From assembly GCA_963771025.1 (NCBI GenBank), contig CAVYRL010000003.1, positions 354,267 to 418,266 on the forward strand: a stretch of DNA of 64,000 nucleotides, in the 5' to 3' direction. Shown here piece after piece: positions 1 through 64,000 of this stretch (positions are counted from its first letter, which is position 1; each line of letters begins with the position of its first letter). A model generated the notes under the pieces. The model worked only from the letters and a program-made list of their open reading frames with translations, did no database searches and was not told the origin of the DNA. A program made the translations under genes and the position numbers. The stretch is from an uncultured Thermoleophilia bacterium (GTDB lineage Bacteria > Actinomycetota > Thermoleophilia > Miltoncostaeales > Miltoncostaeaceae).

Positions 1-402
1 GATGCCCGCGGGCAGCGAGATGAAGGTCCGGATGACCGGCAGGCAGCGTGAGATCAGCACGGCCCAGTCGCCGTAGCGCTCGAACCAGCGGTCGGCCGCG
101 TCCAGGCGCTTCGGCGTGATGTGCAGCCAGTGCCAGCGCAGCGCCCACTCGCGGCCCTTGTAGCGGCCGACGCCGTACGCGATCCACGATCCGATGACGT
201 TGCCCGCCACGCCCGCGGCGACCATCGGCACGAGGCTCTGGTCGCCCGTGCTCACCAGGAAGCCGCCGAAGAGCATGATCGCCTCGCTCGGCACCGGGAT
301 GCAGGCGCTCTCGAGGATCATCAGCAGGAACACCGCGAGGAGGCCGTGGGACCCCACCTGGTCGGTGGCGAAATTGACGATCGGCGCGGTGATGTCGGGC
401 AC
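1..402 (-). CDS. DedA family membrane protein (3' end outside window)
   Basis: Manual translation gives ...ITPKRLDAADRWFERYGDWAVLISRCLPVIRTFISLPAGI, matching the DedA F-x-R-x-G...R-x-x-P-x-x-R motif. GTG start at 402 has a GGAGG RBS. Confidence 0.85.
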   Translation of the reverse strand, partial: MPDITAPIVNFATDQVGSHGLLAVFLLMILESACIPVPSEAIMLFGGFLVSTGDQSLVPMVAAGVAGNVIGSWIAYGVGRYKGREWALRWHWLHITPKRLDAADRWFERYGDWAVLISRCLPVIRTFISLPAGI

Positions 403-546
403 GGGCGTCTGTTCTCCTCCCCGGGGGACCGCGAGCCACCCTCGCGGACGTGCATGAGAGGCTGATGAGAGCGGAGCGGGATGAGCCCCGCCTCCCGCCC
501 CCGAGAGGGCCGCGACGGCTTCGGCGGCCCCCTGTCCTCGGGGAAT

Positions 547-1326
547 TCAGCGGCGGGGCGTGACCGCCCGTCGGTAGGTGAGATTGGCCCGCCGGGTGCA
601 GGCTGCGCGACGCTTGCCCTTCAGCTTGTGGCACGTCTGCAGGCGCACGGTCCGGCGGTGCAGGGCATTCGCGCGTCGGCGGCATGCCGCCCGGGCCTTC
701 GCGTGCTTGCGCTTCGCGCAGGCCCGCAGAGCCCTCGCGCGCCGCAGCGACGAGCGGCAGACCACCCGCGCCGACCCGGTGCGTCCGGCACAGGGCGCGG
801 GCGTGGTGACCGGCGCCGCCGGGGCGGCCGGGGTCGCCGCGGTGGCCGGAGTCGCCGGGGCGGCGGGCGGGGTCGCCGCGACCGGAAGGGCCACGGTGAA
901 CGACACCGGGGCGGAGGTGCCCTGTGAGCCCGCAAAGCCCTCGGTCGCTCCGCATGCCCAGAAGACCCGCCACTCCCACTGGGCCGGCTGGGCCACCGGG
1001 AAGAAGGTGGACGGCGTCGAGAAGGAGCCGTCGCCGAGGAAGGGGCCGTCGCGTAGCTGACCCTGCCAGTCGGCCGCTCCCGCCGGGCGGCGCTCGGCGT
1101 AGGAGCTATGGATGCTCGCCGGCCCGGGGCAGTCGTAGGTGATCGTCCACTGCAGCGGATGGTCGAGGTTCGCGAACCCTGCGGGCGGCGTCAGCTCCAA
1201 CGCCGTCCCCGCGGTGGGCGACACGACGGTGGGGACCGGCGTCGCGGCCGCCACCCCCACCCCACCGGCGAACAGGACCGCAGTGGCGATCACCGCTCTC
1301 GCAAGAACCCAAGGACTGCGCACCAT
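547..1326 (-). CDS. Secreted protein with Ala/Pro linker and basic Cys-pair C-terminal repeats
   Basis: ATG at 1326 after GAGGAGG; hydrophobic signal peptide; PAAPATP linker; tail with repeated C..K..K.RAAC.RRA. Confidence 0.7.
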   Translation of the reverse strand: MVRSPWVLARAVIATAVLFAGGVGVAAATPVPTVVSPTAGTALELTPPAGFANLDHPLQWTITYDCPGPASIHSSYAERRPAGAADWQGQLRDGPFLGDGSFSTPSTFFPVAQPAQWEWRVFWACGATEGFAGSQGTSAPVSFTVALPVAATPPAAPATPATAATPAAPAAPVTTPAPCAGRTGSARVVCRSSLRRARALRACAKRKHAKARAACRRRANALHRRTVRLQTCHKLKGKRRAACTRRANLTYRRAVTPRR

Positions 1327-1480
1327 GCCTCCTCTCCGTGCAATTCCCGGCATCGAGGCTATGACGATTTCGGCGTTTTCGTCGACTGGCCGAACGTCTA
1401 GTGGCACGAGGGCGGCGCGGAATGGCGTGGGTGACCGAGGGCGAGGGCGAGACGGCCTTCGGCAGGATCGCGCCGCGGCC

Positions 1481-3082
1481 TCAGGGCACCCGGGGCGGCT
1501 GACCGCGCCGGGTGGGCACCTCCCTCGCCTCCCCCTCCGGCCGCCCGGCGGCGAGCGACTGCATGAGGCCGGTCAGCGCCACGCGCTCCGCGTCGGTCGG
1601 CACCGCCCATCCCGGCCGATAGCCGAACCGGTCGGCAACGGTCACGGAGCGCTCCCCGTCCAGAAGCTCGAGCTGCCCGCAATCGACGAATGCCGGATGG
1701 ATCACTCCGCAGGTCCGGGCGAGACGCGACAGCTCCGCCCGCAGGCCGGCGAGATAGTCGGCGACCCGCTCCGCGCGCAGCACCGGGTCGAGCCCGCGCT
1801 GCAGCCATGGCGAGTTGGTCGTGACGCCGGTGGGGCAACGGCCGGTGTGGCAGCGCTGGGCCTGGATACAGCCGACCGCCAGCATCGCCTCGCGGCCGAC
1901 GCTGACCATGTCGCAGCCCATCGAGAAGGCCAGCAACGCGTTGGCGGGCAGGCCGAGCAGCCCGGACCCGATGAAGACGGTGCGGTCGGCGACCCCGGCC
2001 TCGGCGAAGACGTGGTAGACGCGGGCCAGAGCGATGCGGAAGGGCAGGGCGACGTGGTCGGTGAATACCAGCGGCCCCGCCCCCGTGCCGCCCTCGCCTC
2101 CGTCGATCGTGATGAAGTCGGGCCCCGCGCGCTCGCGCTGCATGCACCGCACCAGTTCCCGCCAGAAGCCGAGATCGCCCACGGCCGACTTGATGCCGAC
2201 CGGCAGGCCCGTGGCGTCGGCGACCCGCTCGATGAACGCCACGAGCCCGGCCACATCGTCGAACGCCGAATGGGCGGATGGGCTCACGCAGTCCCGGCCG
2301 ACCGGGACACCCCGGGCCGCCGCGATCTCGGCGGTCACCTTCGCGGCGGGGAGGAACCCGCCGACGCCGGGCTTCGCGCCCTGGCTGAGCTTCACCTCGA
2401 TCGCGCGCACCGGGTTCTGGGCCACCAGGTCGGTGAGCGCGGCGAGGTCGAAGCGGCCGTCCGCGTCGCGGCACCCGAAGTACCCGGTGCCGATCTGGAA
2501 GACGAGGTCGGCCCCGTGGCGATGATGGGCGCTGAGACCTCCTTCCCCGGTGTTGTGGAGGCAGCCGGCGCGCGCGGATCCGCGGTTGATCGCCTCGACG
2601 GCGTGCGCCCCCAGGGCGCCGAAGCTCATGCCCGAGACGTTGACGACCGAGGCCGGCCGGAAGGCGTGCCGCCGGCCGTTGGCGCCACCGAGCACCTTCG
2701 CGCAGGGAAGCGGCCATCCCTCGGGCTCACCGCCCGGCGGGGGCGGATGCGGGAAACCCGCCTGCTTGATCAGGACGTGCCCGGGATGACCCGACCAGTC
2801 CACGTCCGAGCCGAAGCCGAAGTGCGGATCCTGCCGCTTGGCGGTCGCGTAGACCCAGCGACGCTGGTTGCGCGAGAAGGGCCGCTCGTCGTCGTTGCCC
2901 GTGACGATGTACTGGCGCAGCTCGGGCCCGAAGGCCTCGAGGATGTAGCGCAGGTGCCCGATGATCGGGAAGTTGCGCAGAATGGCGTGCCGGCGCTGCA
3001 GCAGGTCATAGGCGACGACGCCGGCCAGCGCCGCGCCTCCGGCCGCGCGCAGGCCGGGACGACGGATGCGAGGAGGCCTCAT
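1481..3082 (-). CDS. FMN-binding glutamate synthase family protein
   Basis: SGMSFGAL, NTGEGG, IEVKLSQGAKPG, DGGEGGTGA and CIQAQRCHTGRCPTG (3Fe-4S) motifs. Confidence 0.9.
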   Translation of the reverse strand: MRPPRIRRPGLRAAGGAALAGVVAYDLLQRRHAILRNFPIIGHLRYILEAFGPELRQYIVTGNDDERPFSRNQRRWVYATAKRQDPHFGFGSDVDWSGHPGHVLIKQAGFPHPPPPGGEPEGWPLPCAKVLGGANGRRHAFRPASVVNVSGMSFGALGAHAVEAINRGSARAGCLHNTGEGGLSAHHRHGADLVFQIGTGYFGCRDADGRFDLAALTDLVAQNPVRAIEVKLSQGAKPGVGGFLPAAKVTAEIAAARGVPVGRDCVSPSAHSAFDDVAGLVAFIERVADATGLPVGIKSAVGDLGFWRELVRCMQRERAGPDFITIDGGEGGTGAGPLVFTDHVALPFRIALARVYHVFAEAGVADRTVFIGSGLLGLPANALLAFSMGCDMVSVGREAMLAVGCIQAQRCHTGRCPTGVTTNSPWLQRGLDPVLRAERVADYLAGLRAELSRLARTCGVIHPAFVDCGQLELLDGERSVTVADRFGYRPGWAVPTDAERVALTGLMQSLAAGRPEGEAREVPTRRGQPPRVP

Positions 3083-3116
3083 GGTCGCGCCCGCGATCCC
3101 TGGGCCCGCGCGCGCC

Positions 3117-3581
3117 TCACCCGCGGACCGCGTCGCCCTGCGGCACCTCGGCGGGCGCGGGGGGGTGAACGAGAAGGACCGGACACGGCGCGTGGTACGC
3201 GATGTGCGAGGCGAAACTGCCCAGGATGGCGCGGTCCACGATGCCGCGATGGGCCGCCGCCACGATCAGGTCGATGCCCGCCGAGGCCGCGTAGTCGCAG
3301 GCGGCACGCGGCGGGTAGCCGTTGAGCAGCACCGCCTCCACACCCGGCGCGTCACCGATCTGCTCCGCGAGCCACGTCCGGGCCGCCCCGCTCTCGTCGT
3401 AGATCGTGGGCGGCGGACCGGCGAAGGGCGACGACAGCAACACCAGGGGTTCGGCGATCACGTGCACCACCGCAAGCTCGCCCGGAGACTGCGCGCGCAG
3501 GGCCGAGGCCTCCTGGAGGACCACGCGGGAGGCGGGTCCTCCGTCGACGAAGCAGGCGATCGAGCGGTACGGCGCGGGCAT
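3117..3581 (-). CDS. Universal stress protein (UspA family)
   Basis: DLIV...HRG...LGSFASHIAYHAPCPVLLV signature. Confidence 0.9.
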   Translation of the reverse strand: MPAPYRSIACFVDGGPASRVVLQEASALRAQSPGELAVVHVIAEPLVLLSSPFAGPPPTIYDESGAARTWLAEQIGDAPGVEAVLLNGYPPRAACDYAASAGIDLIVAAAHRGIVDRAILGSFASHIAYHAPCPVLLVHPPAPAEVPQGDAVRG

Positions 3582-3708
3582 CGTGTCCTCCTCGCGTCAG
3601 GGCCCTTTGGGAGAGGACCTCGATGCGCCAGTCTCCGCCGGCGCGCGCGAGGGTGCGTGGGTGCCGTCCCCGATCCTGCCGGGGCGAAGCCACATACCGG
3701 CTGCGGCT

Positions 3709-4347
3709 CTACCGACGCACGAACTTCAGGTGGGTGACCCCCGGTGCCGCGACGGTCCTCACGTGGGCCAGCGGTGGACGACCGACGCCCAGGCCCCCGA
3801 AGAGCCGCTCGCCGTCCCCGAGCAGGATCGGGACGAGGCTGATCTCCATCTCGTCCACCAGGCCGGCGTCCAGGTACTGCCGGGCGACATCGGCGCCCCC
3901 CGCGAGCGACACGTCCCCGCCGGCGGCCGCGGCGCGTGCCTGCTCGAGCGCCGGCGCGATACCCTCGGTGACGAAGGTGAACGTGGTGCCGCTCAGGACG
4001 AGGGGCTCGCGCGGGTGGTGGGTGACCACGAAGACCGGGTGGTGGAAGGGCGGCTCGTCGCCCCACCAGCCGGTCCACGGGTCGTCGCCCCACGGGCCGT
4101 CCCCGCCCCCGAACATGTGGCGGCCCATCACGGTTGCGCCGATGCCCGCGCGCCGCTCCTCGATCACGCGAGTGCTCTCGTTGATCGCGCCTCCCTCCAT
4201 CTCGTGCGTCTCGCGGAAGGCAGCGAGCGCGAAGGCCCACTCGTGGAGCCCGCCGCCCCCGACGCCCAGGGGGTTCTCCGCGCTCTGGTCCGGCCCGGCG
4301 ACGAACCCGTCGAGGGACATGGCGATGGTCAACCGAAGCCTGCTCAT
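3709..4347 (-). CDS. Dihydrofolate reductase-like (RibD C-terminal) protein
   Basis: AMSLDGFVAGP, VMGRHMF, GGADVARQYL..GLVDE and PILLGDG motifs. Confidence 0.9.
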   Translation of the reverse strand: MSRLRLTIAMSLDGFVAGPDQSAENPLGVGGGGLHEWAFALAAFRETHEMEGGAINESTRVIEERRAGIGATVMGRHMFGGGDGPWGDDPWTGWWGDEPPFHHPVFVVTHHPREPLVLSGTTFTFVTEGIAPALEQARAAAAGGDVSLAGGADVARQYLDAGLVDEMEISLVPILLGDGERLFGGLGVGRPPLAHVRTVAAPGVTHLKFVRR

Positions 4348-4434
4348 GGGGAACCTCCGTCAGCGCCGAGGGGGGCCATCCGTATACCACCAGCCCTCAG
4401 ACGCCGACGTGCGGAACCCATCGGTGGCGCCCGG

Positions 4435-6570
4435 TCAGCCTCTGCGGTCGGGAGCCCGACGTGACGCCGATGACGCGCCGACCGTGACGACGTCCTCCGG
4501 CGCGTCGACCGCCGGGACGGCGCCGGTGGGATCGTCGCGCAGGATCGCGGTCAGGGTGGTCACCATGAGCGGATCGAATTGGGTACCGGAGCAGGCCGCG
4601 AGCTCGGCGAGCGCGACCTCCTGCGACACCGCGCTGTGGTACGCCCGGCGCCGCGAGGTCATGGCCTCGAAGGCGTCGCAGACGAACACGATGCGTGAGC
4701 CCAGGGGGATCTGCTCTCCCGACAGTCCGTCCGGATATCCCTGGCCGTCCCACCGCTCGTGGCTGGAGCGGACCAGAGGCGCGATCGGCTCGAGGGCCGG
4801 CGCGGCGCGCAGGATGCGCTCGCCGATCAGCGTATGGCGGTGGATGAAGTCCAGCTCGGCCGCGTCGAGGCTGTCGGGCTTGCCCAGGATCGCATCCGGG
4901 ACGGCGATCTTGCCGATGTCGTGGAGCAGCGCCGCGCGCCGCACCCGGCCTCGCTCGGGGTCGTCGAGCCCGAGGCGCCGGGCGACCCGATCGGCGAGGT
5001 CCGAGACGCTGCCGACGTGGTCGCTGAGCCCGGATGAGCGCTCGGCGAGCGCCCGCACCAGCACGTTGACGCTCTGGCTGCCCGCGGACTGGCGGCCCAG
5101 GGTCTTGCGGGCGTACATCCGGGCGTCGGCGACCAGCATCGCCGCCTCGGGCGAGCTCGCGTCCTCCGGGATGAGGGCCACGCCGTGCGCGCCCGAGATC
5201 TGGAATCCCTCCCCGCGCTGCGTGAGCGCGTCCCGGGCCGCCGCCACGGCCTCCTTGAGGGCGGCCGGAGCGAGGGACGCGAGCACGCAGAACTCGTCGC
5301 CGCCGAGGCGGTAGACCCGGCCTCCGGGTATCGCGGCAACCAGACGGGCGGAGATCCGCACCAGCAGGGCGTCACCGGCCGGGTGGCCGAAGCGATCGTT
5401 GTAGGCCTTGAAGCCGTTCAGGTCGAGCAGCATGAGGGCGAGCGGGCGGGTCCAGTCCGCCGCTGCGATGGCCTCCTCGAGGTCGCATTCAAGGCGGCGA
5501 CGGTTGAAGAGCCCGGTGAGGCCGTCGGTGTCGGCCTCGCGAATGAGCAGCTCGTGCACCTCCTCGCGCTCGCGATGGCGCAGGTTGGACTGGGCGAACA
5601 GCACGCCGACCAGCAACGCAACCGCCGCCGAGCCGCCGATCAGCAGTATCACCGGGAGGGCCCACAGGGCCTCGGGGTGGGGCGTCGAGACCCGCGCGGT
5701 CCACCCGCTGTCGCCGACCGGAGCCTCGGCGACCGCATTGAGCATGGGCCCGCTGCCCGAATCGAAGATCTGTGCGGCGGGGCTGACGATCTCGAGACGA
5801 CTGCCGGCGGGGAGCAGCGCCAGCGGGGATCGGACCAGATGGGAGATGTTGAAGAGGCCGCCGAGGTATCCCCGCAGGCCGGCGCGCCGAGCGAGGATCG
5901 ACGCGGGCGCCGGATCCGGGCCGTAGACGGCGGCGAGCACCGCGACCGCCTCCGGCCGTCGGTTCGCCCCGAGTTGCAGCGCCGAGGTCACCACCGGCCG
6001 TCCCCCGTCACGAGCCGACGCAAGGCTCGGCCGAAGGGGCGCACTGGTCGCGATGTCGATCCCGACGGACGCCTGCGCGATGTCGGTGCGGGGCGCGACG
6101 AGGCTCAGGGGGAAGTAGTCCGCCCGCGCCGGGGCGGGCTGGAACGCGCCGGATGGAAGCGCATCGAGGATCGGCCGCCCAGACGCGCCCTCGAAGGACG
6201 CGCGATCGGCTGCCGAAACGCGCGGAGCCCAGCTGACCGACTGCGTGCTCACGCTCTCGAACGCAACCGTGGCGAACCGCGTGAAGTCGGCGGAGTCCAC
6301 GCCCTGGGGCGACGCCGCGAAGAGCCCGCGCAAACCGTTCAGCGCCCCTTCGGCGGAGTCGAGCTCACCGCCGAGATCGTTCGCCGTGCTCCGGGCCCAC
6401 GCCTCGCGTTGATGGCGCTGATCCCCGCGGATGTTGTGGACGACGCCGGCGGCCGCGGCGAACCCCGTCGCCAGCAGCAGCAGGACGACGACGACCTGGA
6501 AGGGCCGAAGGCTGAGCGGGATGCTCAGCACTCTGCGGCGAATCGACCGGAGCATCGTGCCGAGCGGCAT
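4435..6570 (-). CDS. Membrane CHASE-GGDEF-HD-GYP c-di-GMP enzyme
   Basis: Two TM helices flank a CHASE-like region (WAPRV, DYFP, GIDI); D.LTGL.NRR, intact GGDEF, HDIGK and HHERWDG.GYP-type motifs. Confidence 0.9.
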   Translation of the reverse strand: MPLGTMLRSIRRRVLSIPLSLRPFQVVVVLLLLATGFAAAAGVVHNIRGDQRHQREAWARSTANDLGGELDSAEGALNGLRGLFAASPQGVDSADFTRFATVAFESVSTQSVSWAPRVSAADRASFEGASGRPILDALPSGAFQPAPARADYFPLSLVAPRTDIAQASVGIDIATSAPLRPSLASARDGGRPVVTSALQLGANRRPEAVAVLAAVYGPDPAPASILARRAGLRGYLGGLFNISHLVRSPLALLPAGSRLEIVSPAAQIFDSGSGPMLNAVAEAPVGDSGWTARVSTPHPEALWALPVILLIGGSAAVALLVGVLFAQSNLRHREREEVHELLIREADTDGLTGLFNRRRLECDLEEAIAAADWTRPLALMLLDLNGFKAYNDRFGHPAGDALLVRISARLVAAIPGGRVYRLGGDEFCVLASLAPAALKEAVAAARDALTQRGEGFQISGAHGVALIPEDASSPEAAMLVADARMYARKTLGRQSAGSQSVNVLVRALAERSSGLSDHVGSVSDLADRVARRLGLDDPERGRVRRAALLHDIGKIAVPDAILGKPDSLDAAELDFIHRHTLIGERILRAAPALEPIAPLVRSSHERWDGQGYPDGLSGEQIPLGSRIVFVCDAFEAMTSRRRAYHSAVSQEVALAELAACSGTQFDPLMVTTLTAILRDDPTGAVPAVDAPEDVVTVGASSASRRAPDRRG

Positions 6571-6692
6571 GCAGACGTCTCCTCAGCGGGACCCGAGACA
6601 CGGATCCGTCACCGCGACTGATTATCGAACGATGATCGTTCATATAATCGTCATCAGGAGGGCAGAACTGAGGCCCACGGCCCCGACGCGGA

Positions 6693-7157
6693 TCATTCGC
6701 CGGCGACGACACCCCCCATCTCATGGGTCCGGCGGTACCACTCCCAGGGCTGGCTGATGGCCGCGAGCCAATCGTCGAGTGTGCCTCCGGCGGGGATGAC
6801 GTTGACCGGCGCGCGGCCGGTCAGGTGTAGGCGAATTCGCGGCGCCTGGCCGATCGGAGACACCTCATCGGGGCTCGCGGGTCGACGCTCGAACCTCTCG
6901 AGCTCGGCAAACGGGAACGACCTGCGGCGGGCCGCCAGCAGGCGCTCGAGCGGATTCGGCTCGAACTCGAGACGGTCGGCGTACAGCCTCAGCAGGCCGC
7001 CCCGGGCGAGCCAGCCCGTGTTGATGCTCACCAGACCCCGCTTGCGCACCCCGTCCTCGGACCCGAGGAACTCCCCGTCGCGGAGGCCGGTCCAGATGCG
7101 GCTCCAGTTGGCGGGCTCGTCGTCGTCGGTGCCGTCCCAATCGGGCCAGCGTCCCAT
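6693..7157 (-). CDS. Hypothetical protein (possibly PH-like fold)
   Basis: ATG with GAGGAGG RBS; GG.L.L..DRL.FEP pattern typical of bacterial PH/GRAM-like domains. Confidence 0.55.
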   Translation of the reverse strand: MGRWPDWDGTDDDEPANWSRIWTGLRDGEFLGSEDGVRKRGLVSINTGWLARGGLLRLYADRLEFEPNPLERLLAARRRSFPFAELERFERRPASPDEVSPIGQAPRIRLHLTGRAPVNVIPAGGTLDDWLAAISQPWEWYRRTHEMGGVVAGE

Positions 7158-7434
7158 TGCCAGCCTCCTCTCATGGAGCGATGAGTGACGTGGCGCGAGG
7201 ATACGATCGCGAGCGGGTGCGCGGCCAGACCACCGGGGCGACGCAGGGGTGCAGACCGCGGGTGGGCGCGCCGTGGCGCCAGGGCCGGGTGCCCGGGCGA
7301 GTCGCCCGCGACGTGCCGCACCCGGCCGCGGTACCTGTTCGCCGCCAGGTCGCGCTAGCCCTGGAGCCGATCTCGGCCACGGGCATCCGGCCCCCGGGGC
7401 GCCGCGCGGGCGTCCCCGGGAGCCGGCGCCAGAG

Positions 7435-8596
7435 CTACTTGGCCAGCGCCGAGCGCAGAACCGAGGGGATCGGCTTGCGCGCCTGAGCGGTGAACGCCCT
7501 GTAGGCGGGCTTCTTCGCCCCGGACGCCTTCAGCAGACCGCCGGGCCAGTTGACGTTGTCCTGGAGGTTGAACCAGACGACCGTCGCCAGCTGCCGGTCC
7601 CTGACGGCCGGCAGGGCGAAGATCTGCTTCAGATAGAGCGCCTGCTTCGCGAAGCTGACCCTCACGTTGCGGAACGGCGTCTTCGCCGTCGTGTAGCCCG
7701 CCTCCGTGACGTACAGCTTCATGCCCTTCTTCTTCTTGTTCAGCGCCGCGTAGATCTCCGGCAGGCTGCTCCAGGTGGGGAATGCCTTGGCGTACGCCTT
7801 GGAGGTGAACTTCGGCCCCCGTGACGGATAGATGTGCTGCGAGTAGGCGTCGAACTTGAGGCGCTTGTCGCCCGTCAGCCCCTTGAGCCACTTGCGCGCG
7901 CCGATGTTGCCGCCGCCTGTGCTGCTGCGGGGGCCGCCGACTCCGGCGATCACGATCGCCTTGCGGTCCCCGCGCTTGATGGCCGGGTAGGCCGCCCGGA
8001 CGAGCGCCTTGTAGCGCGCCAGCGAACTCTTGCCGTTGTAGCGGAAGAACCCGATGATGTTCGGCTCGTTCCAGATCTCCAGGTGCCGCACGCGCGGCAG
8101 GGGAGCGACCGCGCCGGGCGGCCTGAACGTGCCGCTGTATCGGGTCGCGACGGCCTGCATGAAGTCGGCGTACTGCTCGGGTCGCGGCGCGTTGGGGTTG
8201 TACTGCGAGGCGCGGGGCGGATTCTTGCCGGCCACCGCCCAGTCGGGCGTGCTGTACGTGCTCACGATCGGGACGATCCCACGTGCGGCGAGGCCGGTGA
8301 AGATCAGATCCAGCCGGCTCCAGTCGTACTGCGGATCATTGGGGTTCGTGGGGTTGGCCGGCTCCAACGGGGCGACGAAGCTCCACAGGATGTCGACGCG
8401 GGCCACCTTCGCCTTGGTCTTCTGCACCAGCGCGATGCGGGCCGGGATCTGGGGCAGCTGAGCGACAGCCAGAACGTCGTCCTGCACGGCGGCGACCGCG
8501 CCGACACCGGTTGAACGGCACGACGAGAGCGGCCATGGCCGCTCCGGCGATCGCCAGTCCCGCGATCGTTCGGGACGTGTTGGCCTTTCGGGTCAC
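7435..8596 (-). CDS. Secreted clan GH-A glycoside hydrolase (GH39/GH5-like), apparent frameshift at about 8514
   Basis: EIWNEPN acid/base and YVTEAGY nucleophile motifs. The signal peptide (VTRKANTSRTIAGLAIAGAAMAALVVP) lies in an adjacent frame and joins if one base is removed at 8514-8515. Confidence 0.8.
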
Positions 8597-8699
8597 CTGA
8601 ATCTCCTCGGCTCTGGGCTCGTGCGGGCGGCATGGTAACAACCATCGGCGGACATGCTCGTGGGCTCCAGGTGCGTGCCCTTCGTTTTCGCACGGCGTC

Positions 8700-9161
8700 T
8701 CAACGGCGTTCGTCGAAGAACCCCCGCAGCAACAGCAGCGCGTCCGCGGCGAGCACGCCGCCCTGCACCTCGACCCGGTGCAGCAGGCGCGGGTCCTGGA
8801 GGGGGTTGATCACCGTCCCGGCCGCCCCCACCTTCTGGTCGGGGGCCCCGAACACGACCCGTGCCGCGCGCGCCTGCTGGATTGCTCCGGCGCACATCGG
8901 GCAGGGCTCGAGGGTCACGTAGATCACGGTGCCGAGCAGCCGCCAGCCCCCCAGTGCGATGCCGGCCGCGCGCAGGGCGAGCACCTCGGCGTGCGCCGTG
9001 GGGTCGCCTCGCAGCTCGCGTTCGTTGTGTGCCGCCCCCACCACCTCGCCCTCGCGCACCACCACGCATCCCACCGGCACGTCGCCGTGCTCGCCCGCGT
9101 CCGCCGCCTCGCGCAGGGCCATGCGCATGAAGTGCTCGTCACGGGGGAAGACGCGCGTCAT
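8700..9161 (-). CDS. tadA: tRNA-specific adenosine deaminase
   Basis: DEHFMRMAL, VPVG, DPTAHAE and TLEPCPMCAGAI..AR motifs. Confidence 0.95.
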   Translation of the reverse strand: MTRVFPRDEHFMRMALREAADAGEHGDVPVGCVVVREGEVVGAAHNERELRGDPTAHAEVLALRAAGIALGGWRLLGTVIYVTLEPCPMCAGAIQQARAARVVFGAPDQKVGAAGTVINPLQDPRLLHRVEVQGGVLAADALLLLRGFFDERR

Positions 9162-9197
9162 GGGCCCACAGTATCCGGGGTGCACTACCGTGGAGCG

Positions 9198-9851
9198 ATG
9201 TGGATCCGCTCCGTCAACGTGGGGATGCCGCGGGAGATTCCCGGCACCGGCGGCGCGATCATCAGCGGCATCGTCAAGGAGCCCGTGTCCGGGCCCGTGG
9301 CGGTGGGCGCGACCAACCTCGCCGGCGACCGGCAGGCCGACCTCTCGGTGCACGGCGGGCTCGACAAGGCCGTGTACGCGTACCCGATCGAGCACTTCGG
9401 GTTCTGGAGGCGCGAGCTGCTGCGCGACGATCTCACTCCCGGGTGGTTCGGCGAGAACCTGACCACGGAAGGGGTGCTCGAGGACGACGTCCTGGTGGGC
9501 GACCTGCTGCGGGCGGGATCCGCTCTGCTCGAGGTGAGCCACCCGCGGGTCCCCTGCTTCAAGCTGGCCGCCCGCATGGGCGACCCCGGGTTCGGCAGGC
9601 CGTTCCTGCTCAGCGGGCGGGTGGGCTTCTACCTCCGGGTTCTGGAGGAGGGAGAGCTCGAGACGGGCGACCCCCTCACCCGGGAACGCCGTGGCGAGGG
9701 CGGCCTGAGCATCCGCACGGCGGCCCGGCTGCTCGACTCCGGGGCGAGCCCGGTCGACCTCGAGAGCGCGGCCGCGGTGCCGGCGCTGGCCGAGGGCTGG
9801 CGCGAGAACTTCGCGCTGCGGGCGGCGAAGCTCAGATCGCGGCGGCGATGA
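9198..9851 (+). CDS. MOSC domain protein (YiiM-like)
   Basis: GDRQAD..VHGG.DKAVY, FGENLT, PRVPCFKL and GFYLRVL..G motifs. Confidence 0.9.
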   Translation: MWIRSVNVGMPREIPGTGGAIISGIVKEPVSGPVAVGATNLAGDRQADLSVHGGLDKAVYAYPIEHFGFWRRELLRDDLTPGWFGENLTTEGVLEDDVLVGDLLRAGSALLEVSHPRVPCFKLAARMGDPGFGRPFLLSGRVGFYLRVLEEGELETGDPLTRERRGEGGLSIRTAARLLDSGASPVDLESAAAVPALAEGWRENFALRAAKLRSRRR

Positions 9852-10323
9852 CGATCAGCACGACGTAGCCGATCGCGTAGGCCCCGGTGAGGCCGTACAC
9901 CACCCCGCGCGATACCGAGCGGACCGTGAAGTCGCTGGTCGCGAGGAAGGCCAGCTTGACCAGATCGCCCGCCAGCATCAGCCCGGCGAACGCCAGCAGG
10001 AAGCCCCCGATGCCGGGATCGCGGGCGAGGGCGACGGTCATCGCCCAGTGACCGACGTTCATCGCGAGGATGAACACGACGCCCACCACCTCACGATCGG
10101 CCACGCGATCGGCGATGGCGGCCACCAGACCGAGCGAGAGCACCGCGAGGATGATCGTTCCGGCGAGGCGTACCCCGGAGGCACCGTCGGCCGGCTCGTC
10201 CAGGGCCGTCATCAGCGCTGCGATGCCGACGCCGATGCCGACGACCTTCAACGCCGTCTCGAGCCACGCCAGGGCCGGCCACTCGCCGACGTGCCAGGAA
10301 CGGGGTGGCGAGGCCTCGCTCAG
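9832..10323 (-). CDS. Integral membrane protein (about 5 TM)
   Basis: Hydrophobic C-terminal part of the long ORF. Start uncertain; CTG at 10323 overlaps the upstream stop. Confidence 0.65.
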   Translation of the reverse strand: MSEASPPRSWHVGEWPALAWLETALKVVGIGVGIAALMTALDEPADGASGVRLAGTIILAVLSLGLVAAIADRVADREVVGVVFILAMNVGHWAMTVALARDPGIGGFLLAFAGLMLAGDLVKLAFLATSDFTVRSVSRGVVYGLTGAYAIGYVVLIVIAAAI

Positions 10324-11141
10324 GGGGCCGTGCACGCGATCGGACCGCCGATGGGGATCACGTGGCGCACCCCCGATGTGAAGCCGGCGTCGCGGCTCAC
10401 CTCGACCGTGCTCGCGGCGCCGGCCGCGGTCGTCACGCGGTAGCGAGCCGTGTTGACGGGCGTGACGCGGGTCTCTACGCCGCTGCCGCAGTCGATGGCG
10501 ACCGCCTCGCGGATCAGGGCGAGATCGGCGGCCCGCGCGGCGGCGGTGATGCGCGCCTGCGGCGGCTGGGCGACGCCGGGGCCGAGCATGGCCAGCACGG
10601 CGACGACGGCCACGACGAGCAGACCGACCAGCACGAGGGTCCGGGCGAAGACGCCGGCGCGGCGTGACCGGCGCCAGGGAGCCCCGCCGGCGGGCAGTGG
10701 ATCGACGAAGCGGCCGCGCCGCGCCGGGGGCAGCAGGGCGACGATCGGCGCGGCGATCAGGGCGATGGCGACCCCGGCCTGGGACGCCTCCAGGCTCGCG
10801 AGGCTGAAGATCCGCAGCGGCAGCAGCAGCAGCGTCCAGGCCAGGCCCGCCCCGAGGACGGCCAGCCCCCGGCGCACACGCCCCCACGCCATCCAGGTGC
10901 GCCAGGCCCTCTGCCAGGGCGGCAGCGCGAGGTAGGCGTCCACGCGCCGGCGGCGCCAGAGTGCCATGGCGGTCTCGCCCACCGGGCGTCCCGCCGGCCC
11001 GAGCAGGGGCTCGAGTTGCTCCACCACCTCCGCCTCCAGCGCCTCTTGGCGCCGAAGCTGCGCCGCGGTGCGCTCGCGCTCCACGCGCTCACGCCGAGCG
11101 GCGGCGACCCCGGGGAGTCCGCGCGCGGCGCGGGAGCTCAT
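10320..11141 (-). CDS. Hypothetical membrane protein
   Basis: Starts 1 nt after the LOG stop; coiled N-terminus and three hydrophobic segments. Confidence 0.6.
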   Translation of the reverse strand: MSSRAARGLPGVAAARRERVERERTAAQLRRQEALEAEVVEQLEPLLGPAGRPVGETAMALWRRRRVDAYLALPPWQRAWRTWMAWGRVRRGLAVLGAGLAWTLLLLPLRIFSLASLEASQAGVAIALIAAPIVALLPPARRGRFVDPLPAGGAPWRRSRRAGVFARTLVLVGLLVVAVVAVLAMLGPGVAQPPQARITAAARAADLALIREAVAIDCGSGVETRVTPVNTARYRVTTAAGAASTVEVSRDAGFTSGVRHVIPIGGPIACTAP

Positions 11142-11142
11142 G

Positions 11143-11874
11143 TCACCGCGTCCGAGGGGTCGGGCCCAGCGCGAGCTCCACGATCTCCTGCGCGCTGTCG
11201 GAGATCTGGATCAGGTCCATGTCCCCCCGGCTGATGAGGCCCTCCTCCAGCAGCCGCGCCTGGATCCACCGGACGAGACCCGCCCAGTAGGAGCCTCCGC
11301 AGAGCACGACGGGGAAGCTCAGGGCCTTGCCGGTCTGGATCAGAGTGAGCGACTCGAACAGCTCGTCGAGCGTCCCGAAGCCGCCCGGGAACACGATGTA
11401 GGCCTCGGAGTACTTGACGAACATCGTCTTGCGCACGAAGAAGTAGCGGAAGGCGATCGCGAGGTTGACGTACTCGTTGATCGCCTGCTCGTGCGGCAGC
11501 TCGATGGTGCACCCGACCGACATGCCGCCGGCCTCGCTGGCGCCCCGGTTGGCCGCCTCCATGATGCCGGGGCCGCCGCCCGTGATCACGGCGTAGTCGC
11601 GCTCCACCAGCAGCTTCGCGACCTCACGGGCGAGGTCGTAGTGGGGCGTGTCGGCCGGCGTGCGCGCCGAGCCGAAGATGGAGACGGCCGGCCCGACGCG
11701 CGCGAGAGCGTCGAATCCGTCCACGAACTCGCCGAGGATCCGGAGCGCGCGCCAGGGCTCGCTGTGGAGGAACTCAGAACTCTCGGGGCGGGTGAGCAGG
11801 CTCGCGTCGGCGTGCCCGATCGCCGCCTCGCCGGGGCCCCGGGCGGCCAGCCGTCCGCTGCGGGCGAGCCTCAC
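11143..11874 (-). CDS. LOG family (TIGR00730-type) nucleotide phosphoribohydrolase
   Basis: SIFGSAR, TGGGPGIMEAANRGA, FRYFFVRK.MF and PGGFGTLDELFE motifs; GTGA overlap with the upstream gene. Confidence 0.9.
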   Translation of the reverse strand: MRLARSGRLAARGPGEAAIGHADASLLTRPESSEFLHSEPWRALRILGEFVDGFDALARVGPAVSIFGSARTPADTPHYDLAREVAKLLVERDYAVITGGGPGIMEAANRGASEAGGMSVGCTIELPHEQAINEYVNLAIAFRYFFVRKTMFVKYSEAYIVFPGGFGTLDELFESLTLIQTGKALSFPVVLCGGSYWAGLVRWIQARLLEEGLISRGDMDLIQISDSAQEIVELALGPTPRTR

Positions 11875-12398
11875 GAGGGAACCGCGTCGACGCGGCGCAC
11901 GACGTCGTCGAGCGGGAGGCGCCGGGCGCGGGCGCTCCACTGCTCGGGAGTCCGCCGCGCCGGATCGCGCGGCGTCGCAGGCGCCCCGAACGAGAGCACC
12001 ACCACGGCGCGGTCCGGATCGGAGATGCCCGTCGCGCGGTGCAGGGCGTCGGCGTCGGCGACCCCGTTGGGGCAGCAGGCGACGCCGTCGGCCCAGGCGC
12101 TCAGCATCATGCTCTGGGCGGCGCGACCGGCGTCGAAATCGACCAGGCCGCCGCCGGGGCTCACGGTCAGGACCACCACCAGCCCCGCCGTCAGGACGTT
12201 GTCGGCGCGGTACACGGCGCGGGCGACCGCGGGGACGGCATCGCCCTCGACGACGATGAAGCGTGTGGGCTGGCGGTTGCGCGCGCTTCCCACGAGCCGG
12301 CCGGCGTCGAGAATCCGACGGGCCACCTCGTCGGGGACCGGCGCACCATCGTATGACCGCGCGTCGCGCATGCTGGCCACGGTGAGGTGCGCGTCCAC
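11871..12398 (-). CDS. Nitroreductase family protein
   Basis: R..RSY, RILDAGR..GSARNRQP and FDAGRAAQSMML.AW..GV motifs. Confidence 0.85.
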   Translation of the reverse strand: MDAHLTVASMRDARSYDGAPVPDEVARRILDAGRLVGSARNRQPTRFIVVEGDAVPAVARAVYRADNVLTAGLVVVLTVSPGGGLVDFDAGRAAQSMMLSAWADGVACCPNGVADADALHRATGISDPDRAVVVLSFGAPATPRDPARRTPEQWSARARRLPLDDVVRRVDAVPS

Positions 12399-12407
12399 GA
12401 CCTCAGA

Positions 12408-12875
12408 CTAGACGACGCCTCCGGGATCCGGCCGTCGGGTGTGCGACACGCAGAAGGGCGTGCCCCAGATGGGCTCGCGCGCGCACGGCTTGCCCTTGCG
12501 GTTGAGGGCGGCGCAGCGCGGGGTGCTACCGGCGATGCCCGAGGCGCCGCGCTCGGCCTCGAAGAAGGCCCGGGCGCGCGAGACGTGCGCGTCGATCACG
12601 AGCGAGGCGCGCAGCTGATCCTGGGCGCGCAGCAGGGAGCGGGCGGTGGAGAACAGCGACCGCGCGACCATCGGCTCCGAGCGGGGATCGGCCGCCACCC
12701 GGGAAATCCCCGAGTCGCACACCTCGAGCAGGTAGCGCTCCGCCCATCCGGGACGGCGGGGGTCCGGCGCGAGCGACGGTACCAGCGCCTTCCAGAGGGA
12801 GCGCGTGTAGCGGCGGATGGCCACGGCGCGGCTCGGTGCGGTGTCCGGAAGCGCGGTGGGGAGCTCATTGATCAT
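12408..12875 (-). CDS. Helical hypothetical protein with C-terminal Cys3His zinc-finger-like motif
   Basis: C-terminal CAALNRKGKPCAREPIWGTPFCVSH; ATG at 12875 lies 7 nt after a candidate -10 box. Confidence 0.65.
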   Translation of the reverse strand: MINELPTALPDTAPSRAVAIRRYTRSLWKALVPSLAPDPRRPGWAERYLLEVCDSGISRVAADPRSEPMVARSLFSTARSLLRAQDQLRASLVIDAHVSRARAFFEAERGASGIAGSTPRCAALNRKGKPCAREPIWGTPFCVSHTRRPDPGGVV

Positions 12876-12882
12876 CGCGGTT

Positions 12883-12911
12883 AGTAGACCACCATCTGGA
12901 TCGGCTGTCAA
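12883..12911 (-). promoter_or_regulatory. Candidate sigma-A promoter (TTGACA-17 bp-TCTACT), probably near-leaderless
   Basis: Perfect TTGACA at 12911-12906, 17-bp spacer, TCTACT at 12888-12883, ATG 7 nt downstream. Confidence 0.55.
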
Positions 12912-13019
12912 GGTTTTGTCGAGGGTGTACGGAAGTGCACAAGACCTTGTCTCTGCACATTGCAACACGATGTCCGGACAATCTGGACAACATGTTCAGA
13001 CTATGCGCATCATGTGTCC

Positions 13020-13901
13020 GTGTCTGCCGCCGCCTCAACCTCCGGCCTGATGCGCATCGGCGAGCTGAGCCGGCGCCACGGCGTGAGTCCCGACCTCCTA
13101 CGGGTGTGGGAGCGTCGCTACGGCCTGCTCCAGCCCGAGCGCACCGACGGCGGCTTCCGCCTCTATACGTCGCGCGACGACGAGCGCGTCCGGGTGATGC
13201 GCCACAACCTGGGGCTCGGGTATACGGCGGCGGTGGCCGCCCGCATCGCCCTGAGCGCCCCGGCCCCGGTGGATCGGCCCGATACGGACAACGCCCTCGA
13301 GGCCGCCCGCGCGGAGCTCGGCGAGCAGCTGGAGAACTTCCAGGACGCCGAGGCGCAGAAGGTCCTCGATCGCATCTTCTCGATGTTCAGCACCGAAGCC
13401 GTGCTGCGCGACGTGGTGATCCCGTATCTCCACGATCTGGGCGAGCGTTGGGCGACGGGCGAGGTCTCGGTGGCCCAGGAGCACTTTGCGAGCGCGGTGC
13501 TGCGCGGGCGCCTGATGGGCCTGGCCCGCAGCTTCGACGTCGGCGTCGGCCCTCGGGCGGTGCTGGCGGGCCCCCCGGGCGAGCGCCACGACCTGGGCCT
13601 GCTGTGCTTCGGCATCGGCCTGCGCGAGAGGGGCTGGCGCGTCACCTTCCTGGGTGGCGACACCCCCATCGGGGCGGTGCAAGGAGCGGCCGCCCGCCTG
13701 CTGCCCGCGCTCGTCGTGCTCTGCGCCGAGCAGGAACCACCCCTGCGGGACGCGCTGCCCGAGATCAGCGTGCTCGCGTCGCAGCACCCCGTGGCCCTGG
13801 CGGGCCGGGCCGCCTCGGCGGAGATGGCGCGCGCGACCGGGGCGCGCCTGCTCCAGGACGCTCCGATGGCCGCGGCAGCGCGCATCGCCTCGGGGGGCTG
13901 A
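13020..13901 (+). CDS. carH: CarH/LitR-type MerR regulator with cobalamin-binding photosensor domain
   Basis: MerR HTH (RIGELSRR..V...LLRVWERRYGLL.PERTDGGFRLY), W-x9-EH (WATGEVSVAQEH) and ExH (GERHDLG) motifs. Start GTG 13020 or ATG 13050. Confidence 0.85.
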   Translation: MSAAASTSGLMRIGELSRRHGVSPDLLRVWERRYGLLQPERTDGGFRLYTSRDDERVRVMRHNLGLGYTAAVAARIALSAPAPVDRPDTDNALEAARAELGEQLENFQDAEAQKVLDRIFSMFSTEAVLRDVVIPYLHDLGERWATGEVSVAQEHFASAVLRGRLMGLARSFDVGVGPRAVLAGPPGERHDLGLLCFGIGLRERGWRVTFLGGDTPIGAVQGAAARLLPALVVLCAEQEPPLRDALPEISVLASQHPVALAGRAASAEMARATGARLLQDAPMAAAARIASGG

Positions 13902-13910
13902 CGCGACCGA

Positions 13911-15389
13911 TCACTCTGCCTGGGAGACCACCCTCAGGGGGGGCCGGGGTGCCGTCGTCTGCCACGAGTCGAGCCGGTTGAGGCCGTCGAGGGCCGCCGT
14001 CTTGTAGCACTCGGCCAGCGTGGGGTAGTTGAACACCGCGTCGACGAAGTGCTCGACCGTGCCGCCGTAGGTCATCACGGCCTGGCCGATGTGGATCAGC
14101 TCACTCGCGCCCTCGCCGATGATGTGGACGCCCAGCAGCTCGTGGGTGTCCCAGTGGAAGATCAGCTTCAGCAGGCCGGTGCGGTCGCCGATGATCTGGC
14201 CGCGGGCGATCTCGTTGTACTGGGCCTTGCCGACCTCGTAGGGCACGCCGTCGCGCGTGAGCTCCTCCTCGTTGCGCCCGACGGTCGAGATCTCGGGGAT
14301 CGTGTAGATCGCGTACGGCACCAACGAGGGCACGCTGCGCGCCGCGATGCCGAACGCGTGGCAGGCCGCCAGGCGGCCCTGCTCGAGCGAGGTCGAGGCC
14401 AGGCTCGGAAAGCCGATCACGTCGCCGACCGCGTACACGTGCGGCACCTCGGTGCGGTAGTGATCGTCCACCGTCAGCCGGCCCCGGTCGTCGGCGGTGA
14501 TGCCCGCCGCCGACAGGTTGAGGCTGCCCGTCGCGCCGGTGCGGCCGATCGAGTAGAAGGCCTTCTCGGCGACGATGTGCTTGCCGCTCGCCAGGTGCAC
14601 CCGCACCGCCCCGTCGTGGCCCTCGTCCACGTCGAGCGCGCTGACCTCCTCGCCCAGCCACAGGGTCATGCGGCCGCGCCGCATGTGGAAGGCGAGCGCG
14701 TCCATGATCTCGGAGTCCATGTACGACAGCAGGCGCGGTCGTTTGTCGACGAGCGTCACCCGCACGCCCAGCGCGGAGAACATGCTGGCGTACTCGAGGC
14801 CGATCACCCCGGCGCCGATCACGACGAGCGTGCGCGGCAGACGGTCGAGGCTCACCGCGTCGTCGCTCGTGAGGATGCGCCGGCCGTCGAACGTGACGCT
14901 CTCGTCGCGCGTGGCCGTGGTGCCGGTGGCCAGAACGATGTTCGCCCCGCTGATGGTCTGCCGGCCGTGGCCGTCGGGGTCCTCGATCTCGATGGTGTGC
15001 GGATCGACGAAGGCCCCGTGGCCGTTGAAGATGTCGATGTCGTTGCGCAGCAGCTGATGCCGCACGACGTCGGTCTCGTTGCGGACCACCTGATCGGCCC
15101 GGAAGATCAGATCCTCCATGCCGATGTGCTGCTTGGCGGTGTACGACGATCCGTAGAAGCCGCGGTCGCGGTAGCCCGTCAGGGCCATCGCGGCCTCGCG
15201 CAGGGTCTTGGACGGGATGGTCCCGGTGCGCACGCAGACGCCCCCGACCCCCGTGGTGCGCTCGATCATCGCGACTTTCTTGCCCAGCTTGGCCGACTGT
15301 ATGGCCGCGCGCTGACCACCCGGGCCCGACCCGATCGCGATCAGGTCGTAGTCGAAGGACGCCCCGTTCATGGAGATTCGATCGGCCAT
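13911..15389 (-). CDS. sthA: Soluble pyridine nucleotide transhydrogenase
   Basis: GSGPGGQRAAIQSAKLGK, GGVCVRTGTIPSKTLREA and VFNYPTLAECYKTAALDG motifs. Start may be 15371. Confidence 0.93.
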   Translation of the reverse strand: MADRISMNGASFDYDLIAIGSGPGGQRAAIQSAKLGKKVAMIERTTGVGGVCVRTGTIPSKTLREAAMALTGYRDRGFYGSSYTAKQHIGMEDLIFRADQVVRNETDVVRHQLLRNDIDIFNGHGAFVDPHTIEIEDPDGHGRQTISGANIVLATGTTATRDESVTFDGRRILTSDDAVSLDRLPRTLVVIGAGVIGLEYASMFSALGVRVTLVDKRPRLLSYMDSEIMDALAFHMRRGRMTLWLGEEVSALDVDEGHDGAVRVHLASGKHIVAEKAFYSIGRTGATGSLNLSAAGITADDRGRLTVDDHYRTEVPHVYAVGDVIGFPSLASTSLEQGRLAACHAFGIAARSVPSLVPYAIYTIPEISTVGRNEEELTRDGVPYEVGKAQYNEIARGQIIGDRTGLLKLIFHWDTHELLGVHIIGEGASELIHIGQAVMTYGGTVEHFVDAVFNYPTLAECYKTAALDGLNRLDSWQTTAPRPPLRVVSQAE

Positions 15390-15481
15390 CGCCGGGGCGA
15401 TCGTAGTGCCGGGGTCATACGGCGAACAGTGTCCCCGGGGCCAAGCAGCACCCCGTCACTCTGGACCGGCGTCCAGGCGGC

Positions 15482-16369
15482 TCAGCCGCCGCAGGTCTCG
15501 TTGCGCAGGCGGTCGATGAAGCGGATCAGCGTCTCGCCGACCGTGTCCAGGCTCGCGGCCGAGACCTTGTCGAGCCTGTCGGCGCGGCTGTGGAAGTAGG
15601 GGTAGTCCCAATCGATCAGGTCGATCGACGGCACCCCGGCCCGCTGGAACGGCGTGTGATCGTCGTAGATCAGCGGCCCGGTGGTGCCGGGGAACGTCGC
15701 GCCCGTACCGACCTGGCGTGCCGAGGCGCGCAGCTGACGCCAGAGCCCCGCGTCAGACGACGCCTCCCGCGGCAGGCGCAGCGAGCGATCGGCCACGAAG
15801 TCGACCAGCACCATGGCGCGCAGGTCAGCGGCGTGGCGGGCGGCGTGGATGCGGCTGCCGCGCAACCCGTCGGCCAGGAAATCGGACGACCCCGGCGGGC
15901 TCTCCTCGCCGTCGAACAGCACGAACCGCACCTGCCGCTGGCAGGCGCGCCGGCCCTTGGCGAGGTCGCGCGAGAGCTGCACCACCATGGCCGCCCCGCC
16001 GGCGCCGTCGTTGGCTCCGACGAATCCGGGGATGTCCTTGGTGTCGTAGTGGGCGCCGATGAGGATCGGCTTCCCGGTGCCGGGCAGCCGGCCGGTCACG
16101 TTGCGCAGGCCCCCGGGGACCCCCTCGTACCTGCCGCGGGGCAGTTCGGCGCGCAGTCGCGCCGCGAGGCGCCTCGACGCCCTCGAGCCAGCCGGCCGGG
16201 GACCCATCTCCACCTGGGCCCGCAGCTCGGCGAAGGCGCGGTCGGCGTCGAACCGGTCGACCGAGGGCGCGCTCGGGGCCGCCGTCGCGCCGCCCCCGCA
16301 GGCGGCGAGCGGCATCGCGGAAACCACCGAGAGCAGGGCGATCAGACAGGGACGCAGGTGTCGACGCAC
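15482..16369 (-). CDS. M28 family zinc peptidase, lipoprotein
   Basis: LAAC lipobox; GAHYDT, GANDG, FDGEE, D and DDH Zn-site motifs. Start approximate. Confidence 0.85.
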   Translation of the reverse strand: MRRHLRPCLIALLSVVSAMPLAACGGGATAAPSAPSVDRFDADRAFAELRAQVEMGPRPAGSRASRRLAARLRAELPRGRYEGVPGGLRNVTGRLPGTGKPILIGAHYDTKDIPGFVGANDGAGGAAMVVQLSRDLAKGRRACQRQVRFVLFDGEESPPGSSDFLADGLRGSRIHAARHAADLRAMVLVDFVADRSLRLPREASSDAGLWRQLRASARQVGTGATFPGTTGPLIYDDHTPFQRAGVPSIDLIDWDYPYFHSRADRLDKVSAASLDTVGETLIRFIDRLRNETCGG

Positions 16370-16454
16370 GCCATGGAGAATCTCACGACATGGCCCCACG
16401 AGCCCCGGGGGGTGTCCCTTACCCCCCAAGTGCTGGTAGCGTCGTCCTTCGACG

Positions 16455-16478
16455 GCGACCTCGTGTGGGTCGCTTTTT
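16455..16478 (+). terminator. Intrinsic terminator in the leader of the NlpC/P60 gene
   Basis: Stem GCGACC/GGTCGC with a 7-nt loop, then TTTTT, about 30 nt before the likely start. Confidence 0.55.
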
Positions 16479-16506
16479 CCTTGTCCCCGCACCGGAGATT
16501 TTCCTT

Positions 16507-17679
16507 CTGAGGCTCCCTCACGTCACCCGGTCCATCGGCGCCCTCGCGATTTTCACCCTCGCTCTCGTCGGCTTCGGAAGCTCCATCGCCACCTCCGAAC
16601 CGGCGTCCATCTCGCAGAAGCGCGCGCAGGTGCAGCGGATCCAGGCGGAGCTCGACGGGATCGACCAGCAGGTCGAGGCCGCGGCCGAGGAGTACAACGG
16701 GGCCCAGTACCAACTGGGGAAGGTGAAGGAGCGGATCGGCGAGAACCGCCAGCAGATCACGACCACCGTGGCGGCACTGAAGGCGAAGCGGGTCGTGCTG
16801 GCTCAGCGTCTGCGCGACATCTACGCCACCCCCGAGCCCTCGCTCGCCGAGGTGCTGATCACGAGCGGCAGCATCACGGCCGCCGCCGATCAGGTGGACC
16901 TGCTGGACCGTGTGGGACAGCGGGACGCCGACGTTGTCGGTGGCCTGCGCGACAACAAGCAGAAGCTTCAGTCGCTGCGTGCCCAGCTGGTCAAGGACCG
17001 TGCCACCAGTCAGAAGCAGGTGGCCGCCGCCCAGGCCCACAAGGCCTCGGTCGAAGCCCTCATGAGCCAGCGCCAGGCGGTGCTCGAGAGCGCCAAGGGA
17101 GACCTCGGCCGCATGCTGGCCGCGCAGCAGGCCCGCGAGCGGGCCGCCGCCGCGGCCGCCGCGCAGGCCGCACGCCAGCGCGTGGCGGCGACGACGAGCC
17201 CGGGCGCTCCCAGCGCCGCGACGCCGAGCACCCCCGCCGCGACGCCGGCGGCCGACCCGGCCGCCTCTCCGGCCGCGACGCCCGAGGCCGCTCCGGCCGC
17301 GGCGCCTCAGGCCGCTCCGGCCCTCCCCAGCGGCAGCGGCAACGCCGCCGCCGCGAGCGCGGCGATGAGCCAGCTCGGGGTGCCCTACCGGTGGGGCGGC
17401 GCCTCGCCCTCGGGCTTCGACTGCAGCGGACTCGCATCGTGGGCCTACGCCCAGATCGGCAAGAGCGTCCCGCACTACACCGTGGCCGCGTACAACGCCT
17501 TCCCGAAGGTGCCCTCCAGCCAGCTGCAGCCCGGCGATCTCGTGTTCTTCCGCGGCCTCGGCCACATGGGCATCTACATCGGCGGCGGGCAGTACGTGCA
17601 CGCCCCCCAGACCGGCGACGTCGTCAAGGTGAGCAGCGTCGGCGGCCGCGGCGACTACGTGGGCGCCACCCGGCCCTAG
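16507..17679 (+). CDS. Secreted coiled-coil NlpC/P60 peptidoglycan endopeptidase (RipA/CwlO-like)
   Basis: Signal peptide, long coiled coil, PAA linker, YRWGG..PSGFDCSGL and HMGIYIG motifs. Start uncertain (CTG 16507 after GGAG). Confidence 0.9.
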   Translation: MRLPHVTRSIGALAIFTLALVGFGSSIATSEPASISQKRAQVQRIQAELDGIDQQVEAAAEEYNGAQYQLGKVKERIGENRQQITTTVAALKAKRVVLAQRLRDIYATPEPSLAEVLITSGSITAAADQVDLLDRVGQRDADVVGGLRDNKQKLQSLRAQLVKDRATSQKQVAAAQAHKASVEALMSQRQAVLESAKGDLGRMLAAQQARERAAAAAAAQAARQRVAATTSPGAPSAATPSTPAATPAADPAASPAATPEAAPAAAPQAAPALPSGSGNAAAASAAMSQLGVPYRWGGASPSGFDCSGLASWAYAQIGKSVPHYTVAAYNAFPKVPSSQLQPGDLVFFRGLGHMGIYIGGGQYVHAPQTGDVVKVSSVGGRGDYVGATRP

Positions 17680-18209
17680 TCCCCGGCGGGTCGGTTCCTC
17701 AGCCGCTCGGGCGACATGCGCCCGCGCGGTATCGCCGGGCGCCCGGGCGGACCCGGTGACGTGTCGGGATGCCCGAGGGCGATGGCGGTGCGCACCGACC
17801 ATGGGGCGGCCAGACCCGCCAGCGCGGTGGCCGCCGCGATGTTCTCCTCGGGGAAGAGCGTCACGGGGCACGAGCCCAGGCCCAGCGCATGGGCCGCGAG
17901 CATCACGTTCTGTGCCAGACGTCCGGCATCGAACTCGGCATCGGCCCCTCCGCGCTCACGGTCGATGGCGACCAGGACGGCCAGCGGGCAGCCGCGCACG
18001 TGCAGCGCGTATGCGCCGAGGCGGCTGAGGGCCATGAGCCGGCCTGGCGACTCGAGCGTGATCAGGCGCCAGGGCTGGCGGTTGCGCGCCGAACCCGTCC
18101 AGCGGGCCACCTCCAGGATCCGATCGACGTCGCCGGGGTCCACCGCTCGCGCGGTGAACCGCCGGGTCGCGCGCAGTGAGGCAATGGTGCGTAGAAGGTC
18201 GTCATCCAC
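17676..18209 (-). CDS. Nitroreductase family protein
   Basis: R.TRRF, RILEVARWTGSARNRQPW and FDAGRLAQNVMLAAHALGLGSC motifs. Confidence 0.88.
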   Translation of the reverse strand: MDDDLLRTIASLRATRRFTARAVDPGDVDRILEVARWTGSARNRQPWRLITLESPGRLMALSRLGAYALHVRGCPLAVLVAIDRERGGADAEFDAGRLAQNVMLAAHALGLGSCPVTLFPEENIAAATALAGLAAPWSVRTAIALGHPDTSPGPPGRPAIPRGRMSPERLRNRPAGD

Positions 18210-18271
18210 AGGGCGAGCCTGCCATAACGCACCGTGCGGGAGTTTGCGCTGCGCGTGGCGGCCGATGCTGT

Positions 18272-18308
18272 GGGCACGTTCGGTCTGCGTCTGCGGACGT
18301 GCCCTTTT
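18272..18308 (+). terminator. Hairpin plus T4 in the leader of a small secreted protein gene
   Basis: GGGCACGTTCG/CGGACGTGCCC stem followed by TTTT. Confidence 0.45.
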
Positions 18309-18334
18309 CCCGCGCATCGACGAAAGGATGCGAG

Positions 18335-18652
18335 ATGACGACAAGGATGTTGCGCAATGCCATCGTGGCGACCGCCCTGATCGGAGCGATCGCCGCCCCG
18401 AGCGCCATGGCCTGTGGCCACGGCGGCGGTGGATACTCGGGCCCACCGCACTTCGGTGGCAGCTACGCGCACGTCAAGGCCCCGGGCAGCCACACCGAGG
18501 GAGGCAGGCACTTCCACCGCGGCCGGGGCGACTGCAACCCCACGCCGCCCGACGTGACCCCGCCGCCCGACGTGACCCCGCCGGTGGATCCGCCGCCCGC
18601 CGGTGGCCCGCCGCCCGTCGTCGATCCGCCGCCCACGGTTCCCGGGTTCTAG
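18335..18652 (+). CDS. Small secreted Gly/His- and Pro-rich protein
   Basis: GAAAGGA RBS, signal peptide ending PSAMA, PPDVT repeats. Confidence 0.65.
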   Translation: MTTRMLRNAIVATALIGAIAAPSAMACGHGGGGYSGPPHFGGSYAHVKAPGSHTEGGRHFHRGRGDCNPTPPDVTPPPDVTPPVDPPPAGGPPPVVDPPPTVPGF

Positions 18653-18669
18653 CGGCGCGCCGTTCGCCG

Positions 18670-18912
18670 TCAGTCGTACCCGACGACGCTCCAGAAGCGC
18701 GCCTCGAAGGGCTCGGGATCCCGAGCCCTCGAGTCGCGCTCGAAGGAGACCCGCAGATGCCCCTCCGCGGCCAGGCGCTCCAGCACGCCGATGAAGGCCT
18801 CGGGCGCGATGTCCACCTCGTGCGCCCCGACGCGTTCGTAGAGCGCCGCCTCGCGCACCGGCTCACCCGAGTCGCGCAGCACCGTGAGCGTGACCTCGTC
18901 GATCCGGCTCAT
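18670..18912 (-). CDS. Small hypothetical protein (winged-helix-like)
   Basis: ATGA-coupled to the upstream gene; helix-helix-helix-strand pattern. Confidence 0.55.
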   Translation of the reverse strand: MSRIDEVTLTVLRDSGEPVREAALYERVGAHEVDIAPEAFIGVLERLAAEGHLRVSFERDSRARDPEPFEARFWSVVGYD

Positions 18913-19262
18913 CCCCCGAGCCTCTCGAACTCCCGCTGCTCCTCGGCCGTGCGCTCGGCGGTGGGGATGCGCTCGAGGCGCACGTCGGAGATCGGCTCGC
19001 CGCTCGCCACGCTGATCCCGTAGGTGCCCTCGGCGAGCCGCGCCTCGGCGCGCTCGACCGCCGCCAGCTCCAGGCGCAGGGCGTCGATGCGCTCCAGATC
19101 CCGAGTGCGCTCGGTGATGTCCACCGCCCCGTCGCCGGCGATGTTCTCGTCGGCGGCCGTGTCGGAGGCATCCGGGCGGAACTCGGCCTCCAGGCGGCTC
19201 AGCTCCTCCGTCACCCTCGCGCGTTCTGCGGCCAGGATTTCGGTTGCTCGTGCGGTGTCCAT
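18909..19262 (-). CDS. TraR/DksA family protein lacking Zn-ligand cysteines
   Basis: Coiled coil plus AEARLAEGTYGISVASGEPISDVRLERIPTAERTAEEQ. Confidence 0.8.
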   Translation of the reverse strand: MDTARATEILAAERARVTEELSRLEAEFRPDASDTAADENIAGDGAVDITERTRDLERIDALRLELAAVERAEARLAEGTYGISVASGEPISDVRLERIPTAERTAEEQREFERLGG

Positions 19263-19295
19263 ATGGCGCCCTTCGTTGTGCTGGATGGCCCGAGG

Positions 19296-19931
19296 CTAGA
19301 GCAGCCCGCGCTCCTTGGCGATGGCCAGGGCCTGTACGCGGTTGTGGGCCTCGAGCTTGGTGAACAGAGATCGAGAGTGACTCTTCACCGTGTTGGGTGA
19401 CAGGCCCAGATTGTCACCGATCTCCTGTGTCGTGAGCCCGCGGGCGATCAGCAGCAGCACCTCGCGCTCGCGAGGTGTGAGGGTGCCGTCGGCCGCGGGG
19501 GCGCCCTCGCGCCGGGGGATCATGGCTCCGGCGATACGGGGGTCCATCACGGTGCGGCCGTGCACCACCTGCAGCAGCGCCGAGAGGAGGTTCTGCTCGT
19601 TCACGTCCTTGAACAGGCAGGCAGAGGCGCCGGCCTTGAGACAGCCTCGCACGGCGAGCTCCTCGGGGTGCGCGGTCAGGATCACGATCGCGATCTCGGG
19701 GTGGCGCTCCTTGACCCGCTGGCAGATGGTCGGCGCCGGAAGATCGGGCAGCCGGAGATCGAGCAGCAGCACGTCCGGGCGGAACTGCTCGCACCGCAGG
19801 ATCGCCTCGGCCCCTGTGCGGGCGTCGCCCACGAGCTGGAAGAAGCGGCTGCCCGACAACAGCAGGCGCATGCCCGAGATCACGATGGGGTGGTCGTCGG
19901 CCACGACGACCGTGTGGGGCATCCGGCTCAC
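19296..19931 (-). CDS. NarL/LuxR family response regulator
   Basis: VVADDH, LLDLRLPD and LTPREREVL..IARG..T.EI...LGLS..TVK.H motifs. Confidence 0.95.
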   Translation of the reverse strand: MSRMPHTVVVADDHPIVISGMRLLLSGSRFFQLVGDARTGAEAILRCEQFRPDVLLLDLRLPDLPAPTICQRVKERHPEIAIVILTAHPEELAVRGCLKAGASACLFKDVNEQNLLSALLQVVHGRTVMDPRIAGAMIPRREGAPAADGTLTPREREVLLLIARGLTTQEIGDNLGLSPNTVKSHSRSLFTKLEAHNRVQALAIAKERGLL

Positions 19932-21133
19932 GCGAGAGGGATCAGCGTCCTCATCGTCGAGCCGAGGTCGTCGCCCCGCGCCAGGCGTACCTCCCCGCCG
20001 AAGCGCGCCGCCTCCTCGCGGATCATGCCCAGCCCGAGGCCGTTGCCCTGCCCCGATGGCGCGCCCACGCCGTCGTCCTGGATCACCAGCTCGACGGCGC
20101 CGCCCTGGAACGCCAGGGTGAGCACCACCTCGGAGGCCGCCGCGTGGCGCTCGACGTTGCGCAGGCCCTCCTGGGTGATGCGGATCAACAGTTCCTCGCG
20201 CGCCTCGTCGATGGCCGTCGGCTCACCGAGCACGAGCAGGTGAGCCGGCACCGAGGTCCGCGCGCTGAACGACGCCGCGTCTTCGCGCAGCTTCACCGCC
20301 AGGGCCCCTGCCGGCGCCGCCGGACGGTCGAGGGAGCGCAGCGTGGAGCGCAGCTGGGCCGACGCGCCGGCGATCTGCTGCTCCAACCCGGCGAGGTGCG
20401 ACAGCAGGTCGGGGCGCCCCGCCGAGGCGCTGGAGTGGGCGAGCTGGGCCGCGACGCCGATGCCGAACAGCCGCTGCCCGAAATCGTCGTGGAGCGCGCG
20501 GGCCAGGCGCCGCCGCTCGCGCATCGCGGCCACCTCCTCGACGCGCGCGCGGTCGCGCGCGGCGGCGAGCGCGGCACCCGAATAGGTGCACAGGCGCCCG
20601 AGCGCCTCGATCGACGCCTCGCTGAACCGCGCGTCCGAACGCAGCCCGGCGTGCAGGACGCCGCGCACCTCGCCACCGAAGGACACCGGCACGGCGAGCA
20701 GCGCGCCGATGCCCTCCTCGCCGGCGACCAGGTCGACGAGATCCTGGGCGAAGGGCGCCGAGCGGTAGATCGCCACCTCGACCGGCCGGCCGGTGTCGAG
20801 CACCTGCCCGCCCGCGCCCGCGCCCGCGCCGAGGCGGAGTCCCGGCAGGCGCGGCCCGCGGTTGCCCAGCATCGCCTTCATCTCGAGACGGTCGAAGCAA
20901 TGATGGAGGTGGCACGGCTGGGGGTGCTCGCAGCCGGCGACACGCAGGGAGAAGCCGACCACGTCGGCGGCGATCAGGCGGCTGGCCTCAGAGGCGGTGT
21001 GCCAGGCGATGCGCGACACCACCAGCTCGCGGAACAACCGCTGCCCGGCGGCGTCCGCCCGGCGCAGCAGATTGAGATCGGCCGAACGCGTCACCCCTGT
21101 CGCCGGCGACTTCGTCGCACCGTCCCGACTCAC
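19928..21133 (-). CDS. Cytoplasmic GAF sensor histidine kinase (HisKA_3)
   Basis: GAF domain, ERRRLARALHDD H-box, QEGLRNVERHA N-box, IQDDGVG and G.GLG boxes. GTG at 21133 follows GAGGGGG. Confidence 0.9.
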   Translation of the reverse strand: MSRDGATKSPATGVTRSADLNLLRRADAAGQRLFRELVVSRIAWHTASEASRLIAADVVGFSLRVAGCEHPQPCHLHHCFDRLEMKAMLGNRGPRLPGLRLGAGAGAGGQVLDTGRPVEVAIYRSAPFAQDLVDLVAGEEGIGALLAVPVSFGGEVRGVLHAGLRSDARFSEASIEALGRLCTYSGAALAAARDRARVEEVAAMRERRRLARALHDDFGQRLFGIGVAAQLAHSSASAGRPDLLSHLAGLEQQIAGASAQLRSTLRSLDRPAAPAGALAVKLREDAASFSARTSVPAHLLVLGEPTAIDEAREELLIRITQEGLRNVERHAAASEVVLTLAFQGGAVELVIQDDGVGAPSGQGNGLGLGMIREEAARFGGEVRLARGDDLGSTMRTLIPLA

Positions 21134-21371
21134 ACGCCCCCCTCTGTTCGCCCCTTCTCGACCATACGGCCCGCGACGCGGGCACGGCAACCGACTCACC
21201 CCTTCGGGTGACATGCCCGCGAGGACGTCTGCGGTGGCCCGGATCGGCGTGGCGGTGGCGCTCGCACGGCGTCCGACCTCCCGGTGAGGACGGCGCCGAT
21301 GCCGGTCGCGGTTGCCTCGGGGGACGCGCGGAGCGAGGGTCGGGTGAGACCGATCGCAAAAAGGAGGCGCC

Positions 21372-22445
21372 ATGCCCGAGATGATGCGCGCGGCGGTGTT
21401 CAAGGATGTCCGCGACATCCACATCGAAGAGGTACCGATGCCGCGGTGCGGTCCGACGGACGCCATCGTGAAGATCACGACGACCACGATCTGCGGCACC
21501 GACTCGCACATCTGGCGCGGCGAGTACCCGGTGGCCCCGGGCCGCGTGGTCGGCCACGAGCCGGCCGGGGTGATCCACGAACTGGGCGAGGCGGTGGTCG
21601 GCTACGAGGTGGGCGACCGCGTGGTGGTCGGCGCGATCACGCCGTGCGGCTCCTGCTACTTCTGCCAGGCCGGCGACTTCTCGCAGTGCGCCGGCTACGA
21701 GGACCAGTGGGGGATCATCGGCGGCTGGCGCCTGGGCAACTCCATGGACGGCGTGCAGGCCGAGTACTTCCGGGTTCCCTACGCGCAGGCCAACCTGTCC
21801 CGCATCCCCGAGGGGCTCTCCGACGAGGAGGTCCTGTTCGTCACCGACATCGCGACGACCGGCATCTCCGCGGTCGAGACCGCCGAGGTGCAGCTCGGCG
21901 ACACGGTGGCGGTGTTCGCCCAGGGCCCGATCGGGCTGTGCGCCACGGCGGGAGCACGACTGCGCGGAGCGGGCCTGGTGATCGCGGTCAACTCCAACCA
22001 CCGGCGCCTCGAGATGGCGCGCACGATGGGCGCGGACGTGATCATCGACTACACGCAGGAGGATCCCGTCGCCAAGATCAAGGCCCTCACCGAGGGCCGC
22101 GGCGCGGATGTGACCATCGAGGCGCTCGGCATCCAGGAGACGTTCGAGAACTCGCTGAAGGCGGTGCGCCCCGCGGGCGTCGTCTCGTCGCTCGGCGTGT
22201 ACGGGGACAAGGTCACGATCCCGCTGGAGCCCTTCATCTACGGCATCGGGGACATCGACATCCGCACCACCCTGTGCCCCGGCGGCAAGAAGCGCCTCAG
22301 CTCGCTGATGAACCTGGTCAAGACCGGGCGGCTCAACCTGCAGCAGCTGATCACCCACCGGTTCGATCTGGACGACATCGAGCAGGCCTACTCGCTGTTC
22401 TCCAATCAGGAGGACGGGGTCATCAAGGTCACCGTCACCCCCTGA
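21372..22445 (+). CDS. Zn-dependent alcohol dehydrogenase (MDR family)
   Basis: ICGTDSH, GHEPAG, PCGSCYFC..G..SQC and QGPIGLCA motifs; AGGAGG RBS. Confidence 0.93.
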   Translation: MPEMMRAAVFKDVRDIHIEEVPMPRCGPTDAIVKITTTTICGTDSHIWRGEYPVAPGRVVGHEPAGVIHELGEAVVGYEVGDRVVVGAITPCGSCYFCQAGDFSQCAGYEDQWGIIGGWRLGNSMDGVQAEYFRVPYAQANLSRIPEGLSDEEVLFVTDIATTGISAVETAEVQLGDTVAVFAQGPIGLCATAGARLRGAGLVIAVNSNHRRLEMARTMGADVIIDYTQEDPVAKIKALTEGRGADVTIEALGIQETFENSLKAVRPAGVVSSLGVYGDKVTIPLEPFIYGIGDIDIRTTLCPGGKKRLSSLMNLVKTGRLNLQQLITHRFDLDDIEQAYSLFSNQEDGVIKVTVTP

Positions 22446-22494
22446 CCGAGGACGGGGCGCCGGTCATCGGCGGAGGCCCCGCGGGGTGATGAAC

Positions 22495-22527
22495 GCCACC
22501 GGTGAGGACCACGGCCTCACCGGTGGC
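22495..22527. terminator. Perfect 13-bp inverted repeat (terminator or operator) between adh and mmpL
   Basis: GCCACCGGTGAGG-7 nt-CCTCACCGGTGGC. Confidence 0.55.
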
Positions 22528-22651
22528 CCGTGATGTTTGCCAAGGCTTTCCCACCACGCGTTGACCTTCGGGGAGGACCTCGGCTTAATGTGGGGCGTTC
22601 GCGATACGGATATCGCCCCACGCCGCCACCTTCAGAAGGGGACCTCTTTCC

Positions 22652-24892
22652 ATGAGCTCAGCCGAGCCCTCCGGCCGCGCGCGCCCCGGCGTGCTGACGC
22701 GCGTCGTGCACGCCTGCGCGGCGCACGGCTGGCGCACGGTCATCGCGTGGATCCTCGCCATCGTGGCCGTCTTCGGTGCGGCGGGAACCATCGGCGGGAC
22801 GCTGGTGGACCAGTTCTCGCTGCCGGGGTCCGACTCGCAGAAGGCGGTGGATCTGCTCGACAGCCGGTTCCCGGCGCGCTCGGGTGACGCGGCGCAGATG
22901 GTGTTCGCGGTCCCCGCGGGCACCAACCTGAGCGAGGGCGAGGCCAAGGCGGCCATCGAGGCGGCCGTTGCGGCGGCCGAGAAGGTCCCGGGCGTCGTCA
23001 GCGTCGGTAGCCCGTTCGCCCCCGGATCCACCCAGGTGAGTGACAACGGCCGCGTGGCCTACGCCGACGTCCAGTTCTCCCAGACCGCCGTCAACGTACC
23101 CAAGGAGTCGGTCACCCAGCTCCAGGATTCGGCCATCGCGGCAGCCAAGGCCGGCGGGGTGCAGGTGGAGTTCGGCGGTCCGGTGATCGCGAACGCCGAG
23201 CCGCCCACGACGGGCATCAGCGAGCTGATCGGCATCCTGGTCGCGATCGTCATCCTGCTGGTGATGCTGGGCAGCGCCGTGGCGATGAGCCTGCCGATCG
23301 CGCTGGCCATCACCTCGGTGGGACTGGGCGTATCGCTGATCACGCTCGCCGCGGGCGTGTGGACCTTCAACACCATCACCCCGACCCTCGCAACCATGAT
23401 CGGGCTCGGCGTCGGCATCGACTACTCGCTGCTGATCGTCACGCGCTACCGCCAGGCGCTGCACGACGGGCGCGAACCGGTGGACGCGGCGACCGTGGCC
23501 GCCTCGACGGCCGGCCGCGCGGTGATCTTCGCCGGCGCGACCGTCGCGATCTCCGTCTCGGCGCTCGCGCTGCTCGGGCTCGACTTCATCACCAAGATGG
23601 GCCTCGGCGCGGCCATCACCGTCCTGGTCGCCGTGCTCGCCGCCGTGACATTGCTGCCGGCCATCCTGGGCCTGCTGGGGCACAAGATCGATCGCTGGCG
23701 CCTGCCCTTCCTGAAGCATCGCGACGACTCCGAGGCGGCGCGCGACCGGTCGGCCACGGCGCGCTTCGGGCGATTCGTGACCCGCCGCCCGTGGATCACC
23801 GGCGGCACCGCCGTGGTGTTCCTGCTGATCCTCGCGATCCCGGTGTTCACCGTTCAGCTCGGGTCGAGCGACGCCGGATCGAACCCGGCGGGCACCACGA
23901 CCCGCAAGGCCTACGACCTGCTCGCCGAGGGCTTCGGCCCGGGCTTCAACGGCCCGCTCCTGGTCGCCATCGACCAGAAGCCGGGCTCGAATGCCGCCGA
24001 CGCCGCCGCCGCGGCGCTGCGTGAGACGCCCGGCATCGCCAGCGTCGTCGCGCCGGCGATCAACACGGCCGGCAACACGGCCGTCATCACGGCGTACCCG
24101 ACCACCTCACCCCAGTCGGCGGCCACCGCCTCGCTGGTCCACAGGCTGCGCGACGGCGTGCTCCCGGGGGCCCTGGCGGGCACGGGCGCGGTGGCGCACG
24201 TGGGTGGCCAGACGGCCGCCTACGAGGACATCGCGGCCATCCTCCAGACGCGCCAGGTCGTGTTCCTGCTGGTGGTCATCGGGATCATCTTCGTGCTGAT
24301 CGCCATGGCCTTCCGCTCCATCGTGGTGGCGGCCAAGGCCGCCCTCACCACCGCGCTCTCCGCGCTGGCCGCCTTCGGCGTGCTGATCGCCGTCTTCCAG
24401 CACGGCTGGGGGGCGAGCCTGGTCGGGATCGACAGCACCGGGCCCATCGAGTCGTTCCTGCCGGTGATCATCTTCGCGATCCTGTTCGGTCTCTCGACCG
24501 ACTACGAGGTGTTCATCATGAGCCGCATCCGCGAGGAGTACGTGGGCGGACGCAGCGCGCGTGACTCGATCGACCACGGCGTCGCCGCCATCGGACGGGT
24601 GATCGTGGCCTGCGCCCTCATCATGTGCTCGGTGTTCTTCAGCTTCCTCCTGGGCGACGAGCGCGCCATCAAGGAGTTCGGCCTCGGCCTCGGGGTGGCG
24701 ATCGCCATCGACGCGTTCGTCGTGCGGCTGGTGCTGGTTCCGGCGGTGCTCCAGATCCTGGGCGACCGGGCCTGGTACATGCCGCGGTGGGCCGACAGGA
24801 TCCTGCCGCGCATCACCATCGAGCCGCCGGCGGAACCGCCGCCCGCCCGCGCGCCGGCGACGCGGGGCGAGCCCCTCACGGAGGCCGACTGA
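22652..24892 (+). CDS. MMPL/RND family transporter
   Basis: GLGVGIDYSLLIVTRYR, TAGRAVIFAG, FGPGFNGP and FGLSTDYEVFIMSRIRE motifs. Confidence 0.95.
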   Translation: MSSAEPSGRARPGVLTRVVHACAAHGWRTVIAWILAIVAVFGAAGTIGGTLVDQFSLPGSDSQKAVDLLDSRFPARSGDAAQMVFAVPAGTNLSEGEAKAAIEAAVAAAEKVPGVVSVGSPFAPGSTQVSDNGRVAYADVQFSQTAVNVPKESVTQLQDSAIAAAKAGGVQVEFGGPVIANAEPPTTGISELIGILVAIVILLVMLGSAVAMSLPIALAITSVGLGVSLITLAAGVWTFNTITPTLATMIGLGVGIDYSLLIVTRYRQALHDGREPVDAATVAASTAGRAVIFAGATVAISVSALALLGLDFITKMGLGAAITVLVAVLAAVTLLPAILGLLGHKIDRWRLPFLKHRDDSEAARDRSATARFGRFVTRRPWITGGTAVVFLLILAIPVFTVQLGSSDAGSNPAGTTTRKAYDLLAEGFGPGFNGPLLVAIDQKPGSNAADAAAAALRETPGIASVVAPAINTAGNTAVITAYPTTSPQSAATASLVHRLRDGVLPGALAGTGAVAHVGGQTAAYEDIAAILQTRQVVFLLVVIGIIFVLIAMAFRSIVVAAKAALTTALSALAAFGVLIAVFQHGWGASLVGIDSTGPIESFLPVIIFAILFGLSTDYEVFIMSRIREEYVGGRSARDSIDHGVAAIGRVIVACALIMCSVFFSFLLGDERAIKEFGLGLGVAIAIDAFVVRLVLVPAVLQILGDRAWYMPRWADRILPRITIEPPAEPPPARAPATRGEPLTEAD

Positions 24893-24924
24893 GCGAAAGG
24901 TCCGCGAGGGTCGGTCGCCCGGAG

Positions 24925-25536
24925 CTACTTGACGTACCAGCTGGTCCGGATCTGGAGGGTACCCACCCGCTGGGCGGCCGCGAAGGGAGTCCCCCCGGCG
25001 CCGAAGTGCGCGTTGAAGACGCTGGCGCCGACCGGCGTCAGCACGATCGGCACGTTCTTGAGCTGGAGGCGCGCCGACTTGACCACCAGCGACGACCTGC
25101 TGATCTTCATGGTGAACAGCGTCATGCGCGGACCCCAGTCGGCGTTGGATCCGACGATCGCCGACAGGGCGCGCCTCCGCCCGAGGCTGGCGTTGAACCA
25201 GTTGAGGGTCAGCCGGGTGTCGCCCTGCTGAAGGGTCATGCCCTTGACGCTGCGGATCTGACCGCTCAGCGGGTAGCGCGTCGTGCCGTCGCCGCCGGTG
25301 ACCTTGAAGCGTATGCCGACGCTGGTCGGCACGGCGCCCGTGCCGGGCGTGGCGGCAACGCCCAGGGGCGTGAGCACGGCCGGGTCGAACTGGATCGTGG
25401 TGCCGCCGCCGAAGAATGAGACCTTGGGGGCCGGCTTGGCGCTGGCCATCGGCGCGGCGATTGCGGCGATGGTGGCGAGGCCGGCGACAGCCGAGGCGAG
25501 GAGCAGGGCGGGGGAAGAGACGCGTGAGTTGCTCAT
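24925..25536 (-). CDS. Secreted beta-rich protein (HtaA-like fold possible)
   Basis: Signal peptide; GGGTTIQFD and FKVTGG...L.LT...N patterns. Confidence 0.6.
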   Translation of the reverse strand: MSNSRVSSPALLLASAVAGLATIAAIAAPMASAKPAPKVSFFGGGTTIQFDPAVLTPLGVAATPGTGAVPTSVGIRFKVTGGDGTTRYPLSGQIRSVKGMTLQQGDTRLTLNWFNASLGRRRALSAIVGSNADWGPRMTLFTMKISRSSLVVKSARLQLKNVPIVLTPVGASVFNAHFGAGGTPFAAAQRVGTLQIRTSWYVK

Positions 25537-25624
25537 GGCGGCGAAGCTATTGCGGCCGCCGCGGCGCGACAACGGGACCGGGTATGGATCGCGCCTGGCC
25601 GATCGGGGAGGACGGCCCGCCGCC

Positions 25625-26380
25625 TCACGTGCCGCTGAATGTGCCCCCGATGAGCGCACGGAAGCGATCCATGCGGCGGTCGTGACGGACGAACCGGCGC
25701 TTCGCGCGCTCCATCCGCTCGGGCTTCTTGGTGTACCTGCGCCGTGCCCACGCGGAGTTGGGACGGCCGAGGCGGATGGCCCCCACCAGCCCGACGACCG
25801 GGATGAAGATGGCGATGAAGCCGACGAAGATCTTTCCCTTCAGGAAGCAGATCACCGCGAGGAAGCCGTTGACCACGACCGCGAGCATCAGGGCCACGAG
25901 TCGGGCGACGTCGCCCGACGCGGTGTTGCCGTTCGCGTCGAAGGGCGAGAAGCCGACCAGCAGCAGCAGGCAGATCACCACGGCCACGATGACCGCGTCG
26001 ATCGAGGTGCGCCCCTCGCTCTTCCAGTAGACGTCGTCCATGTAGACCCAGAGCGCGAACTCGTCCAGCGTCAGCGCCGCTCCGATGCCGAACATCACGC
26101 CGAGGATCTCGACCCAGGGGCGGTCGGGGCGATAGGCGAACTCGAGCAGCGACGCGATCAGCACCAGCAGGATGCCCCAGACCTGGTGGTGTATGTGGAC
26201 CCCGCCGATGGTGATGTCGCCGACCAGCGAGCGCCCGGACCGATCCTCGGTGGGCTCCTTCGACCTGGCCTGGATGCGCCGCGTGATCGTTCGCGTGATC
26301 AGGAACGTCAGGACGAAGGCGATGAGCATCCACAGGATTGCCGCCCGGCCCGGTTCCGTTGCGATCTCAAACTGGCTCAT
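25625..26380 (-). CDS. Actinobacterial integral membrane protein
   Basis: GGVHIHHQVWG, GAALTLDEFALW and DVYW..EGR.SIDAV motifs; several TM helices. Confidence 0.8.
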   Translation of the reverse strand: MSQFEIATEPGRAAILWMLIAFVLTFLITRTITRRIQARSKEPTEDRSGRSLVGDITIGGVHIHHQVWGILLVLIASLLEFAYRPDRPWVEILGVMFGIGAALTLDEFALWVYMDDVYWKSEGRTSIDAVIVAVVICLLLLVGFSPFDANGNTASGDVARLVALMLAVVVNGFLAVICFLKGKIFVGFIAIFIPVVGLVGAIRLGRPNSAWARRRYTKKPERMERAKRRFVRHDRRMDRFRALIGGTFSGT

Positions 26381-26621
26381 CCTGTGCCGGGCACTATGCA
26401 GCGCGGACCAGGCGGTGCGCAATCCGCGTGCGTCCGCCGAAGGACGACGACCGGCTCGGCGGCCTGACCGTCGATCTCCCCCTCCACCTCGCCCTGCGGT
26501 GCATGATCCATCGCGAGGGGCGGTTGCCGGAGGCGGGCGCCCTCGACCAACCCGGCCTGTATGGAGACGCACAGCGCGCCGCGCCGCGATCCGCGGGCGG
26601 CTGACCCAGGAGGATCGATCC

Positions 26622-27107
26622 ATGACCGCACGCGCGGATTACACCGAGGACGAGTGGGAGACGCTCAGCCGCTCGCCTCTCGTCGCCGGCTTCGCCATCT
26701 CCCTCGCCGACCCGGGCGGGCCGATCGAGCTCACAAAGGAGACGATGGCGGCGGTGAAGGCCCTCGCGACTCCACCGAGCGACGAGGAGCTGCTGATCGC
26801 CGTGTCGCAGGACGCCCAGGCGCACGCCCGAGATCACGCCAACCTGCGCAAGGAACTCGGCCTGAAGGGTGCCACGGCGCGTCAGCAGATCACCGACGAG
26901 CTGACCAAGGTGAACGGGATCCTCACCGCCAAGGCGACGCCCGAGGAGGCCGCTGCGTTCCGCCGGTGGCTGGTGGATGCGGCGCAGAAGGCCGCCGAGG
27001 CGGCGAAGGAGGGCGGTTTCCTCGGGATCGGCGCGGTGCGCGTCAGCGAGGGCGAGCTGGACGAGATGGCCGACATCCGCAGGATCATGGGACTGCCGGC
27101 CGACTAG
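26622..27107 (+). CDS. Conserved-looking hypothetical protein
   Basis: AGGAGG RBS; Y...EW..L and AA.AAKEGGFLGIG..RVSE.E patterns. Confidence 0.75.
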   Translation: MTARADYTEDEWETLSRSPLVAGFAISLADPGGPIELTKETMAAVKALATPPSDEELLIAVSQDAQAHARDHANLRKELGLKGATARQQITDELTKVNGILTAKATPEEAAAFRRWLVDAAQKAAEAAKEGGFLGIGAVRVSEGELDEMADIRRIMGLPAD

Positions 27108-27165
27108 TCGCGCCGGGCCGTGGTCCGGGGTGGGCGGGGCGCGCCGGTCGTGCGATCATCGCCGC

Positions 27166-27432
27166 ATGCCCGGCGACGAACCCCGCGTTCCGATCTGGAC
27201 CCGGACGGTGGCCGATCCGGTCTTCCGCGAGGCGCTGATCGTGGATCCACTGCGCGCGCTGGCCGACGCGGGCGACGTCGAGGCCTCCCCCGATCAGGTG
27301 CGCCAGCTGGACGAGATGGAGCCCGACGAGCGCGAGGAGTTCGTCCGCGCGGTCGTCCGCGACATCCACACGAAGGGCGGTCAGGCCCGCTTCGGGTCCA
27401 TCGGCGAGGACGGCCGCATCGGCGGCATCTGA
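27166..27432 (+). CDS. Small protein resembling an NHLP-clan (Os1348-like) leader
   Basis: DPVFREALIVDPLRALADAG motif. Confidence 0.55.
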   Translation: MPGDEPRVPIWTRTVADPVFREALIVDPLRALADAGDVEASPDQVRQLDEMEPDEREEFVRAVVRDIHTKGGQARFGSIGEDGRIGGI

Positions 27433-27441
27433 GCCCGGGGC

Positions 27442-27564
27442 TCAGATGCCCGGGCCACCGGTGCCCGGCGGATCCGATCCCGGGAACGACTCCTTGCCCT
27501 CCTCATCGACGGCGTCGTCATCATCATCATCGCTTGGCGGGGGCGGCGGGGCCGTGGTCAACAT
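27442..27564 (-). CDS. 40-aa acidic microprotein with ESFPGSDPP motif
   Basis: MLTTAPPPPPSDDDDDDAVDEEGKESFPGSDPPGTGGPGI. Confidence 0.55.
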   Translation of the reverse strand: MLTTAPPPPPSDDDDDDAVDEEGKESFPGSDPPGTGGPGI

Positions 27565-27664
27565 GTGGTTGCTCCTGTTCGCTGTTCGGTATGGAGAGGA
27601 TTCCCCGTTGTCGCCCGGCGCGAACCCAGGTGAGGAATCGGCCCGCTCCGGGTACCGCAGGGGC

Positions 27665-27820
27665 ATGACAACTCAGCCGCCGATTCCCGAGCCCTTCCCG
27701 GGGCCGCCCAACATCCCCGAACCCAGCCCTCCGACGATCCCGGAGCCCTACCCGCCACCGACGCCGCAGCCACCCTCCCCGGCGCCCGAGCCCGTACCTG
27801 CGCCCGACTTTCAGCGGTAG
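27665..27820 (+). CDS. 51-aa Pro-rich microprotein (IPEP repeats)
   Basis: Three IPEP repeats; GC3-biased codons. Confidence 0.45.
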   Translation: MTTQPPIPEPFPGPPNIPEPSPPTIPEPYPPPTPQPPSPAPEPVPAPDFQR

Positions 27821-28560
27821 TCCGGATTGGGGAAATCGAAACGGCATCCGGCATCCCAGAGGGAGCGCTGGTTGCCGTGGGCGGGGATGCCGCCGGCGTC
27901 CTTGAGCAGTCGCGCCATGTGCAGCAGGTTCCAGGTGAGGAACGTCGTGTTGCGATTGGTGAAGTCGTTCTCCGGCCCGCCCGAGCCGGGGTCGAGATAG
28001 CTGGGGCCGGGGCCCGCCTCGCCGAGCCACGCCGAGTCGGCCTGCGGCGGTATGACGTAGCCGAGGTGCTGCAGCGAGTAGAGGATGTTCATCGCGCAGT
28101 GCTTGGCGCCGTCCTCGTTACCGGTGATCAGGCAGCCGGCGACACGGCCGTAGAAGGCGTACTGGCCGTCGGCGTTGAGCAGGTGGCTGTCGCCGTAGAG
28201 GCGCTCGATGACGCGGGTGCAGACCGACGACTTCTCGCCGAGCCAGATGGGTGATGTGAGCACGAGGATGTCGGCCGCGAGCACCTTGGCCGCGACAGAG
28301 GGCCAATCGTCGCGCGGCCACCCGCGCTCGGTCATGTCCGGGTAGACGCCCGTGGCGATCTCGAGGTCCACGGCACGGATGGTCTCCACCTCCACCCCGT
28401 TGCGCTCCATGATCGCGACGGCGATGTCGGCCAGCCCCTGCGTGTGCGAGATCTCGGGTGAGCGCTTGAGCGTGCAGTTGATGAACAGCGCCCGGAGATC
28501 GGAGAAGTCCCATCGGGAGGTCTCGCACAGCTCCTCCTGCAATTCGTTCAGTCGCGTCAC
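27811..28560 (-). CDS. Flavodoxin-like / NADPH-dependent FMN reductase family protein
   Basis: NCTLKRSP..SHT, ADILVLTSPIWLG and ITGNEDGAKHC motifs. Confidence 0.88.
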   Translation of the reverse strand: MTRLNELQEELCETSRWDFSDLRALFINCTLKRSPEISHTQGLADIAVAIMERNGVEVETIRAVDLEIATGVYPDMTERGWPRDDWPSVAAKVLAADILVLTSPIWLGEKSSVCTRVIERLYGDSHLLNADGQYAFYGRVAGCLITGNEDGAKHCAMNILYSLQHLGYVIPPQADSAWLGEAGPGPSYLDPGSGGPENDFTNRNTTFLTWNLLHMARLLKDAGGIPAHGNQRSLWDAGCRFDFPNPDYR

Positions 28561-28702
28561 GGTTGCCCCCTCGTCTGACGTCGCCCGGCACGCACCGGTG
28601 CCACGGAGGTCCATCAGATCACCGGACCGCGCGCGGGCGCCACCGGCGCGAGTCGCAGAGCGCCCGAGGACGTCCTTCTGCGACCGAGCCCCGGCCGGGA
28701 GG

Positions 28703-29431
28703 TCACACGATGCTGACCGGCACCCCGGGCCGTATGCGTTTGGCGATCCACGCGATGCCGCCGTCGCCGAGTCGCACGCAGCCGTGCGAGGCGGCCGTGC
28801 CGAGCCGGCCGCCGATGTTGCGGACGCCGTGGATGGCGACCTGCCCAGGACCTCCATCGAACTCCTGGAACACCGGGGAGCGCGCGCTGAGGGCGAGGGC
28901 GAACGGAGCGCCGGGGCGTCCGGCGGAGAGCCGCACGTTCTCCTCGACGAAGTACTCGCCGCGCGGCGTCGGCGTGGACGGAGCGCCCACGATCGCCCTC
29001 AGGTCGCGCACTCGCAGCCCCTTCCGATAGACCCTCACGTGGCGGCTGCGCAGGTCGATCACGATCCGCCACGGCGTGGCGGAGATGCGGGTCGATGTGG
29101 TGCGGATCCAACCGGTCGGCGGCGGTTTGGCCCCACGCAGGGCACGGCCGGGAAGGCGCACCCGCAGCCAGTGGCGCGCCCGCAGGTCGGTGCTGTGATC
29201 GATGACCGGCAGCAGCGTGCGGCCGCCCGTGATCGGCCTCCGCGGGGCGACGCGGGCCACGACCCGGGAGGTCGTGCTCGGCCGGGCATGGGCCACGTGG
29301 ACGGTGAGAACCGTCGCGATCTCCTGATCCACGCCGGCGCCCGCGGCCTGCGCTCCGGCGGGCAGGGCCACGGCGCAGGCGGCGACCACCGCCGCCCGCG
29401 CAAGCGTCGAGCGCAGCGACACGGCCGTCAA
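28703..29431 (-). CDS. Secreted L,D-transpeptidase (YkuD family)
   Basis: IVIDLRSRHV, IVGAPSTPTPRGEY and AIHG...SHGCVRL catalytic motifs. TTG start overlaps the upstream stop (TTGA). Confidence 0.9.
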   Translation of the reverse strand: MTAVSLRSTLARAAVVAACAVALPAGAQAAGAGVDQEIATVLTVHVAHARPSTTSRVVARVAPRRPITGGRTLLPVIDHSTDLRARHWLRVRLPGRALRGAKPPPTGWIRTTSTRISATPWRIVIDLRSRHVRVYRKGLRVRDLRAIVGAPSTPTPRGEYFVEENVRLSAGRPGAPFALALSARSPVFQEFDGGPGQVAIHGVRNIGGRLGTAASHGCVRLGDGGIAWIAKRIRPGVPVSIV

Positions 29432-30636
29432 CCCGTGAAGCCGACGGTGGTACGCGGCGTCAGGAACCGGACCCGGCGCGACGGAACCCGCGCCCGCCCC
29501 TCGGCACATGCGCGGAATCGCATTCGGAGCGTGGAGGCGGGGGTCGCATCCGTGTAGAGGACGCGCGCCCTGACGATGTGGATGCCCCGCCTGGACCTGA
29601 CAACCGCACGGAACGGCGCCGTGCGACGGTTCGCGATCGTGAGGCCGTCGAGCGAGAAGACGACCCGCCGGATGTTGACCCCGGTCACGCGGACCGGGAA
29701 CGTGTCCTGCACGCAGCGGCTGACTCCGAAGCGCGACACCGAGTTGCCGATCGAGCGCGGGATCGTCGAGAAGACGCTCGTCCCGTTGCTCGCCGTCGGA
29801 CCGATGCCACCTCCGCCGCCCGGCGGGGTGCCGCCCGGCGCGGTGCCGCCCGGCGCGGTGCCGCCCGGCGTGGTGCCGCCCGGCGTGCTCGTCGCGCAGT
29901 TGGCGGCGGTGATCCGGTCGTTGATGAGGGTGACCGCGCCGTTGCGCGCCAGCGCCCGCCCCTGGATGGTCACGCCGTTCTTCACCGAGATCGACTGCAG
30001 GGCGAGGATGCTGCCCACGAAGGTGGTGGTGGTGCCGAGCGTCGCGGAGCTGCCGATCTGCCAGAAGACGTTGCACGGCTGAGCGCCGTTGACCATTCTC
30101 ACGCGGCTCGCCGACGCGGTCGTCAGCGTCGAACCGGCCTGGAACACGAAGACGGCGTCCGGGTTGCCCTGGGCGTCGAGGGTCAGCGCACCGGTCAGCC
30201 CGACCGACGAGGCGGACTTGTAGACGCCCGAGGTGAGGGTCAGGCCGCCGAGGTCGCCGGCGATGCTCACGGGCGGGGTCCGCCCGGCGGCGTCGTTGTA
30301 CGCGGTCGTGAGGTCCGACTGGGCCTGGAGGGCCGGTCCGTCAGCGGCGTGGATCGTGCCGTTGACGGTACCCGGCGGGAAGCCGGTGATGGCGGCCCCG
30401 GGGGTCAGTCCCAGGTTGCCGTTGATGACCGAGGGGCCGGTGTTGGTGATGGTGGAACCGGCCAGCACGGCGTAGGCGTCGGCGGTGCCGAGCCCAACGG
30501 GCGCCTGGGCGGCGAAGGCGCTTGTCGCGAGCAGCGAGGAGGCTGCGCAGGCGACGCCCACGAGGCTGATGCGACGCGCGACGCCGCCTCCGGCCGCTCG
30601 CGAGGAGCCTGGCGTGGTGCGGGTCGTGCGACGCAT
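29428..30636 (-). CDS. Secreted ice-binding (DUF3494) protein with TPGG linker and basic C-terminal domain ending GFTG
   Basis: LGTADAYAVLAGSTITNTG, LTSGVY, VFVFQAGSTL, NVFWQIGSSATLG and QGRALAR motifs. Confidence 0.92.
   Translation of the reverse strand: MRRTTRTTPGSSRAAGGGVARRISLVGVACAASSLLATSAFAAQAPVGLGTADAYAVLAGSTITNTGPSVINGNLGLTPGAAITGFPPGTVNGTIHAADGPALQAQSDLTTAYNDAAGRTPPVSIAGDLGGLTLTSGVYKSASSVGLTGALTLDAQGNPDAVFVFQAGSTLTTASASRVRMVNGAQPCNVFWQIGSSATLGTTTTFVGSILALQSISVKNGVTIQGRALARNGAVTLINDRITAANCATSTPGGTTPGGTAPGGTAPGGTPPGGGGGIGPTASNGTSVFSTIPRSIGNSVSRFGVSRCVQDTFPVRVTGVNIRRVVFSLDGLTIANRRTAPFRAVVRSRRGIHIVRARVLYTDATPASTLRMRFRACAEGRARVPSRRVRFLTPRTTVGFTG
29816..29887. repeat. About five copies of a 15-bp tandem repeat encoding (T/A)xPGG linker
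   Basis: CCGCCCGGCG(C/G/T)GGTG units. Confidence 0.85.
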
Positions 30637-30809
30637 GGAGGGTCCTTCTCAGATGGATGCGGGAAGAAGTGCCGCATCGTCACGATGCCCCCACCATCGG
30701 CAAATACTGAACCGTTCATTAAAGTATAGGTCCGGGGACACCTCGCGGCCTGAGCTGGCGCACCGCCAGCGGGGGAGGTGGACGGCGACCCGGACGTGCC
30801 GCACCATGA

Positions 30810-30853
30810 ACGACGAAAGCCCGCGCGAAGGCGGGCTTTCGGGTGCGCCAGAC
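30810..30853 (-). repeat. Remnant of tRNA-Arg 3' end plus terminator hairpin (old att-like copy)
   Basis: TGCGCCAGAC (30844-30853) is identical to 38967-38976. ACGACGAAAGCCC (30810-30822) is identical to 38931-38943. Hairpin GAAAGCCCGC/GCGGGCTTTC. Confidence 0.6.
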
Positions 30854-30896
30854 GCCTGCCATCGGCCATGCCGCGCAGGTCCGTGATCAGATCACC

Positions 30897-31367
30897 CTAG
30901 AAGCCCCAGCGCTTCGTCCGAACGCTCGAGGGGTCGCCGCCTCGGCTCACGGCGGCCTGCAGCTCGGCCTCGGCGATCTCCGGTGTGGGTGCCGGCGCGG
31001 TCTGGCGGGCGTCGAGGACGTCCCGGTAGCTCTCGAGCCCGTAGTACTCCTGCACGTCGGACTCATCGCCCAGGGTCAGGTCGTCGTCCTCGGCGAAGGT
31101 CGGCGCCAGGGAGAGCTTCTCGCGCGTGTAGGGCAGGAGGATCTCCTTGTCGGGATCGGTGCCGCGCGCGGTGACGTTGACGAGGGGGATGACGTGACGC
31201 CTCGAACCGAACCATCCGCTCTCCACGGCGAGGTACCTCACCTCACCGTCGGCCGGATCGACGTAGAGCCCGGCCACGGTCCCGATCTTCTCGTCGTTGG
31301 TGTCGTACACCGGCCGAGCGAGCAGATCCTCGGTCGCAGGCAGGTTCGCGGTTCCCCGGACAGTCAT
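30897..31367 (-). CDS. PRC-barrel domain protein
   Basis: VYDTNDEKIGTV..LYVD...GEVRYLAV..GWFG motif. Confidence 0.88.
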   Translation of the reverse strand: MTVRGTANLPATEDLLARPVYDTNDEKIGTVAGLYVDPADGEVRYLAVESGWFGSRRHVIPLVNVTARGTDPDKEILLPYTREKLSLAPTFAEDDDLTLGDESDVQEYYGLESYRDVLDARQTAPAPTPEIAEAELQAAVSRGGDPSSVRTKRWGF

Positions 31368-31588
31368 CGTCACTCCCTTCGTCGCTGAACTCCATTGGTA
31401 CCCGCGCAGGGCGCGTTCCAACCGAGGAGGGGAAGTGGCATGACCACCACCGGAGGCGGCCCGCGGAGGCGCGTGGGTCACGACGGCGCAAATCCGTGTG
31501 TCCCATCGCAGAGCGGCTGCTGCAACCGACATGGCGCGACGGGCGCCCCGGGCCAGGCCGGACCACCCAGCTGTGAGATGTTCCCGGG

Positions 31589-32161
31589 ATGACGGACGAC
31601 CTCCGACGCCTGCCGGAGGGCCTCCCGGCCCCCGAGGACGACGGCGCCGCCGCCCATCTTCGGGGTGCCTCCGTTCCCGAGATCGCGCTCAGTTCCACCA
31701 TCGGGCAGACGCTGACGATCGCCGCGGCGGCGCGCCCCGCGCTGGTGTTCGCCTTCCCCTGGGCCGGGCGTCCGGGCGAGGCTCTTCCCGAGGCGGGCTG
31801 GGACGCGATACCGGGCGCTCGGGGCTGCACCGCCGAGGCCTGCGCTTTCCGGGACGTCGACGCCGACCTGCGAGCCCTCGGCCTCGACGTGCTCGGAGTC
31901 TCCGTGCAGAGCCCCGCGGCGCTGGCCGAGGTGGCGACGCGCCTCGGCCTGCGTTACCCGCTGCTGTCGGACGAGGGCCTGGAGCTCGCGCGGGCGATCG
32001 GCCTGCCGACCTTCACGGCCGGCGGCCGCACGCTGCTGCGGCGTCTCACAATGCTCGTGCGCGACGGCCGTGTGGAGCGCGTCTGGTACCCGGTGTTCCC
32101 GCCCGACCGGCATCCGGAGCGGGTGCTGGCGGCTCTGACCGGGCCGGGTTCGCGCCTCTGA
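31589..32161 (+). CDS. Peroxiredoxin (Bcp/AhpC-TSA family)
   Basis: GARGCTAEACAFRD, YPLLSD and LRRLTML...G motifs. Confidence 0.9.
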   Translation: MTDDLRRLPEGLPAPEDDGAAAHLRGASVPEIALSSTIGQTLTIAAAARPALVFAFPWAGRPGEALPEAGWDAIPGARGCTAEACAFRDVDADLRALGLDVLGVSVQSPAALAEVATRLGLRYPLLSDEGLELARAIGLPTFTAGGRTLLRRLTMLVRDGRVERVWYPVFPPDRHPERVLAALTGPGSRL

Positions 32162-32474
32162 GCGATGCCCCTGGCGACGGGCGGATGCTGCATGAGGCCT
32201 GAAGGACGTCCGGGTTGCGCTTCCACGACCCGCGCCGCACCGGCGCGAGCCCGCTGATCGCGGCGGGCGCCACCCGCGCGGGCCACGTGCCGGGCGGAGG
32301 ACGCCCGAACGAGGAGGAGCGCGGCGCCAAGCACCGTGACGACCGCGTGGTGGTCCGTCATCGCGCGTAACGGGATGGTCACCGACACGAAACCACGCGT
32401 GGTCCGGGCCACGCGAGCATCGTCGGCGACGCCGTCCGAACGGCGGAGGCTGATCCCGAGGATGGAGAGGAACG

Positions 32475-33932
32475 ATGAAGAAGATGACTGTGCGCAGGGT
32501 CGGGGCACTGGCCGGCGCCACCGGCGTAGCCGCCGCGGCCGCCGTGGGTGCGGTGGCGGCGGCCGGCACGATCACCGGGCCGAGCAGCTCCCAAACGCCC
32601 TATCTGACCCCGAGCGAGCCGGGTGTCGTCACGAAGTCGATCCTCACGGTCGGCGACTCGGTCAACGACACGCCCGGCGGCGCGAAGTACCGCATGGTGG
32701 GCATCCCGGACGGGCTCGGTGCCTTCGACAACCACGACGGCACTTTCACGGTGTTGATGAACCAGGAGCTCGACGGTGCCGGCGTCGGGGTCGAGCGCGC
32801 GCACGGCGCCAAGGGGGCCTTCGTCTCGAAGTGGACGATCGACAAGAAGACGCTGCGGGTGCGCAAGGGCGAGGACCTGATCCAGCGCGTCGCTCTCTGG
32901 AACCCGGCCGCCAACTCCTACGACGCGCCCACCAGCGGCGTCGTCTTCACGCGCTTCTGCTCGGCGGACCTGCCCGCGCGCAGCGCCTTCTACGACGACG
33001 GCAGGGGCTTTGGCGGCCGGCTCTTCCTGAACGGGGAGGAGTCGGGCACCGAGGGCCGCGCCTTCGCCCACGGTCTCGACGGCACGAGCTGGGAGCTCGC
33101 CTCGCTCGGAAAGGCCGCCTGGGAGAATCAGGTCGCCCAGCCGGACTCGGGCAAGAACACGGTCGTCGTCGGTCTCGACGATGGCCCGGGTGGCCAGGTC
33201 TACGTGTACGTCGGCGCCAAGCGGCGCTCCGGCTCGCCCGTCGAGAAGGCCGGCCTGGTCGGAGGCCGGCTCTACGGGGTCAAGATCGACGGCCGCCCCC
33301 TCGAGGACGCCGCCACGGGCATCCCCTCGGGTTCGCGCTTCAGCCTCGAGCCCCTGGGCGACGTCTCCGCCAAGAGCGGCGCGCAGCTCAATACGGACAG
33401 CATCGCCGCGGCGGTGACCACCTTCCAGCGACCCGAGGATGGCGCCTGGGACCCCGGGGACAACCGCAGGTTCTACTTCAACACGACGGCCAGCTTCACG
33501 GGCAACAGCCGCTTGTGGCGACTCAACTTCTCCGACCCGGAGAAGCCCGCCAAGGGGGGCACCATCGACATGCTGCTCGACGGCAGCGAGGGCCAGAAGA
33601 TGCTCGACAACCTGACCGTCAGCGACCATGGCCAGGTCATCCTCCAGGAGGACCCCGGCAACAACCCGTACGTCGCGAAGGTCTACCGCTACTCGGTGAA
33701 GCGGGACACCCTCACCGAGGTCGCCCGCCACGATGAGGCGCGCTTCGCGCCGGGGGCGCCGCTGGGCGTCGACGAAGAGTCCTCCGCGGTCATCCCGGTG
33801 GACGAGATCCTCGGCAAGGGCTGGTACCTGCTCACCCAGCAGGCGCACAGCGACCCCGGCGTCACCGACCCCGAGCTGGTCGAGGGGGGCCAACTGCTCG
33901 CCATGCGCGTGCCGCCGGGGCGCGGCCGATAG
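32475..33932 (+). CDS. Secreted PhoX/DUF839-like phosphatase
   Basis: Signal peptide with RR; PDGLGA, NQEL, RFCSA, WEN, RPEDG, DNLTV and QEDPG motifs. Confidence 0.75.
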   Translation: MKKMTVRRVGALAGATGVAAAAAVGAVAAAGTITGPSSSQTPYLTPSEPGVVTKSILTVGDSVNDTPGGAKYRMVGIPDGLGAFDNHDGTFTVLMNQELDGAGVGVERAHGAKGAFVSKWTIDKKTLRVRKGEDLIQRVALWNPAANSYDAPTSGVVFTRFCSADLPARSAFYDDGRGFGGRLFLNGEESGTEGRAFAHGLDGTSWELASLGKAAWENQVAQPDSGKNTVVVGLDDGPGGQVYVYVGAKRRSGSPVEKAGLVGGRLYGVKIDGRPLEDAATGIPSGSRFSLEPLGDVSAKSGAQLNTDSIAAAVTTFQRPEDGAWDPGDNRRFYFNTTASFTGNSRLWRLNFSDPEKPAKGGTIDMLLDGSEGQKMLDNLTVSDHGQVILQEDPGNNPYVAKVYRYSVKRDTLTEVARHDEARFAPGAPLGVDEESSAVIPVDEILGKGWYLLTQQAHSDPGVTDPELVEGGQLLAMRVPPGRGR

Positions 33933-34108
33933 CGAACGCCTGCGACTCCGCCCACCGGCGATCGGGGCTCCCGGTGCCGCGTGGGCGGGTCGCCGCGCCG
34001 GAGGACGCGCGGGGTAGCGCGGCCGCACTCCGGGGAGGGAGGGGCGCCGCCTTCGCGGTGCCACACCTCCGTCACCCCCGGGGGCCCGTGGCGTCTCCGG
34101 AGCGGAGA

Positions 34109-34220
34109 TGCACCTGACCACCGCTCGCTGCCCGCCCCAAAACGACGGAGGCCCCGCGGCGGCGGGCGGTGATGCGCTAGACAGGACTCGAACCTGTGAC
34201 GTTCGCTCTCGTAGACCGAC
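34109..34220 (-). repeat. Degenerate copy of the tRNA-Arg(ACG) 3' two-thirds plus downstream flank (att-like)
   Basis: 34167-34220 matches 38961-39014 at 50 of 54 nt. Flank 34109-34155 is homologous to 38897-38945. Confidence 0.85.
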
Positions 34221-34251
34221 TCCCGGCCGGTGAGCCCCTCCGATCAGCGCG

Positions 34252-35252
34252 TCAGATCAGGATGGCGGTCTTCCCTCGCACGCTCCCGGCCTCCAGCCGG
34301 CGCATGGCCTCGGGCACCCGCTCGAGCGGGTAGGTCTCGCCGATGCTCGGCACCACCAGGCCGGCATCGATCAGCTCGGTCAGGGCCTCGAGGTCAGCGT
34401 GGTTCTCCTTCGAGATCATCATCGTCAGCCGCTGACGCACGAAGGGCGACAGCGCGATGGCCCGCAGCTGGCGGCCTATGCCGCCCGTCCACCTGCCGCC
34501 CTGCTCGCCACCGATGATCACGAGCGTCCCTCGGGCGTGAGCGCACGCCGCAGGCGCGAGAGCTTCGTGTTGCCCCCGATGTCGAGGATCAGGTCGTAGC
34601 GACGCGCGGCCTGGGAGAAGTCCTCCCGGGTGTAGTCGATGACGCGGTCGGCGCCGAGGGAGCGCACCAGATCGACCTTGGCCGTGCTGCACACGCCGGT
34701 GACGTCCGCCGCCCCGAGCGCCTTCGCGATCTGGACCGCATACGAGCCGACTCCGCCCGACGCGCCCACGATCAGCACCCTCTGCCCCGGACGGATGCGC
34801 CCGGCGTCGCGCAGCCCCTGGATCGCGGTGAGCCCTGACACCGGCACCACCGCGGCCTGCTCGAAGGTGAGGTGGGCCGGCTTGCGGGCGAGCTTGCTCT
34901 CGGACGCGGCTGCGAAACCGGCGAACGAGCCCTTGCCGATGCCGAAGACATCGTCGCCCGGCGTGAAGCGGGTCACCTCGGACCCGACGGCGGCGACGGT
35001 CCCCGCCAGATCCAGCCCGGGCACCGGATTCTTGGGCGCGCGCAGGCCGAACCCCATGATGCGGATCAGATACGGACGGCCGGTCATCAGGTGCCAGGTG
35101 CCCCGATCGAGACCGGCAGCACGGACCTGCACCAGGACCTCGTCCTCGGCGATGTCGGGCACGTCCAGACTCACCCGGCGCAGCACGTCAGCCGAGCCAT
35201 ACGCCTCCTGCCGGATCGCCGGCATCGACGTGGAGTGTCGTGTGACCGTCAT
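34252..35252 (-). pseudogene. NAD(P)-dependent quinone oxidoreductase/ADH-like (MDR), frameshift at about 34529
   Basis: N-terminal part (GASGGVGSYAVQIAK) ends TPEGRS*. The C-terminal part (GTLVIIGGE...RGKTAILI) is in the adjacent frame; one added G restores it. Confidence 0.85.
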
Positions 35253-35310
35253 GGGCCCGCCTTTCGCTTGTCGTTCCCCCTGCGACGGCCCCCTGAGGCA
35301 CAGAGATGAC

Positions 35311-35337
35311 CGTACAAAGTACGTCGTACTTAGTACG
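35311..35337. promoter_or_regulatory. 27-bp near-perfect palindrome, probable TetR operator
   Basis: CGTACAAAGTACG-T-CGTACTTAGTACG (one mismatch) between the divergent oxidoreductase and tetR genes. Confidence 0.75.
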
Positions 35338-35399
35338 CTAGGTTGGGGATCGGGAGTTGTCAACCGGGACCGGCGCCCGATCGGAATCGAGGAGGTGGG

Positions 35400-36062
35400 A
35401 TGTCGACGAATGCCGGCGAGGCCAGGGAGCGGGTGCCGCTCACCCGGGACCGGGTGCTGCACGGCGCCATCGCCATCGCGGATGCGCGTGGGGTCGGCGC
35501 CCTGACGATGCGCTCGCTCGCCCGAGAGCTCGGCGTCAAGCCGATGGCGCTGTACCACCACGTCGCCAACAAGGCCGAGATCCTCGACGGCATCGTCAAC
35601 CTCGTCTTCAGCCGGATCGAAGTGCCCGTCGACGAGGCCGACTGGCGCGTGGCCATGCGTAGGCGGGCGATCTCGGCGCGCCGCGTGCTGGGACGCCATC
35701 CCTGGGCGACCGTGCTGATGGACTCGCGCACCGCGCCGGGCCCCTCCAACCTCGGCCACCACGACGCGGTCATCGGGACGCTCCGGCGGGCGGGCTTCTC
35801 GATCGAGATGGCCGCCCACATCGTCTCCTTGCTCGACAGCTACGTCTACGGGTTCGCGCTCCAGGAGGCGGCCCTGCCGTTCGACGGCCCCGACTCGGTC
35901 GCCGAGGTCACGGAGTCGGTGCTGCAGCGGTTCCCGGCCGATCGCTACCCCCACCTGGAGGAGATGGCGACCGAGCACGTCCTGCGACCGGGCTACGACT
36001 TCGGCGACGAGTTCGCGTGGGGCCTCGACCTGATCCTCCGCGCCCTGGAGGCGCCGGGGTAG
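35400..36062 (+). CDS. TetR family regulator (TetR_C type)
   Basis: LTRDRVL..AI.IAD..G...[22 protein letters not shown] motif. Confidence 0.95.
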
Positions 36063-36379
36063 CCGGCCCCCGCCCGGGCCGCGCCCTCAACGCCACGCCG
36101 GCTCCGCCCTCTGGGCCGCGGACGCCGATGCCGGCACCGGGGCGGCGGGAGCATCCCCGCGCCACGCGGGACGGCCCCGCACAGTGCGGCGAATACTCCC
36201 CGGGGTGGAAGGGGTGGGCACCCGCGATGCCCCTGGACTCCTCGATGCGGGGAGACCGGGGCAACCGCGAACGTGATCCCACCCGACTCGAAGCTATGGG
36301 GACGGCTTCCGGCGCCCCGCGATCCGCGCGCGGGACGTCGCGAGGTGCCAGGACGGCGACGCCGCAGTAGAATCCGATA

Positions 36380-38071
36380 GTGCTTGGCGAGGCCGAAGCA
36401 CTGCTGCGGGACGCGGACGCCGCGCTCGAGCGCGGGGACTGGGAGGCTGCCCGCGCATCGTTCGAGGCCGCCCTGGAGAGGGAGGAGTCGGCTGAGGCGC
36501 TGCTCGGGCTGAGTGACGCGCTCTGGTGGCTCGGGGAGACGGACGGCGCCGTTCACCGGGGCGAGAGGGCATACGCCGCCTTCCGCCACCGGGGCGATCT
36601 CGTCTCGGCTGCGCAGGCGGCCGTGATGCTCTACTTCCACTACCGCGTGAGCCTGGGTAACGCCGCGGCCGCGCGGGGATGGCTCGGCCGCGCGGCGCGG
36701 CTCGTCGAGGAGGCGGCGCTCGCGCCGCTCGAGGGCTGGGTCCTGCTGATGCGAGCGCACGACAGCGGCGATCCCGACGCCTCCGAGCGCTGGGCACGCG
36801 AGGCGTGCTCCCTCGCCCACCGATTCGAGGATCCCGACCTCGAGCTTTGCTCCCTCAGCCAGCTGGGGACGGCCCTGGTCGAGATGGGCCGCGTGGACGA
36901 GGGCGGATCACTACTCGACGAGGCCATGGCCGGCGCCCTGGCGGGCGAGGCGACCCAGCTGCGGACGGTCGTCTATACGAGCTGCAACATGATCAGCGCC
37001 TGCAGCCTTGTTGCCGAGGTGGAGCGGGCGGCGCAGTGGATCCATGCAGCGGACGAGTTCACGCGCCGCTACGGCAGCGCGCACCTCTACACCACGTGCC
37101 GCACGTACTACGGGGGCGTCCTCTTCGCCACGGGGCGCTGGGACGAGGCGGACAAGCAGCTGGCCGCCGCGCTGGAGAGCGCCCGTGGAGCCGAACTGGC
37201 GCTGTACGCCGAGGCCCTGGGCCAGATGGCGGAGCTGCGGCTTGCGCAGGGCAGGTTGGAGGAGGCCGAGCTGCTGCTCGCCGGCTTCGAGAATCATCAC
37301 GCGACCGCGGCCGCGGCGGCGGCCGTCCGGCTCGCCCGTGGGGATCCCGCCGGCGCCGGGCGCCTCATCCGGCGGCGCCTGCGCGATCTTGAGGAGCACG
37401 TGCGGCCGACCCCGTTCCCGATCGGGACGGCAGTCTGCCTGCAGGCGGCATCGCTGCTGGAGCTGCTCACCGTCGCCGAGCTGGAGTGCGGCGACCTGCC
37501 CGCCGCCCGATCCGCTGCCGAACGGCTCGCCGCGCTCGGGGAGCGCGCCGGCTGCGAGGCCGTCGCGGCGAGGGCCGCGCGGGCGGGCGGGCGGGCACTG
37601 GAGGCGACGGGCGAGGGCGACGCGGCCCTCGCGGCCCTGGAGCGGGCGCTCGGGGTGTTCACCCGCCTGGAGCTGCCGCTCGAGGCGGCCCGGACGCAGC
37701 TCCTGGTCGCCCGCACGCTGCGGGGGCGGGACGCAGCGGCACAGGAGGCCCGCGCGGCGCTCGAGCACTTCGAGCGCCTGGGAGCCGGCCACGATGCCGA
37801 CGCCGCCGCGGCCTACCTGCGATCGCTCGGAGTCGCAGCGGCGCGCCACGGACCCCGCGCGGCGGGCGCCCTGACCCGGCGCGAGCGCGAAGTGCTCGGG
37901 CTGCTCGCGGAGGGGCTCACGAACCGCGAGCTGGCCGAGCGCCTCTTCCTCACCCGCAAGACCGTCGAGCACCACGTCGCGAGCGTCCTGCGAAAGCTCG
38001 GCCTGCGCAGCCGCGCCGAGGCGGCTGCCTACGCGGTGCGGCTCGCCCGACGGGATTCCGCCGTGATCTGA
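36380..38071 (+). CDS. Large LuxR-family regulator with TPR-like helical region
   Basis: C-terminal [35 protein letters not shown]. Confidence 0.9.
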
Positions 38072-38118
38072 GGGTTTTGACCGATGTCCGCCGCGCGGCG
38101 CCCGGTCAGGCTGACGGC

Positions 38119-38496
38119 ATGTCTGATCACCCGGACACCGACAAGGTCCTCATCAACCTGGCGACCGGCCTGGAGGACGCCGAGCGGGTCACCGTCGCGT
38201 TCCTCGTCGCGGGAGCCGCGCTCGGCGCGGGCAAGCGCGTCGGGATCTGGCTCACCAAGGAGGCCGTCCGGCTTGCGCTTCCGGGTTACGGTGAGGGTGT
38301 GGCCTGTGACGGCTGCCCGCCGCTGGAGCGGCTGATGGAGCAGTTCGCGCAGGGCGGCGGAGAGCTGCTGCCGTGCCCGATCTGTTTCAACGCCCGCCAC
38401 CTCGGCGAGGGCGGGCTCGCGCCGAACGCACGCCTGACCGGGGCGACGCCGCTGTGGGAGTGGATCGGGGCCGGCGCCACCGTCTTCAGCTACTGA
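38119..38496 (+). CDS. DsrE family protein
   Basis: Beta-alpha pattern with ...FL..A..A...GK.V..WLT.EAV and CDGC/CPIC motifs. Confidence 0.8.
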   Translation: MSDHPDTDKVLINLATGLEDAERVTVAFLVAGAALGAGKRVGIWLTKEAVRLALPGYGEGVACDGCPPLERLMEQFAQGGGELLPCPICFNARHLGEGGLAPNARLTGATPLWEWIGAGATVFSY

Positions 38497-38554
38497 GGAG
38501 GCGACCGCTGGACCCCGGGGGCCCAGCGGCGCCGGCGGGCTTCCCGTACGCGAT

Positions 38555-38758
38555 CACCCTCTCGGGCTTCTGGGGATTGACGAGGGTGCAGATGTTCGTC
38601 ACCCCGATCGGGCCAATGATCTCCTCGCGCTTGGGCGAGGACAGCTAGGTCCAGCGGACGTCGTCGGCGACGAGGTCGAAGAAGGGCCCGCTGTCGCCGC
38701 GCTCCCACGGCAGGAAGGCTTCGCGGACGAGGCGGCGGTTGTCGTCGGCCGACGTCAC
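38555..38758 (-). pseudogene. Chimeric relic: SnoaL/NTF2-like 5' fragment fused to a decayed paralog of the 60189-60452 gene
   Basis: NRRLVREAF...GD...FFDLVADDVRWT, then TAG, then LSSPKREEIIGPIGVTNICTLVNPQKPERV. Confidence 0.65.
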
Positions 38759-38966
38759 GTGGTGAGCATGCGCGCGGCGGCGTTGCACCCGTCTCAAAGG
38801 CCCCCGCCCCCCTCGCGGGGCACCCACCCCCTTCCCCCGGCACCGTCTCCCGCACCGTCCTGGATGGTGCGGGGATGCTCCCGCACCGTATGCGGGTGCA
38901 CCTGACTGCCGCTCGCTGCCCGCCCACAGCACGACGAAAGCCCCGTGGATACGGGGCCTCCGGTGA

Positions 38967-39040
38967 TGCGCCAGACAGGACTCGAACCTGTGACCTTCGG
39001 TTTCGTAGACCGACGCTCTATCCGCCTGAGCTACTGGCGC
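38967..39040 (-). tRNA. tRNA-Arg(ACG), CCA not encoded
   Basis: GCGCCAG acceptor stem, CT-ACG-AA anticodon loop, GGTTCGAGTCC T-arm; 74 nt. Confidence 0.97.
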
Positions 39041-39136
39041 GCGACACGGGAGGTTACCAGGGCCCGTGTGCCCCGCAGACGCGGGGCCACTGCAGCACGT
39101 CAACCGCCCGCGCGATGTCCGGCGCGGCTCCTGGAG

Positions 39137-39420
39137 TCACCTCGCGACGGTCGCCCGTGGCGGGGCGACAAGCAGTTCGAGCATGGACGCCATTGTGGCC
39201 ATCACCGCGGCGTCCTCCATGAGCGCATCGTGCGCCTCGGCCGACTCGTAGTCGGCGATCTCGACGAGGGCGTCGGGGGCGACGAGGGCCTCGTAGAGCT
39301 CGCCGCCGAGGTGGCCGCGCATGCTCGTTCCCTGGGCCGCGAAGAAGCTCTCGATCTGCTGCGTGAGATCGTCGCGCCGACCGGGTTCGCCTGCAGTTCC
39401 ACGATCACTTCGACGGCCAC
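39137..39420 (-). pseudogene. ABM-type (dimeric alpha+beta barrel) protein, frameshift at about 39381
   Basis: VAVEVIVELQANP and GRRDDLTQQIESFF...ALVEIADYESAEAH join if one G is added. Confidence 0.65.
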
Positions 39421-39510
39421 ATGGTCTCCGGTCGTATGAACTGACCTGCATGACCGCTCCCTCTCGGCGCGTTGTGCACTACCGCCAGGGAGTGCGATCG
39501 TGTTCGCTGG

Positions 39511-40377
39511 ATGCATCCGATAGCGGAAGGGCCGACGCCGAGCGGCGATGAGATCCGAGACGTTCAGCGAACGACCTGGGCTGGACTTTCTGCGGGCTGG
39601 GAGAAGTGGGACTCGGTCATCATGGATCAGCTGCGCCCGGTCTGCACAGCGATTATCGAGCGTCTCGACATCGCCGATGATCAGCAGCATCTCGACATCG
39701 CCGCGGGCACTGGTGAGCCGGGGCTGACCGTCGCCAAGCTCGCGCCGAGGGGGCACGTCGTTCTGACCGACCTTGCGGCAGAGATGCTCGACATCGCGAC
39801 GCGACGAGCGAATGTGCAGGGGATCACCAACTTTGAGACCAGGGTCTGCAGCGCCGATGACCTGCCATTCGGTGACGCGACATTCGACAGTATCTCGGTG
39901 CGGTTCGGATACATGTTCTTTCCCGACGTCGCCAAAGCGACCGCCGAGTTCGCGCGCGTGCTCAAGCGGGGCGGACGTCTCTGCTCGTCGGTATGGGTGA
40001 AGCCCGAGGAAAACCCGTGGACGACGATCGCCATCCAGGCAATCGCGACGGAGGCGGTGCTGGCGCCACCCGACCCGGACGGGCCGAATATGTTTCGGTG
40101 CGCTGCCCCGGGATATGTCAGTGCCCTGTACGAGGCCGCGGGGCTGCGCGACGTTGCCGAGTGGAACGTCAACGTCGAACTCGTGACCCGATCGCCGGCG
40201 CAGTATTGGGAGATGATCAGCGAACACGTCTCGCTCGCAGTTGCGGCGCTTCAGCAGGTCGGCGAACCGGCGCGGGAGCGAATCGCGAAAGCCGTGATCG
40301 CCAGGGTCGGCACCTACGCGGTAGACGGCGAGGTACGGATTCCGGGCGTGGCCCGCTGCGTCGTCGGCACGAAATAA
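39511..40377 (+). CDS. Class I SAM-dependent methyltransferase
   Basis: LDIAAGTGEPG, DLAAEML and LPFGDATFD...RFGYMFFPD motifs. Confidence 0.92.
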   Translation: MHPIAEGPTPSGDEIRDVQRTTWAGLSAGWEKWDSVIMDQLRPVCTAIIERLDIADDQQHLDIAAGTGEPGLTVAKLAPRGHVVLTDLAAEMLDIATRRANVQGITNFETRVCSADDLPFGDATFDSISVRFGYMFFPDVAKATAEFARVLKRGGRLCSSVWVKPEENPWTTIAIQAIATEAVLAPPDPDGPNMFRCAAPGYVSALYEAAGLRDVAEWNVNVELVTRSPAQYWEMISEHVSLAVAALQQVGEPARERIAKAVIARVGTYAVDGEVRIPGVARCVVGTK

Positions 40378-40503
40378 GGACACCCGAACTGCCGGTGGTT
40401 GGAACGGGCATGGGATCCGAAGTCGCGGGTCATGGTCGAGCCCAACTCGAGTTCGGCGGCCCGGCACGGGTGCGCCGCTCCCCCAGACCGCCGTGCCGGC
40501 CGT

Positions 40504-41256
40504 TCACCGACCGCCGGCTGGTGAGGGGGGGATGAGTCGCAGGCCCGGCTCGGCTTCGTCGGGGGCGGGCGGGAGTTCGGCGACGAGTTCCGTGAGCAGC
40601 GGGTTGTAGAGCGCCACGCTGCGAAGCACGGGTCTGGCGCCGGTGTCCGAGGTCGTGCGCTCTATTCGCAACAGGGGCGCCGCCCTGGGCACCTGGAGCA
40701 GCTCGGCGTCCGTCTTCGTGGCACTCACGGCGGTGATCGTCTGCGTGGCGCCCCCCAGCTCGATGCCCAGCTGCTCGGAGAGCGGTCGCTTCTCCAGCGC
40801 CCTGGGCGAGAGGCCGCCCGCGAGATCTGCTCTCGCCCAGACGGTTGCGGTCGCGAATGGCTGCCCATCCACGCGGTCAACTCGAACGATCTCCAGGACG
40901 AAATCCGTCCGGAGGACCTCGATGAGCGCCGCCGGGGTCGCGACGAATGCGAACCGCAGCAGGTCGCGCCCCGGCTTTCGTCCGGCTGCCACGATCTGGC
41001 GCTCGATCGTCGTCAGGTCGCGCAGAGACTGGCGCAGCGGTGCCTTCACGACGTACCAGCCAAAGCCCTGGCGGCTCTCGACGAGGCCGTCCATCTTGAG
41101 CCGGGTGAGAGCCCTTCGAACGGTCGCTCGGCTGGCGTGGTGGTGGGCGGCGAGCTCGGCCTCGGAGGGCAGCAGCCGGCCGGCGGCGATCTCGCCGGCC
41201 GCGATCCGGCGGCGCAGTTCGTCGGCGATCAGGAGGTAGCGGAGCTCTCGGGCCAC
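40504..41256 (-). CDS. GntR family regulator (HutC/UTRA subfamily)
   Basis: LPSEAELA....SRATVRRAL..L...GLV....G.G HTH plus UTRA domain. Confidence 0.92.
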   Translation of the reverse strand: MARELRYLLIADELRRRIAAGEIAAGRLLPSEAELAAHHHASRATVRRALTRLKMDGLVESRQGFGWYVVKAPLRQSLRDLTTIERQIVAAGRKPGRDLLRFAFVATPAALIEVLRTDFVLEIVRVDRVDGQPFATATVWARADLAGGLSPRALEKRPLSEQLGIELGGATQTITAVSATKTDAELLQVPRAAPLLRIERTTSDTGARPVLRSVALYNPLLTELVAELPPAPDEAEPGLRLIPPSPAGGR

Positions 41257-41275
41257 GGTCTCCCAATCGTAGTAG

Positions 41276-41303
41276 ACAAGTAACGTACAAGTCTGCTACA
41301 AGT
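41276..41303. promoter_or_regulatory. Three ACAAGT direct repeats at 11-bp period (probable GntR operator)
   Basis: ACAAGT at 41276, 41287 and 41298, between divergent gntR and dehydrogenase genes. Confidence 0.7.
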
Positions 41304-41329
41304 GGTCTCCTTCGTGGTTCAGGTGCCGG

Positions 41330-42313
41330 GTGGTGACGATGAGGGTGGCGATCCTCGACGACTGGTTTGACACCCTGCGGACGCTGCCGTGCTTCGAGAC
41401 GCTGGCGCGCCATCAGGTCACCGTCTTCAACGATCACCTCGCCGACACCGACGCCCTCGCCGAGCGCCTCGCTGAGTTCGACGCGCTGGTCCTGATCCGC
41501 GAGCGCACCGAGATTCGGGAGGCGCTCCTGGAGCGCCTCCCGAATCTTCGACTGATCAGTCAGCGGAGCGTCTACCCGCACATCGACGTCAACGCGTGCA
41601 CCCGGCTGGGGATCTTGGTGTGCTCCGACCAGCACGCCGGCACCCCCTCCTATGCGACAGCCGAGCTGACCTGGGCCCTCGTGCTCGCCGCCGTGCGCCA
41701 GATCCCGCGGCAGGTCGCATCGCTCAGGTCCGGGAAATGGCAGGCGGGCGTGGGCAGCACGCTGATCGGCAAGACGCTCGGTGTCTACGGCTACGGCCGG
41801 ATCGGACGGGTCGTGGCGGGCTACGGCGCTGCGTTCGGCATGAGCGTCCACGTCCTTGCGCGCCCGGAGTCCTTGTCCGACGCTCGAGCTGACGGGTTCA
41901 CGGCGGCCGAGGACAAGGACCGGTTCTTCGAGGAGTGCGACGTGGTGTCGCTTCACATGCGACTCGTACCGGCGACCAGAGGAATCGTCACTGCGAGTGA
42001 CCTGAGCCGCATGAAGGCGACGGCGCTGCTCGTCAACACGAGTCGCGCCGCGCTCATCCAGCCCGGGGCACTCGTCGAAGCGCTGCGGGGGGGCCGCCCG
42101 GCGATGGCGGCTGTCGATGTCTTCGAGGACGAGCCCCTGCGCGACACACGCCATCCGCTCCTCAACATGGACAACGTCGTCTGCACTCCTCACATCGGCT
42201 ACGTGACCCGCGAGGAGTGGCAGGTGCAGTTCTCCGACGTCTTCGATCAGATCAACGCCTTCGCGGCCGGCTCGCCGATCAACATCGTGAACCCGGAGGT
42301 GCTCGGACGGTGA
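41330..42313 (+). CDS. D-2-hydroxyacid dehydrogenase family protein
   Basis: [27 protein letters not shown] and TPHIGY motifs. Confidence 0.93.
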
Positions 42314-42672
42314 GCGGCGGGCGCGCGGACCAAACCGGCGGCGGCCGCGACGGGTGCGCCCGCGAGACGGGCCGGCGCCGGAAGGACGCCGGCCCGACGA
42401 TCGCGAACCGGACGCTCGTGGTGCAGCTGCTGGAGTGGCTCGCGCGCGGCCCACGACCGTATCCCGAGGTCATGAGAGCGTGGCGGACGTCGTGCCCCCG
42501 GCTCTCGATCTGGGAGGACGCGCTCGAGCTCGGCTTCCTGCGCCTCGAGCACGCTGAGGGCGGGGCCGGCGCGCTGGTCCGGCTCACCCCGGAGGGACGC
42601 GCCTTTCTCGCCGGGGTGATGCCGATCGCGGGCACCCTCGGTGGGCGCAGCGCCGTCACCCGACGATCCTGA
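42310..42672 (+). CDS. Small protein with WRTSCPRL motif (wHTH-like)
   Basis: GTGA overlap with the dehydrogenase stop; [28 protein letters not shown] and LTPEGRAFL. Confidence 0.65.
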
Positions 42673-42830
42673 CTCGTCCGCGGGTCGCGGCGGCCGACGA
42701 GGACGTGGCCTCTCACGGTTGCAACCGGCTCAGGACCGGAGTCTGAGCAACTGCCGGCGGCACCATCAGCGTCGAGCTCAGGGGCACTGGCCGGGCGCGA
42801 TGTCGTCACCCTGGCATGGAGGTCTGTCGC

Positions 42831-43127
42831 TCAGCTCACGCTTGCTCGGAACGCCACTCCCTCGCCGCCGATCGCCGCAGAGGTCTCGATGGGAATGATG
42901 GCGCGGGTGTCGAACCTCAGCCACGGGGTCCACGGCGCGACGACCCGCTGAAGGGTCTCCGCGCTGTCGACCTCGATCAGGGCCACTCCGCCTGTGCCGT
43001 CGGCGAATCCGAAGAAGCCCTTGAACTCCGCCTCGTCCGGCGGCTTCCACTGCGAGAAGACCTGGAGCGACCGGGCCGTGCCGGCCTCGCTCGTGTCCGT
43101 GAACCCCCACGTCACGCAGAACAACAT
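42831..43127 (-). CDS. DUF3303-like small alpha/beta barrel protein
   Basis: MLF.V.W, ADG.GGVALIEVDS...L and PW.PW..F...I motifs. Confidence 0.75.
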   Translation of the reverse strand: MLFCVTWGFTDTSEAGTARSLQVFSQWKPPDEAEFKGFFGFADGTGGVALIEVDSAETLQRVVAPWTPWLRFDTRAIIPIETSAAIGGEGVAFRASVS

Positions 43128-43287
43128 GGTGCCCCCTCTCGGGTCGCATACCCGCAGGTGTCGGGTGCCCACATGGGCTGGGAATTTGGAGCCTAAGTCG
43201 TCCGACCCGCGGCACGCCAGCCCCGCGATAGCGCCCGCCTCGCCCCGTGAGGCCGGTTGTGTCTCGCAGTCCGGGCGTGGCGGACGC

Positions 43288-44502
43288 TCAGTCGGGCGAA
43301 CTGTTCCTACAGAGCTCGGCGGCCCGGGCGCGGGCAGCCTGGCGGACCAGGTGGTCGCGCTCGGCGACATTCGTTGCCCGACGGGCGGCATCCGCGTACG
43401 CCGCGCAGGCAGCCGGCAGATCGCCATCGAGCTCGAACAGGTAGCCGCGGACCGCATGCCACCGGTGGCGGTCGCCGAGCACCTCGCGCAGCCGGTCGGT
43501 CTCGCGCAGCCCCGCCGCGGCACCGAGCACGTGGCCGGCCGCGACCGCGCGCCCGAGCACGGCGGCGGGGTCGCGGCGCACTGGGTCGTCGGTGAGGGCG
43601 ACAAGATCGTCGTACCAGGAGAGGATCTGCGGCCAGTCGGTCTCCTCGGCGCTGGCCGCGTCGTCGTGCAGCGCGGCGATGGCGGCCTCGACCTGGTAGC
43701 GGCCCGGGCGCTCGAGCGCGAGCGCCGACTGCAGGATGCGTACGCCCTCGGCGATCTCGCGGGTGTCCCACATACCCCGGTCCTGCCGGTCGAGCGTGAC
43801 GATGCGACCCTCTGAGTCGAGTCGCGCCGCCAGGCGGGCGTGGTTGAGGAGCATCAGGGCGAGCAGGCCGCGCGCCTCCGGCTCCTGGGTGGCGAGGGTG
43901 AGTTGGCGAGCGAGCCGGATCGCCTCGCCGGCCAGATCCACCCGGCCGGCGTGGCCGGCCGTGTAGACGAGGTAGAGCACGCGCAGTACGACGGCGAGGT
44001 CGCCGGGCCGGTCCAGCCGGCGCCCCCGCAGGGCGCGCTTGGCCCGGCTGATCCGCTGCGCCATCGTCGTCTCCGGCACGTAGAACGCGTCGGCGATCTC
44101 CCGGGTGGTGAGGCCGCCGACGGCGCGCAGGGTGAGCGCCACCTGGGAGCTGGGCGCCAGGTCAGGGTGGCAGCAGCAGAAGAGCAGGAAGAGGGTGTCG
44201 TCTCCGGTCTCCTCGGTGGTGGCGGGCTGCGGCTCGGCGTACGTCGCGTCCTCGCGGCGGTGACGGGCGGCCTCGCTGCGACGGGCGTCGACGAGCCGCC
44301 GGGTCGCGACCGTCGACAACCACGCCCGCGGGTCGCGCGGCGGGTGCTCGGGCCAGACGCGCAGCGCCTCCAGGAGCGCTTCCTGCAGCGCGTCCTCGGC
44401 GGCGTCGAAGTCCTCGCCGCGGCGGAGCAAGCCCGCGAGCACCCGGGGGACGAGGGCGCGCAGCGCGCCCTCGTCCAGCAGTCGTGTGGGCTCGTCGATC
44501 AC
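43288..44502 (-). CDS. ECF sigma factor with C-terminal TPR extension (ECF42-like)
   Basis: AEDALQEA, AWL.TVA.RR.VD, LFLLFCCCHP, LTLRAVGGLTTREIA.AF and Q.EAAIAALH motifs. Confidence 0.9.
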   Translation of the reverse strand: MIDEPTRLLDEGALRALVPRVLAGLLRRGEDFDAAEDALQEALLEALRVWPEHPPRDPRAWLSTVATRRLVDARRSEAARHRREDATYAEPQPATTEETGDDTLFLLFCCCHPDLAPSSQVALTLRAVGGLTTREIADAFYVPETTMAQRISRAKRALRGRRLDRPGDLAVVLRVLYLVYTAGHAGRVDLAGEAIRLARQLTLATQEPEARGLLALMLLNHARLAARLDSEGRIVTLDRQDRGMWDTREIAEGVRILQSALALERPGRYQVEAAIAALHDDAASAEETDWPQILSWYDDLVALTDDPVRRDPAAVLGRAVAAGHVLGAAAGLRETDRLREVLGDRHRWHAVRGYLFELDGDLPAACAAYADAARRATNVAERDHLVRQAARARAAELCRNSSPD

Positions 44503-44508
44503 GCCGGG

Positions 44509-44919
44509 TCAGTCGTCCGAGGCCGCCCCGGACATGACCTCCCGGACGTCGATCCACTCATAGAGCGGCGCGCCGCCGGGGCCGGGCTCGGAGGAGACGT
44601 AGGCCGCGATCTCGAGCGCGCGCTCGTGGGACTCCACGTCGATCATGTACCAGCCGGCGATCAAGTCGCTGGTCTCGGGGTGCGGGCCGTCGCTGGTGAC
44701 CGGTGCGGCATCCGGGCCGCCATAGCGCACCCAGGTGCGCGCCGGCGTGAGCGCCTGTGCGCCGACGTACTCGCCCTTCTCCTCGAGCAGCTCGCTGACG
44801 TGCCTGAGGAAGGTCATGTGCGCCTCCACGTCCTCGGGGGCCCACTGGTCCATCGGGGGGAACGGGCGGTAGGGCTCCGGGCCGCCGCGGTAGTGCTTGA
44901 GGAGCAGGTACTTCGGCAT
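44509..44919 (-). CDS. YciI/DGPF family protein (ECF42 partner)
   Basis: MPKYLLL and TSDGPHPETSDLIAGWYMIDV motifs; directly upstream of the sigma gene. Confidence 0.88.
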   Translation of the reverse strand: MPKYLLLKHYRGGPEPYRPFPPMDQWAPEDVEAHMTFLRHVSELLEEKGEYVGAQALTPARTWVRYGGPDAAPVTSDGPHPETSDLIAGWYMIDVESHERALEIAAYVSSEPGPGGAPLYEWIDVREVMSGAASDD

Positions 44920-45191
44920 GGTGGACTCCTGGTGTCGTGGGCCGTGCCTGTCGTGGCCCTTCACCTGGTGAGCGGATCCGGTCAGAGATTCTCGACATGC
45001 AATCACTCATCGGGAGGGGAAACGTCGGTGGCCGCCCGCATCAGCGCCACCGCTGTACTGCCGCCGGGCTGCCTACCGGCGCCGGCGGGGCACGCCGCTA
45101 CTCTCGCCACACGGGCTCTCGCGGGGTGCGCCGTCCCGATTCAGGCCTTTATCCGGCCGTTCTTTCGGCGCACGGGGCCGGCCCGGACGAA

Positions 45192-45281
45192 CGGAGAGGG
45201 AGGGATTCGAACCCTCGAATCAGGTTAACCCCGATTACCCGCTTAGCAGGCGGATGCCTTCAGCCACTCGGCCACCTCTCC
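45192..45281 (-). tRNA. tRNA-Ser(GCT), CCA not encoded
   Basis: GGAGAGG acceptor, CT-GCT-AA loop, long variable arm, GGTTCGAATCC; 90 nt. Confidence 0.97.
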
Positions 45282-45338
45282 GCGCGGGCCGTATCGTAGC
45301 GACCGGCCCTTCGCGCCGTGGAGCGTGCGGGGTCGCGC

Positions 45339-45426
45339 GGAGGGGTGGCAGAGCGGTCGAATGCGACGGTCTTGAAAACCGTTGCCGGGCAACCCCCGGC
45401 CGAGGGTTCGAATCCCTCCCCCTCCG
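45339..45426 (+). tRNA. tRNA-Ser(TGA), CCA not encoded
   Basis: GGAGGGG acceptor, CT-TGA-AA loop, long variable arm, GGTTCGAATCC; 88 nt. Confidence 0.97.
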
Positions 45427-46100
45427 TTCGATCATCCCGGGATCCCGGATCCCACGCGGGACGCCGGGGGACCCAGGGCCGGAACCAGGTGACCCCGTCG
45501 AGGGCGTGCTGTTCTGGCTCACCGGGTCGCTCCGGCGGAGGTCTCGGCGTGCGTGGAGAACTTCGACGTCCGTGTCGACGGGCGTCGGCACGCCGGAGTT
45601 CCACGCGACCATCGAGCCGATCCCGAGCGCGGCCGCCGGCCCTCGTGAGCCTGCTGTGCGGAGGCCGGGTGCCGTCGGCGGAGGCTCCCCCGAGCGTGTG
45701 ACGACGGCGTGGCGGGGTCGCCCCGCAGGGAGGGCTCCCTTCCCATTCCCTGGACAAGCCTTAAGCCCCCGCCAATGGACGCGGCATATGGTCCCGGTCG
45801 GGCCAGGCGCTGTAAGGCCTGGTTGCGCTCACCCTGCGTCCGCGGAGTGGGATGGTGGATGTCTTCGCGTCGCACCCAGCTCGCATCCGATTGATTGCAC
45901 CAGGTGACCGCGCCCGGTCCGTGTGGCTGTCCCGCCGCGCGTACCGCGGTGCCGTTCGCGATGGCCACGCGCGTGCGTGGCGAAGCCCCCGGCGACGTGT
46001 CCGGGGAGCAGGGAGAGGCGCCGTACACCCGTTGGGCGGCCGTGGGCGGGACCGGCTCTTGCCCTGACGATGCCCGCTGGACGGGCGAATAGGAGTTTCT

Positions 46101-46658
46101 ATGGCTCATCGACGTGTTCACATTCGGGTTGGCCCAAGGGCCCTCGTCGGCTCGCTGGCGGTGCTCGGTGCCGCTCTCGTGATCGCAGGCTGCGGAAGCA
46201 GTTCGAGCAGCGCCAGCGCCACCACCGGCGCGAGCACCACCTCCGGCGCGAGCAGCACGACCGCCGCGGCCGCGGTGACGATCTCCAGCCAGAGCCTGCC
46301 CGGGCTCGGTCCCGTGCTGGTCAACGGCCAGGGCCACACCCTCTACATGTTCGTCCCCGACAAGCAGGGCAAGGTGACCTGCATGGGAACGTGCGCGGCG
46401 GTGTGGCCGCCCGTGGTGGTGGCGAGCGGGCAGAAGGCGGTCGCGGCGGGAGCCGTGAAGGCCTCGTTGCTCGGGAGCGTCGCCAATCCCAATCCCGGCG
46501 GAGGCCAGGTCGTGACCTATAACAAGTGGCCGCTTTACACCTATGTCCCCGACACGTCGAAGGGCGATCACGACGGCCAGGCGCTGAACGTCAACGGCGG
46601 CCTGTGGTACGTGCTCTCACCATCCGGACAGGTGATCAAGGCCAAGGTCGCGGGGTAA
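46101..46658 (+). CDS. Lipoprotein with COG4315 (Lipoprotein_15) repeats
   Basis: IAGC lipobox, Ser/Thr linker, G.TLY.F..D...C...CA..WPP and QVVTYNKWPLY motifs. Confidence 0.88.
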   Translation: MAHRRVHIRVGPRALVGSLAVLGAALVIAGCGSSSSSASATTGASTTSGASSTTAAAAVTISSQSLPGLGPVLVNGQGHTLYMFVPDKQGKVTCMGTCAAVWPPVVVASGQKAVAAGAVKASLLGSVANPNPGGGQVVTYNKWPLYTYVPDTSKGDHDGQALNVNGGLWYVLSPSGQVIKAKVAG

Positions 46659-46699
46659 CGCGTCTCACCGCCCGGCGGCACCCGCCGAGCGAACGCCGC

Positions 46700-46758
46700 G
46701 GGGGTCGGCGGGATCATCAGCCCGCCGACCCCCGTCGTGCACCGAGCGACGGGGGTCG
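46700..46758 (+). promoter_or_regulatory. Two mutually exclusive strong hairpins (candidate RNA switch)
   Basis: Arm 46721-46733 pairs perfectly with 46700-46712 (13 bp). Overlapping arm 46726-46737 pairs perfectly with 46747-46758 (12 bp). Confidence 0.55.
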
Positions 46759-46950
46759 CGAGGAAACGAGATCCTTCCCGGGCCGTGGCACTGCTCCACG
46801 GTCCACGAGCTCTGGGCATCCAGATCAGTTCGATCCCCCGCACCCGCGCCAGGCGGGTTCGTCGAACGGTGGTGCGGCTCCCGCGGCGGCGGGCGCGTGA
46901 CCCCGGGGCGACCTGTGGTCGGACGTGACCAGCGCGATAACCTCCCGGCG

Positions 46951-47301
46951 ATGGGATCCCCAGCGCCCGCCGTCTACACCACCGCATCATGGGAGCCCTT
47001 TCCCGACCAGGTCGGGGCCTTCCACGAGGAGTGGGCCGAGTTCGCCAGGTGGGCGACCGGGTTCCCCGGCGCGGGGCGCGCGGTGCTCGGCCACGACGTG
47101 CGCGCCCAGGGACGGTACCTCAGCTTCATCTCCTGGGAGAGCATGGAGGCGATGCGCGCGTGGAAGGCCTCCCCTGACTTCAAGCCGCGGATGAGCCGTG
47201 TGCAGGCGCACATCGACAAGTTCTCGCCCACCGAGATCGTCCTCATCGCCGAGGCCGAGGGCGGCGCGGCGTCGATCGCGCCCATCGAAGATCCGGTGTG
47301 A
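46951..47301 (+). CDS. Antibiotic biosynthesis monooxygenase (ABM) family protein
   Basis: YLSFISWESMEAMRAWK.S..F motif. Confidence 0.8.
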   Translation: MGSPAPAVYTTASWEPFPDQVGAFHEEWAEFARWATGFPGAGRAVLGHDVRAQGRYLSFISWESMEAMRAWKASPDFKPRMSRVQAHIDKFSPTEIVLIAEAEGGAASIAPIEDPV

Positions 47302-48443
47302 GCCGAACCCTGATCCTGGGCGGGGGGTTCGGCGGCATCAGCGTCGCGACCGAGCTGCGCCGGCTGCTCGAGGGCGATCACGAGGTGGTGCTGGTCGACC
47401 GCGCCGAACGCTTCGCGATGGGCCTGCGCAAGCTCTGGGAACTGGTCGGTCAGGCGACCATCGCCGACGGGAGTCGACCCCGAGCGAGCCTGAGGGAGGG
47501 CGGCATCGACGTCGTCCGCTCCGAGATCCGGGCCATCGACCCGGAGGCGCGCGCGGTCGAGACCGATGCCGGCCGTCTCGAGGGCGACCACCTGGTCGTG
47601 GCGCTGGGCGCCGTTTCGCGCCCGGACCTCGTTCCGGGCCTCGAGGAGCACGGTCACGACATCTGGAGCTTCGCCGGGGTTCCGCCCGCCGCGAGCGCGC
47701 TCGCCCGCTTCAGCGGAGGGCGCATCGTCGTGCTGATCGCCGGGGCGCCGTACCCCTGCCCGCCCGCCCCCTTCGAGTGCGCCATGCACCTGCACGAGCA
47801 CCTGCGCACCCGGGGGATCCGCGAGCGCAGTGAGATCGAGGTCAGCACGGTGCAGCCGATGCTGATGCCGAACGCGGGTCGCGAGGGCTCGGAGTGGATG
47901 GCCGCCCGGCTCGCCGAGCGCGGCATCGCCTGGCGCGTGGCGAGCCCCGTCACGAGGGTCGAGGAGGGGCACGTGGTCCTGGCGGAGGGAGAGCTCGCGT
48001 TCGATCTGCTCATCGCCGTCCCCCCGCACCGGCCGCCGCCGGTCGTCAGCGAGAGCGGCCTCGCGGGGGAGAGCGGGTGGATCGACGTCGATCCCGGGAG
48101 CCTCGAGACGGACCGTCCCGGCGTCTTCGCCGTCGGCGACGTCACCCGCATCCGCCTCGCCAACGGCCTGCCGCTGCCGAAGGCCGGCGCGATCGCCGAG
48201 CGCCAGGGCGAGCGGGTCGCGGCGGCGATCGCCGCACAGGTGCGCGGCGCCCCCGCGCCGCCGCCCTTCACGGGTGCGGGACGCTGCTTCGTCGAGATGG
48301 GGGCCGAGGCGGCCGCGACGGTGGACGGGGAGTTCTACGCCACCCCCGAGCCCCGAATCGTGCTCTCGGAGCCGGACGCGGTGCACGCCCGGGAGAAGCG
48401 CCTGTTCGAGAGCGAGTTGCTCGAGCGCTGGTTCGGCGGATAG
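47298..48443 (+). CDS. Sulfide:quinone oxidoreductase-like flavoprotein (type III-like)
   Basis: GGGFGG, YPCPPAPFE, FAVGDV, LPKAG..AE.QG and G.CFVEMG motifs. Confidence 0.82.
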   Translation: MSRTLILGGGFGGISVATELRRLLEGDHEVVLVDRAERFAMGLRKLWELVGQATIADGSRPRASLREGGIDVVRSEIRAIDPEARAVETDAGRLEGDHLVVALGAVSRPDLVPGLEEHGHDIWSFAGVPPAASALARFSGGRIVVLIAGAPYPCPPAPFECAMHLHEHLRTRGIRERSEIEVSTVQPMLMPNAGREGSEWMAARLAERGIAWRVASPVTRVEEGHVVLAEGELAFDLLIAVPPHRPPPVVSESGLAGESGWIDVDPGSLETDRPGVFAVGDVTRIRLANGLPLPKAGAIAERQGERVAAAIAAQVRGAPAPPPFTGAGRCFVEMGAEAAATVDGEFYATPEPRIVLSEPDAVHAREKRLFESELLERWFGG

Positions 48444-48547
48444 GGGCCCGCGGCCGCGCGGGTGGTAGGAGGTGACCTCGCCGCCGGGCCGGCCGCGCGA
48501 GGGTGCATATTCTGACCGGAGGCCGTCACAACGCATCGGAGCCGCCA

Positions 48548-50161
48548 ATGGACGATGTCGACTACTTGATCGTCGGGGGCGGCACGGCGGGGTGCATCCT
48601 CGCGAGCCGCCTGACGGAGTCCGGCCGGCACCGGGTGCTGCTCGTCGAGGCCGGCGGCGAGCCCCGCAGCCTGTTCATTCGCATCCCGGCGGGTTTCGGT
48701 CACCTGCTGCGCAGCCGGCGCTACAACTGGGGCTACGAGTCCACGCCCGATCCGGACACCGACGGCCGCGCGATCCCCGTGCCCAGCGGGCGCGGACTGG
48801 GCGGGTCGGGCCTCATCAACGGCATGGTGTACGTGCGCGGTCAGGCCGCCGACTACGACGGGTGGGCCGCCGACGGAGCGACGGGCTGGGCGCACGCGGA
48901 CGTCGAACCGTACTTCCGGCGTATCGAGGACTACGCGCAGGGCGGCGAGGGACGGGGACGCGACGGGCCGCTGCACGTCACCCAGGTTCGGGAGCGGTTC
49001 CCCGTAGCCGATGCGTTCCTGCGTGCGGCGGTGGAGGACGGCGGTCGTCTCGTGGAGGACTACAACCTGGAGCAGGCGGGGTTCGGCTACTACCAGGTCA
49101 ACCAGCTCCGTGGCCGGCGATGGAGCCCGTACGACGCGTACCTTGCTCCCGTCCGCGGACGGTCGAACCTCAGCGTGATGAGCCACACCCACGCGCTCGG
49201 TCTCACATTCGACGCCCACCGATGCACCGGCGCGAGGATCGGGCGCGGGCGGTCCGAGCATAAGGTTCGCGCCCGACGCGGGGTGATCCTGACCGCCGGG
49301 GCGATCCGCTCACCCCAGCTCCTCGAGCTCTCCGGCATTGGACGCGCGGGCGTTCTGAGTTCCATCGGCGTGCCGCTGCGGCACGAGCTCGTGGGCGTCG
49401 GTGAGAACTACTCCGACCACTACGCCCTGCGCATGAACTGGAGGCTCCAGGGAATCCACAGCCTCAACGAGTCGACGCGGGGATGGCGGCTGGCGGCCGC
49501 GGTGGCGCAGTACGTGGTCCGGCGCACCGGCATTCTCACGCTGGGCCCGGCGCTCTGCCACGGATTCGTCACGACCGATCCCGAGGGCGACCGGCCGGAT
49601 ACGCAGTTCCTGTTCATGCACGCCAGCTACGAGAACGCTGCCCGGCGCGTCCTGGACCGGCAGCCGGGCATGACCATCGGCATGATCCAGCAGCGGCCGC
49701 GCTCGGTCGGAGCCATTCACAGCGTCTCCGCCGACCCCGTCCAGCCGCCCGCGATTCACCCGCGCTTCCTGAGCGCGCCCGAGGACCGCAGACGCGTGGT
49801 CGCCGCGATACGACTGGCGCGGCGCCTCGTGGCCCGCCCGTCGCTCGCTCCGCTCATCGCGCGCGAGATGAACCCCGGTCCCCTCGCCGGCGACGACGAC
49901 GCGTTGCTGGGCTGGGCCAGGGCGACGGGCCAGACGCTCTACCACCCGTGCGGGACGTGCCGCATGGGGAGCGACGACGGGGCGGTGGTGGACCCCCGTC
50001 TGCGCGTGCGAGGCGTCGAGGGCCTGTGGGTCGCCGACGCGTCGGTGATGCCGTCGATCACCTCGGGCAACATCCACGCGCCGGTCATGATGATCGCGGA
50101 GCGCGCCTCGGACATGATCCTGGCCGACGCCCGAGAGCAGCCCGACGCTCCGATCCACTGA
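48548..50161 (+). CDS. GMC oxidoreductase (choline dehydrogenase-like)
   Basis: IVGGGTAGC.LA.RL, GRGLGG...INGM.YVRG, YHPCGTCRMG and DASVMP...GN motifs. Confidence 0.93.
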   Translation: MDDVDYLIVGGGTAGCILASRLTESGRHRVLLVEAGGEPRSLFIRIPAGFGHLLRSRRYNWGYESTPDPDTDGRAIPVPSGRGLGGSGLINGMVYVRGQAADYDGWAADGATGWAHADVEPYFRRIEDYAQGGEGRGRDGPLHVTQVRERFPVADAFLRAAVEDGGRLVEDYNLEQAGFGYYQVNQLRGRRWSPYDAYLAPVRGRSNLSVMSHTHALGLTFDAHRCTGARIGRGRSEHKVRARRGVILTAGAIRSPQLLELSGIGRAGVLSSIGVPLRHELVGVGENYSDHYALRMNWRLQGIHSLNESTRGWRLAAAVAQYVVRRTGILTLGPALCHGFVTTDPEGDRPDTQFLFMHASYENAARRVLDRQPGMTIGMIQQRPRSVGAIHSVSADPVQPPAIHPRFLSAPEDRRRVVAAIRLARRLVARPSLAPLIAREMNPGPLAGDDDALLGWARATGQTLYHPCGTCRMGSDDGAVVDPRLRVRGVEGLWVADASVMPSITSGNIHAPVMMIAERASDMILADAREQPDAPIH

Positions 50162-50305
50162 CGCGGGCAGCCGGTCGTCGACCTGGACGTCGGGGGTGAC
50201 CCCCGGCGGCCGACCTCCGCCTGGTCGGTCGCCATGGCCGCCGGGTTTGGCTGGGAGGTACGCGACCCAGGTGGAGCGCGCCGTATGGCGAGCGCCTCCG
50301 CGCAC

Positions 50306-50767
50306 CTACCCGGTAGCCCCATCCGCTCCGAGAGATGTCGCAATTCGCTCCATGATCCGGGTGAGGTCGGCGATATCACCGTCGTCCAAGGCGTCGCCGA
50401 ACATCCTCTGAAGGAGCTGGTGGTGGGTCCGGCGCGCCTTCGTGATGAGCGCCCGCCCGCGCGGGGTGATGACCGCGAAGGTCGAACGGGCGTCGTCCGG
50501 ATCGGGATCCCGCCGAATCAGCCCTGACGTCTGCATGCGGTCGATCAGCTTGGAGAGCCCTGACGGTGAGAGCACGATCGCCGAGCCGAGCTCGCCGAGG
50601 CGCAGCCGCCCACCGGCCGCGTGCAGCTGCGCGAGCACGTCGTAGCGGGCGATCGTCAGGCCGTGGTCGCGCCGCATCTGGGCCTCGAGCTGATCCCAGA
50701 GGCGTGCGTGCGTGCGAAGGAGCGCCAGCCAGGCGCCCATCCAACGATCGTGGTCGCCGGTGACCAT
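50306..50767 (-). CDS. MarR family regulator
   Basis: LS.SGLSKLIDRM...GLIRR.PDP.DAR...ITPRG motif. Confidence 0.92.
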   Translation of the reverse strand: MVTGDHDRWMGAWLALLRTHARLWDQLEAQMRRDHGLTIARYDVLAQLHAAGGRLRLGELGSAIVLSPSGLSKLIDRMQTSGLIRRDPDPDDARSTFAVITPRGRALITKARRTHHQLLQRMFGDALDDGDIADLTRIMERIATSLGADGATG

Positions 50768-50865
50768 GGGCCCAGCCTAACGAGGAAACGGTTGCCATGC
50801 CAAATATACCGGGAGTATAAGTTGGCATGACAAGCATTTCACACCACCACCGTCGGGAGGGATCG

Positions 50866-51249
50866 ATGGCAGGCGCAAACAGGGCATCGGCGGTCATCTG
50901 CTCCACCGATTTGGTACGCAGCCAGGAGTTCTACGAGGACAAGGTGGGGCTGACCCTCTCGCCCGAGACGATCACGAACCACCTCCTGTTCGAGTGCGGC
51001 GACGGCACGACGCTGCTCGTCTACGGCCGCCCCGCCCCCAGCACGGCGGATCACACCCAGGTGCGCTTCTGGTCCGCGGACGTGGAGGCCGACGCGGCCG
51101 CCCTGTCGGCGCGGGGCGTCGTCTTCGAGGAATACGACTTCCCCGCCCTGAAGACCGTGGGCGGCGTCGCGGCGACCCCGGGGATCGGAAAGTCCGCGTG
51201 GTTCAAGGATCCGGACGGCAACACCCTGGCGCTGTTCCAGCCGGAATAG
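50866..51249 (+). CDS. VOC/glyoxalase family protein
   Basis: DL.RS..FYEDKVGL and AWFKDPDGN.L motifs; GGAGG RBS. Confidence 0.9.
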   Translation: MAGANRASAVICSTDLVRSQEFYEDKVGLTLSPETITNHLLFECGDGTTLLVYGRPAPSTADHTQVRFWSADVEADAAALSARGVVFEEYDFPALKTVGGVAATPGIGKSAWFKDPDGNTLALFQPE

Positions 51250-51255
51250 AGCGCG

Positions 51256-51372
51256 TCCGGATGCACGGGCTCGCACCAACGCGGGGAGGTGCCCAGGCCG
51301 CACCAGGCGAGCGGCAGGAGCAGCGATCGGGGCCGTGCATCCCGCCGTCGGCGTCCCCGGGGCGCGACTCAT
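51256..51372 (-). mobile_element. Possible decayed IS256-family transposase C-terminal fragment
   Basis: SRAPGTPTAG...ARLVRPGHLPALVRA resembles, from memory, the actinobacterial IS256 tail (.KGPGSRAAG...RWRAVNAPHLVALVRAG). Confidence 0.3.
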
Positions 51373-51476
51373 CTCCGGAGGGCCGCCTCAGCGCCCTTTC
51401 GCTCGCCGCCGTGGATGAGACGCCGGCGGGCGACGACCACGGGTCCCGTGGCGCCGCCCGTCGCCGTCGGTGCGCG

Positions 51477-51749
51477 TCAGGCGTCGCACCGGCCCGCGAA
51501 GAGTGCGGCCTGCGGCCGCCCCTTGTGCCCGGCCTCCTTCATGATCGGGGGAACCTCGGGGTCCGAGACGAAGCTCTGCCAGCCCTGCTCGTCCCAGTCG
51601 AAGACCGCCCAGACCCGGTCGTCCTCAGAGGGGTCGCGGAAGATGAGCACACCCGTGCACCCGTGCTCCCGGCGTTTCTCGGCTCCCTTGGTCGAGAAGA
51701 CGTCCATGAAGCGATCGAAGTCCTCGAAGCGCGTCGTGGCGAGTAGCAC
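51477..51749 (-). CDS. Small dimeric alpha+beta barrel-like protein
   Basis: AAAGGAG RBS; EDFDRF..VF....RREHG....IFRD.....V...FDW pattern. Confidence 0.75.
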   Translation of the reverse strand: MLLATTRFEDFDRFMDVFSTKGAEKRREHGCTGVLIFRDPSEDDRVWAVFDWDEQGWQSFVSDPEVPPIMKEAGHKGRPQAALFAGRCDA

Positions 51750-51787
51750 CGTGATCTCCTTTGTCGTCGTGTCGTCGTGAGGTTGCG

Positions 51788-52945
51788 TCAGCCGGCGAGG
51801 GCCGGCGTGCCGACCGGACGCTCCTGTGGATCGATCGCGCCGAGGTCCGCGACGATCTCGAAGCGGCCGCCTCGGGCCTGGCCGATGTACATGTTCATCC
51901 GCACGTGGTGCTGGCCGGGCACCATCGCCGCCGGCCCGCCCGGGCCCTCGGTGATCTGCGCGCTGTCGAGGGCGGCGATCACGTCGTCGCGCGTCAGCGA
52001 GCCGGCTTCCGTCACCGCCACGGCCCAGAGCAGCATCGCGCGGTAGAGGCCGGAGCACCCGCTGCCACCGGTGAACTGCGCGCCACCGGGGTAGAGCGCG
52101 TCGTACTGCGCGAGAAGCCTCCGGCTGAACCGATCGTCGACCGACTGGTAATAGTCGAGGCAGCCGTAGAGCCCCTCGACCTGCTCCGCCGGCATCAGGT
52201 TGAGGAGGTTCTCGTCGAAGTACGTGCAGACGAGGTGTCCGCCGCGGCTCGTGAAGCCGGAGTCGTGCAGCTGTTCGAAGAACGGCATGAGCCCGGGAGG
52301 CACGATGGTGTTGAACACCACCTCCGCGCCGGTCGAGACGATCCTGTCGACCGTCGCCCCGTAGTCGGCGTGGTCGAGGGGGAAGTACTCCTCGCCGACG
52401 ATGGCCCCGCCGTTGGCCGTCACGACCTCCCGGACCCGCGCGTTCAGCACGTGCGGCCAGACGTAGTCGGCGGACGGCAGGTAGAAGGTCTTCGCCCCCG
52501 TCTCGCGCATCAGCCACGGGATGAACGGGTCGATCTGCTGCGCCGGCACCGGGCCGGTGCAGAAGATGAGTGGGTCCGACTCCTGGCCCTCGTATTGCTC
52601 GGGATAGATGTAGAGCGTCTTGCCCTCGACGACGGCGGGGCCCTTGATGGCCTGCCGCGTCGAGCTGTAGATGCCACCGAAGACGACATCGACCCGATCG
52701 TCATCGACCAACTTCCCGGCCGCGGCCGCCGCGGCGGAGTCGTCGGTCGCGCCGTCCTCGAGGCGCAGCTCCAGGCGCCGCCCCAAGAGGCCGCCCCTGG
52801 CGTTGATGTCGCCGATGACCATCCTCGCCACATTCACGTGGGCGAGCCCCATGAACGAGAGCGCGCCCGTCTGGTCGGCGATGACCCCCACCTTGATGGG
52901 GTCCCCGCTCGTTCCCCGCGTTGGATCCGCCACGGTGTCCTCCAT
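51788..52945 (-). CDS. AmiC/UrtA-like amide/urea-binding protein without signal peptide
   Basis: IKVGVI..QTG, INARGGLLGRRL, YEG.E, DYVWP and GEEYFPL motifs. Confidence 0.85.
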   Translation of the reverse strand: MEDTVADPTRGTSGDPIKVGVIADQTGALSFMGLAHVNVARMVIGDINARGGLLGRRLELRLEDGATDDSAAAAAAGKLVDDDRVDVVFGGIYSSTRQAIKGPAVVEGKTLYIYPEQYEGQESDPLIFCTGPVPAQQIDPFIPWLMRETGAKTFYLPSADYVWPHVLNARVREVVTANGGAIVGEEYFPLDHADYGATVDRIVSTGAEVVFNTIVPPGLMPFFEQLHDSGFTSRGGHLVCTYFDENLLNLMPAEQVEGLYGCLDYYQSVDDRFSRRLLAQYDALYPGGAQFTGGSGCSGLYRAMLLWAVAVTEAGSLTRDDVIAALDSAQITEGPGGPAAMVPGQHHVRMNMYIGQARGGRFEIVADLGAIDPQERPVGTPALAG

Positions 52946-54603
52946 TTCGTCGGCGTGTGCCGGCCGCTCGGCGCGACCGTCAGCAGCGCGTGGTGTGGGA
53001 GGATGCTCCTACCGTCGTGGGGTCCCACACATCGGGAGTACGCCCCATCTTGGACAGACCGCTTCGCCTCGCCGAGTTCGTCGCCACGTTGGCTCTCGCG
53101 CAGGACAACGCCTTCGGCCAGCCACTCGAGTCGCAACTGCGCTCGTGCCTGCTCGCGTCGTGGATCTGCGAGGAGGCGGGATTCGAGAGGGACGTGAGCG
53201 AGACCGTCTACTGGGTGGCGCTCCTGCGGTACGTCGGCTGCACCGGTCATGCCCACGAGGTCGCGACCGTGTTCGGCGACGAGATCGCGATTCGCGCGCA
53301 GACGCTGGTGCACGACGCCGCCGATCCCAACGAGGTCATGAGCGACGTCGTGACCTTCGCGACCGCGGGGCGCTCCGAGGACGAGCGGGACGAGATCATC
53401 CGGATGCTCCAGGAGACGGCCCACGAGTGGGCGGTCCACAACTTCTCGTCCGGGTGCGAGGTCGCCGACATGCTCGTGCGACGCCTCGACTTCGGCCCGG
53501 GCGTCCGTGAGGCGCTGGCCTTCACGTTCGAGCGCTGGAACGGCAACGGCTTCCCCGTCCATGCGCGCGGGGAGGACATTCCGCTCCCGATGCGCGTCGT
53601 ACACCTCAGCCACGACATGGAGGCGCTCGGTCGCCTCTTCTCCGTCGACCGCGCGCTCGACGCCGCCCGCGATCGCCGCGATCGCACGTACGACCCGGCC
53701 CTCGCCGATCTGTTCGTCGCAAACGGGCGCGGCTGGTTCGATCGGCTCCGCCAGATCGAGCCATGGGACGCCGTCCTGGCCCTCGAGCCCGAGCCGCGCC
53801 GCATGCTCGATGGGCAGGCCCTCGACGACACGCTGGTGGTCGCCGCCGACTTCATCGACCTCAAGTCGCCGTACATGGGCGGGCACAGTCGTCGATGCGC
53901 ACAGCTCGCCACCGACGCCGCCCGTGTGCTCGGGCTCCCCGAGGACGCCACCACGACCCTCCGCCGGGCGGCGCTCGTGCACGACTTCGGCACCACCGCG
54001 GTGCCGAACTCGATCTGGGACAAGCCCGGCCCGCTGACGCGAACCGAATTCGACCGCGTCGAGCTTCATCCGATGTTGACCGAGCAGATGCTGCGCCGCT
54101 CGCCGGCCCTCGACGCGCTCAACCCGATCGCTTCCGCGCACCACGAGAAGTGCGATGGATCCGGTTACCACCGGCGCGTGCGCGCCGACGGCGATCCGGG
54201 AGCGTGCGTCCTGGCCGCGACGGAGGTCTACGTGGGGCTCACCACCGAGCGAGCGGACCGTCCGCCGTTCTCGGATGCGGACGCGGCGGCGGAGCTGCGT
54301 CGCCTCGACGAGGAGCGCGTGCTCGAGCCCCGCGCGACCCGCGCCGTGCTCGTGGCCGCCGGACACGGCGAGGCGGCGGCCGGCGTACCCAGACGCCCAC
54401 GGCACCCCGGCGGACTCTCCCCTCGCGAAGCCGACGTGCTGCGCCTGGCCGCACGAGGGCTCACGACGCGCCAGATCGCCGATCGACTCGTCATCTCGCC
54501 CAAGACCGCCGATCACCACATCCAGCACATCTACAACAAGATCGGCGTATCGACACGGGCCGCCGCCGCTCTGTGGGCCATTCAGAACGACGTCGTGCGC
54601 TGA
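52921..54603 (+). CDS. HD-GYP-like domain plus LuxR HTH regulator
   Basis: ERWNG.G.P, HDFG..AVPNSIWDKPG.L, HHEKCDGSGY and C-terminal LuxR HTH. True start probably near 53050. Confidence 0.88.
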   Translation: MDPPRCPPFRRRVPAARRDRQQRVVWEDAPTVVGSHTSGVRPILDRPLRLAEFVATLALAQDNAFGQPLESQLRSCLLASWICEEAGFERDVSETVYWVALLRYVGCTGHAHEVATVFGDEIAIRAQTLVHDAADPNEVMSDVVTFATAGRSEDERDEIIRMLQETAHEWAVHNFSSGCEVADMLVRRLDFGPGVREALAFTFERWNGNGFPVHARGEDIPLPMRVVHLSHDMEALGRLFSVDRALDAARDRRDRTYDPALADLFVANGRGWFDRLRQIEPWDAVLALEPEPRRMLDGQALDDTLVVAADFIDLKSPYMGGHSRRCAQLATDAARVLGLPEDATTTLRRAALVHDFGTTAVPNSIWDKPGPLTRTEFDRVELHPMLTEQMLRRSPALDALNPIASAHHEKCDGSGYHRRVRADGDPGACVLAATEVYVGLTTERADRPPFSDADAAAELRRLDEERVLEPRATRAVLVAAGHGEAAAGVPRRPRHPGGLSPREADVLRLAARGLTTRQIADRLVISPKTADHHIQHIYNKIGVSTRAAAALWAIQNDVVR

Positions 54604-54702
54604 GAGCCGGCGCCGCGCGCGTTCACCCGTGAGCGGGGCGCGCGGGCCACGGCCTCTTTTGTCGCTCGTCGTCCGGTGCCGGGACGCCGGCCCCCGTGGG
54701 AC

Positions 54703-56292
54703 CTACGGGATGACCACGGTCGCCCCGCGCGCGGTCACGCGCGGGGCGTTGCCCCCGCCGGCCGTGACCCGGTTGACGTACCCGCCGGTCCGGGCCCTGC
54801 GGTTCAGGCGGGTGGTGATCCGGAAGATCCTGCGCGCGCCCGGCGCGAGGACGGACATCGTCCAATGGAGCCGATGCCCGGCGAGGATCCCGTGGCCACG
54901 CGCCCCGAACGTCGCGCCTTTCGCGAGGTAGTCGTTCACCTGGACGCGGGAGGCGGCGACACGACCGCAGTTCGACACGACGATCGTCCATCGGACCCCG
55001 CCGCCCCGGCGAACGGAGCGGCGGCTGGCCGTGTTGGTGATGCACAGTGCCGCCGAGGCGGCCGGCGCCGCGGCGCCGGGCTTCCCGGTGGGCCCGTCGG
55101 CGCCCCTCAGACCGGGCGGACCCGGTAGCCCGGTGAGGCCCGTGGGGCCGATGGGGCCGGTGAGGCCGGTGGGGCCGGCATCGCCGGTGAGGCCCGCGGG
55201 GCCGATCGGGCCGGTGGCGCCGTCGGCGCCGGTGGGACCGGTATCGCCGGTGGGGCCGGTATCGCCGGTGAGGCCTGCGGGGCCGATCAGGCCGTCGGCG
55301 CCGATCAGGCCGTCGGCGCCGGTGAGGCCGGTGGGGCCGTCAGCGCCGGTGAGGCCCGCGGGGCCAATCAGGCCGTCGGGGCCGATCAGGCCGTCGGCGC
55401 CGGTGAGGCCGGTGGGGCCGTCAGCGCCGGTGGGGCCCGCGGGGCCGATCAGGCCGTCGGCGCCGGCGGGCCCGGTGGCGCCATCAACGCCGTCAGCGCC
55501 GGCGGGGCCCGCGGGGCCGACGGGCCCCGGCACGAACACCGTCTCCCTGCACGCGGTGCGAACGGCCGTCGAGGCCATGGTGACGGTGCCCGTGTCCGCC
55601 AGGATCCGTCCATCGACGCGGCTTCCAGCCCCCACCGAGACGCCGACGAAGGCCATCACGGTGCCGGCGAACTTCGCCGTCGCACCGATCGTCGTCGAGC
55701 CGTTGACGGCCCAGAAGACGTTGCAGGGATCGGCTCCGTTGATCAATTCCACCACCGCCGAGGCGCCGACCGTGAGAGCCCCCCCGATCTGGAGAATGAA
55801 CACGGCGTCCGGGTCGCCGCCGCCGTCGAGCGTCAGGGTCGTGCCCGCCGTGAAGCCCACCGCCGTCGTCGAGTTGTAGACGCCCGGCGACAGCGAGGCC
55901 CCGCCGAGCTCGGCGACGAGGTCGGGCCCCGGGGACGCGGGCGCGAGCCTCGCGTCTCCGTATGCGAGATTCAGAGCCGCCTTGGCCGCGATGGCATCCG
56001 CGTCACCGAGGTGGGTCTCTCCGAGCACGATCGGGGGAGTGTCACCGGCCAGCACCCCCCCGATGCCGATGCCGAGGTTCTCGGACATGGCCGTGGCCCC
56101 GTTGCTCGTGACCGAGTTGCCGAGGACCGAGTAGGAGCCCGCCGCGCCCATGTCAACCGGATCGACCGCGAGGGCCGGTGCGGAAAACGCCAGCGCGAGG
56201 ACCGACACCGACAACGCCACGAGCGGGCGTCGCACCGCTCGCGTGCGGGTGGGACGAGCGACGGGGCGGGCCGAGGGCGCGGGAACGGGCAT
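54703..56292 (-). CDS. Secreted ice-binding (DUF3494) protein with collagen-like stalk and DUF11-like C-terminal domain
   Basis: Signal peptide; [25 protein letters not shown] and DGRILA motifs; 51 Gly-X-Y triplets; W.I.V.N.G...V.V.D.L motif. Confidence 0.88.
55069..55527 (-). repeat. Uninterrupted collagen-like (Gly-X-Y)51 repeat
   Basis: Counted from GPV to GAA; built from recurring [12 protein letters not shown] and GAD-GPT blocks. Confidence 0.92.
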
Positions 56293-56382
56293 CTCGGTGT
56301 TCCATCGGCACATCTCCACTCAAAAACGATCTTCAAGCGGAACTTAATTCTCCGGCCGTGTCGAGCAGACCCCTGCGCGACC

Positions 56383-56418
56383 GGGGCGACGGCCACGTGC
56401 CATCGTGGCCGTCGCCCC
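56383..56418 (-). terminator. 15-bp perfect hairpin after sodA
   Basis: GGGGCGACGGCCACG-6 nt-CGTGGCCGTCGCCCC. Confidence 0.75.
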
Positions 56419-56427
56419 CACCTCCCG

Positions 56428-57036
56428 TCAGCCCGTGGCCTTTTCCAGCTGCCTCGCGACCGTCAACCAGTTGACGACGTTCCAGAAGGCGTCGATGTAG
56501 TCGGGCCGCCGGTTCTGGTAGTTCAGGTAATACGCGTGCTCCCAGACGTCGATGCCGAGGAGAGGCGTGTGGCCGTCGTTGAGAGGGGTGTCCTGATTGG
56601 GGGTGGACAGCACGACGAGGCCGGTGCCGTCGTGGGCGAGCCACGACCAACCGCTCCCGAACCGCTTCAGACCGGCGTCCTTCATCTCGCGCTTGAGCTC
56701 GGCGAGGCTCTCGAAGGTGTCCTCGATGGCCTTGGCCAGGGCACCGCTCGGCTCGCCGCCGCCGTCGGGGCTCATCGTCTCCCAGAAGAGGGAGTGGTTC
56801 GCGTGGCCGCCGCCGTTGTTGCGGATGGCGGCCCGCTTGCCCTCGTCGATGAGATCGAGGTTGTCGAGCACCTGCTCGAGCGGCTTGCCATCCCACTCGG
56901 TGCCCTCGATGGCCGCGTTCAGGTTGCTCACGTAGGTCTGGTGGTGCTTGTCGTGATGGAGCTTCATCGTCGCCTCGTCGATGTGGGGCTCCAGCGCGTC
57001 GTAGGCGTAGGGGAGGTCGGGCAGCTCGTACGGCAT
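56428..57036 (-). CDS. sodA: Superoxide dismutase, probably Mn-type
   Basis: [39 protein letters not shown] and DVWEHAYY motifs. Confidence 0.96.
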
Positions 57037-57245
57037 CGGAAGTTCCTCTCGTTGTCCCCGCCCCTCGGGCGGGGTGCGGCCACACACCCGCACGGTACCG
57101 CGCTCGCGACGCCGAAGACCGGCGACGGCGACATCGCCGGCACCAGGGACCGGCGCAGGCGGCGCGAACGGTGGATCTCGCGCGTCAGGGCCGAACTCGA
57201 CGGGGGCGCGTCGCGCTCACACCTCCCACAGAGGTCCAGGTTCGC

Positions 57246-57968
57246 CTACGCGTCCAGCGCCAGCGAGCCGTCCACGACCTGCTGGGCGACCTCCCCCAGC
57301 CGCGTGGAGCTGCGACGCGCGTAGAGGCGAAGCCGCGCGAACGCCTGATCCGGCGTTTCGCCGGCTCTCTGGGCGACGATGCCCTTGGCCTGCTCGATGG
57401 TGATCCTCGTCTGCAGGGCCTCCTGCATGTGATCCGCCACCGTCTGGGCGTCGTTGGCGCTCCTGCTCTGCAGGACGGCGATCGTGGCGACGTCGGCGAG
57501 AGCCTGGGCCGTGGCGATGTCCGATTCGCTCAGGGCGAAGGGTTCGGTCCGAAAGAGATTCATCGCGCCGAGCACCCGACCGCGCAGCCGCAGCGGGAAG
57601 GCGTGCGCCGCCCGGAAACCGGCGGCGGCCGCCACGGGGGCAAACCGGGGCCAGCGGACGTTCTCGTCCTCGAGGTTCAGGGTCGTCACCGACCTCCCGA
57701 GGTGGAAGCAGTCGCGGCAGGGACCCTCGTCCGACTGGATCTGGAACAGCTCAACCGCCTCGGTGGCCTCGCTCGTGGCCGCCATCAGGTGCAGGGTGCC
57801 GTCGGAGTCGGCCAGCAGGAGGCCCGCTGCGGCGGTATCGAGCAGCTCGACGCACCGCTCGGTGAGGAGCACCATCAGATCGACGACATCGAAGTCCTCC
57901 ACCAGGCAGTCCGTCAACTCGACGAGGGTCTGTGCGAGTCGCGTGTCCGCGGGTCGTGGGCCTGCCAT
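57246..57968 (-). CDS. GAF + ANTAR domain protein
   Basis: GAF (EGPC.DC) plus ANTAR (ALQTRITIEQAKGIVA...AFARLR.YAR). Confidence 0.93.
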   Translation of the reverse strand: MAGPRPADTRLAQTLVELTDCLVEDFDVVDLMVLLTERCVELLDTAAAGLLLADSDGTLHLMAATSEATEAVELFQIQSDEGPCRDCFHLGRSVTTLNLEDENVRWPRFAPVAAAAGFRAAHAFPLRLRGRVLGAMNLFRTEPFALSESDIATAQALADVATIAVLQSRSANDAQTVADHMQEALQTRITIEQAKGIVAQRAGETPDQAFARLRLYARRSSTRLGEVAQQVVDGSLALDA

Positions 57969-58024
57969 CTATCGATCCTCCCATTTTTCGATCGTTGGCA
58001 GCGATGTCGTTCGAGGCGCCCTTC

Positions 58025-58747
58025 TCAGCATTTCGCGAGGTCCAATCGGCGACCGACGACATCGTCGGATACCTGCGCGAGCGACCGGGCCTCCGAGAAG
58101 GCGTGGGCCCGCAGACGGATCAGGGCCTCACCGACTCCGACGGCCAGCTGGACGCTCACCATCCCCGAGGCCTGGTGCAGTACGGCGTTGTTCGCCGCCA
58201 GGGTCTCGAGATGGGGGCTCAGACCCTCGCTCCACGTCTCACCCTGGATGGCGAGGATCGCCGACGTCGCCAGGTCGGCGATACCGATCGCGTCGGCGTG
58301 CTGATCGTCCGAGAGCTCGCCCGCACGCGTCTGGTACACGGTGAGGGCCCCCAGCCGGATGCCGCCCAGCCGCAGCGGAAAGGAGAACACCGCCTGCGCG
58401 CCGGCCTCCGCGGCGCCGGAGGCGAAGGCGATCCACCGTTGCTGCCGGGGGTGCAGGAGATTGGGCTCGGCGACGGGGCGCCCCGTCGCGTGGGCATCCA
58501 CCGACGGCCCCTCGCCGAGCGTGAGCTGAAGATCCTCGAGACGGTCGGCCAGCTCGTCCGACGACGAGAGCACCGACGCGATGCCCTCGGTCATCACCAT
58601 CAGGCTGGCCCCGGACACGCCGAGCATCTCCACGCACGCGAGGCAGAGGTCGCGCGCCGGGTCGGGTCCATTGATCGCGCCGACGGCCGCGGCGATGCGC
58701 TGAAATCTCCCGAGGGGACCAGCGCCCATCCAGGGCACGGGGATCAC
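58025..58747 (-). CDS. GAF + ANTAR domain protein
   Basis: LGEGPS.DA GAF motif; VLHQASGMVSVQL...EALIRLRAHAF ANTAR-like motif. Start may be 58729. Confidence 0.9.
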   Translation of the reverse strand: MIPVPWMGAGPLGRFQRIAAAVGAINGPDPARDLCLACVEMLGVSGASLMVMTEGIASVLSSSDELADRLEDLQLTLGEGPSVDAHATGRPVAEPNLLHPRQQRWIAFASGAAEAGAQAVFSFPLRLGGIRLGALTVYQTRAGELSDDQHADAIGIADLATSAILAIQGETWSEGLSPHLETLAANNAVLHQASGMVSVQLAVGVGEALIRLRAHAFSEARSLAQVSDDVVGRRLDLAKC

Positions 58748-58907
58748 TCGCCGGCCGGACTGCCCGTGGCGTTCGTGCTGACGTGTGAAACGACGGTCCT
58801 CCTCGACGGGTCATCGTGTGATGACGCCACCGGGGACCGGGGCAGCGGCTGGACTCTCGCTGAGATGCGTCGGCCGTGACCGAGACCGATGCTTCATTCT
58901 AGCGCAG

Positions 58908-58930
58908 CGACGGAGCAAGGTGCTCCGTCG
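58908..58930 (-). terminator. 10-bp hairpin after the oxidoreductase gene
   Basis: CGACGGAGCA-AGG-TGCTCCGTCG. Confidence 0.6.
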
Positions 58931-58947
58931 ACGACCGGCGCCGCGGG

Positions 58948-60042
58948 TCAGATGCGCCCCGCGGGAAGGCGCGAGAGGCCGAAGGGTTCCGCATCCACCG
59001 AATGCGCGCGCCCGTCGAGGATCATCTCGCTCACCATCCGCCCGGTCGCCGGTGCGTTGAGGATCCCCCACGAGGCGTGACCGGTGGCGAGGAACGCGCC
59101 CGGGGCGCCCGGCACCGGCCCGATCAGCGGGATGCCGTCCACGGTGAGCGGCCGGTAACACGCCGAGCGCGCGATCACCTCGGCCTCTCCGAGCGCGCTG
59201 GAGTGGACGCCGGCGATGCGGTGGAGCTCCTCGCAGGCCGCGTCGGACGGGGCGATCGCGTCCGGGTCGTCGGGCAGGGAGCCGTGCTCCGGGTGGCCCG
59301 AGACGTAGACCGAGCCCCCCGAGCGGGGGTACAGCTCGATGGTGTCTCGCCGGCGATTGCGGCTGACGAACTCGCTGAAGACCGCCTGAGGCGGCATCTG
59401 CGCGCCGAGCACGATGCTCGCGCTCTTGGTGCCGAAGACCTGGGGCAGGGCGATCCAGCGCTGCGCCTGGCTGGTCCATGGCCCGAGCGCGAGCACCGCG
59501 ACGTCGGCGGGATGGTCCACGCCGTCGATCGACACCGCGCTGAGCGCTCCGCCCGGTCCCGCGAATGCCAGCCCGGTGACGACGCCCGTCGTGAACTCCG
59601 CCCCGTTCTCGATCGCAGTTTCGAGGAGTGCTCGCGTGAACTGGAGCGGGTTGACCTGGGCGGTCGTCGCGGGGCTCCCGATGACCTCGTGGGCCACCAC
59701 GTTGCCGTCGAGCCACCCAGGGTTGGGCAGGCGCCGGTATTGCTCGAGATCGCCCTCGTCGGCCGCCGCGGTCATCAGCGCGTCCATCGGCCGGTAGCCG
59801 AGGCGCTCGGCGCCGAGCTCGTCGGCGATCTCGCGGTGCAGCGCAAAGCTCGCGCGCGTCAACGCGTCGAGGGGTGTCCCGGAGTTCCAATCGAGGGCGA
59901 GGAAACCGGCCGCCTTCCCCGATGCGGCCGCACCGGGCCGCGCCCGGTCGACGACCAGCGGCGTGGCGCCGCGCCGGGTGAGGAAGTACGCCACGGAGGA
60001 ACCGACCGCACCGGCTCCGCAGATCACGATTCTCGCGGCCAC
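58948..60042 (-). CDS. FAD-dependent oxidoreductase (D-amino acid oxidase/DAO family)
   Basis: ICGAGAVG, AASGKAAG, ACYRP...DG.PLIG and ATGH..WGI..AP.TG motifs. Confidence 0.9.
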   Translation of the reverse strand: MAARIVICGAGAVGSSVAYFLTRRGATPLVVDRARPGAAASGKAAGFLALDWNSGTPLDALTRASFALHREIADELGAERLGYRPMDALMTAAADEGDLEQYRRLPNPGWLDGNVVAHEVIGSPATTAQVNPLQFTRALLETAIENGAEFTTGVVTGLAFAGPGGALSAVSIDGVDHPADVAVLALGPWTSQAQRWIALPQVFGTKSASIVLGAQMPPQAVFSEFVSRNRRRDTIELYPRSGGSVYVSGHPEHGSLPDDPDAIAPSDAACEELHRIAGVHSSALGEAEVIARSACYRPLTVDGIPLIGPVPGAPGAFLATGHASWGILNAPATGRMVSEMILDGRAHSVDAEPFGLSRLPAGRI

Positions 60043-60188
60043 ACGAGAAGAGTAGTCGCGGCATGGGATCCGTGCCGCACGAGCCCGTCGCGCCGGCGGG
60101 GCCGTCGGCCAGAACCCGCTGTCGCCCGCGGCTCCTCCTGGAGCGGCCGGGGCGAGGGTCGCGCTCTTCCGACCCCCGCCCCGGCCGC

Positions 60189-60452
60189 CTACGACTCGAC
60201 GAGGAACACCACGGTCTCGGGCAGAACGCCGTCGTACTCCATCGCCGCGGCGGCCTCCGGGGTCTGCATCGCGGCCATCAGGGCGTTCAGATCGGCGACG
60301 TCGAAGGTCAGGGACACGTGAGTCGGGTTCTGCGGATCGACGAATGTGTGGAGGTTGGTGACGCCGAGCGGACCGAAGAACTCCTCCCGCCTCGGTGAGG
60401 CGAGCCAGTGCGCGGTGTCCTTGACGTCGTGATGCGCGTTGATGGTCGGCAC
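60189..60452 (-). CDS. Small alpha+beta barrel-like hypothetical protein
   Basis: GGAG RBS and strong GC3 bias; H.VKD..HW....F.DPQNP..V pattern. Confidence 0.75.
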   Translation of the reverse strand: MPTINAHHDVKDTAHWLASPRREEFFGPLGVTNLHTFVDPQNPTHVSLTFDVADLNALMAAMQTPEAAAAMEYDGVLPETVVFLVES

Positions 60453-60533
60453 GTGTTTCTCCCAAGGTCAGATGAAGGCCAATGCTCTCCGCCGACGAAC
60501 CTACGGCCGGTCCGGAGTCGGCGGCAAGCGGGC

Positions 60534-60875
60534 TCAGGCCCGTGCGGGCTCCGCGGGACCGCCGGGCTCGTCCAGGTGTCCCGCGCGCGAGGCCCACACC
60601 TCGAACACCCAGGTCCCGAAGGGCGGGATGCTGGCCAGCACGGCGATGATGCCGACGCGGGGGCTCCACCGCAGAGCCGACCAGGTCATCAGGGCGACCG
60701 CCACATAGAGCAGGAAGATCGCACCGTGGATCGGGCCGAACACCTGCACGCCGACCTCGTTCTCGACCACGACGTACTTGAAGAACATGCCGATCAGCAG
60801 CGCGCCCCACGAGATGGCCTCGGCGATGGCGACGACACGAAAGCGTCCGGCGGGCGTGCCGAGGATCGAGGACAC
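60534..60875 (-). CDS. DUF3817-like membrane protein
   Basis: FRVVAIAEAISW..LL, GPIHG..F..Y and ASIPPFGT..FE motifs. Confidence 0.85.
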   Translation of the reverse strand: MSSILGTPAGRFRVVAIAEAISWGALLIGMFFKYVVVENEVGVQVFGPIHGAIFLLYVAVALMTWSALRWSPRVGIIAVLASIPPFGTWVFEVWASRAGHLDEPGGPAEPARA

Positions 60876-61184
60876 GATGACTCCTGGTCGAGGGATATTC
60901 GGTCCACCGAACGTAGAGCGCCGGCGCCGGCGCCGGTAGCGACCACCCTCGCGGCGCAGAGGGCGGACCGTCCCCCGCTGCGACCCGTTGTCGGCGCATC
61001 GCTCACCCATCTGCGGCGGCTGCCGCTGGCGTTGGTGACGTCGACCGCCCGTTCGTGGTGGGGCTCGGAAGCGGCCACCATGACGACCGCATCGCCTCAG
61101 CGGTGGTGGATCTGGCCCGGCCGATGCCGGCAAGCGGCGTGCCGGGGATGCTGAGCCACCGCGCGCGCCGGTGAGGCGCCGCGG

Positions 61185-61850
61185 CTAGCTCCGGACCCCG
61201 GGCAGACGCCGGTCCAGCGCGAGGGCGCCGAACGAGATGCCCAGGAAGAGCACCGCCACGATCGCGCAGTTGAGCAGCACCACGGGGTAGCCGTGCGCCT
61301 GGACGTTCATGAAGGGGTACGCGTAGTAGTCGTTGCCGAAGCGGTCCTGCACGTTGGCTCCGCGCACGAGCGCGTAGATCAGCCAGCAGATCGGCGCGAT
61401 GGTCGCGAGCAGCACGACGCGCGGCGAGAGCCGGCCGCGTGGTCCGAAGACGAGCCACCCCAGCACGCAAAGGATCGGAGAGGCGGTGTGCAGCAGGAAG
61501 TCGGCGACCGCATCCCACCCGGTCAGCTCCTGAAGCTGCGCCAGGGTGAGGTGGAAGACGACCCCCGTGACCGCGATGGCCACCACGCCGTCCAGCCGGA
61601 GCGTGTGGAACAGCGCGGAGTCGCGGTCGAGCCGGATCGCCAGGAGCCCGGTGGTCGCCGCCACGGCGATGTTGGACAGCACCGTGAAGAAGCTGAAGAA
61701 GGTGATGACGCGGTCGGATGTCGCATCGAAGTACCCCGCACCGTCGCCGGCCGTGATCGACAGGATGAGCTGGAGCACGAGCCCGAAGGTGACCGCCACC
61801 GATGTCGCCCCGAAGGCGATGCGCGCCGTGGGCTCGTTGGTCACGTCCAT
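61185..61850 (-). CDS. Pr6Pr-like integral membrane protein
   Basis: FSFFT.LSN, TGVVFH..L, LLH..SP and YY.YPFM motifs. Confidence 0.8.
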   Translation of the reverse strand: MDVTNEPTARIAFGATSVAVTFGLVLQLILSITAGDGAGYFDATSDRVITFFSFFTVLSNIAVAATTGLLAIRLDRDSALFHTLRLDGVVAIAVTGVVFHLTLAQLQELTGWDAVADFLLHTASPILCVLGWLVFGPRGRLSPRVVLLATIAPICWLIYALVRGANVQDRFGNDYYAYPFMNVQAHGYPVVLLNCAIVAVLFLGISFGALALDRRLPGVRS

Positions 61851-62051
61851 ACGCTACCCGCGACGACGGCGTGCCGATGGCGTCCCGCCGGGCTCGCTCA
61901 GCCGGGATCCTCGTGCCGCGTGACCGCATCCTCGGCGCGGCGCAGCCCCTCCTCGGCCCGCCGCTCGGCCGCGCGCAGCCGATCCGTCACGGCTGCCTCG
62001 AGTGTGGCGCTGTCCAGCGTGGTGGCGCCCGGGTGGGCCGCGCCGTCGAGC

Positions 62052-63872
62052 TCATCGGCCGCGCCTGACGTCGGGAAACGTCCGATCCAGGGGCGCCGGC
62101 CGTTTCAGTCGGTAGCCCTGCGCGAAATCGACGCCGAACTCGGAGAGCACCGCGAGGCAGGCGCCCGATTCCACGCCCTCGGCGATGGTGCGCATGTGAA
62201 AGGCTCGGGCGAGGCTGACGATGGCCTCCACCACGTGCTGGCACGACGGGTCCGTGTGGAGGTCCCTGATGAAGCTCTTGTCGATCTTCAGGTAGTCGAT
62301 GTCCAGGTTCTTGACGTAGGTGAGGCCGCCGTAGCCCGCGCCGAAGTCGTCGAGGGCGAACTCGCAGCCCAGCTCGCGCATGCCCTCGATGAACTCCCGC
62401 GCGGAGCGCTCGTCCGTGATGACCGCGGTCTCGGTCAGCTCCATGATGATCAGGCGGGGATCGGCGCCCGAGGCGTCGATGATCTCGGCGAACGCGTTAA
62501 CCATCGACGGGTCCCCTACGGACGCCGCGGACAGGTTCACCGAGACGCGGTGGCCCCGAGCCGCAAGCCCCGCCCCCTGCAGCATCACCCACTGGTCGAT
62601 TTGCGCGATCAGCCCGGAACGCTCAGCCGCGGGAAGGAACTGCCCCGGGGCCTTCAGCTGGCCGGTCGGTTCGCGCATGCGGATCAGCAGCTCGTGCGCG
62701 TGCACGGCGCGCGTACCCGGGTCGACCACCGGCTGGGCGTAGAGCACCAACTCGTCCTGCGCCAGCGCGCGGCGCACGCGAGCGACCGTCGCGGAGTAGG
62801 CGCTCTCGTTCTTGAGCTTCTGCCCCTGCGCCTTCTGCGCGGAGATGTCCGAGAACACGATCACCGAGCCGGCGTCCCCGTGCTCGTTGGCGAACGGAGA
62901 GACCGTGTATGCCACCGGGAGCTCGAGCCCGTCGCGCCGGATGAAGACGTCGTCGGGGATGCGCGCGACCCTCCTCTCTGCACGGGCCCGATCGATCCGG
63001 CTCGGGCGTCCGCGGCGCCGGCCGGGACGGTGCCGTTCGACGACCTCCGACACCGGGCGCCCGAGGAGCTCGGCCTCTGTCCACCCCAACATCGTCTCTG
63101 CGGCGGTGTTGACCAACTGGACCATGCCCTTCTCGTCGAGCGCGAACACGCCCTCGCCGATGCCCCGCGTCAGGGCCGAGATGTAGTCGCGCGCGCGCCG
63201 GGTCTCGTTCTCCACCACGACCCGGGCGCCGATGTCCATCGCGACGCTGAGAACGCCGGTGCGCGCGTCCTCGTCGCCCAGCGCGCTCAGGCGCACTTCG
63301 ACCGGCACACACGAGCCATCCTTGCGACTCGCCAGCAGCGACCCCTCCCAGCGGCCGTGGCGGCCGACGATCTCGGTGCGGCGCGCACCGTTCGCGGCAC
63401 TGTCCGCCAGTGCCGCGAACTCGTCGTGTACCGCCCCAATCACCTCGGCGGCGCCCCAGCCGTAGAGGTGCTCCGCGCCCGCGCTCCAGTACGTGACCCT
63501 GCCCGCGGTGTCCCTCGCGATGATGGCGGCCCCGACGCCGTCGAGGAACCGGAAATCCGACGGCACGCCGCCCACCACCTGTGCCGGCGGGGCCGCGGCG
63601 CCCGTGATCGTGCCGCGCGCGATCGGCCCCTCCCCGAAGGGACCCTCCATCACGTCGACGGTCGCCATCGCACCGCCCGGCTCGTCGCAGAGGGGGCGCG
63701 CGATGGTCGCCCACGCCCGGGCGGACGCCGCCGCGCCGACGTCGGCCAGTATGCGCGCCAGGCGGGAGGGGCTCGGACGCGGCCCGTCGATCGGCCCCAT
63801 CGTCCGGAGGGCCACCTCGATCCGGCGCAGGCCGTGGCCGAGATCCCTCAGATCGACGTCGAACGCGCCCAT
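62052..63872 (-). CDS. PAS-PAS-EAL c-di-GMP phosphodiesterase
   Basis: Two PAS domains; LYAQP, ELLIR, VNLS, ELTE, ALDDFG.GY, LKIDKSF, AEGVE and QGY motifs. Start may be 63668. Confidence 0.92.
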   Translation of the reverse strand: MGAFDVDLRDLGHGLRRIEVALRTMGPIDGPRPSPSRLARILADVGAAASARAWATIARPLCDEPGGAMATVDVMEGPFGEGPIARGTITGAAAPPAQVVGGVPSDFRFLDGVGAAIIARDTAGRVTYWSAGAEHLYGWGAAEVIGAVHDEFAALADSAANGARRTEIVGRHGRWEGSLLASRKDGSCVPVEVRLSALGDEDARTGVLSVAMDIGARVVVENETRRARDYISALTRGIGEGVFALDEKGMVQLVNTAAETMLGWTEAELLGRPVSEVVERHRPGRRRGRPSRIDRARAERRVARIPDDVFIRRDGLELPVAYTVSPFANEHGDAGSVIVFSDISAQKAQGQKLKNESAYSATVARVRRALAQDELVLYAQPVVDPGTRAVHAHELLIRMREPTGQLKAPGQFLPAAERSGLIAQIDQWVMLQGAGLAARGHRVSVNLSAASVGDPSMVNAFAEIIDASGADPRLIIMELTETAVITDERSAREFIEGMRELGCEFALDDFGAGYGGLTYVKNLDIDYLKIDKSFIRDLHTDPSCQHVVEAIVSLARAFHMRTIAEGVESGACLAVLSEFGVDFAQGYRLKRPAPLDRTFPDVRRGR

Positions 63873-64000
63873 GGCGCGCGTGGGGGAGGCGCCCCATGCG
63901 ATGTGCTGGTGGACGCAGAGAAAGGCCGGAGGCGCATATCCGGCAAGGGCACGGCATTCGATGCCGATCAGCCACCGGTGGCCGCCCAGGCGGTGGACGT

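Follow-up and report, generated by a model that had tools for sequence, protein, structure and literature searches.

The 64-kb window (the whole stretch of DNA analysed) comes from a Miltoncostaeaceae (Thermoleophilia) bacterium and contains a carH-like gene (13020/13050-13901, plus strand) divergent from a tightly packed five-gene operon (12875-9832, minus strand), with an intergenic region of 144 bp. Its genes are, in order, g1, whose product is a four-helix bundle with a CCCH knuckle, g2 for a nitroreductase, g3 for a type II LOG, and g4 and g5, each for a membrane protein (Table 1). The gene descriptions in the original prediction, made from the sequence alone, agree with the matches of g2 and g3 to PF00881 and PF03641, the hydrophobic segments of g4 and g5 and the Cys/His end of g1. 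Three of its four gene spacings are also correct (+9, −4 and +1 nt, the second being a GTGA in which the g3 start overlaps the g2 stop); the last, −4 nt between g4 and g5, applies only with a CTG start at 10323, and a g5 start at GTG 10335 gives a 16-nt overlap instead.

Table 1. Features of the carH-g1 locus, numbered from the first nucleotide of the window.
Feature	Position	Strand	Description and evidence
carH-like gene	13020..13901	+	MerR wHTH, four-helix bundle and Rossmann B12-binding domain; Pfam, NCBIfam and TtCarH matches
Putative carH promoter	12984..13013	+	−35 TGGACA 12984-12989, 18-nt spacer, −10 CATCAT 13008-13013
Putative operator site B	12983..12999		Palindrome CTGGACA-N3-TGTTCAG, overlaps carH −35; footprinting consensus, PWM
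Putative operator site A	12896..12923		CTGGAT(cggc)TGTCAAG(gttt)TGTCGAG; footprinting consensus, PWM
Predicted g1 operon promoter	12883..12911	-	−35 TTGACA 12911-12906, 17-nt spacer, −10 TCTACT 12888-12883
g1	12408..12875	-	155-aa soluble protein, four-helix bundle, C-terminal C-x9-C-x10-C-x2-H knuckle, conserved Cys53
g2	11871..12398	-	Nitroreductase-family (FMN) oxidoreductase, 175 aa; PF00881, 69 bits
g3	11143..11874	-	Predicted type II LOG (nucleoside 5'-monophosphate phosphoribohydrolase); PF03641 and TIGR00730 above cut-offs
g4	10320..11141	-	Membrane protein, 273 aa; charged N-terminal region, 2-3 TM segments (hydropathy)
g5	9832..10335	-	Membrane protein, ~165 aa; five TM helices (hydropathy)

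A CarH/LitR-family regulator

The carH product is 293 aa long from GTG 13020 and 283 aa from an alternative ATG at 13050. The GTG is most likely the start, since the 'M' of MRIGEL is a Leu in most homologues, which also extend in frame at the N terminus. Sequence comparison confirmed the protein as a full-length CarH/LitR class I homologue, with similarity to Thermus thermophilus CarH (TtCarH; 5C8D/3WHP) over residues 5-285 (E=1e-38). Pfam MerR_1 (54 bits, N-terminal MerR-type winged helix), MerR and B12-binding_2 all match, in line with the MerR-B12 protein originally proposed. The recognition-helix motif RxWERRY is found as RVWERRY (residues 18-24), with W20-Y24 invariant in 26 homologues.

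Published CarH signatures include Wx9EH, the Trp of which is missing from CarA-type proteins (PMC9304148). This motif is intact in the four-helix-bundle subdomain (WATGEVSVAQEH, residues 134-145; PF02607, 43 bits). Both motifs named in the original prediction are thus in place, at W134-x9-E144-H145 (nt 13449-13484) and E178-R-H180 (nt 13581-13589); E144 and H145 are invariant among the homologues and W134 is conserved in at least 90%. The signature of light-responsive cobalamin domains (GxxW, EH, GxxH, GxxxP; PMC11796333) is represented by GERW 131-134, EH 144-145, GERH 177-180 and GGDTP 202-206. RVWERRY, GERW, W-x9-EH, ERHDLG and GGDTP are all present and invariant or nearly so across the 26 homologues. 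The predicted CarH-type identity is supported, and the protein carries the full signature of light-responsive cobalamin domains.

The Rossmann B12 motif (D/ExHx2G/P-x41-SxT/V-x22-27-GG) is kept in part: ERHDLG and the x41 spacing are retained, with CAE for SxT/V and AG for GG. Pfam B12-binding (PF02310) scores 17 bits, below its 32.1-bit cut-off. The NCBIfam model TransRegCarH (NF052513) spans model positions 3-267 of 274 at 169 bits, below its 400-bit equivalog cut-off, which places the protein in the family but outside the curated equivalog set. In the alignment to TtCarH, the light-state ligand His132 is replaced by Ala, the tetramer-interface Gly160 by Asp and SxV by CAE. No B12 genes or riboswitch were found within the 64-kb window.

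These divergent positions raise the alternative that the protein binds its operators as a sensor of cobalamin availability or as a CarA-like, light-independent repressor, with B12 or something else as the cue. The altered Rossmann motif, the PF02310 score and the missing His after the Trp of Wx9EH all speak for it. However, W, E and H of Wx9EH are conserved, CarA-type proteins lack that Trp (PMC9304148), and any AdoCbl held in such a pocket would be intrinsically photolabile; we regard this alternative as unlikely.

Promoters and putative operators

The g1 promoter of the original prediction, TTGACA-17-TCTACT, is present. The g1 ATG (12875) begins 7 nt past the −10 element, so that a leaderless mRNA is predicted; in relatives the TTGACA does not vary, and 6-8 nt ahead of the start codon there is again a hexamer resembling a −10. 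GTG 13020 likewise lies 6 nt past the putative carH −10, predicting a leaderless carH mRNA. The putative carH promoter is the sole sigma-70-like site in 9500-14200 (0.1 expected), and its geometry is repeated in four related loci (L001, L003, L081, L082). In other subgroups the putative −35 and −10 elements on either side of the site B palindrome are other ones, and the carH promoter assignment is not uniform.

Phylogenetic footprinting of 23 to 25 non-identical intergenic regions revealed two near-invariant blocks, sites A and B, in otherwise unalignable DNA. A PWM scan of the window returned a single match for each site; in ~177 kb from related loci, all matches lay within the carH-g1 intergenic regions except for half-matches in four loci, where they fall downstream of carH.

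Site A consists of two tandem 11-bp repeats and an inverted left half-site, and covers the g1 −35 TTGACA. The repeats read TGTCAAGGTTT/TGTCGAGGGTG on the plus strand (12906-12927) and ACCCTCGACAA and AACCTTGACAG on the minus strand, where they include the −35 hexamer. The pattern TGTCNAG-N4-TGTCNAG occurs once in the 64 kb (0.12 expected by chance). The left half-site is degenerate in the window and intact (GGACA) in most relatives, giving a family form GGACA-N5-TGTCAAG-N4-TGTCGAG and a consensus over 23 regions of c.gGACag..TGTCAAGggTcTGTCgAG. Site B has the consensus CTGGACA.g.tGTCgAG (23 non-identical intergenic regions; family form CTGGACA-N3-TGTCsAG) and also occurs in Miltoncostaea oceani. 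An extra GGACAA half-site (12976-12981), 9 bp upstream of site B, is found in the window's subgroup.

The published CarH operator repeat is nnnnTnnACAn (PMC9304148); the half-sites of both blocks fit it, and those of site A read TnnACA on the minus strand. The two 11-bp repeats of the original prediction are real, with family-wide conservation and a fit to this repeat; the inverted half-site to their left and the second putative operator over the carH promoter (12983-12999) had been missed. Repeats of the nnnnTnnACAn type lie over a promoter element of the predicted target, while the number and orientation of the half-sites, one direct repeat added to an inverted pair, differ from the 3-4 tandem repeats of experimentally mapped operators. 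Taken together, conserved putative binding sites cover both promoters, and CarH would be their binder.

The closest characterized counterpart is TtCarH (LitR; PDB 5C8D/5C8E/5C8F), a class I AdoCbl photoreceptor repressor that has the same three-domain architecture and shares RxWERRY, Wx9EH, ExHxxG and GxxxP with the present protein. In both systems the regulator gene and its target, here a predicted one, are transcribed divergently, and TnnACA half-sites in an 11-bp register lie over a −35. The T. thermophilus operator is composed of three tandem direct repeats, whereas site A combines an inverted pair with a direct repeat and site B is a 7-3-7 palindrome; the target there is the carotenoid gene crtB, and the predicted one here is g1-nitroreductase-LOG-g4-g5.

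Myxobacterial CarH/CarA operators (M. xanthus, Cystobacter, Sorangium; PMC9304148) resemble the present sites in mixing true and pseudo repeats and in having inverted repeats over a −35 TTGACA, and Cystobacter CarH forms dimers instead of tetramers (PMC9304148). Those systems all control carotenoid genes, the present locus has no CarS-type antirepressor, and protein identity is at the family level only. The inverted half-site pair bears on how CarH oligomers, dimers or tetramers, read DNA.

The divergent operon and its conservation

The g1 protein is basic and Arg-rich, and its AF2 model has four helices (pLDDT 82.5). Comparison of the fold with the PDB gave no match (best E=1.2), nor did a Pfam search, DUF5763 included, even at E<=5; NCBIfam HGG_STG matches residues 121-145 weakly (15.6 bits vs 29). 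The protein belongs to a family of >5000 members, of which distant ones carry DUF5763 (PF19067); two of them reached by profile search, P0465 and P0476, match it at 26.5-27.1 bits against a cut-off of 26.3. Distant members occur in other, unrelated gene neighborhoods that contain no carH, and their upstream DNA has no CarH repeats.

In CarH/LitR systems a secondary regulator is often the first gene under CarH control, and known relays of the light signal are LitS in Streptomyces, CarS in Myxococcus and LdrP in Thermus. CarS has been described as a secondary regulator under CarH-type control (PMC9304148). By this precedent, g1 may be the real output, a small light-induced regulatory protein (an anti-repressor or a sigma- or RNAP-binding factor) relaying the signal to unlinked genes, with the enzymes as passengers. 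Its promoter-proximal position, its status as the only lineage-specific gene, its composition and its bundle-and-knuckle architecture favor this idea, which is compatible with the main explanation given below. We nevertheless consider it unlikely, given that g1 resembles no regulator in sequence or fold and that its distant relatives occur away from carH and CarH repeats.

The closest PDB entry to g2 is 8CQT (E=2e-9), and we assign g2 by its PF00881 match to the nitroreductase family only. An identification as BluB (5,6-dimethylbenzimidazole synthase) was rejected: TIGR02476 scores 33.7 bits vs 150, matching just residues 8-67, and no BluB structures are among the g2 PDB matches. The LOG motifs GGGPGIM and PGGFGTLDE are present in g3, and family models (TIGR00730, the cytokinin riboside 5'-monophosphate phosphoribohydrolase family, 150.8 bits vs a 96.35 cut-off; PF03641, 118 bits) and the structure 5WQ3 (E=4e-78) support its assignment as a type II LOG of predicted activity. 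The small C-terminal domain of g4 contains two Cys; the protein has no Pfam or NCBIfam match and is found in most relatives, not all. No match was found in a family search with g5, which has conserved charged residues (E26, K30, R56, D76-R77, H96, K127, R139; alignment A4). In four distant, unrelated loci (L010, L023, L025, L043), carH is immediately followed by a g5 homologue, suggesting a g5-CarH link independent of this operon.

The carH<>g1-NTR-LOG arrangement is kept in 5/5 genome loci (L001-L005), in all 21 informative metagenome loci (those with enough upstream DNA) and in the cultured M. oceani (CP064356.1). The sequencing runs that contain the window's sequence are all DNA metagenomes, with no RNA-seq run among them. 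Loss of this neighborhood in relatives had been set beforehand as a possible refutation of the prediction, which passed this check.

We also weighed whether CarH controls just itself and g1, with nitroreductase, LOG, g4 and g5 transcribed from their own promoter(s) as neighbors by descent. The g1-g2 gap widens to ~45-75 nt in more distant family members, the presence of g4 and g5 varies, and type II LOG is a widespread housekeeping-type gene. Against this, the genes in the window are closely packed down to the 4- or 16-nt g4/g5 overlap, a search of 9500-12870 returned no promoter-like or terminator-like site, g1-NTR-LOG order is invariant across every locus, and carH has an independent link to relatives of g5. 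Such a split operon seems to us quite improbable.

Among more distant actinobacterial carH loci (Solirubrobacterales, Gaiellales, Kribbella, Conexibacter; CarH identity 47-55%), 75 were fetched (L006-L080), with neighbors callable in 65. In these 65, no crt gene lies four genes or fewer from carH. The divergent target operons lack crt genes, as here, and differ in content: the usual neighbors are DUF378/fasciclin, amine oxidase-DUF1365-CFA synthase-SDR/SRPBCC, NmrA/MMPL or photolyase. Most of these loci have tandem 11-bp TGTnnA repeats starting TGTCAAG upstream of carH, indicating that an operator next to carH is the family norm; these operators are all direct repeats, in contrast to the palindromes of the present locus. 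The g1-NTR-LOG-g4-g5 set differs from the neighbors in all 65 loci and is restricted to Miltoncostaeaceae. A literature search found no paper mentioning both CarH and LOG, and the gene set is lineage-specific, with no earlier report of it found. The original interpretation is supported in part: the gene set beside carH is a different one, while the missing carotenoid genes are in themselves not unusual.

A candidate light-regulated output

Based on these features, we hold with fair confidence that the locus is an autoregulated CarH/LitR class I switch, with two operators and light-derepressed carH and g1 operon. In the dark, AdoCbl-loaded CarH oligomers would bind the two operators in the intergenic region, site A covering the g1 −35 and site B the core of the carH promoter, and so block RNA polymerase at both promoters. 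Light would photolyse AdoCbl and break up the oligomer, and both promoters would become active, yielding more CarH together with the co-translated operon g1-nitroreductase-LOG-g4-g5. AdoCbl binding, light response, repression and co-transcription at this locus are all predicted from sequence. A B12 light-sensor repressor divergent from an operon, with conserved sites on both promoters, makes it probable that light switches on genes other than the usual pigment genes. The physiological output would be a photo-oxidative-stress response acting on small molecules and the membrane, not on pigments, with the FMN oxidoreductase, LOG as a nucleotide N-glycosidase and the two membrane proteins as its parts; an accessory or regulatory role is possible for g1.

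Non-carotenoid light-induced outputs have a parallel in the class II/III LitR repressors of Pseudomonas and Burkholderia, MerR-type proteins within the LitR/CarH family that control photolyase, furan/cyclopropane fatty-acid synthase, folE and genes of unknown function (PMC9758184). Those proteins differ in having no functional B12 domain and in sensing light via a LOV partner or an unknown mechanism (PMC9758184), and their reported targets include no LOG, no such nitroreductase and no g1, g4 or g5 homologue.

By this arrangement, an entire actinobacterial family would have put a different operon, with genes for a nucleotide N-glycosidase, a flavoenzyme, an orphan metal-binding protein and a pair of membrane proteins, beside a putative CarH operator of a kind that accompanies carH across Actinomycetota. 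To our knowledge, B12-dependent CarH has been studied almost only as a carotenoid-gene switch and an optogenetic part. As none of the 65 nearest actinobacterial loci with callable neighbors places carH beside crt, the physiological range of B12 photoreception in soil Actinomycetota probably extends beyond pigment control. The presence of the locus arrangement in the cultured M. oceani leaves the prediction open to direct testing.

A CHASE-GGDEF-HD-GYP protein is encoded at 4435-6570, 3.3 kb beyond the operon. Proximity and domain precedent, and nothing else, suggest a very improbable extension of the switch, in which light-derepressed LOG would free an N6-modified adenine from its riboside monophosphate. 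The CHASE-GGDEF-HD-GYP protein would sense this cytokinin-type base and turn the purine signal into c-di-GMP turnover, with g1 and the two membrane proteins as accessories.

Organization and conservation of the carH locus

The ORF map, family assignments and repeats bear out the original prediction's observation of a CarH-type gene (carH, MerR winged-helix and B12-binding domains) divergent from a five-gene operon (g1-g5), with small corrections (table). The gaps g1/g2, g2/g3 and g3/g4 are +9, −4 (GTGA) and +1 nt; the −4 claimed for g4/g5 requires g5 to start at a CTG, whereas GTG 10335 gives a 16-nt overlap. Hydropathy places two to three transmembrane segments in g4 and five in g5. The locus is flanked by unrelated conserved genes: a convergent MOSC gene, tadA and a convergent pyridine-nucleotide-disulphide oxidoreductase gene.

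Features of the carH locus, the rest of the window and related loci (L001-L080, genome loci from the CarH scan, of which L001-L005 are the closest; L081 upward, further loci)
Feature	Position	Strand	Description
carH	13020 (GTG) or 13050 (ATG) to 13901	+	MerR_1/MerR + B12-binding_2; ORF listing and family scans
g1	12875-12408	-	155 aa, no family; ORF listing and family scans
g2	12398-11871	-	nitroreductase PF00881; family scan
g3	11874-11143	-	LOG (PF03641 and TIGR00730); family scan
g4	11141-10320	-	no family; ORF listing and family scans
g5	10335 or 10323 to 9832	-	no family; ORF listing and family scans
site A	12896-12923		putative operator; consensus of intergenic regions c.gGACag..TGTCAAGggTcTGTCgAG
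site B	12983-12999		putative operator; consensus of intergenic regions CTGGACA.g.tGTCgAG
CHASE gene	4435-6570	-	CHASE + GGDEF + HD-GYP
Ice_binding-like gene	29428-30561	-	PF11999
Ice_binding-like gene	54703-56235	-	PF11999, collagen triple-helix repeats, DUF11
superoxide dismutase gene	56428-57036	-	Fe/Mn type
GAF-ANTAR gene	57246-57917	-	antiterminator-type regulator
PAS-EAL gene	62052-63998	-
half-match CTGGACAGGCCGTTGAT	L005:10945; L083:4851; L094:3004; L095:4250		~100-700 bp past carH 3′ end
g5 homologues	L010:10891-11304; L023:10894-11304; L025:10885-11289; L043:3489-3896	same as carH

Synteny, whose loss the original prediction had named as grounds for refutation, is conserved. Scanning the genome collection with an alignment of CarH gave 80 loci, and in the nearest five (64-85% identity; each from a Miltoncostaeaceae or Thermoleophilia MAG) carH is divergent from g1, the nitroreductase gene g2 and the LOG gene g3, with g4, g5, MOSC and tadA usually next. 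A metagenome scan with a g1 alignment returned 26 loci; carH is divergent in every one of those with enough upstream DNA (21/21), and the order of g1, g2 and g3 is invariant as far as the contigs reach. Cultured Miltoncostaea oceani (CP064356.1:3200930-3217391) shows this same arrangement together with both predicted operators, making the prediction that CarH controls g1-g5 testable in a cultured relative. That CarH control is limited to g1 and carH is, we consider, very unlikely.

Homologue records carry the names Miltoncostaeaceae and Thermoleophilia, and the DNA nearest to the window comes from soil, peat and sediment metagenomes. Sequencing runs matching the sequence were DNA metagenomes only, with ≤14% of words. 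Among the RNA families and about 40 window ORFs scanned, neither a cobalamin riboswitch nor any crt, photolyase or B12 gene turned up; two Ice_binding-like proteins, a superoxide dismutase, a GAF-ANTAR regulator and a PAS-EAL protein are encoded elsewhere in the window.

Predicted operators, promoters and regulator

Alignment of the carH-g1 intergenic regions of 27 loci (25 non-identical) revealed two blocks at nearly 2 bits per position, sites A and B, within otherwise unalignable sequence. The half-sites of both read TnnACA on the minus strand, matching the experimentally defined CarH repeat (5′-nnnnTnnACAn-3′). The two tandem 11-bp repeats of the original prediction lie within site A, and this direct-repeat pattern has 0.12 chance occurrences expected in the window. 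Site A also has an inverted left half-site, which is degenerate in the subgroup to which the window belongs; in that subgroup the 7-3-7 palindrome that makes up site B has an extra GGACAA 9 bp upstream. Sites A and B are the only PWM matches in the 64-kb window, and in ~177 kb of related loci the matches are confined to carH-g1 intergenic regions except for a half-match in four loci, probably a conserved coding motif of a neighbouring gene. The two scans thus found no further regulon members.

Both sites overlap candidate promoter elements. The TGTCAA of site A forms the −35 TTGACA of a putative g1 promoter, with TCTACT 17 nt beyond and the ATG 7 nt further, a geometry shared by relatives; the g1 mRNA would therefore be leaderless. 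For carH, the sole sigma-70-like site of the region is TGGACA-18-CATCAT, whose −35 lies inside site B, and since GTG 13020 follows CATCAT by 6 nt, this mRNA would be leaderless too. The carH promoter assignment is less secure, since other subgroups have the site B palindrome set between −35 and −10 candidates that differ from these. For the window, MerR-type activation through spacer distortion was rejected, given spacers of 17-18 nt and the overlap of the sites with the −35 elements.

The start at GTG 13020 is itself probable from comparison of homologues: the Met of MRIGEL in the window is Leu in most of them, which have an in-frame N-terminal extension. A leaderless uORF of 12-15 codons (ATG 13003 or 13012), whose terminal TGATG would include the carH ATG 13050, has no conserved counterpart in L003 or L081 and is thus probably due to chance. 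The sequence ATGCGCATC is present twice within 13003-13058 (at 13003 and 13050).

The carH product aligns over its whole length with Thermus thermophilus CarH (3WHP/5C8D, E = 1e-38). Its alignment to NCBIfam TransRegCarH is also end to end, though the score of 169 bits does not reach the equivalog cut-off of 400 bits. It contains RVWERRY, GERW, W-x9-EH, ERHDLG and GGDTP, with key motif positions invariant or nearly so among 26 homologues; such features define CarH (PMC9304148) and light-responsive cobalamin domains (PMC11796333). Relative to the T. thermophilus protein, it reads CAE and AG at the SxT/V and GG of the classic B12 motif, with correct spacing, and has Ala in place of His132 and Asp in place of the tetramer-interface residue Gly160; from the latter change, its dark form may be dimeric. 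That the product is instead a B12-status or light-independent repressor appears quite unlikely. The explanation we favor, and regard as likely, is that in the dark an AdoCbl-CarH oligomer would occlude the two divergent leaderless promoters, and that its release by light would induce carH and g1-g5.

Products of the divergent operon

The g3 product is a type II LOG with both catalytic motifs, matching 5WQ3 (E = 4e-78), 5ZI9 and T. thermophilus TT1465. The g2 product is a small generic nitroreductase. We rejected its identification as BluB, which would provide a B12 lower-ligand link: the score is 33.7 bits where 150 bits are required, the match is confined to the N-terminal FMN motif, and no BluB is among its PDB matches.

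The g1 product is soluble, and its AF2 model (pLDDT 82.5) has a four-helix bundle and, after it, a C-x9-C-x10-C-x2-H knuckle, with no significant fold match in the PDB (best E = 1.2). A role for g1 as a relay regulator, compatible with light-released repression by CarH, is possible but unlikely. Profile searches place g1 in a family of >5000 proteins of ~140 aa, whose distant members (Conexibacter, Solirubrobacteraceae) match DUF5763. Around four of these distant members (L107-L110) there is neither a carH nor, upstream, any TnnACA (CarH) repeat; the g1-CarH link is specific to the Miltoncostaeaceae subfamily. The g5 helices hold conserved charged residues in the alignment; its single-sequence model is poor (pLDDT 58).

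The gene for a CHASE protein lies 3.3 kb past the LOG operon's end. The CHASE fold senses cytokinins, and LOG liberates cytokinin bases; we rejected a link between the two, as the CHASE gene is kept at the same position in the closest relative only (L003).

Neighbourhoods of distant actinobacterial carH genes

Among the 75 actinobacterial loci at greater distance (L006-L080), most have two to four tandem 11-bp TGTnnA repeats just upstream of carH, usually starting TGTCAAG, so a predicted operator beside carH is ancestral here. Calling neighbouring genes by codon-position GC and clustering them was possible around carH in 65 of these loci. Recurrent neighbour sets are DUF378 (22/65) with fasciclin (24/65); amine oxidase (15/65), DUF1365/CFA synthase (15/65) and SDR/SRPBCC (18/65); NmrA/MMPL (30/65); and photolyase (6/65). 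No carotenoid-synthesis family is among them, and in none of the 65 loci does a crt gene occur within four genes of carH. Lack of carotenoid genes is thus normal for this CarH branch.

The original interpretation, a light-induced output unlike the known ones, is supported in part: the CarH signatures of the regulator, synteny, the repeats and the locus's own gene set favor it, whereas the lack of carotenoid genes is not distinctive. Class II and III LitR, which are B12-independent, have documented outputs other than carotenoids; our literature search found no paper naming both CarH and LOG. As judged from sequence, the g1-g5 set and the partly palindromic operators are peculiar to Miltoncostaeaceae, where the locus appears to be a known switch with a different operator geometry and different cargo.

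In four MAG loci of Gaiellales and 'Actinomycetes' (table), the gene immediately following carH is a g5 homologue (39-46% identity); these loci lack g1, the nitroreductase and LOG genes and have an HtaA-like gene divergent from carH. This placement of g5 appears to tie the Miltoncostaeaceae locus to the distant carH loci.

Follow-up and report, generated by a model that had tools for sequence, protein, structure and literature searches.

The LPXTG signal with sortase, the PEP-CTERM signal with exosortase and the Lpp box with L,D-transpeptidases (LDTs) have each shown the way in which an entire lineage constructs its cell surface. PEP-CTERM and the C-terminal domain of type IX secretion, which goes with PorU, are sorting tags of diderms that often end DUF3494 proteins, and their cargo is attached to lipopolysaccharide or to the membrane. 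In Alphaproteobacteria and Coxiella, LDTs tether outer-membrane beta-barrel proteins to meso-diaminopimelate (mDAP) via an N-terminal region that serves as acceptor, and in the Lpp box the side-chain amine of the terminal Lys takes this part. To our knowledge all LDT-anchored proteins are acceptors, via Lys or an N-terminal amine, and we know of no LDT that takes a protein as acyl donor. In the LDT mechanism the donor carbonyl acylates the enzyme while a single terminal D-Ala leaves, and LDTs take synthetic peptides as donors (PMC13235563). For LDTs to attach a reporter protein, a short and bare C-terminal Lpp box is enough (PMC12274547), and the sortase signal is defined among other things by its hydrophobic segment and its charged tail (PMC4617865, PMC4155245).

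In the window, that is the whole 64-kb stretch of DNA analysed, the gene of an ice-binding-like DUF3494 protein (IBP) is followed by that of a predicted secreted LDT (Table 1). The IBP ends with ...FLTPRTTVGFTG*, and as claimed in the earlier note this Phe-Thr-Gly (FTG) end is bare, with the stop codon directly after ...VGFTG and neither a hydrophobic stretch nor a charged tail. The protein thus stops right after the Gly and the tripartite sortase signal is absent; the description of the tail as LPxTG-like is correct for the xTG part but not for the rest. No other ORF in the window has such a terminus. The TGA stop of the IBP gene is located at 29428–29430 and a TTG in the LDT frame at 29429–29431 (GGTTGA), so that the stop/start overlap noted before is present, and likewise the intact HGC site, which corresponds to H201, SHGC218 and R220. 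This TTG is the inferred start of the LDT, and the choice is backed by the junctions in homologues, where stop and start overlap in 36 of 77 cases, 31 by 4 nt (mostly GGATGA) and five by 1 nt. By reading of the sequence, the ATG of the IBP gene is preceded by a Shine-Dalgarno-like AAGGA 8 nt on its 5' side.

Table 1. Features of the IBP-LDT locus, with nucleotide positions in the window.
Feature	Position	Strand	Basis
Ice-binding-like (DUF3494) protein gene (IBP), 402 aa, stop codon included	29428..30636	(-)	ORF list, ATG start; Pfam Ice_binding
IBP signal-peptide-like N-terminus, aa 1-42, ...LLATSAFA/AQAP	30511..30636	(-)	Reading of the translation
DUF3494 / Ice_binding domain, aa 57-243	29908..30468	(-)	Pfam PF11999, 236 bits, full profile 1-208
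TPGG-repeat Pro/Gly/Thr linker, aa 249-277	29806..29892	(-)	Sequence
Basic Ig-like C-terminal domain, about aa 303-377, flanked by conserved C308 and C377	29506..29730	(-)	Profile, homologues
Basic Pro/Arg tail, aa 378-402, ending Phe-Thr-Gly (29431-29439)	29431..29505	(-)	Alignments, tail statistics
GGTTGA junction: Gly codon, IBP TGA stop, overlapping LDT TTG start	29428..29433	(-)	Sequence
L,D-transpeptidase (LDT) gene, 242 aa, predicted secreted, stop codon included	28703..29431	(-)	Pfam YkuD
LDT signal-peptide-like N-terminus, aa 1-29, ...LPAGAQA/AG	29345..29431	(-)	Sequence; disordered in AF2 model
LDT beta-rich N-terminal domain, SH3b-like, conserved, aa 36-119	29075..29326	(-)	High pLDDT, all-beta
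YkuD catalytic domain, aa 122-241, H201, S215-H-G-C218, R220; SHGCVR at 28772-28789	28709..29068	(-)	Pfam, conserved columns
Family-specific loop VFQEFDGGPGQ, aa 187-197, just before the catalytic His	28841..28873	(-)	Highly conserved columns

The signal peptide, DUF3494 domain, TPGG linker and basic C-terminal domain reported earlier are all found in the 402-aa protein, the signal part by reading of the sequence. The Pfam Ice_binding/DUF3494 profile (PF11999) is matched over its full length at aa 57–243 with an E-value of 4.5e-70, and the protein is by this match a member of the DUF3494 family, with ice binding as a putative function. It is not an equivalog of the NCBIfam family IBP_CFB, since the score of 119 bits is far under the cutoff of 400 bits. 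The domain is followed by a linker (aa 249–277) with the sequence TSTPGGTTPGGTAPGGTAPGGTPPGGGGG, and the last 125 residues contain 23 Arg and no Lys, with a pI of about 12. None of the Pfam and NCBIfam models matches the tail of the window protein, and a single-sequence AF2 model of the whole IBP, with a pLDDT of 36, is unusable; the fold of the C-terminal domain is therefore assigned by homology only. A word-based search with this domain returned only two close relatives, hence an exhaustive profile search was used, which gave 174 proteins. C308 and C377 are nearly invariant among the homologues and the Ig-like domain probably carries a disulfide. Pfam Big_7 (PF17957) matches 14 of 58 homologous FTG proteins, the best with an E-value of 3.8e-9, and does not match the window copy at E < 0.01.

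That FTG ends might not be conserved, or not be linked to LDT genes, was named in the earlier note among the outcomes that would refute its proposal, and they are both conserved and linked. In the terminal tripeptide of 53 unique tails the Phe is present in 49, the Thr in 52 and the Gly in all 53. Among the 3796 ORFs with a length of 100 aa or more in the 743 kb of related loci, FTG is the commonest terminal tripeptide; it ends 68 of them, and all but 6 of the 68 are followed directly by an LDT gene. Synonymous variation is seen in the Thr and Gly codons, indicating that selection acts on the protein. The FTG end is kept also where the Ig-like domain is swapped for a basic low-complexity linker, as in ...ARPALPHRRGxFTG; among these proteins the Ig-like domain is dispensable and the FTG end alone is constant. 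In this, and in the processing enzyme, the FTG proteins differ from those with type IX C-terminal domains or PEP-CTERM. Common to them is that a beta-sandwich domain of about 80–100 aa, or a short motif, closes many unrelated surface proteins at the very C-terminus, in the case of FTG as a putative lineage-specific sorting tag.

Among genome loci collected with the C-terminal domain an LDT gene is found immediately downstream in 13 of 13 evaluable cases, from Thermoleophilaceae, Solirubrobacteraceae and Conexibacter, and the same cassette is present in the complete genome of Baekduia soli. This set was made with a narrowed alignment and is biased towards DUF3494 orthologues, and an independent scan was therefore seeded with the LDT, using the VFQEFDGGPGQ loop as pattern, which gave 80 metagenome loci, 70 of them with enough upstream DNA to be judged. 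The gene immediately upstream on the same strand ends with (F/L)(T/A)G-stop in 59 of the 70, from -161 to +9 nt relative to the estimated LDT start, and DUF3494 is part of that ORF in 48 of the 59; an upstream FTG gene is missing at about 10 of the 70 LDTs. The contexts of P0123 (L017), P0192 (L102) and P0231 (L103) were too short to judge. Two apparent fusions of the C-terminal domain with an LDT, P0176 and P0170, were rejected as Rosetta-stone evidence, as their tails are out of frame and they look like frameshifted gene calls. Proteins of 65–130 aa that seem to consist of the C-terminal domain alone look like fragments of split gene calls: the L001 and L002 assemblies are frameshifted, and in Baekduia soli DUF3494 and the C-terminal domain are in different frames. 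As far as these sequences tell, the IBP and LDT genes form a translationally coupled pair, and this two-gene cassette is conserved throughout the class Thermoleophilia. Its recurrence in an entire class of soil bacteria makes it look like a so far undescribed means by which proteins are fixed to the wall. What is observed directly in these loci is the FTG motif, the conservation of this motif and the linkage of its genes to those of LDTs, and we give about even chances to the reading that the FTG carboxyl end (FTG-COOH) would be a wall-sorting signal read by dedicated LDTs, with recognition, covalent attachment and acyl-donor chemistry inferred.

The passenger proteins are of many kinds. Ice_binding is found in 24 of the 58 FTG proteins, and the others contain DUF7507, DUF11/CLIPPER, CARDB, SdrD_B, pAdhesive_15 or Peptidase_M73; FTG also terminates VWA/CLIPPER/SpaA adhesins, a lipase-like protein and families without known function. 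Such passenger types carry LPXTG in other Gram-positive bacteria, and Thermoleophilia are reported to be Gram-positive. Four FTG proteins without DUF3494 also have an LDT gene nearby, 15 nt downstream in L101, upstream and divergently transcribed in L100, and upstream on the same strand in L105 and L106. The LDTs of L100 and L101 are divergent paralogues, with 75–90 bits as compared to about 300. No LDT is in view for three clustered adhesins in L019 and for the FTG protein of L104. Part of the linkage must be inherited synteny, since the loci come from related organisms, and FTG could in principle signal to another machinery (secretion, processing or a tail-specific protease) with the LDT merely an old neighbour of DUF3494. 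The linked cases are indeed mostly orthologous DUF3494-LDT pairs from one bacterial class, and some FTG proteins lack a nearby LDT, but the linkage recurs with unrelated passengers, divergent LDT paralogues and three gene orientations, there is no second or stray LDT-like gene in the 787 kb examined, which come from the window and 106 loci (107 sources), and no third gene is conserved beside the cassette in the contexts inspected, which leaves this explanation with only a very slight chance.

The arrangement resembles the sortase system in that a Cys/His transpeptidase is encoded beside its presumed substrates, with Thr-Gly at the presumed scissile position, the same kinds of passengers (SpaA, DUF11/CLIPPER, SdrD_B and VWA adhesins) and enzyme paralogues that pair with different substrates. 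It differs in that the enzyme has the YkuD fold and that FTG is the very end of the protein, and a single residue would be released; no LPXTG-type tail or tripartite signal was found in the 743 kb of related loci. As with class C sortases, the LDT might join the FTG proteins to each other into a pilus- or sheath-like assembly, from the Thr carbonyl to an amine of the next subunit. FTG ends SpaA-, CLIPPER- and VWA-type proteins, which elsewhere assemble into pili or fibres, L019 has a cluster of three FTG adhesins, and collagen-like proteins with AFTG adjoin LDT genes. We consider such polymerisation highly unlikely, since no conserved pilin-type Lys was identified and polymerisation is not known for the commonest partner, one DUF3494 protein per cassette. 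In the collagen-like proteins, encoded upstream of the LDTs in L050 and L081, the AFTG is internal and located just after the signal peptide, and it is unexplained by a strictly carboxy-terminal mechanism.

The LDT matches Pfam YkuD (PF03734) at aa 122–241 with 68.1 bits (cutoff 23.4), and so do all 65 members of the alignment, which consists of the window LDT and 64 homologues. The columns of H201, S215-H-G-C218 and R220 show no or almost no variation in the 65 sequences, and the same is true of the VFQEFDGGPGQ loop, apart from its first F (F/L), its D (D/E) and the E within QEF. An AF2 model of the enzyme has a mean pLDDT of 82, with an N-terminal domain that is all-beta with high confidence and a low pLDDT in the loop. 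With this predicted model as query the best Foldseek match is YkuD of B. subtilis (1y7m, rmsd 1.6 over 124 columns), and LDTs of M. tuberculosis are also among the top matches. The enzyme thus looks active, from the conserved catalytic residues and the YkuD fold of the model. SH3_3 (PF08239) matches five of the 65 family members, the best with an E-value of 3.1e-5, and the window copy is below the threshold. There are more than 4900 homologues of the LDT, and where named these are from Solirubrobacteraceae or Thermoleophilia, the class that the earlier note had correctly guessed.

The SH3b-like domain, together with the canonical catalytic site, also allows for a non-covalent arrangement, in which the basic domain or linker would bind anionic wall polymers, FTG would dock to the LDT, in its SH3b-like domain or its active-site pocket, and the enzyme would make ordinary 3-3 cross-links, remodelling the wall locally at the site of insertion. 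The tails are strongly cationic, with a median net charge of +9 over the last 40 residues, and Pro-rich, and 3-3 cross-linking is the default function of LDTs (PMC13235563). Electrostatic binding has however no need of an invariant and exactly terminal Phe-Thr-Gly, and a housekeeping cross-linker is not expected to occur as separate paralogues beside different FTG families, nor to be translationally coupled to them, and we regard this arrangement as unlikely.

FTG lacks an amine and the tail of the window protein lacks Lys, and anchoring by an LDT would therefore need a chemistry unlike every known LDT anchoring reaction. The Lpp box of Lpp and OutB (E. coli LdtA–C; Dickeya dadantii, PMC12274547) is similar in that YkuD enzymes attach a protein covalently to peptidoglycan, as is proposed for FTG, and also in its signal, a bare C-terminal motif of few residues, which in the case of the Lpp box can be transplanted to a reporter. 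Lpp and OutB are however from diderm Proteobacteria, with general-purpose LDTs that are not encoded beside the substrate, whereas in Thermoleophilia the LDT paralogues are adjacent and apparently dedicated, and the FTG terminus is a Gly. If the LDT worked as with Lpp, it would be acylated by a wall tetrapeptide and pass the stem on to the protein, with a Lys of the basic region or the mature N-terminus providing the amine and FTG used for recognition only. This is the sole mode of protein attachment by LDTs that is experimentally established, the Lpp box being both necessary and sufficient in Dickeya OutB (PMC12274547), and 56 of 59 tails have some Lys within the last 40 residues. Lys is however missing from the last 125 residues of the window protein and from the last 15 residues in 41 of 60 tails, no Lys position is conserved among the tails compared, and the invariant Phe, Thr and Gly carry no amine; the idea of a Lys acceptor is thus unsupported by the tail counts, and we find the Lpp-like mode improbable. 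The tethering of beta-barrel proteins is comparable to the proposed role of the FTG cassette in that LDTs link envelope proteins that are not lipoproteins, but it involves neither a terminal FTG nor gene adjacency.

For FTG-COOH as a sorting signal we tentatively propose, at somewhat less than even confidence, a sortase-independent anchoring in which paralogous SH3b-YkuD LDTs would use the protein as acyl donor, cleave it between Thr and Gly and ligate diverse surface proteins (DUF3494 proteins, SpaA/CLIPPER adhesins, enzymes and perhaps collagen-like fibres) to mDAP. The tail would mimic the end of the peptidoglycan tetrapeptide stem, with the Gly standing in for the D-Ala leaving group, as the only proteinogenic residue that should fit the D-Ala pocket. 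Cys218 would probably attack the Thr-Gly bond, with release of the terminal Gly alone, the protein would then be held on the LDT as a thioester, and the side-chain amine of wall mDAP would resolve the thioester, leaving the DUF3494 domain covalently fixed to peptidoglycan. Such a donor chemistry would explain that the motif is exactly the last three residues, that the last is always Gly and that a membrane-spanning segment is unneeded. In literature text searches, which have incomplete coverage, we found no description of DUF3494 together with an LDT, of an FTG terminal motif, or of a protein as acyl donor for LDTs.

If this holds, a bare three-residue C-terminal signal with dedicated LDTs would be a new sorting signal for an abundant and little-studied class of soil Actinomycetota, and the wall-bound surface proteome of these bacteria could be predicted from sequence by the FTG motif. 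The DUF3494 "ice-binding" proteins would here be wall-fixed structures and not freely secreted antifreeze proteins. The donor chemistry, if right, would constitute a new class of LDT reaction, extending the repertoire from peptidoglycan stems to protein C-termini, and an enzyme that reads a three-residue terminal tag could become a ligation tool comparable to sortase.

A scan of positions 28300–31100 for promoters and terminators gave no match, and such a scan is uninformative in DNA with 72% GC. The neighbouring genes in the window, for an FMN reductase, a PRC-barrel protein, a redoxin and a PhoX-like protein, have no relation to the cassette, and the related loci inspected have other neighbours. 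The sequencing runs that were found are all of soil and sediment metagenome DNA.

Both cassette genes, encoding the ice-binding protein (IBP) and the L,D-transpeptidase (LDT), are found on the minus strand of 28703-30636. The IBP has a signal-peptide-like N-terminus, and the earlier note was right in describing a secreted DUF3494 protein with a TPGG spacer and a basic C-terminal region, and in placing its stop over the TTG start of the LDT. The C-terminal 100 aa or so are extremely basic, with 23 Arg, no Lys and a pI of about 12, and in the window's protein this region is matched by no Pfam or NCBIfam model. The last residues are ...FLTPRTTVGFTG with the stop directly after, and the sequence has no hydrophobic or charged segment following the terminal Gly, so the bare end was correctly read; the name LPxTG-like given to this tail holds for the xTG part and fails for the rest of the motif. 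The LDT also has a signal-peptide-like N-terminus, and the HGC site reported for it is indeed intact, with the catalytic H201 and the SHGCVR motif (C218, R220). An AF2 model with 65 homologues as input has a mean pLDDT of 82 and B. subtilis YkuD as its best structural match (rmsd 1.6 Å), and the solved structure nearest by sequence, E. faecium Ldtfm, is yet distant (E 7e-5). Sequence, motif and predicted fold all mark the LDT as a bona fide member of the YkuD family. The four neighbouring genes are unrelated to the IBP-LDT pair, and the related loci inspected show other neighbours.

Features of the cassette and its neighbours (window positions, or residues of the protein)
Feature	Position	Strand	Remarks
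FMN reductase	27811-28857	-	
LDT gene	28703-29431	-	242 aa; TTG start overlaps the IBP TGA stop, GGTTGA
Beta-rich domain	LDT aa 36-119		conserved
YkuD domain	LDT aa 122-241		68 bits against a cutoff of 23.4 (Pfam)
IBP gene	29428-30636	-	402 aa; ATG start preceded by an AAGGA Shine-Dalgarno-like sequence
DUF3494/Ice_binding domain	IBP aa 57-243		Pfam, E 4.5e-70
TSTPGGTTPGG... linker	IBP aa 249-277		sequence
PRC-barrel protein	30897-31532	-	
Redoxin/AhpC-like protein	31589-32161	+	
PhoX-like protein	32475-33932	+	secreted

A word-based search with the IBP C-terminal region gave two close relatives, both ending in GFTG and both followed by the same LDT. An exhaustive profile search of this region in 1.8 billion representative proteins gave 174 matches, and among the best 150 of these an exact Phe-Thr-Gly (FTG) end is present in 76 and an FTG-like tripeptide end in 87, the remainder being mostly generic Ig-like domains of other organisms or broken gene calls. 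The common C-terminal module consists of an Ig-like domain between two nearly invariant Cys, a short Pro/Arg-rich stretch and then FTG; Pfam Big_7 matches 14 of the 58 members of the FTG-ended set, and NCBIfam gave no convincing match to 32 aligned tails. In 53 unique tails the third-last residue is F in 49, the next is T in 52 and the last is G in all 53, and synonymous variation in the Thr and Gly codons indicates that selection acts on the protein. One homologue (locus L008:5126-5770(+)) ends in ...NPGFTGKR, i.e. with two residues after FTG, reflecting either a genuine exception or an error of the assembly. Loci L001 and L002 (ENA contigs, 468 kb and 145 kb) contain many split genes, the IBP being spread over three frames and a sulfatase broken into three pieces. 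Such splitting is typical of long reads assembled without correction, and it gives rise to many of the short C-terminal-domain proteins that stand in the protein databases as 'stand-alone' entries.

The linkage to the LDT was followed in two independent scans, one seeded with the C-terminal domain in species-representative genomes and one seeded with the LDT only in metagenomes. The former gave 14 loci from Thermoleophilaceae, Solirubrobacteraceae and Conexibacter, and an LDT of the same family is located immediately downstream in 13 of the 13 that extend far enough. The complete genome of a Baekduia soli isolate has the same IBP-LDT arrangement with a 4-nt overlap. In this genome (CP042430, L018:9078-10234) the DUF3494 segment (308 aa in the annotation) and the Ig-like/FTG segment (77 aa, FSW04_10360) lie in different frames and are called as two genes, because of either a real frameshift or pseudogene or a mistake in sequencing the repetitive linker. 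The LDT-seeded scan gave 80 loci with 47-66% identity to the window's LDT, and in 59 of the 70 judged, those with at least 150 nt upstream, a same-strand ORF ending in [F/L][T/A]G-stop adjoins the LDT start. A DUF3494 domain is present in 48 of these 59 ORFs by our count, the others being mostly cut by contig ends. The genes overlap by 4 nt in 31 of 77 junctions (mostly GGATGA) and by 1 nt in 5, which supports the TTG start in the window and translational coupling. FTG is the commonest terminal tripeptide in the 743 kb of fetched DNA (68 of 3796 ORFs of at least 100 aa), and all but six of the 68 directly precede an LDT; no additional LDT-like gene was found anywhere in 787 kb, so chance adjacency is negligible. 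The comparison proposed in the earlier note, of whether FTG ends are conserved and linked to these enzymes, gave a positive result, broader than expected.

Two results point to the tail rather than the DUF3494 domain as the likely partner of the LDT. Many LDT-linked DUF3494 proteins have a basic low-complexity linker in place of the Ig-like domain and still end in ...ARPALPHRRGxFTG or similar, and the FTG end with an Ig-like domain occurs on unrelated passengers (DUF7507, DUF11/CLIPPER, CARDB, SdrD_B, pAdhesive_15, Peptidase_M73). Large VWA/CLIPPER/SpaA adhesins are also FTG-ended, as is a family of unassigned function with a conserved FSCRAS N-terminus. Among the non-DUF3494 cases with a readable context, a YkuD gene is located 15 nt downstream of an 852-aa CLIPPER adhesin (L101), directly upstream of an FSCRAS-family gene and divergently transcribed (L100), and directly upstream of a non-DUF3494 FTG gene on the same strand (L105, L106). 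The LDTs of L100 and L101 have the same architecture and are divergent paralogues, scoring 75-90 bits against about 300. In locus L013 a secreted lipase-like alpha/beta hydrolase (5421-6770(+), GHSQGG motif) without an Ig-like domain ends in ...SPRRPRFTG, and its gene directly precedes a DUF3494-FTG gene with its LDT, placing two FTG proteins before one LDT. Inherited synteny alone is the weakest alternative and most improbable, since the linkage recurs with unrelated passengers, different LDT paralogues and different gene orientations. Very large adhesin-like proteins of the VWA/CLIPPER/SpaA type are clustered in locus L019 (251-4288, 9833-10411 and 10693-15294(+)), three of them with an Ig-like domain and then ...VVKPRFTG at the end; no LDT is present within this 20-kb locus, and none is in view near the FTG gene of L104. 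Several enzyme paralogues, each beside a different substrate family, together with unlinked substrates, resemble the sortase classes and their substrates.

A recurrent FTG family (P0123, P0130, P0155, P0177, P0189, P0196, P0197, P0202, P0214, P0216, P0224 and P0236) has a conserved N-terminus ...GSFSCRASAARV... after the signal peptide and no Pfam match except Big_7 in the C-terminal domain (checked individually for P0123 only), and at least two members adjoin a YkuD gene (L100, L105). The loop VFQEFDGGPGQ (window 28841-28873(-)), which closely precedes the catalytic His and has low confidence in the LDT model, is almost invariant in the DUF3494-linked LDT subfamily and is replaced by DWPGGGVVG in paralogues adjoining other FTG proteins; it may be a substrate-specificity lid.

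LDTs are Cys enzymes acylated by the residue-3 carbonyl of the tetrapeptide stem with release of a single terminal D-Ala, and the thioester is then resolved by the side-chain amine of meso-diaminopimelate (mDAP) (PMC13235563). For Lpp and OutB a bare motif at the C-terminus, the Lpp box, is enough to bring about attachment (PMC12274547). In way of working the present system resembles both sortase/LPXTG and Lpp box/LDT, but an FTG substrate lacks the hydrophobic segment and charged tail that define the sortase signal, and it lacks the terminal Lys of the Lpp box. The Lpp box ends in Lys, and the LDT-anchored proteins known to us are acceptors via an amine. Attachment in this manner, through a Lys or the N-terminus, is quite unlikely here: an FTG tail offers no amine, and Lys is absent from the tail of the window's protein and from the last 15 residues of 41 of 60 tails, and is conserved at no position. 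An acceptor model therefore fits poorly. LDTs need the free carboxylate of the one residue released and exchange D-Ala4 for Gly, so that Gly is a plausible leaving group; to our knowledge Gly is the sole proteinogenic residue able to occupy the D-Ala pocket. The invariant features, with the motif exactly terminal, Gly always last and Thr before it, would fit a donor model. The motif and the linkage of its genes to those of LDTs are what is observed, and from them we infer such a mechanism, as the most likely one, in all its steps: the terminal Gly would occupy the D-Ala pocket, and the protein would be carried on Cys218 and then passed to mDAP of the wall. Substrate and enzyme would be held at the wall by the strongly cationic tail, whose last 40 aa have a median net charge of +9, and by the LDT's SH3b-like domain. 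Non-covalent docking, with the LDT merely cross-linking the wall locally, is possible if unlikely, and LDT-driven polymerisation of FTG proteins is very unlikely. The proposal of the earlier note, that the LDT recognises the C-terminal FTG and anchors the IBP on the wall, is partly supported, the covalent anchoring and its mechanism being putative. Both the anchoring of proteins by LDTs and transpeptidases dedicated to a sorting signal are already known. Text searches turned up no account of an LDT paired with DUF3494, of a terminal FTG motif or of LDTs that take a protein as acyl donor; the motif, the lineage, the dedicated LDT paralogues and the implied chemistry appear new.

An FTG gene is absent upstream in about ten LDT-seeded loci, and most of these form small branches of their own in the LDT tree. 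In three of the ten or so the gene directly before the LDT (L050:539-1705(+), L081:1-1245(+) and L089:1-1029(+)) encodes a collagen-like protein with long Gly-X-Thr/Ala repeats and a globular C-terminal domain, which we take to be BclA-like, ending in ...NAS.xIEKL. The N-terminus of L089 is lost at the contig end, and in the two that can be read, L050 and L081, an internal C..PLPPC.P.AFTG follows right after the signal peptide. The motif here accompanies the LDT again, though away from the C-terminus, which speaks against a mechanism confined strictly to the carboxy-terminus, unless the collagen-like proteins are processed first. In one small LDT clade (L080:1231-1623, L091:2898-3590(+)) the upstream gene is small and lipoprotein-like, without an FTG end and with the conserved sequence ...TEKVERAIERS...CPSGV...TFSCTA...

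Follow-up and report, generated by a model that had tools for sequence, protein, structure and literature searches.

The gene examined here lies on the minus strand of the window, by which we mean the whole 64-kb stretch of DNA that was analysed, at 54703..56292. Its 529 codons and stop encode a protein with an N-terminal signal peptide, a DUF3494 head, a collagen-like Gly-X-Y stalk and a strongly cationic, Ig-like C-terminal domain, hereafter the foot. The open reading frame (54703..56319, minus strand) begins at an in-frame alternative GTG at 56319; the ATG at 56292, from which translation gives 529 aa, was favoured as the start because the N-termini of homologues begin alike (MSVPA...). An earlier note on this DNA had proposed the order signal peptide, DUF3494, Gly-X-Y and basic Ig-like domain, and this order was borne out by Pfam and by our own count, with all three domains backed by Pfam and NCBIfam matches.

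The signal peptide was assigned by reading the sequence by eye and occupies aa 1-42 (56167..56292, minus strand), with an Arg-rich n-region, a hydrophobic core and an ALA|VD cleavage motif; in the AF2 model these residues have a pLDDT below 50. Because the twin-Arg is not conserved across the family alignment, export was typed as Sec, and Tat export of the 529-aa protein was discarded.

Genomic setting

The gene is flanked upstream by an Fe/Mn superoxide dismutase gene on the same strand and on its other side by an HD_5+GerE (LuxR-type) regulator gene, which is convergent with it. Lying 10 nt past the superoxide dismutase stop, a perfect 15-bp hairpin (56383..56418, minus strand; -40.6 kcal/mol, z -4.7) is the likely end of that transcript, so that the gene under study probably has its own promoter and is transcribed alone. 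Apart from the GC-rich repeat within the gene, the composition of the locus is unremarkable, and no flanking repeats were found there. Soil and sediment metagenomes contain the window at low depth; soil RNA contigs at the locus, which probably come from other organisms, matched only the superoxide dismutase gene, with identities mostly of 90-95%. The window also encodes a second DUF3494 surface protein, whose C-terminal end is different.

We considered a conserved operon and rejected it: an HD_5+GerE gene also adjoins the relative in L081 and a superoxide dismutase gene the relative in L084, but orientations differ and five other loci have neither. Among the seven loci compared, no conserved neighbour genes point to a pathway.

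Head, stalk and foot

The head comprises aa 43-248 (55549..56166, minus strand) and ends at the invariant Cys248, an assignment that draws on Pfam, phmmer, AF2/Foldseek and the spacing statistics of the Cys190/Cys248 pair. Pfam places Ice_binding (PF11999) at aa 60-244 with an E-value of 3.4e-42 and 144.9 bits against a cut-off of 28.7, and the nearest PDB sequence found by phmmer is 6eio (E 5.5e-32). The AF2 monomer model of the head (pLDDT 85-92) has a helix at residues 98-116 and stacked short strands and, on the evidence of AF2 and Foldseek, takes the form of a right-handed triangular beta-solenoid with a long flanking alpha-helix. Foldseek superposes it on EfcIBP (6eio) with a TM score of 0.88, an rmsd of 1.5 A and 35% identity, and all of the 31 best PDB fold matches are DUF3494 ice-binding or antifreeze entries (TM 0.75-0.92). 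The equivalog model IBP_CFB of NCBIfam (NF045625) scores 71 bits against a cut-off of 400, and the protein therefore does not count as an equivalog of the ice-binding protein of Bacteroidota. No sequence motif is diagnostic of the ice-binding face in DUF3494 proteins, so that the sequence by itself does not reveal whether the protein binds ice.

The collagen-like stalk spans aa 256-408 (55069..55527, minus strand) and is matched by the Pfam Collagen family (PF01391, E 4.5e-24). Our script counted exactly 51 Gly-X-Y triplets with no interruption, in agreement with the (GXY)51 of the earlier note; this count is that of the assembly, as the contigs from four soil read sets holding the organism at low depth do not cover the stalk. 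Pro occupies the X position in 20 of the 51 triplets (39%) and Thr the Y position in 19, so that the stalk has the uninterrupted Gly-X-Y and the Pro-enriched X position of PF01391-type sequences. Tandem Repeats Finder located the block duplications that had been claimed within the stalk at 55156..55465, with an 81-nt (9-triplet) period, 3.8 copies and 87% matches. Imino acids make up 15% of the stalk, and its charged residues include 14 Asp, 1 Lys and 1 Arg; both head and stalk are acidic, with a pI of about 4. Two features may bear on the stability of the putative triple helix, namely the absence of a hydroxyproline system and the small number of charge pairs in the stalk. In the AF2 monomer model the stalk has a pLDDT below 50, as is expected for a single chain. 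The NCBIfam models for Scl1/Scl2 and Lcl (NF038329, NF038330 and NF046116), whose cut-offs lie at 325-500 bits, reach 65-88 bits and match the Gly-X-Y stretch alone. In the 529-aa protein no recognised domain for trimerisation or registration was found.

The remaining 121 residues (aa 409-529; 54706..55068, minus strand) form a linker and a cationic DUF11/CLIPPER Ig-like domain, as judged from Pfam, AF2/Foldseek, an alignment to 9ifr and a comparison of charge. The match to DUF11 (PF01345), with 43.5 bits where the cut-off is 24.6 (E 4.5e-11), covers aa 416-511, and the foot is modelled with a pLDDT of 82-93 and resembles CLIPPER (9ifr) with a TM score of 0.76 by Foldseek. With 19 Arg, 1 Lys, 1 Asp and no Glu, a pI of 12 and a net charge of +15.7 per 100 aa, it is indeed the Arg-rich, DUF11-like base that had been described. 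Among 1030 DUF11 domains drawn from the best 150 of 6429 library matches, the top ones of which are giant multi-DUF11 adhesins, the median pI is 4.2 and only 0.2% exceed a pI of 10. A foot of pI 11-12 is found in every complete member of the family described below, and the rarity of such values among DUF11 domains marks it as a derived and selected trait. A word-based search with the foot region returned three matches, and no other types of protein were found by it to carry such a foot. By sequence, Pfam and NCBIfam, the C-terminus (...RGATVVIP) has no LPXTG or LAxTG motif, membrane helix, lipobox or known wall-binding module.

CLIPPER domains have been described as holding an intramolecular Lys-Asn isopeptide bond (bioRxiv 10.1101/2025.04.25.650565). 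In a weak sequence alignment to 9ifr (E 0.11), K715 of the isopeptide triad corresponds to Asn420 of our protein, N806 to N507 and the Asp to D453; as the Lys is replaced by Asn420, the CLIPPER cross-link cannot form in this foot, and Lys occupies the isopeptide position in only about one third of the family. In the AF2 model, Cys417 lies at the start of strand A and Cys442 at the end of strand B of the Ig-like domain, from which we infer that the two are well placed for a disulfide that may replace the isopeptide.

The only other Cys residues of the protein are Cys190 and Cys248. This pair, with its 59-residue spacing, also occurs in 95 DUF3494 domains without collagen and is a trait of this branch of heads, being read most simply as an internal disulfide that would close the last coil. 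The earlier note had drawn attention to Cys residues flanking the stalk; this view did not hold in that the four residues make up two domain-internal pairs, one shared with stalk-less DUF3494 domains and the other inside the Ig-like domain, and not a knot specific to the stalk.

The soil family and its Streptomycetaceae relatives

A search with the head region recovered about 28 protein clusters, nearly all metagenomic, that combine PF11999 with PF01391 and in most cases also PF01345, with heads 53-74% identical to that of the window protein. The repetition of the architecture in so many clusters indicates that the three-part protein is not a chance product, and the design is conserved within a family of the Thermoleophilia type among soil Actinomycetota. 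Among species-representative genomes the full three-part architecture was found only in a Thermoleophilaceae metagenome-assembled genome, at L001 and L029; we rejected the reading of these as two paralogues, because their N-termini are identical and L029 is frameshifted, and the two probably represent a single locus on redundant contigs. The complete members keep a fixed order of signal peptide, head ending in ...RTAC, spacer, Gly-X-Y, Cys and foot, with 7 residues (8 in two members) between ...RTAC and the first triplet and usually 5-11 between the last triplet and the next Cys. All four Cys are invariant in the family alignment, and a basic stalk occurs in no complete member.

Stalks in this family range from 12 to 51 triplets with Gly at every third position and no interruption, the 51 of the window protein being the greatest number seen and the other complete members having 12-48. 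In four pairs of alleles with heads 95-99% identical the stalks differ by 11-21 triplets, which upholds the earlier suggestion of a variable stalk length. Stalk length thus changes fast and always in whole triplets, and assembly collapse of the repeats could contribute to the differences.

Related proteins were also found in many Streptomyces, Kitasatospora and Actinacidiphila genomes (L002-L016, L066 and L067), with heads 36-43% identical to that of the window protein. They share with it the signal peptide, the DUF3494 head with its Cys pair and a Gly-X-Y region right after the second Cys of that pair, which in the Streptomycetaceae begins two residues past it; Pfam confirms both head and collagen. 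They differ in having 56-133 triplets and in what follows, since in place of the cationic CLIPPER foot there is a His/Asp/Gly-rich segment and a sortase signal, made up of LAxTG, a membrane helix and a basic tail. With the NCBIfam model strep_LAETG, which describes Streptomyces sortase signals of the LAETG type and has a cut-off of 30 bits, L008 scores 34.5 and L002 26.6 bits.

In a tree of the heads, stalk-less heads come between the two collagen-bearing groups, each of which forms a clade of its own (SH-aLRT 99 and 97), and the heads of the window family stand apart from other actinobacterial heads on a long stem branch (0.55). An AU test did not reject a single clade of collagen-bearing heads (p 0.449), and independent assembly of the two collagen-bearing designs is possible on this sequence evidence.

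Proposed mechanism and alternative explanations

Taken together, these results suggest to us, with a probability of about 50%, that the product of the gene is a fibre protein, exported by Sec and located at the cell surface or outside the cell, with a three-headed collagen stalk and a cationic foot. According to the proposed mechanism, the Gly-X-Y regions of three chains would wind around one another as in collagen, in a triple helix some 44 nm long (153 residues x 0.286 nm). The product would be a three-headed lollipop in which a separate disulfide would staple each globular end (Cys190-Cys248 and Cys417-Cys442). The acidic heads and the rod would project outward from the cell, and the Arg-rich foot would adhere electrostatically to anionic polymers of the wall or matrix, replacing the sortase anchor of the Streptomycetaceae. 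The flat solenoid face of the heads would then be turned to ice or to a different ordered surface, with an apparent affinity increased by trivalency, and cells in freeze-thaw soils would bind ice or limit recrystallisation near their envelope. The promotion of nucleation, which the earlier note had put forward as one effect of avidity, finds no backing in these results. Recombination between the 9-nt and 81-nt repeats would readily alter the length of the stalk.

That the ligand of the heads is ice is suggested by similarity of fold, and we hold it tentatively, at somewhat less than an even chance. The same architecture could also serve a head that binds a mineral, a crystalline polysaccharide or another cell surface, which would make the protein a general fibrillar soil adhesin. 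This reading is in keeping with the origin of the family in soil and sediment metagenomes and of the related design in Streptomycetaceae genome records, with the position of the window-family heads on their long stem branch away from other actinobacterial heads, and with the occurrence of DUF3494 proteins in hundreds of bacteria from non-freezing habitats, where they may bind mineral substrates (Raymond 2024, PMC11645318). Against it, temperate soils freeze too, sea-ice metagenomes also hold DUF3494+collagen proteins (PMC9957290), the head is nearly superposable on an experimentally active ice-binding protein with which it shares 35% of its residues, and its best fold matches are without exception ice-binding or antifreeze entries; we regard a ligand other than ice as somewhat unlikely.

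The orientation of the proposed fibre, with the head distal and the foot at the envelope or in the matrix, is one that we moderately favour by analogy with the Streptomycetaceae proteins. Because their C-terminus is fixed to the wall by LAxTG, the head must be distal in them, and the fact that the cationic foot occupies the position of LAxTG provides the best available support for the same topology in the window protein. The lollipop topology that had been claimed for it is consequently plausible, given relatives with the same head and stalk that end in a sortase anchor. From its charge and from this analogous position we infer that the foot may act as an anchor. The protein might instead be released, with the foot binding matrix, eDNA, humics or clay; it would then either tie the matrix to particles or to ice, or serve in solution as a trivalent ice-binding protein. 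A C-terminus lacking all of the anchoring features sought above would be expected of a released protein, a foot with so high a charge density would bind any polyanion, and ice-binding proteins of such a kind have been proposed as anchors of biofilm to ice (Winder et al., PMC9957290). We nevertheless consider release unlikely, since a covalent wall anchor takes the position of the foot in the Streptomycetaceae version and another DUF3494 protein of the same genome is anchored by a separate route.

A triple-helical trimer is, by analogy with the bacterial collagens Scl1/Scl2 and BclA, probable for the stalk. Were the Gly-X-Y region a flexible, polyproline-II-like monomeric spacer, the protein would be a monovalent tethered head, and the lack of a recognised trimerisation domain, the imino-acid content of only 15%, the near absence of basic residues for charge pairs and the absence of stalk structure in the AF2 model would all be accommodated. 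A spacer has no need of Gly periodicity, yet this periodicity is strict over 12-133 triplets in two clades despite the fast change in length, and the shifts in length are always of whole triplets; furthermore, GPT/GPA-rich bacterial collagens such as BclA do form triple helices. A monomeric spacer is thus quite unlikely in our judgement. The suggestion that the gene is a remnant of a phage or contractile-injection-system tail fibre, to which PHROG tail-fibre families that match with E 1e-33 might point, is highly improbable, as nearly all of these matches cover Gly-X-Y alone and the few longer ones are centred on it, as the protein has a signal peptide, and as neither the surroundings of the gene in the window nor those of six related loci contain phage genes, with flanking repeats absent and composition normal beyond the GC-rich repeat.

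Extending the three-headed fibre with a cationic foot beyond this one protein, we offer a broader and speculative proposal, which as a whole we think is more apt to fail than to hold: soil Actinomycetota might mount DUF3494 heads on tunable collagen triple helices as trivalent binders of ice or crystals, in a design perhaps assembled twice and given a different foot each time, a sortase LAxTG anchor in Streptomycetaceae and a cationic CLIPPER domain stapled by a disulfide in Thermoleophilia. The CLIPPER foot would be an unrecognised non-covalent wall anchor, and a nap of 12-115 nm on cells, hyphae or spores would grip or organise ice by avidity and so protect in freeze-thaw. Engineered multimerisation of antifreeze proteins boosts their activity, and a DUF3494 protein trimerised by collagen, if it is indeed such, would represent a natural use of avidity and provide a simple scaffold whose length can be tuned. 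The family is also relevant to the role of DUF3494 in organisms other than polar specialists, and the Streptomycetaceae genome records, which carry culture-collection strain names (JCM, NRRL, CGMCC), make knockouts and surface localisation feasible.

Comparison with known systems

Several parts of this design are already known, including combinations of two of the domains in one survey table, ice-binding heads borne on extenders (SfIBP_1) and collagen lollipops (Scl). In the survey, of Arctic sea-ice and seawater metagenomes, DUF3494+collagen and DUF3494+DUF11 made up 0.24% and 0.16% of ice-binding proteins, respectively, and its authors suggested the anchoring of biofilm to ice as a role (PMC9957290). 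In the literature searched, outside which most subscription journals fall, we came across no account of a protein with all three parts, of a cationic CLIPPER foot or of the LAxTG version in Streptomycetaceae.

The closest solved head is that of EfcIBP (PDB 6EIO), from a bacterium of the Euplotes focardii consortium, which differs from the window protein in being a soluble, single-domain protein without the Cys190/Cys248 pair, a stalk or a foot. SfIBP_1 of Shewanella frigidimarina (PDB 6BG8) was reportedly proposed as an ice adhesin by Vance, Graham and Davies in 2018. It is likewise secreted and carries a DUF3494 head (TM 0.76 to our model by Foldseek) on extender modules that are thought to keep the head at the cell surface, whereas its extender is a tandem of beta-sandwiches on a single chain, with no collagen rod and no trimeric design, and it comes from a Gram-negative marine psychrophile and has had its ice binding measured experimentally. 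Set against ice adhesins of the MpIBP and SfIBP_1 type, the window protein has the head and the extender, and a putative anchor is suggested by the charge of the foot and by its position, analogous to that of LAxTG.

Among bacterial collagens, the streptococcal Scl1 and Scl2 have the same lollipop plan: a globular head at the N-terminus is followed by a triple helix of unbroken Gly-X-Y repeats, and the C-terminus is attached to the wall. The part shared with them is the Gly-X-Y region only, in which the SclB model of NCBIfam matches the stalk at 87.6 bits against a cut-off of 325; their head is a helical trimerisation V-domain and their anchor LPXTG, in contrast to the beta-solenoid head and cationic Ig-like C-terminus found here. 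BclA of the Bacillus exosporium nap (PDB 1WCK), to which the stalk has a weak PDB sequence match (E 1.5e-05), offers a likeness in its GPT-rich collagen repeats, the strain-variable number of which sets the length of the filament. It differs in being attached by its N-terminus, in trimerising through a C-terminal C1q-like domain and in having neither DUF3494 nor DUF11.

Finally, the foot shares with CLIPPER (PDB 9IFR) a CnaA-like Ig fold and, by alignment, the Asn and Asp of the isopeptide triad (N507 and D453 in the foot). As a rule CLIPPER is an acidic unit of a tandem stalk with a Lys-Asn isopeptide, whereas the domain described here is single, terminal and of pI 12 and carries, unlike a typical CLIPPER, the family-specific pair Cys417/Cys442. 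An Arg-rich CLIPPER foot of this kind would widen the known roles of a widespread adhesin stalk domain.

Predicted Display of DUF3494 Heads

The collagen-stalk protein (window 54703-56292, minus strand) is not the only DUF3494 protein in this stretch of DNA: another, 402 aa long, is encoded on the same strand at 29428-30636. Its signal peptide and head are followed by a linker rich in Pro, Gly and Thr, and its C-terminus is Ig-like with a final GFTG*. The two heads are 39% identical and have a Cys pair in common. An additional minus-strand ORF (28703-30076) overlaps the 402-aa protein gene and lies directly downstream of it. The presence of this second protein in addition to the collagen-stalk protein means that the genome is predicted to display DUF3494 heads via at least two routes.

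Among proteins sharing the collagen-stalk architecture, the alleles P0007 and P0009 have heads that are 94% identical whereas their feet are only 37% identical, a difference which hints that the stalk is a site of recombination or of module exchange. Separately, a long-read MAG locus (L085, 6001-7430) carries a family member in two ORFs, a 311-aa head plus collagen and a 125-aa CLIPPER (DUF11 Ig-like) domain, split by a frameshift within the repeat; the gene may be truly disrupted, or the frameshift may be an assembly error. Family proteins P0006 and P0020 and locus L029 have a similar appearance.

Genomic Neighborhood

A regulator with HD_5/HD-GYP-type and GerE (LuxR) domains, encoded on the plus strand at 52921-54603, adjoins the collagen-stalk gene convergently, and a regulator with these domains plus a receiver domain adjoins the family gene divergently at another locus (L081, 6014-7684). 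Because no such regulator was found at five other family loci, its link to the DUF3494-collagen gene is unproven. The superoxide dismutase stop codon is followed after 10 nt by a GC-rich hairpin (56383-56418, minus strand; folding energy -40.6 kcal/mol, z -4.7), whose 15-bp stem is perfectly paired and whose loop is 6 nt long; it lacks a T-tract and is likely a transcript end of actinobacterial type, or a stabiliser. Upstream of superoxide dismutase are two tandem minus-strand genes for GAF-domain proteins (57246-57968 and 58025-58747), the former with an additional ANTAR RNA-binding output domain; a 65-nt stretch of 71% identity (repeat D3) is common to both.

Sortase-Anchored Relatives

In Streptomyces, Kitasatospora and Actinacidiphila (L002-L016, L066 and L067; e.g., L067 7779-10139 and L008 7890-9590), DUF3494 heads are borne on 56-133 Gly-X-Y triplets, followed by a His/Asp/Gly-rich segment, which looks metal-binding. 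Beyond this segment come a conserved KPPWADFLPGGLDDALG motif and, last, an LAxTG sortase signal. The DUF3494-collagen-LAxTG proteins have apparently not been characterised; culture-collection strain names appear in the genome records of their carriers.
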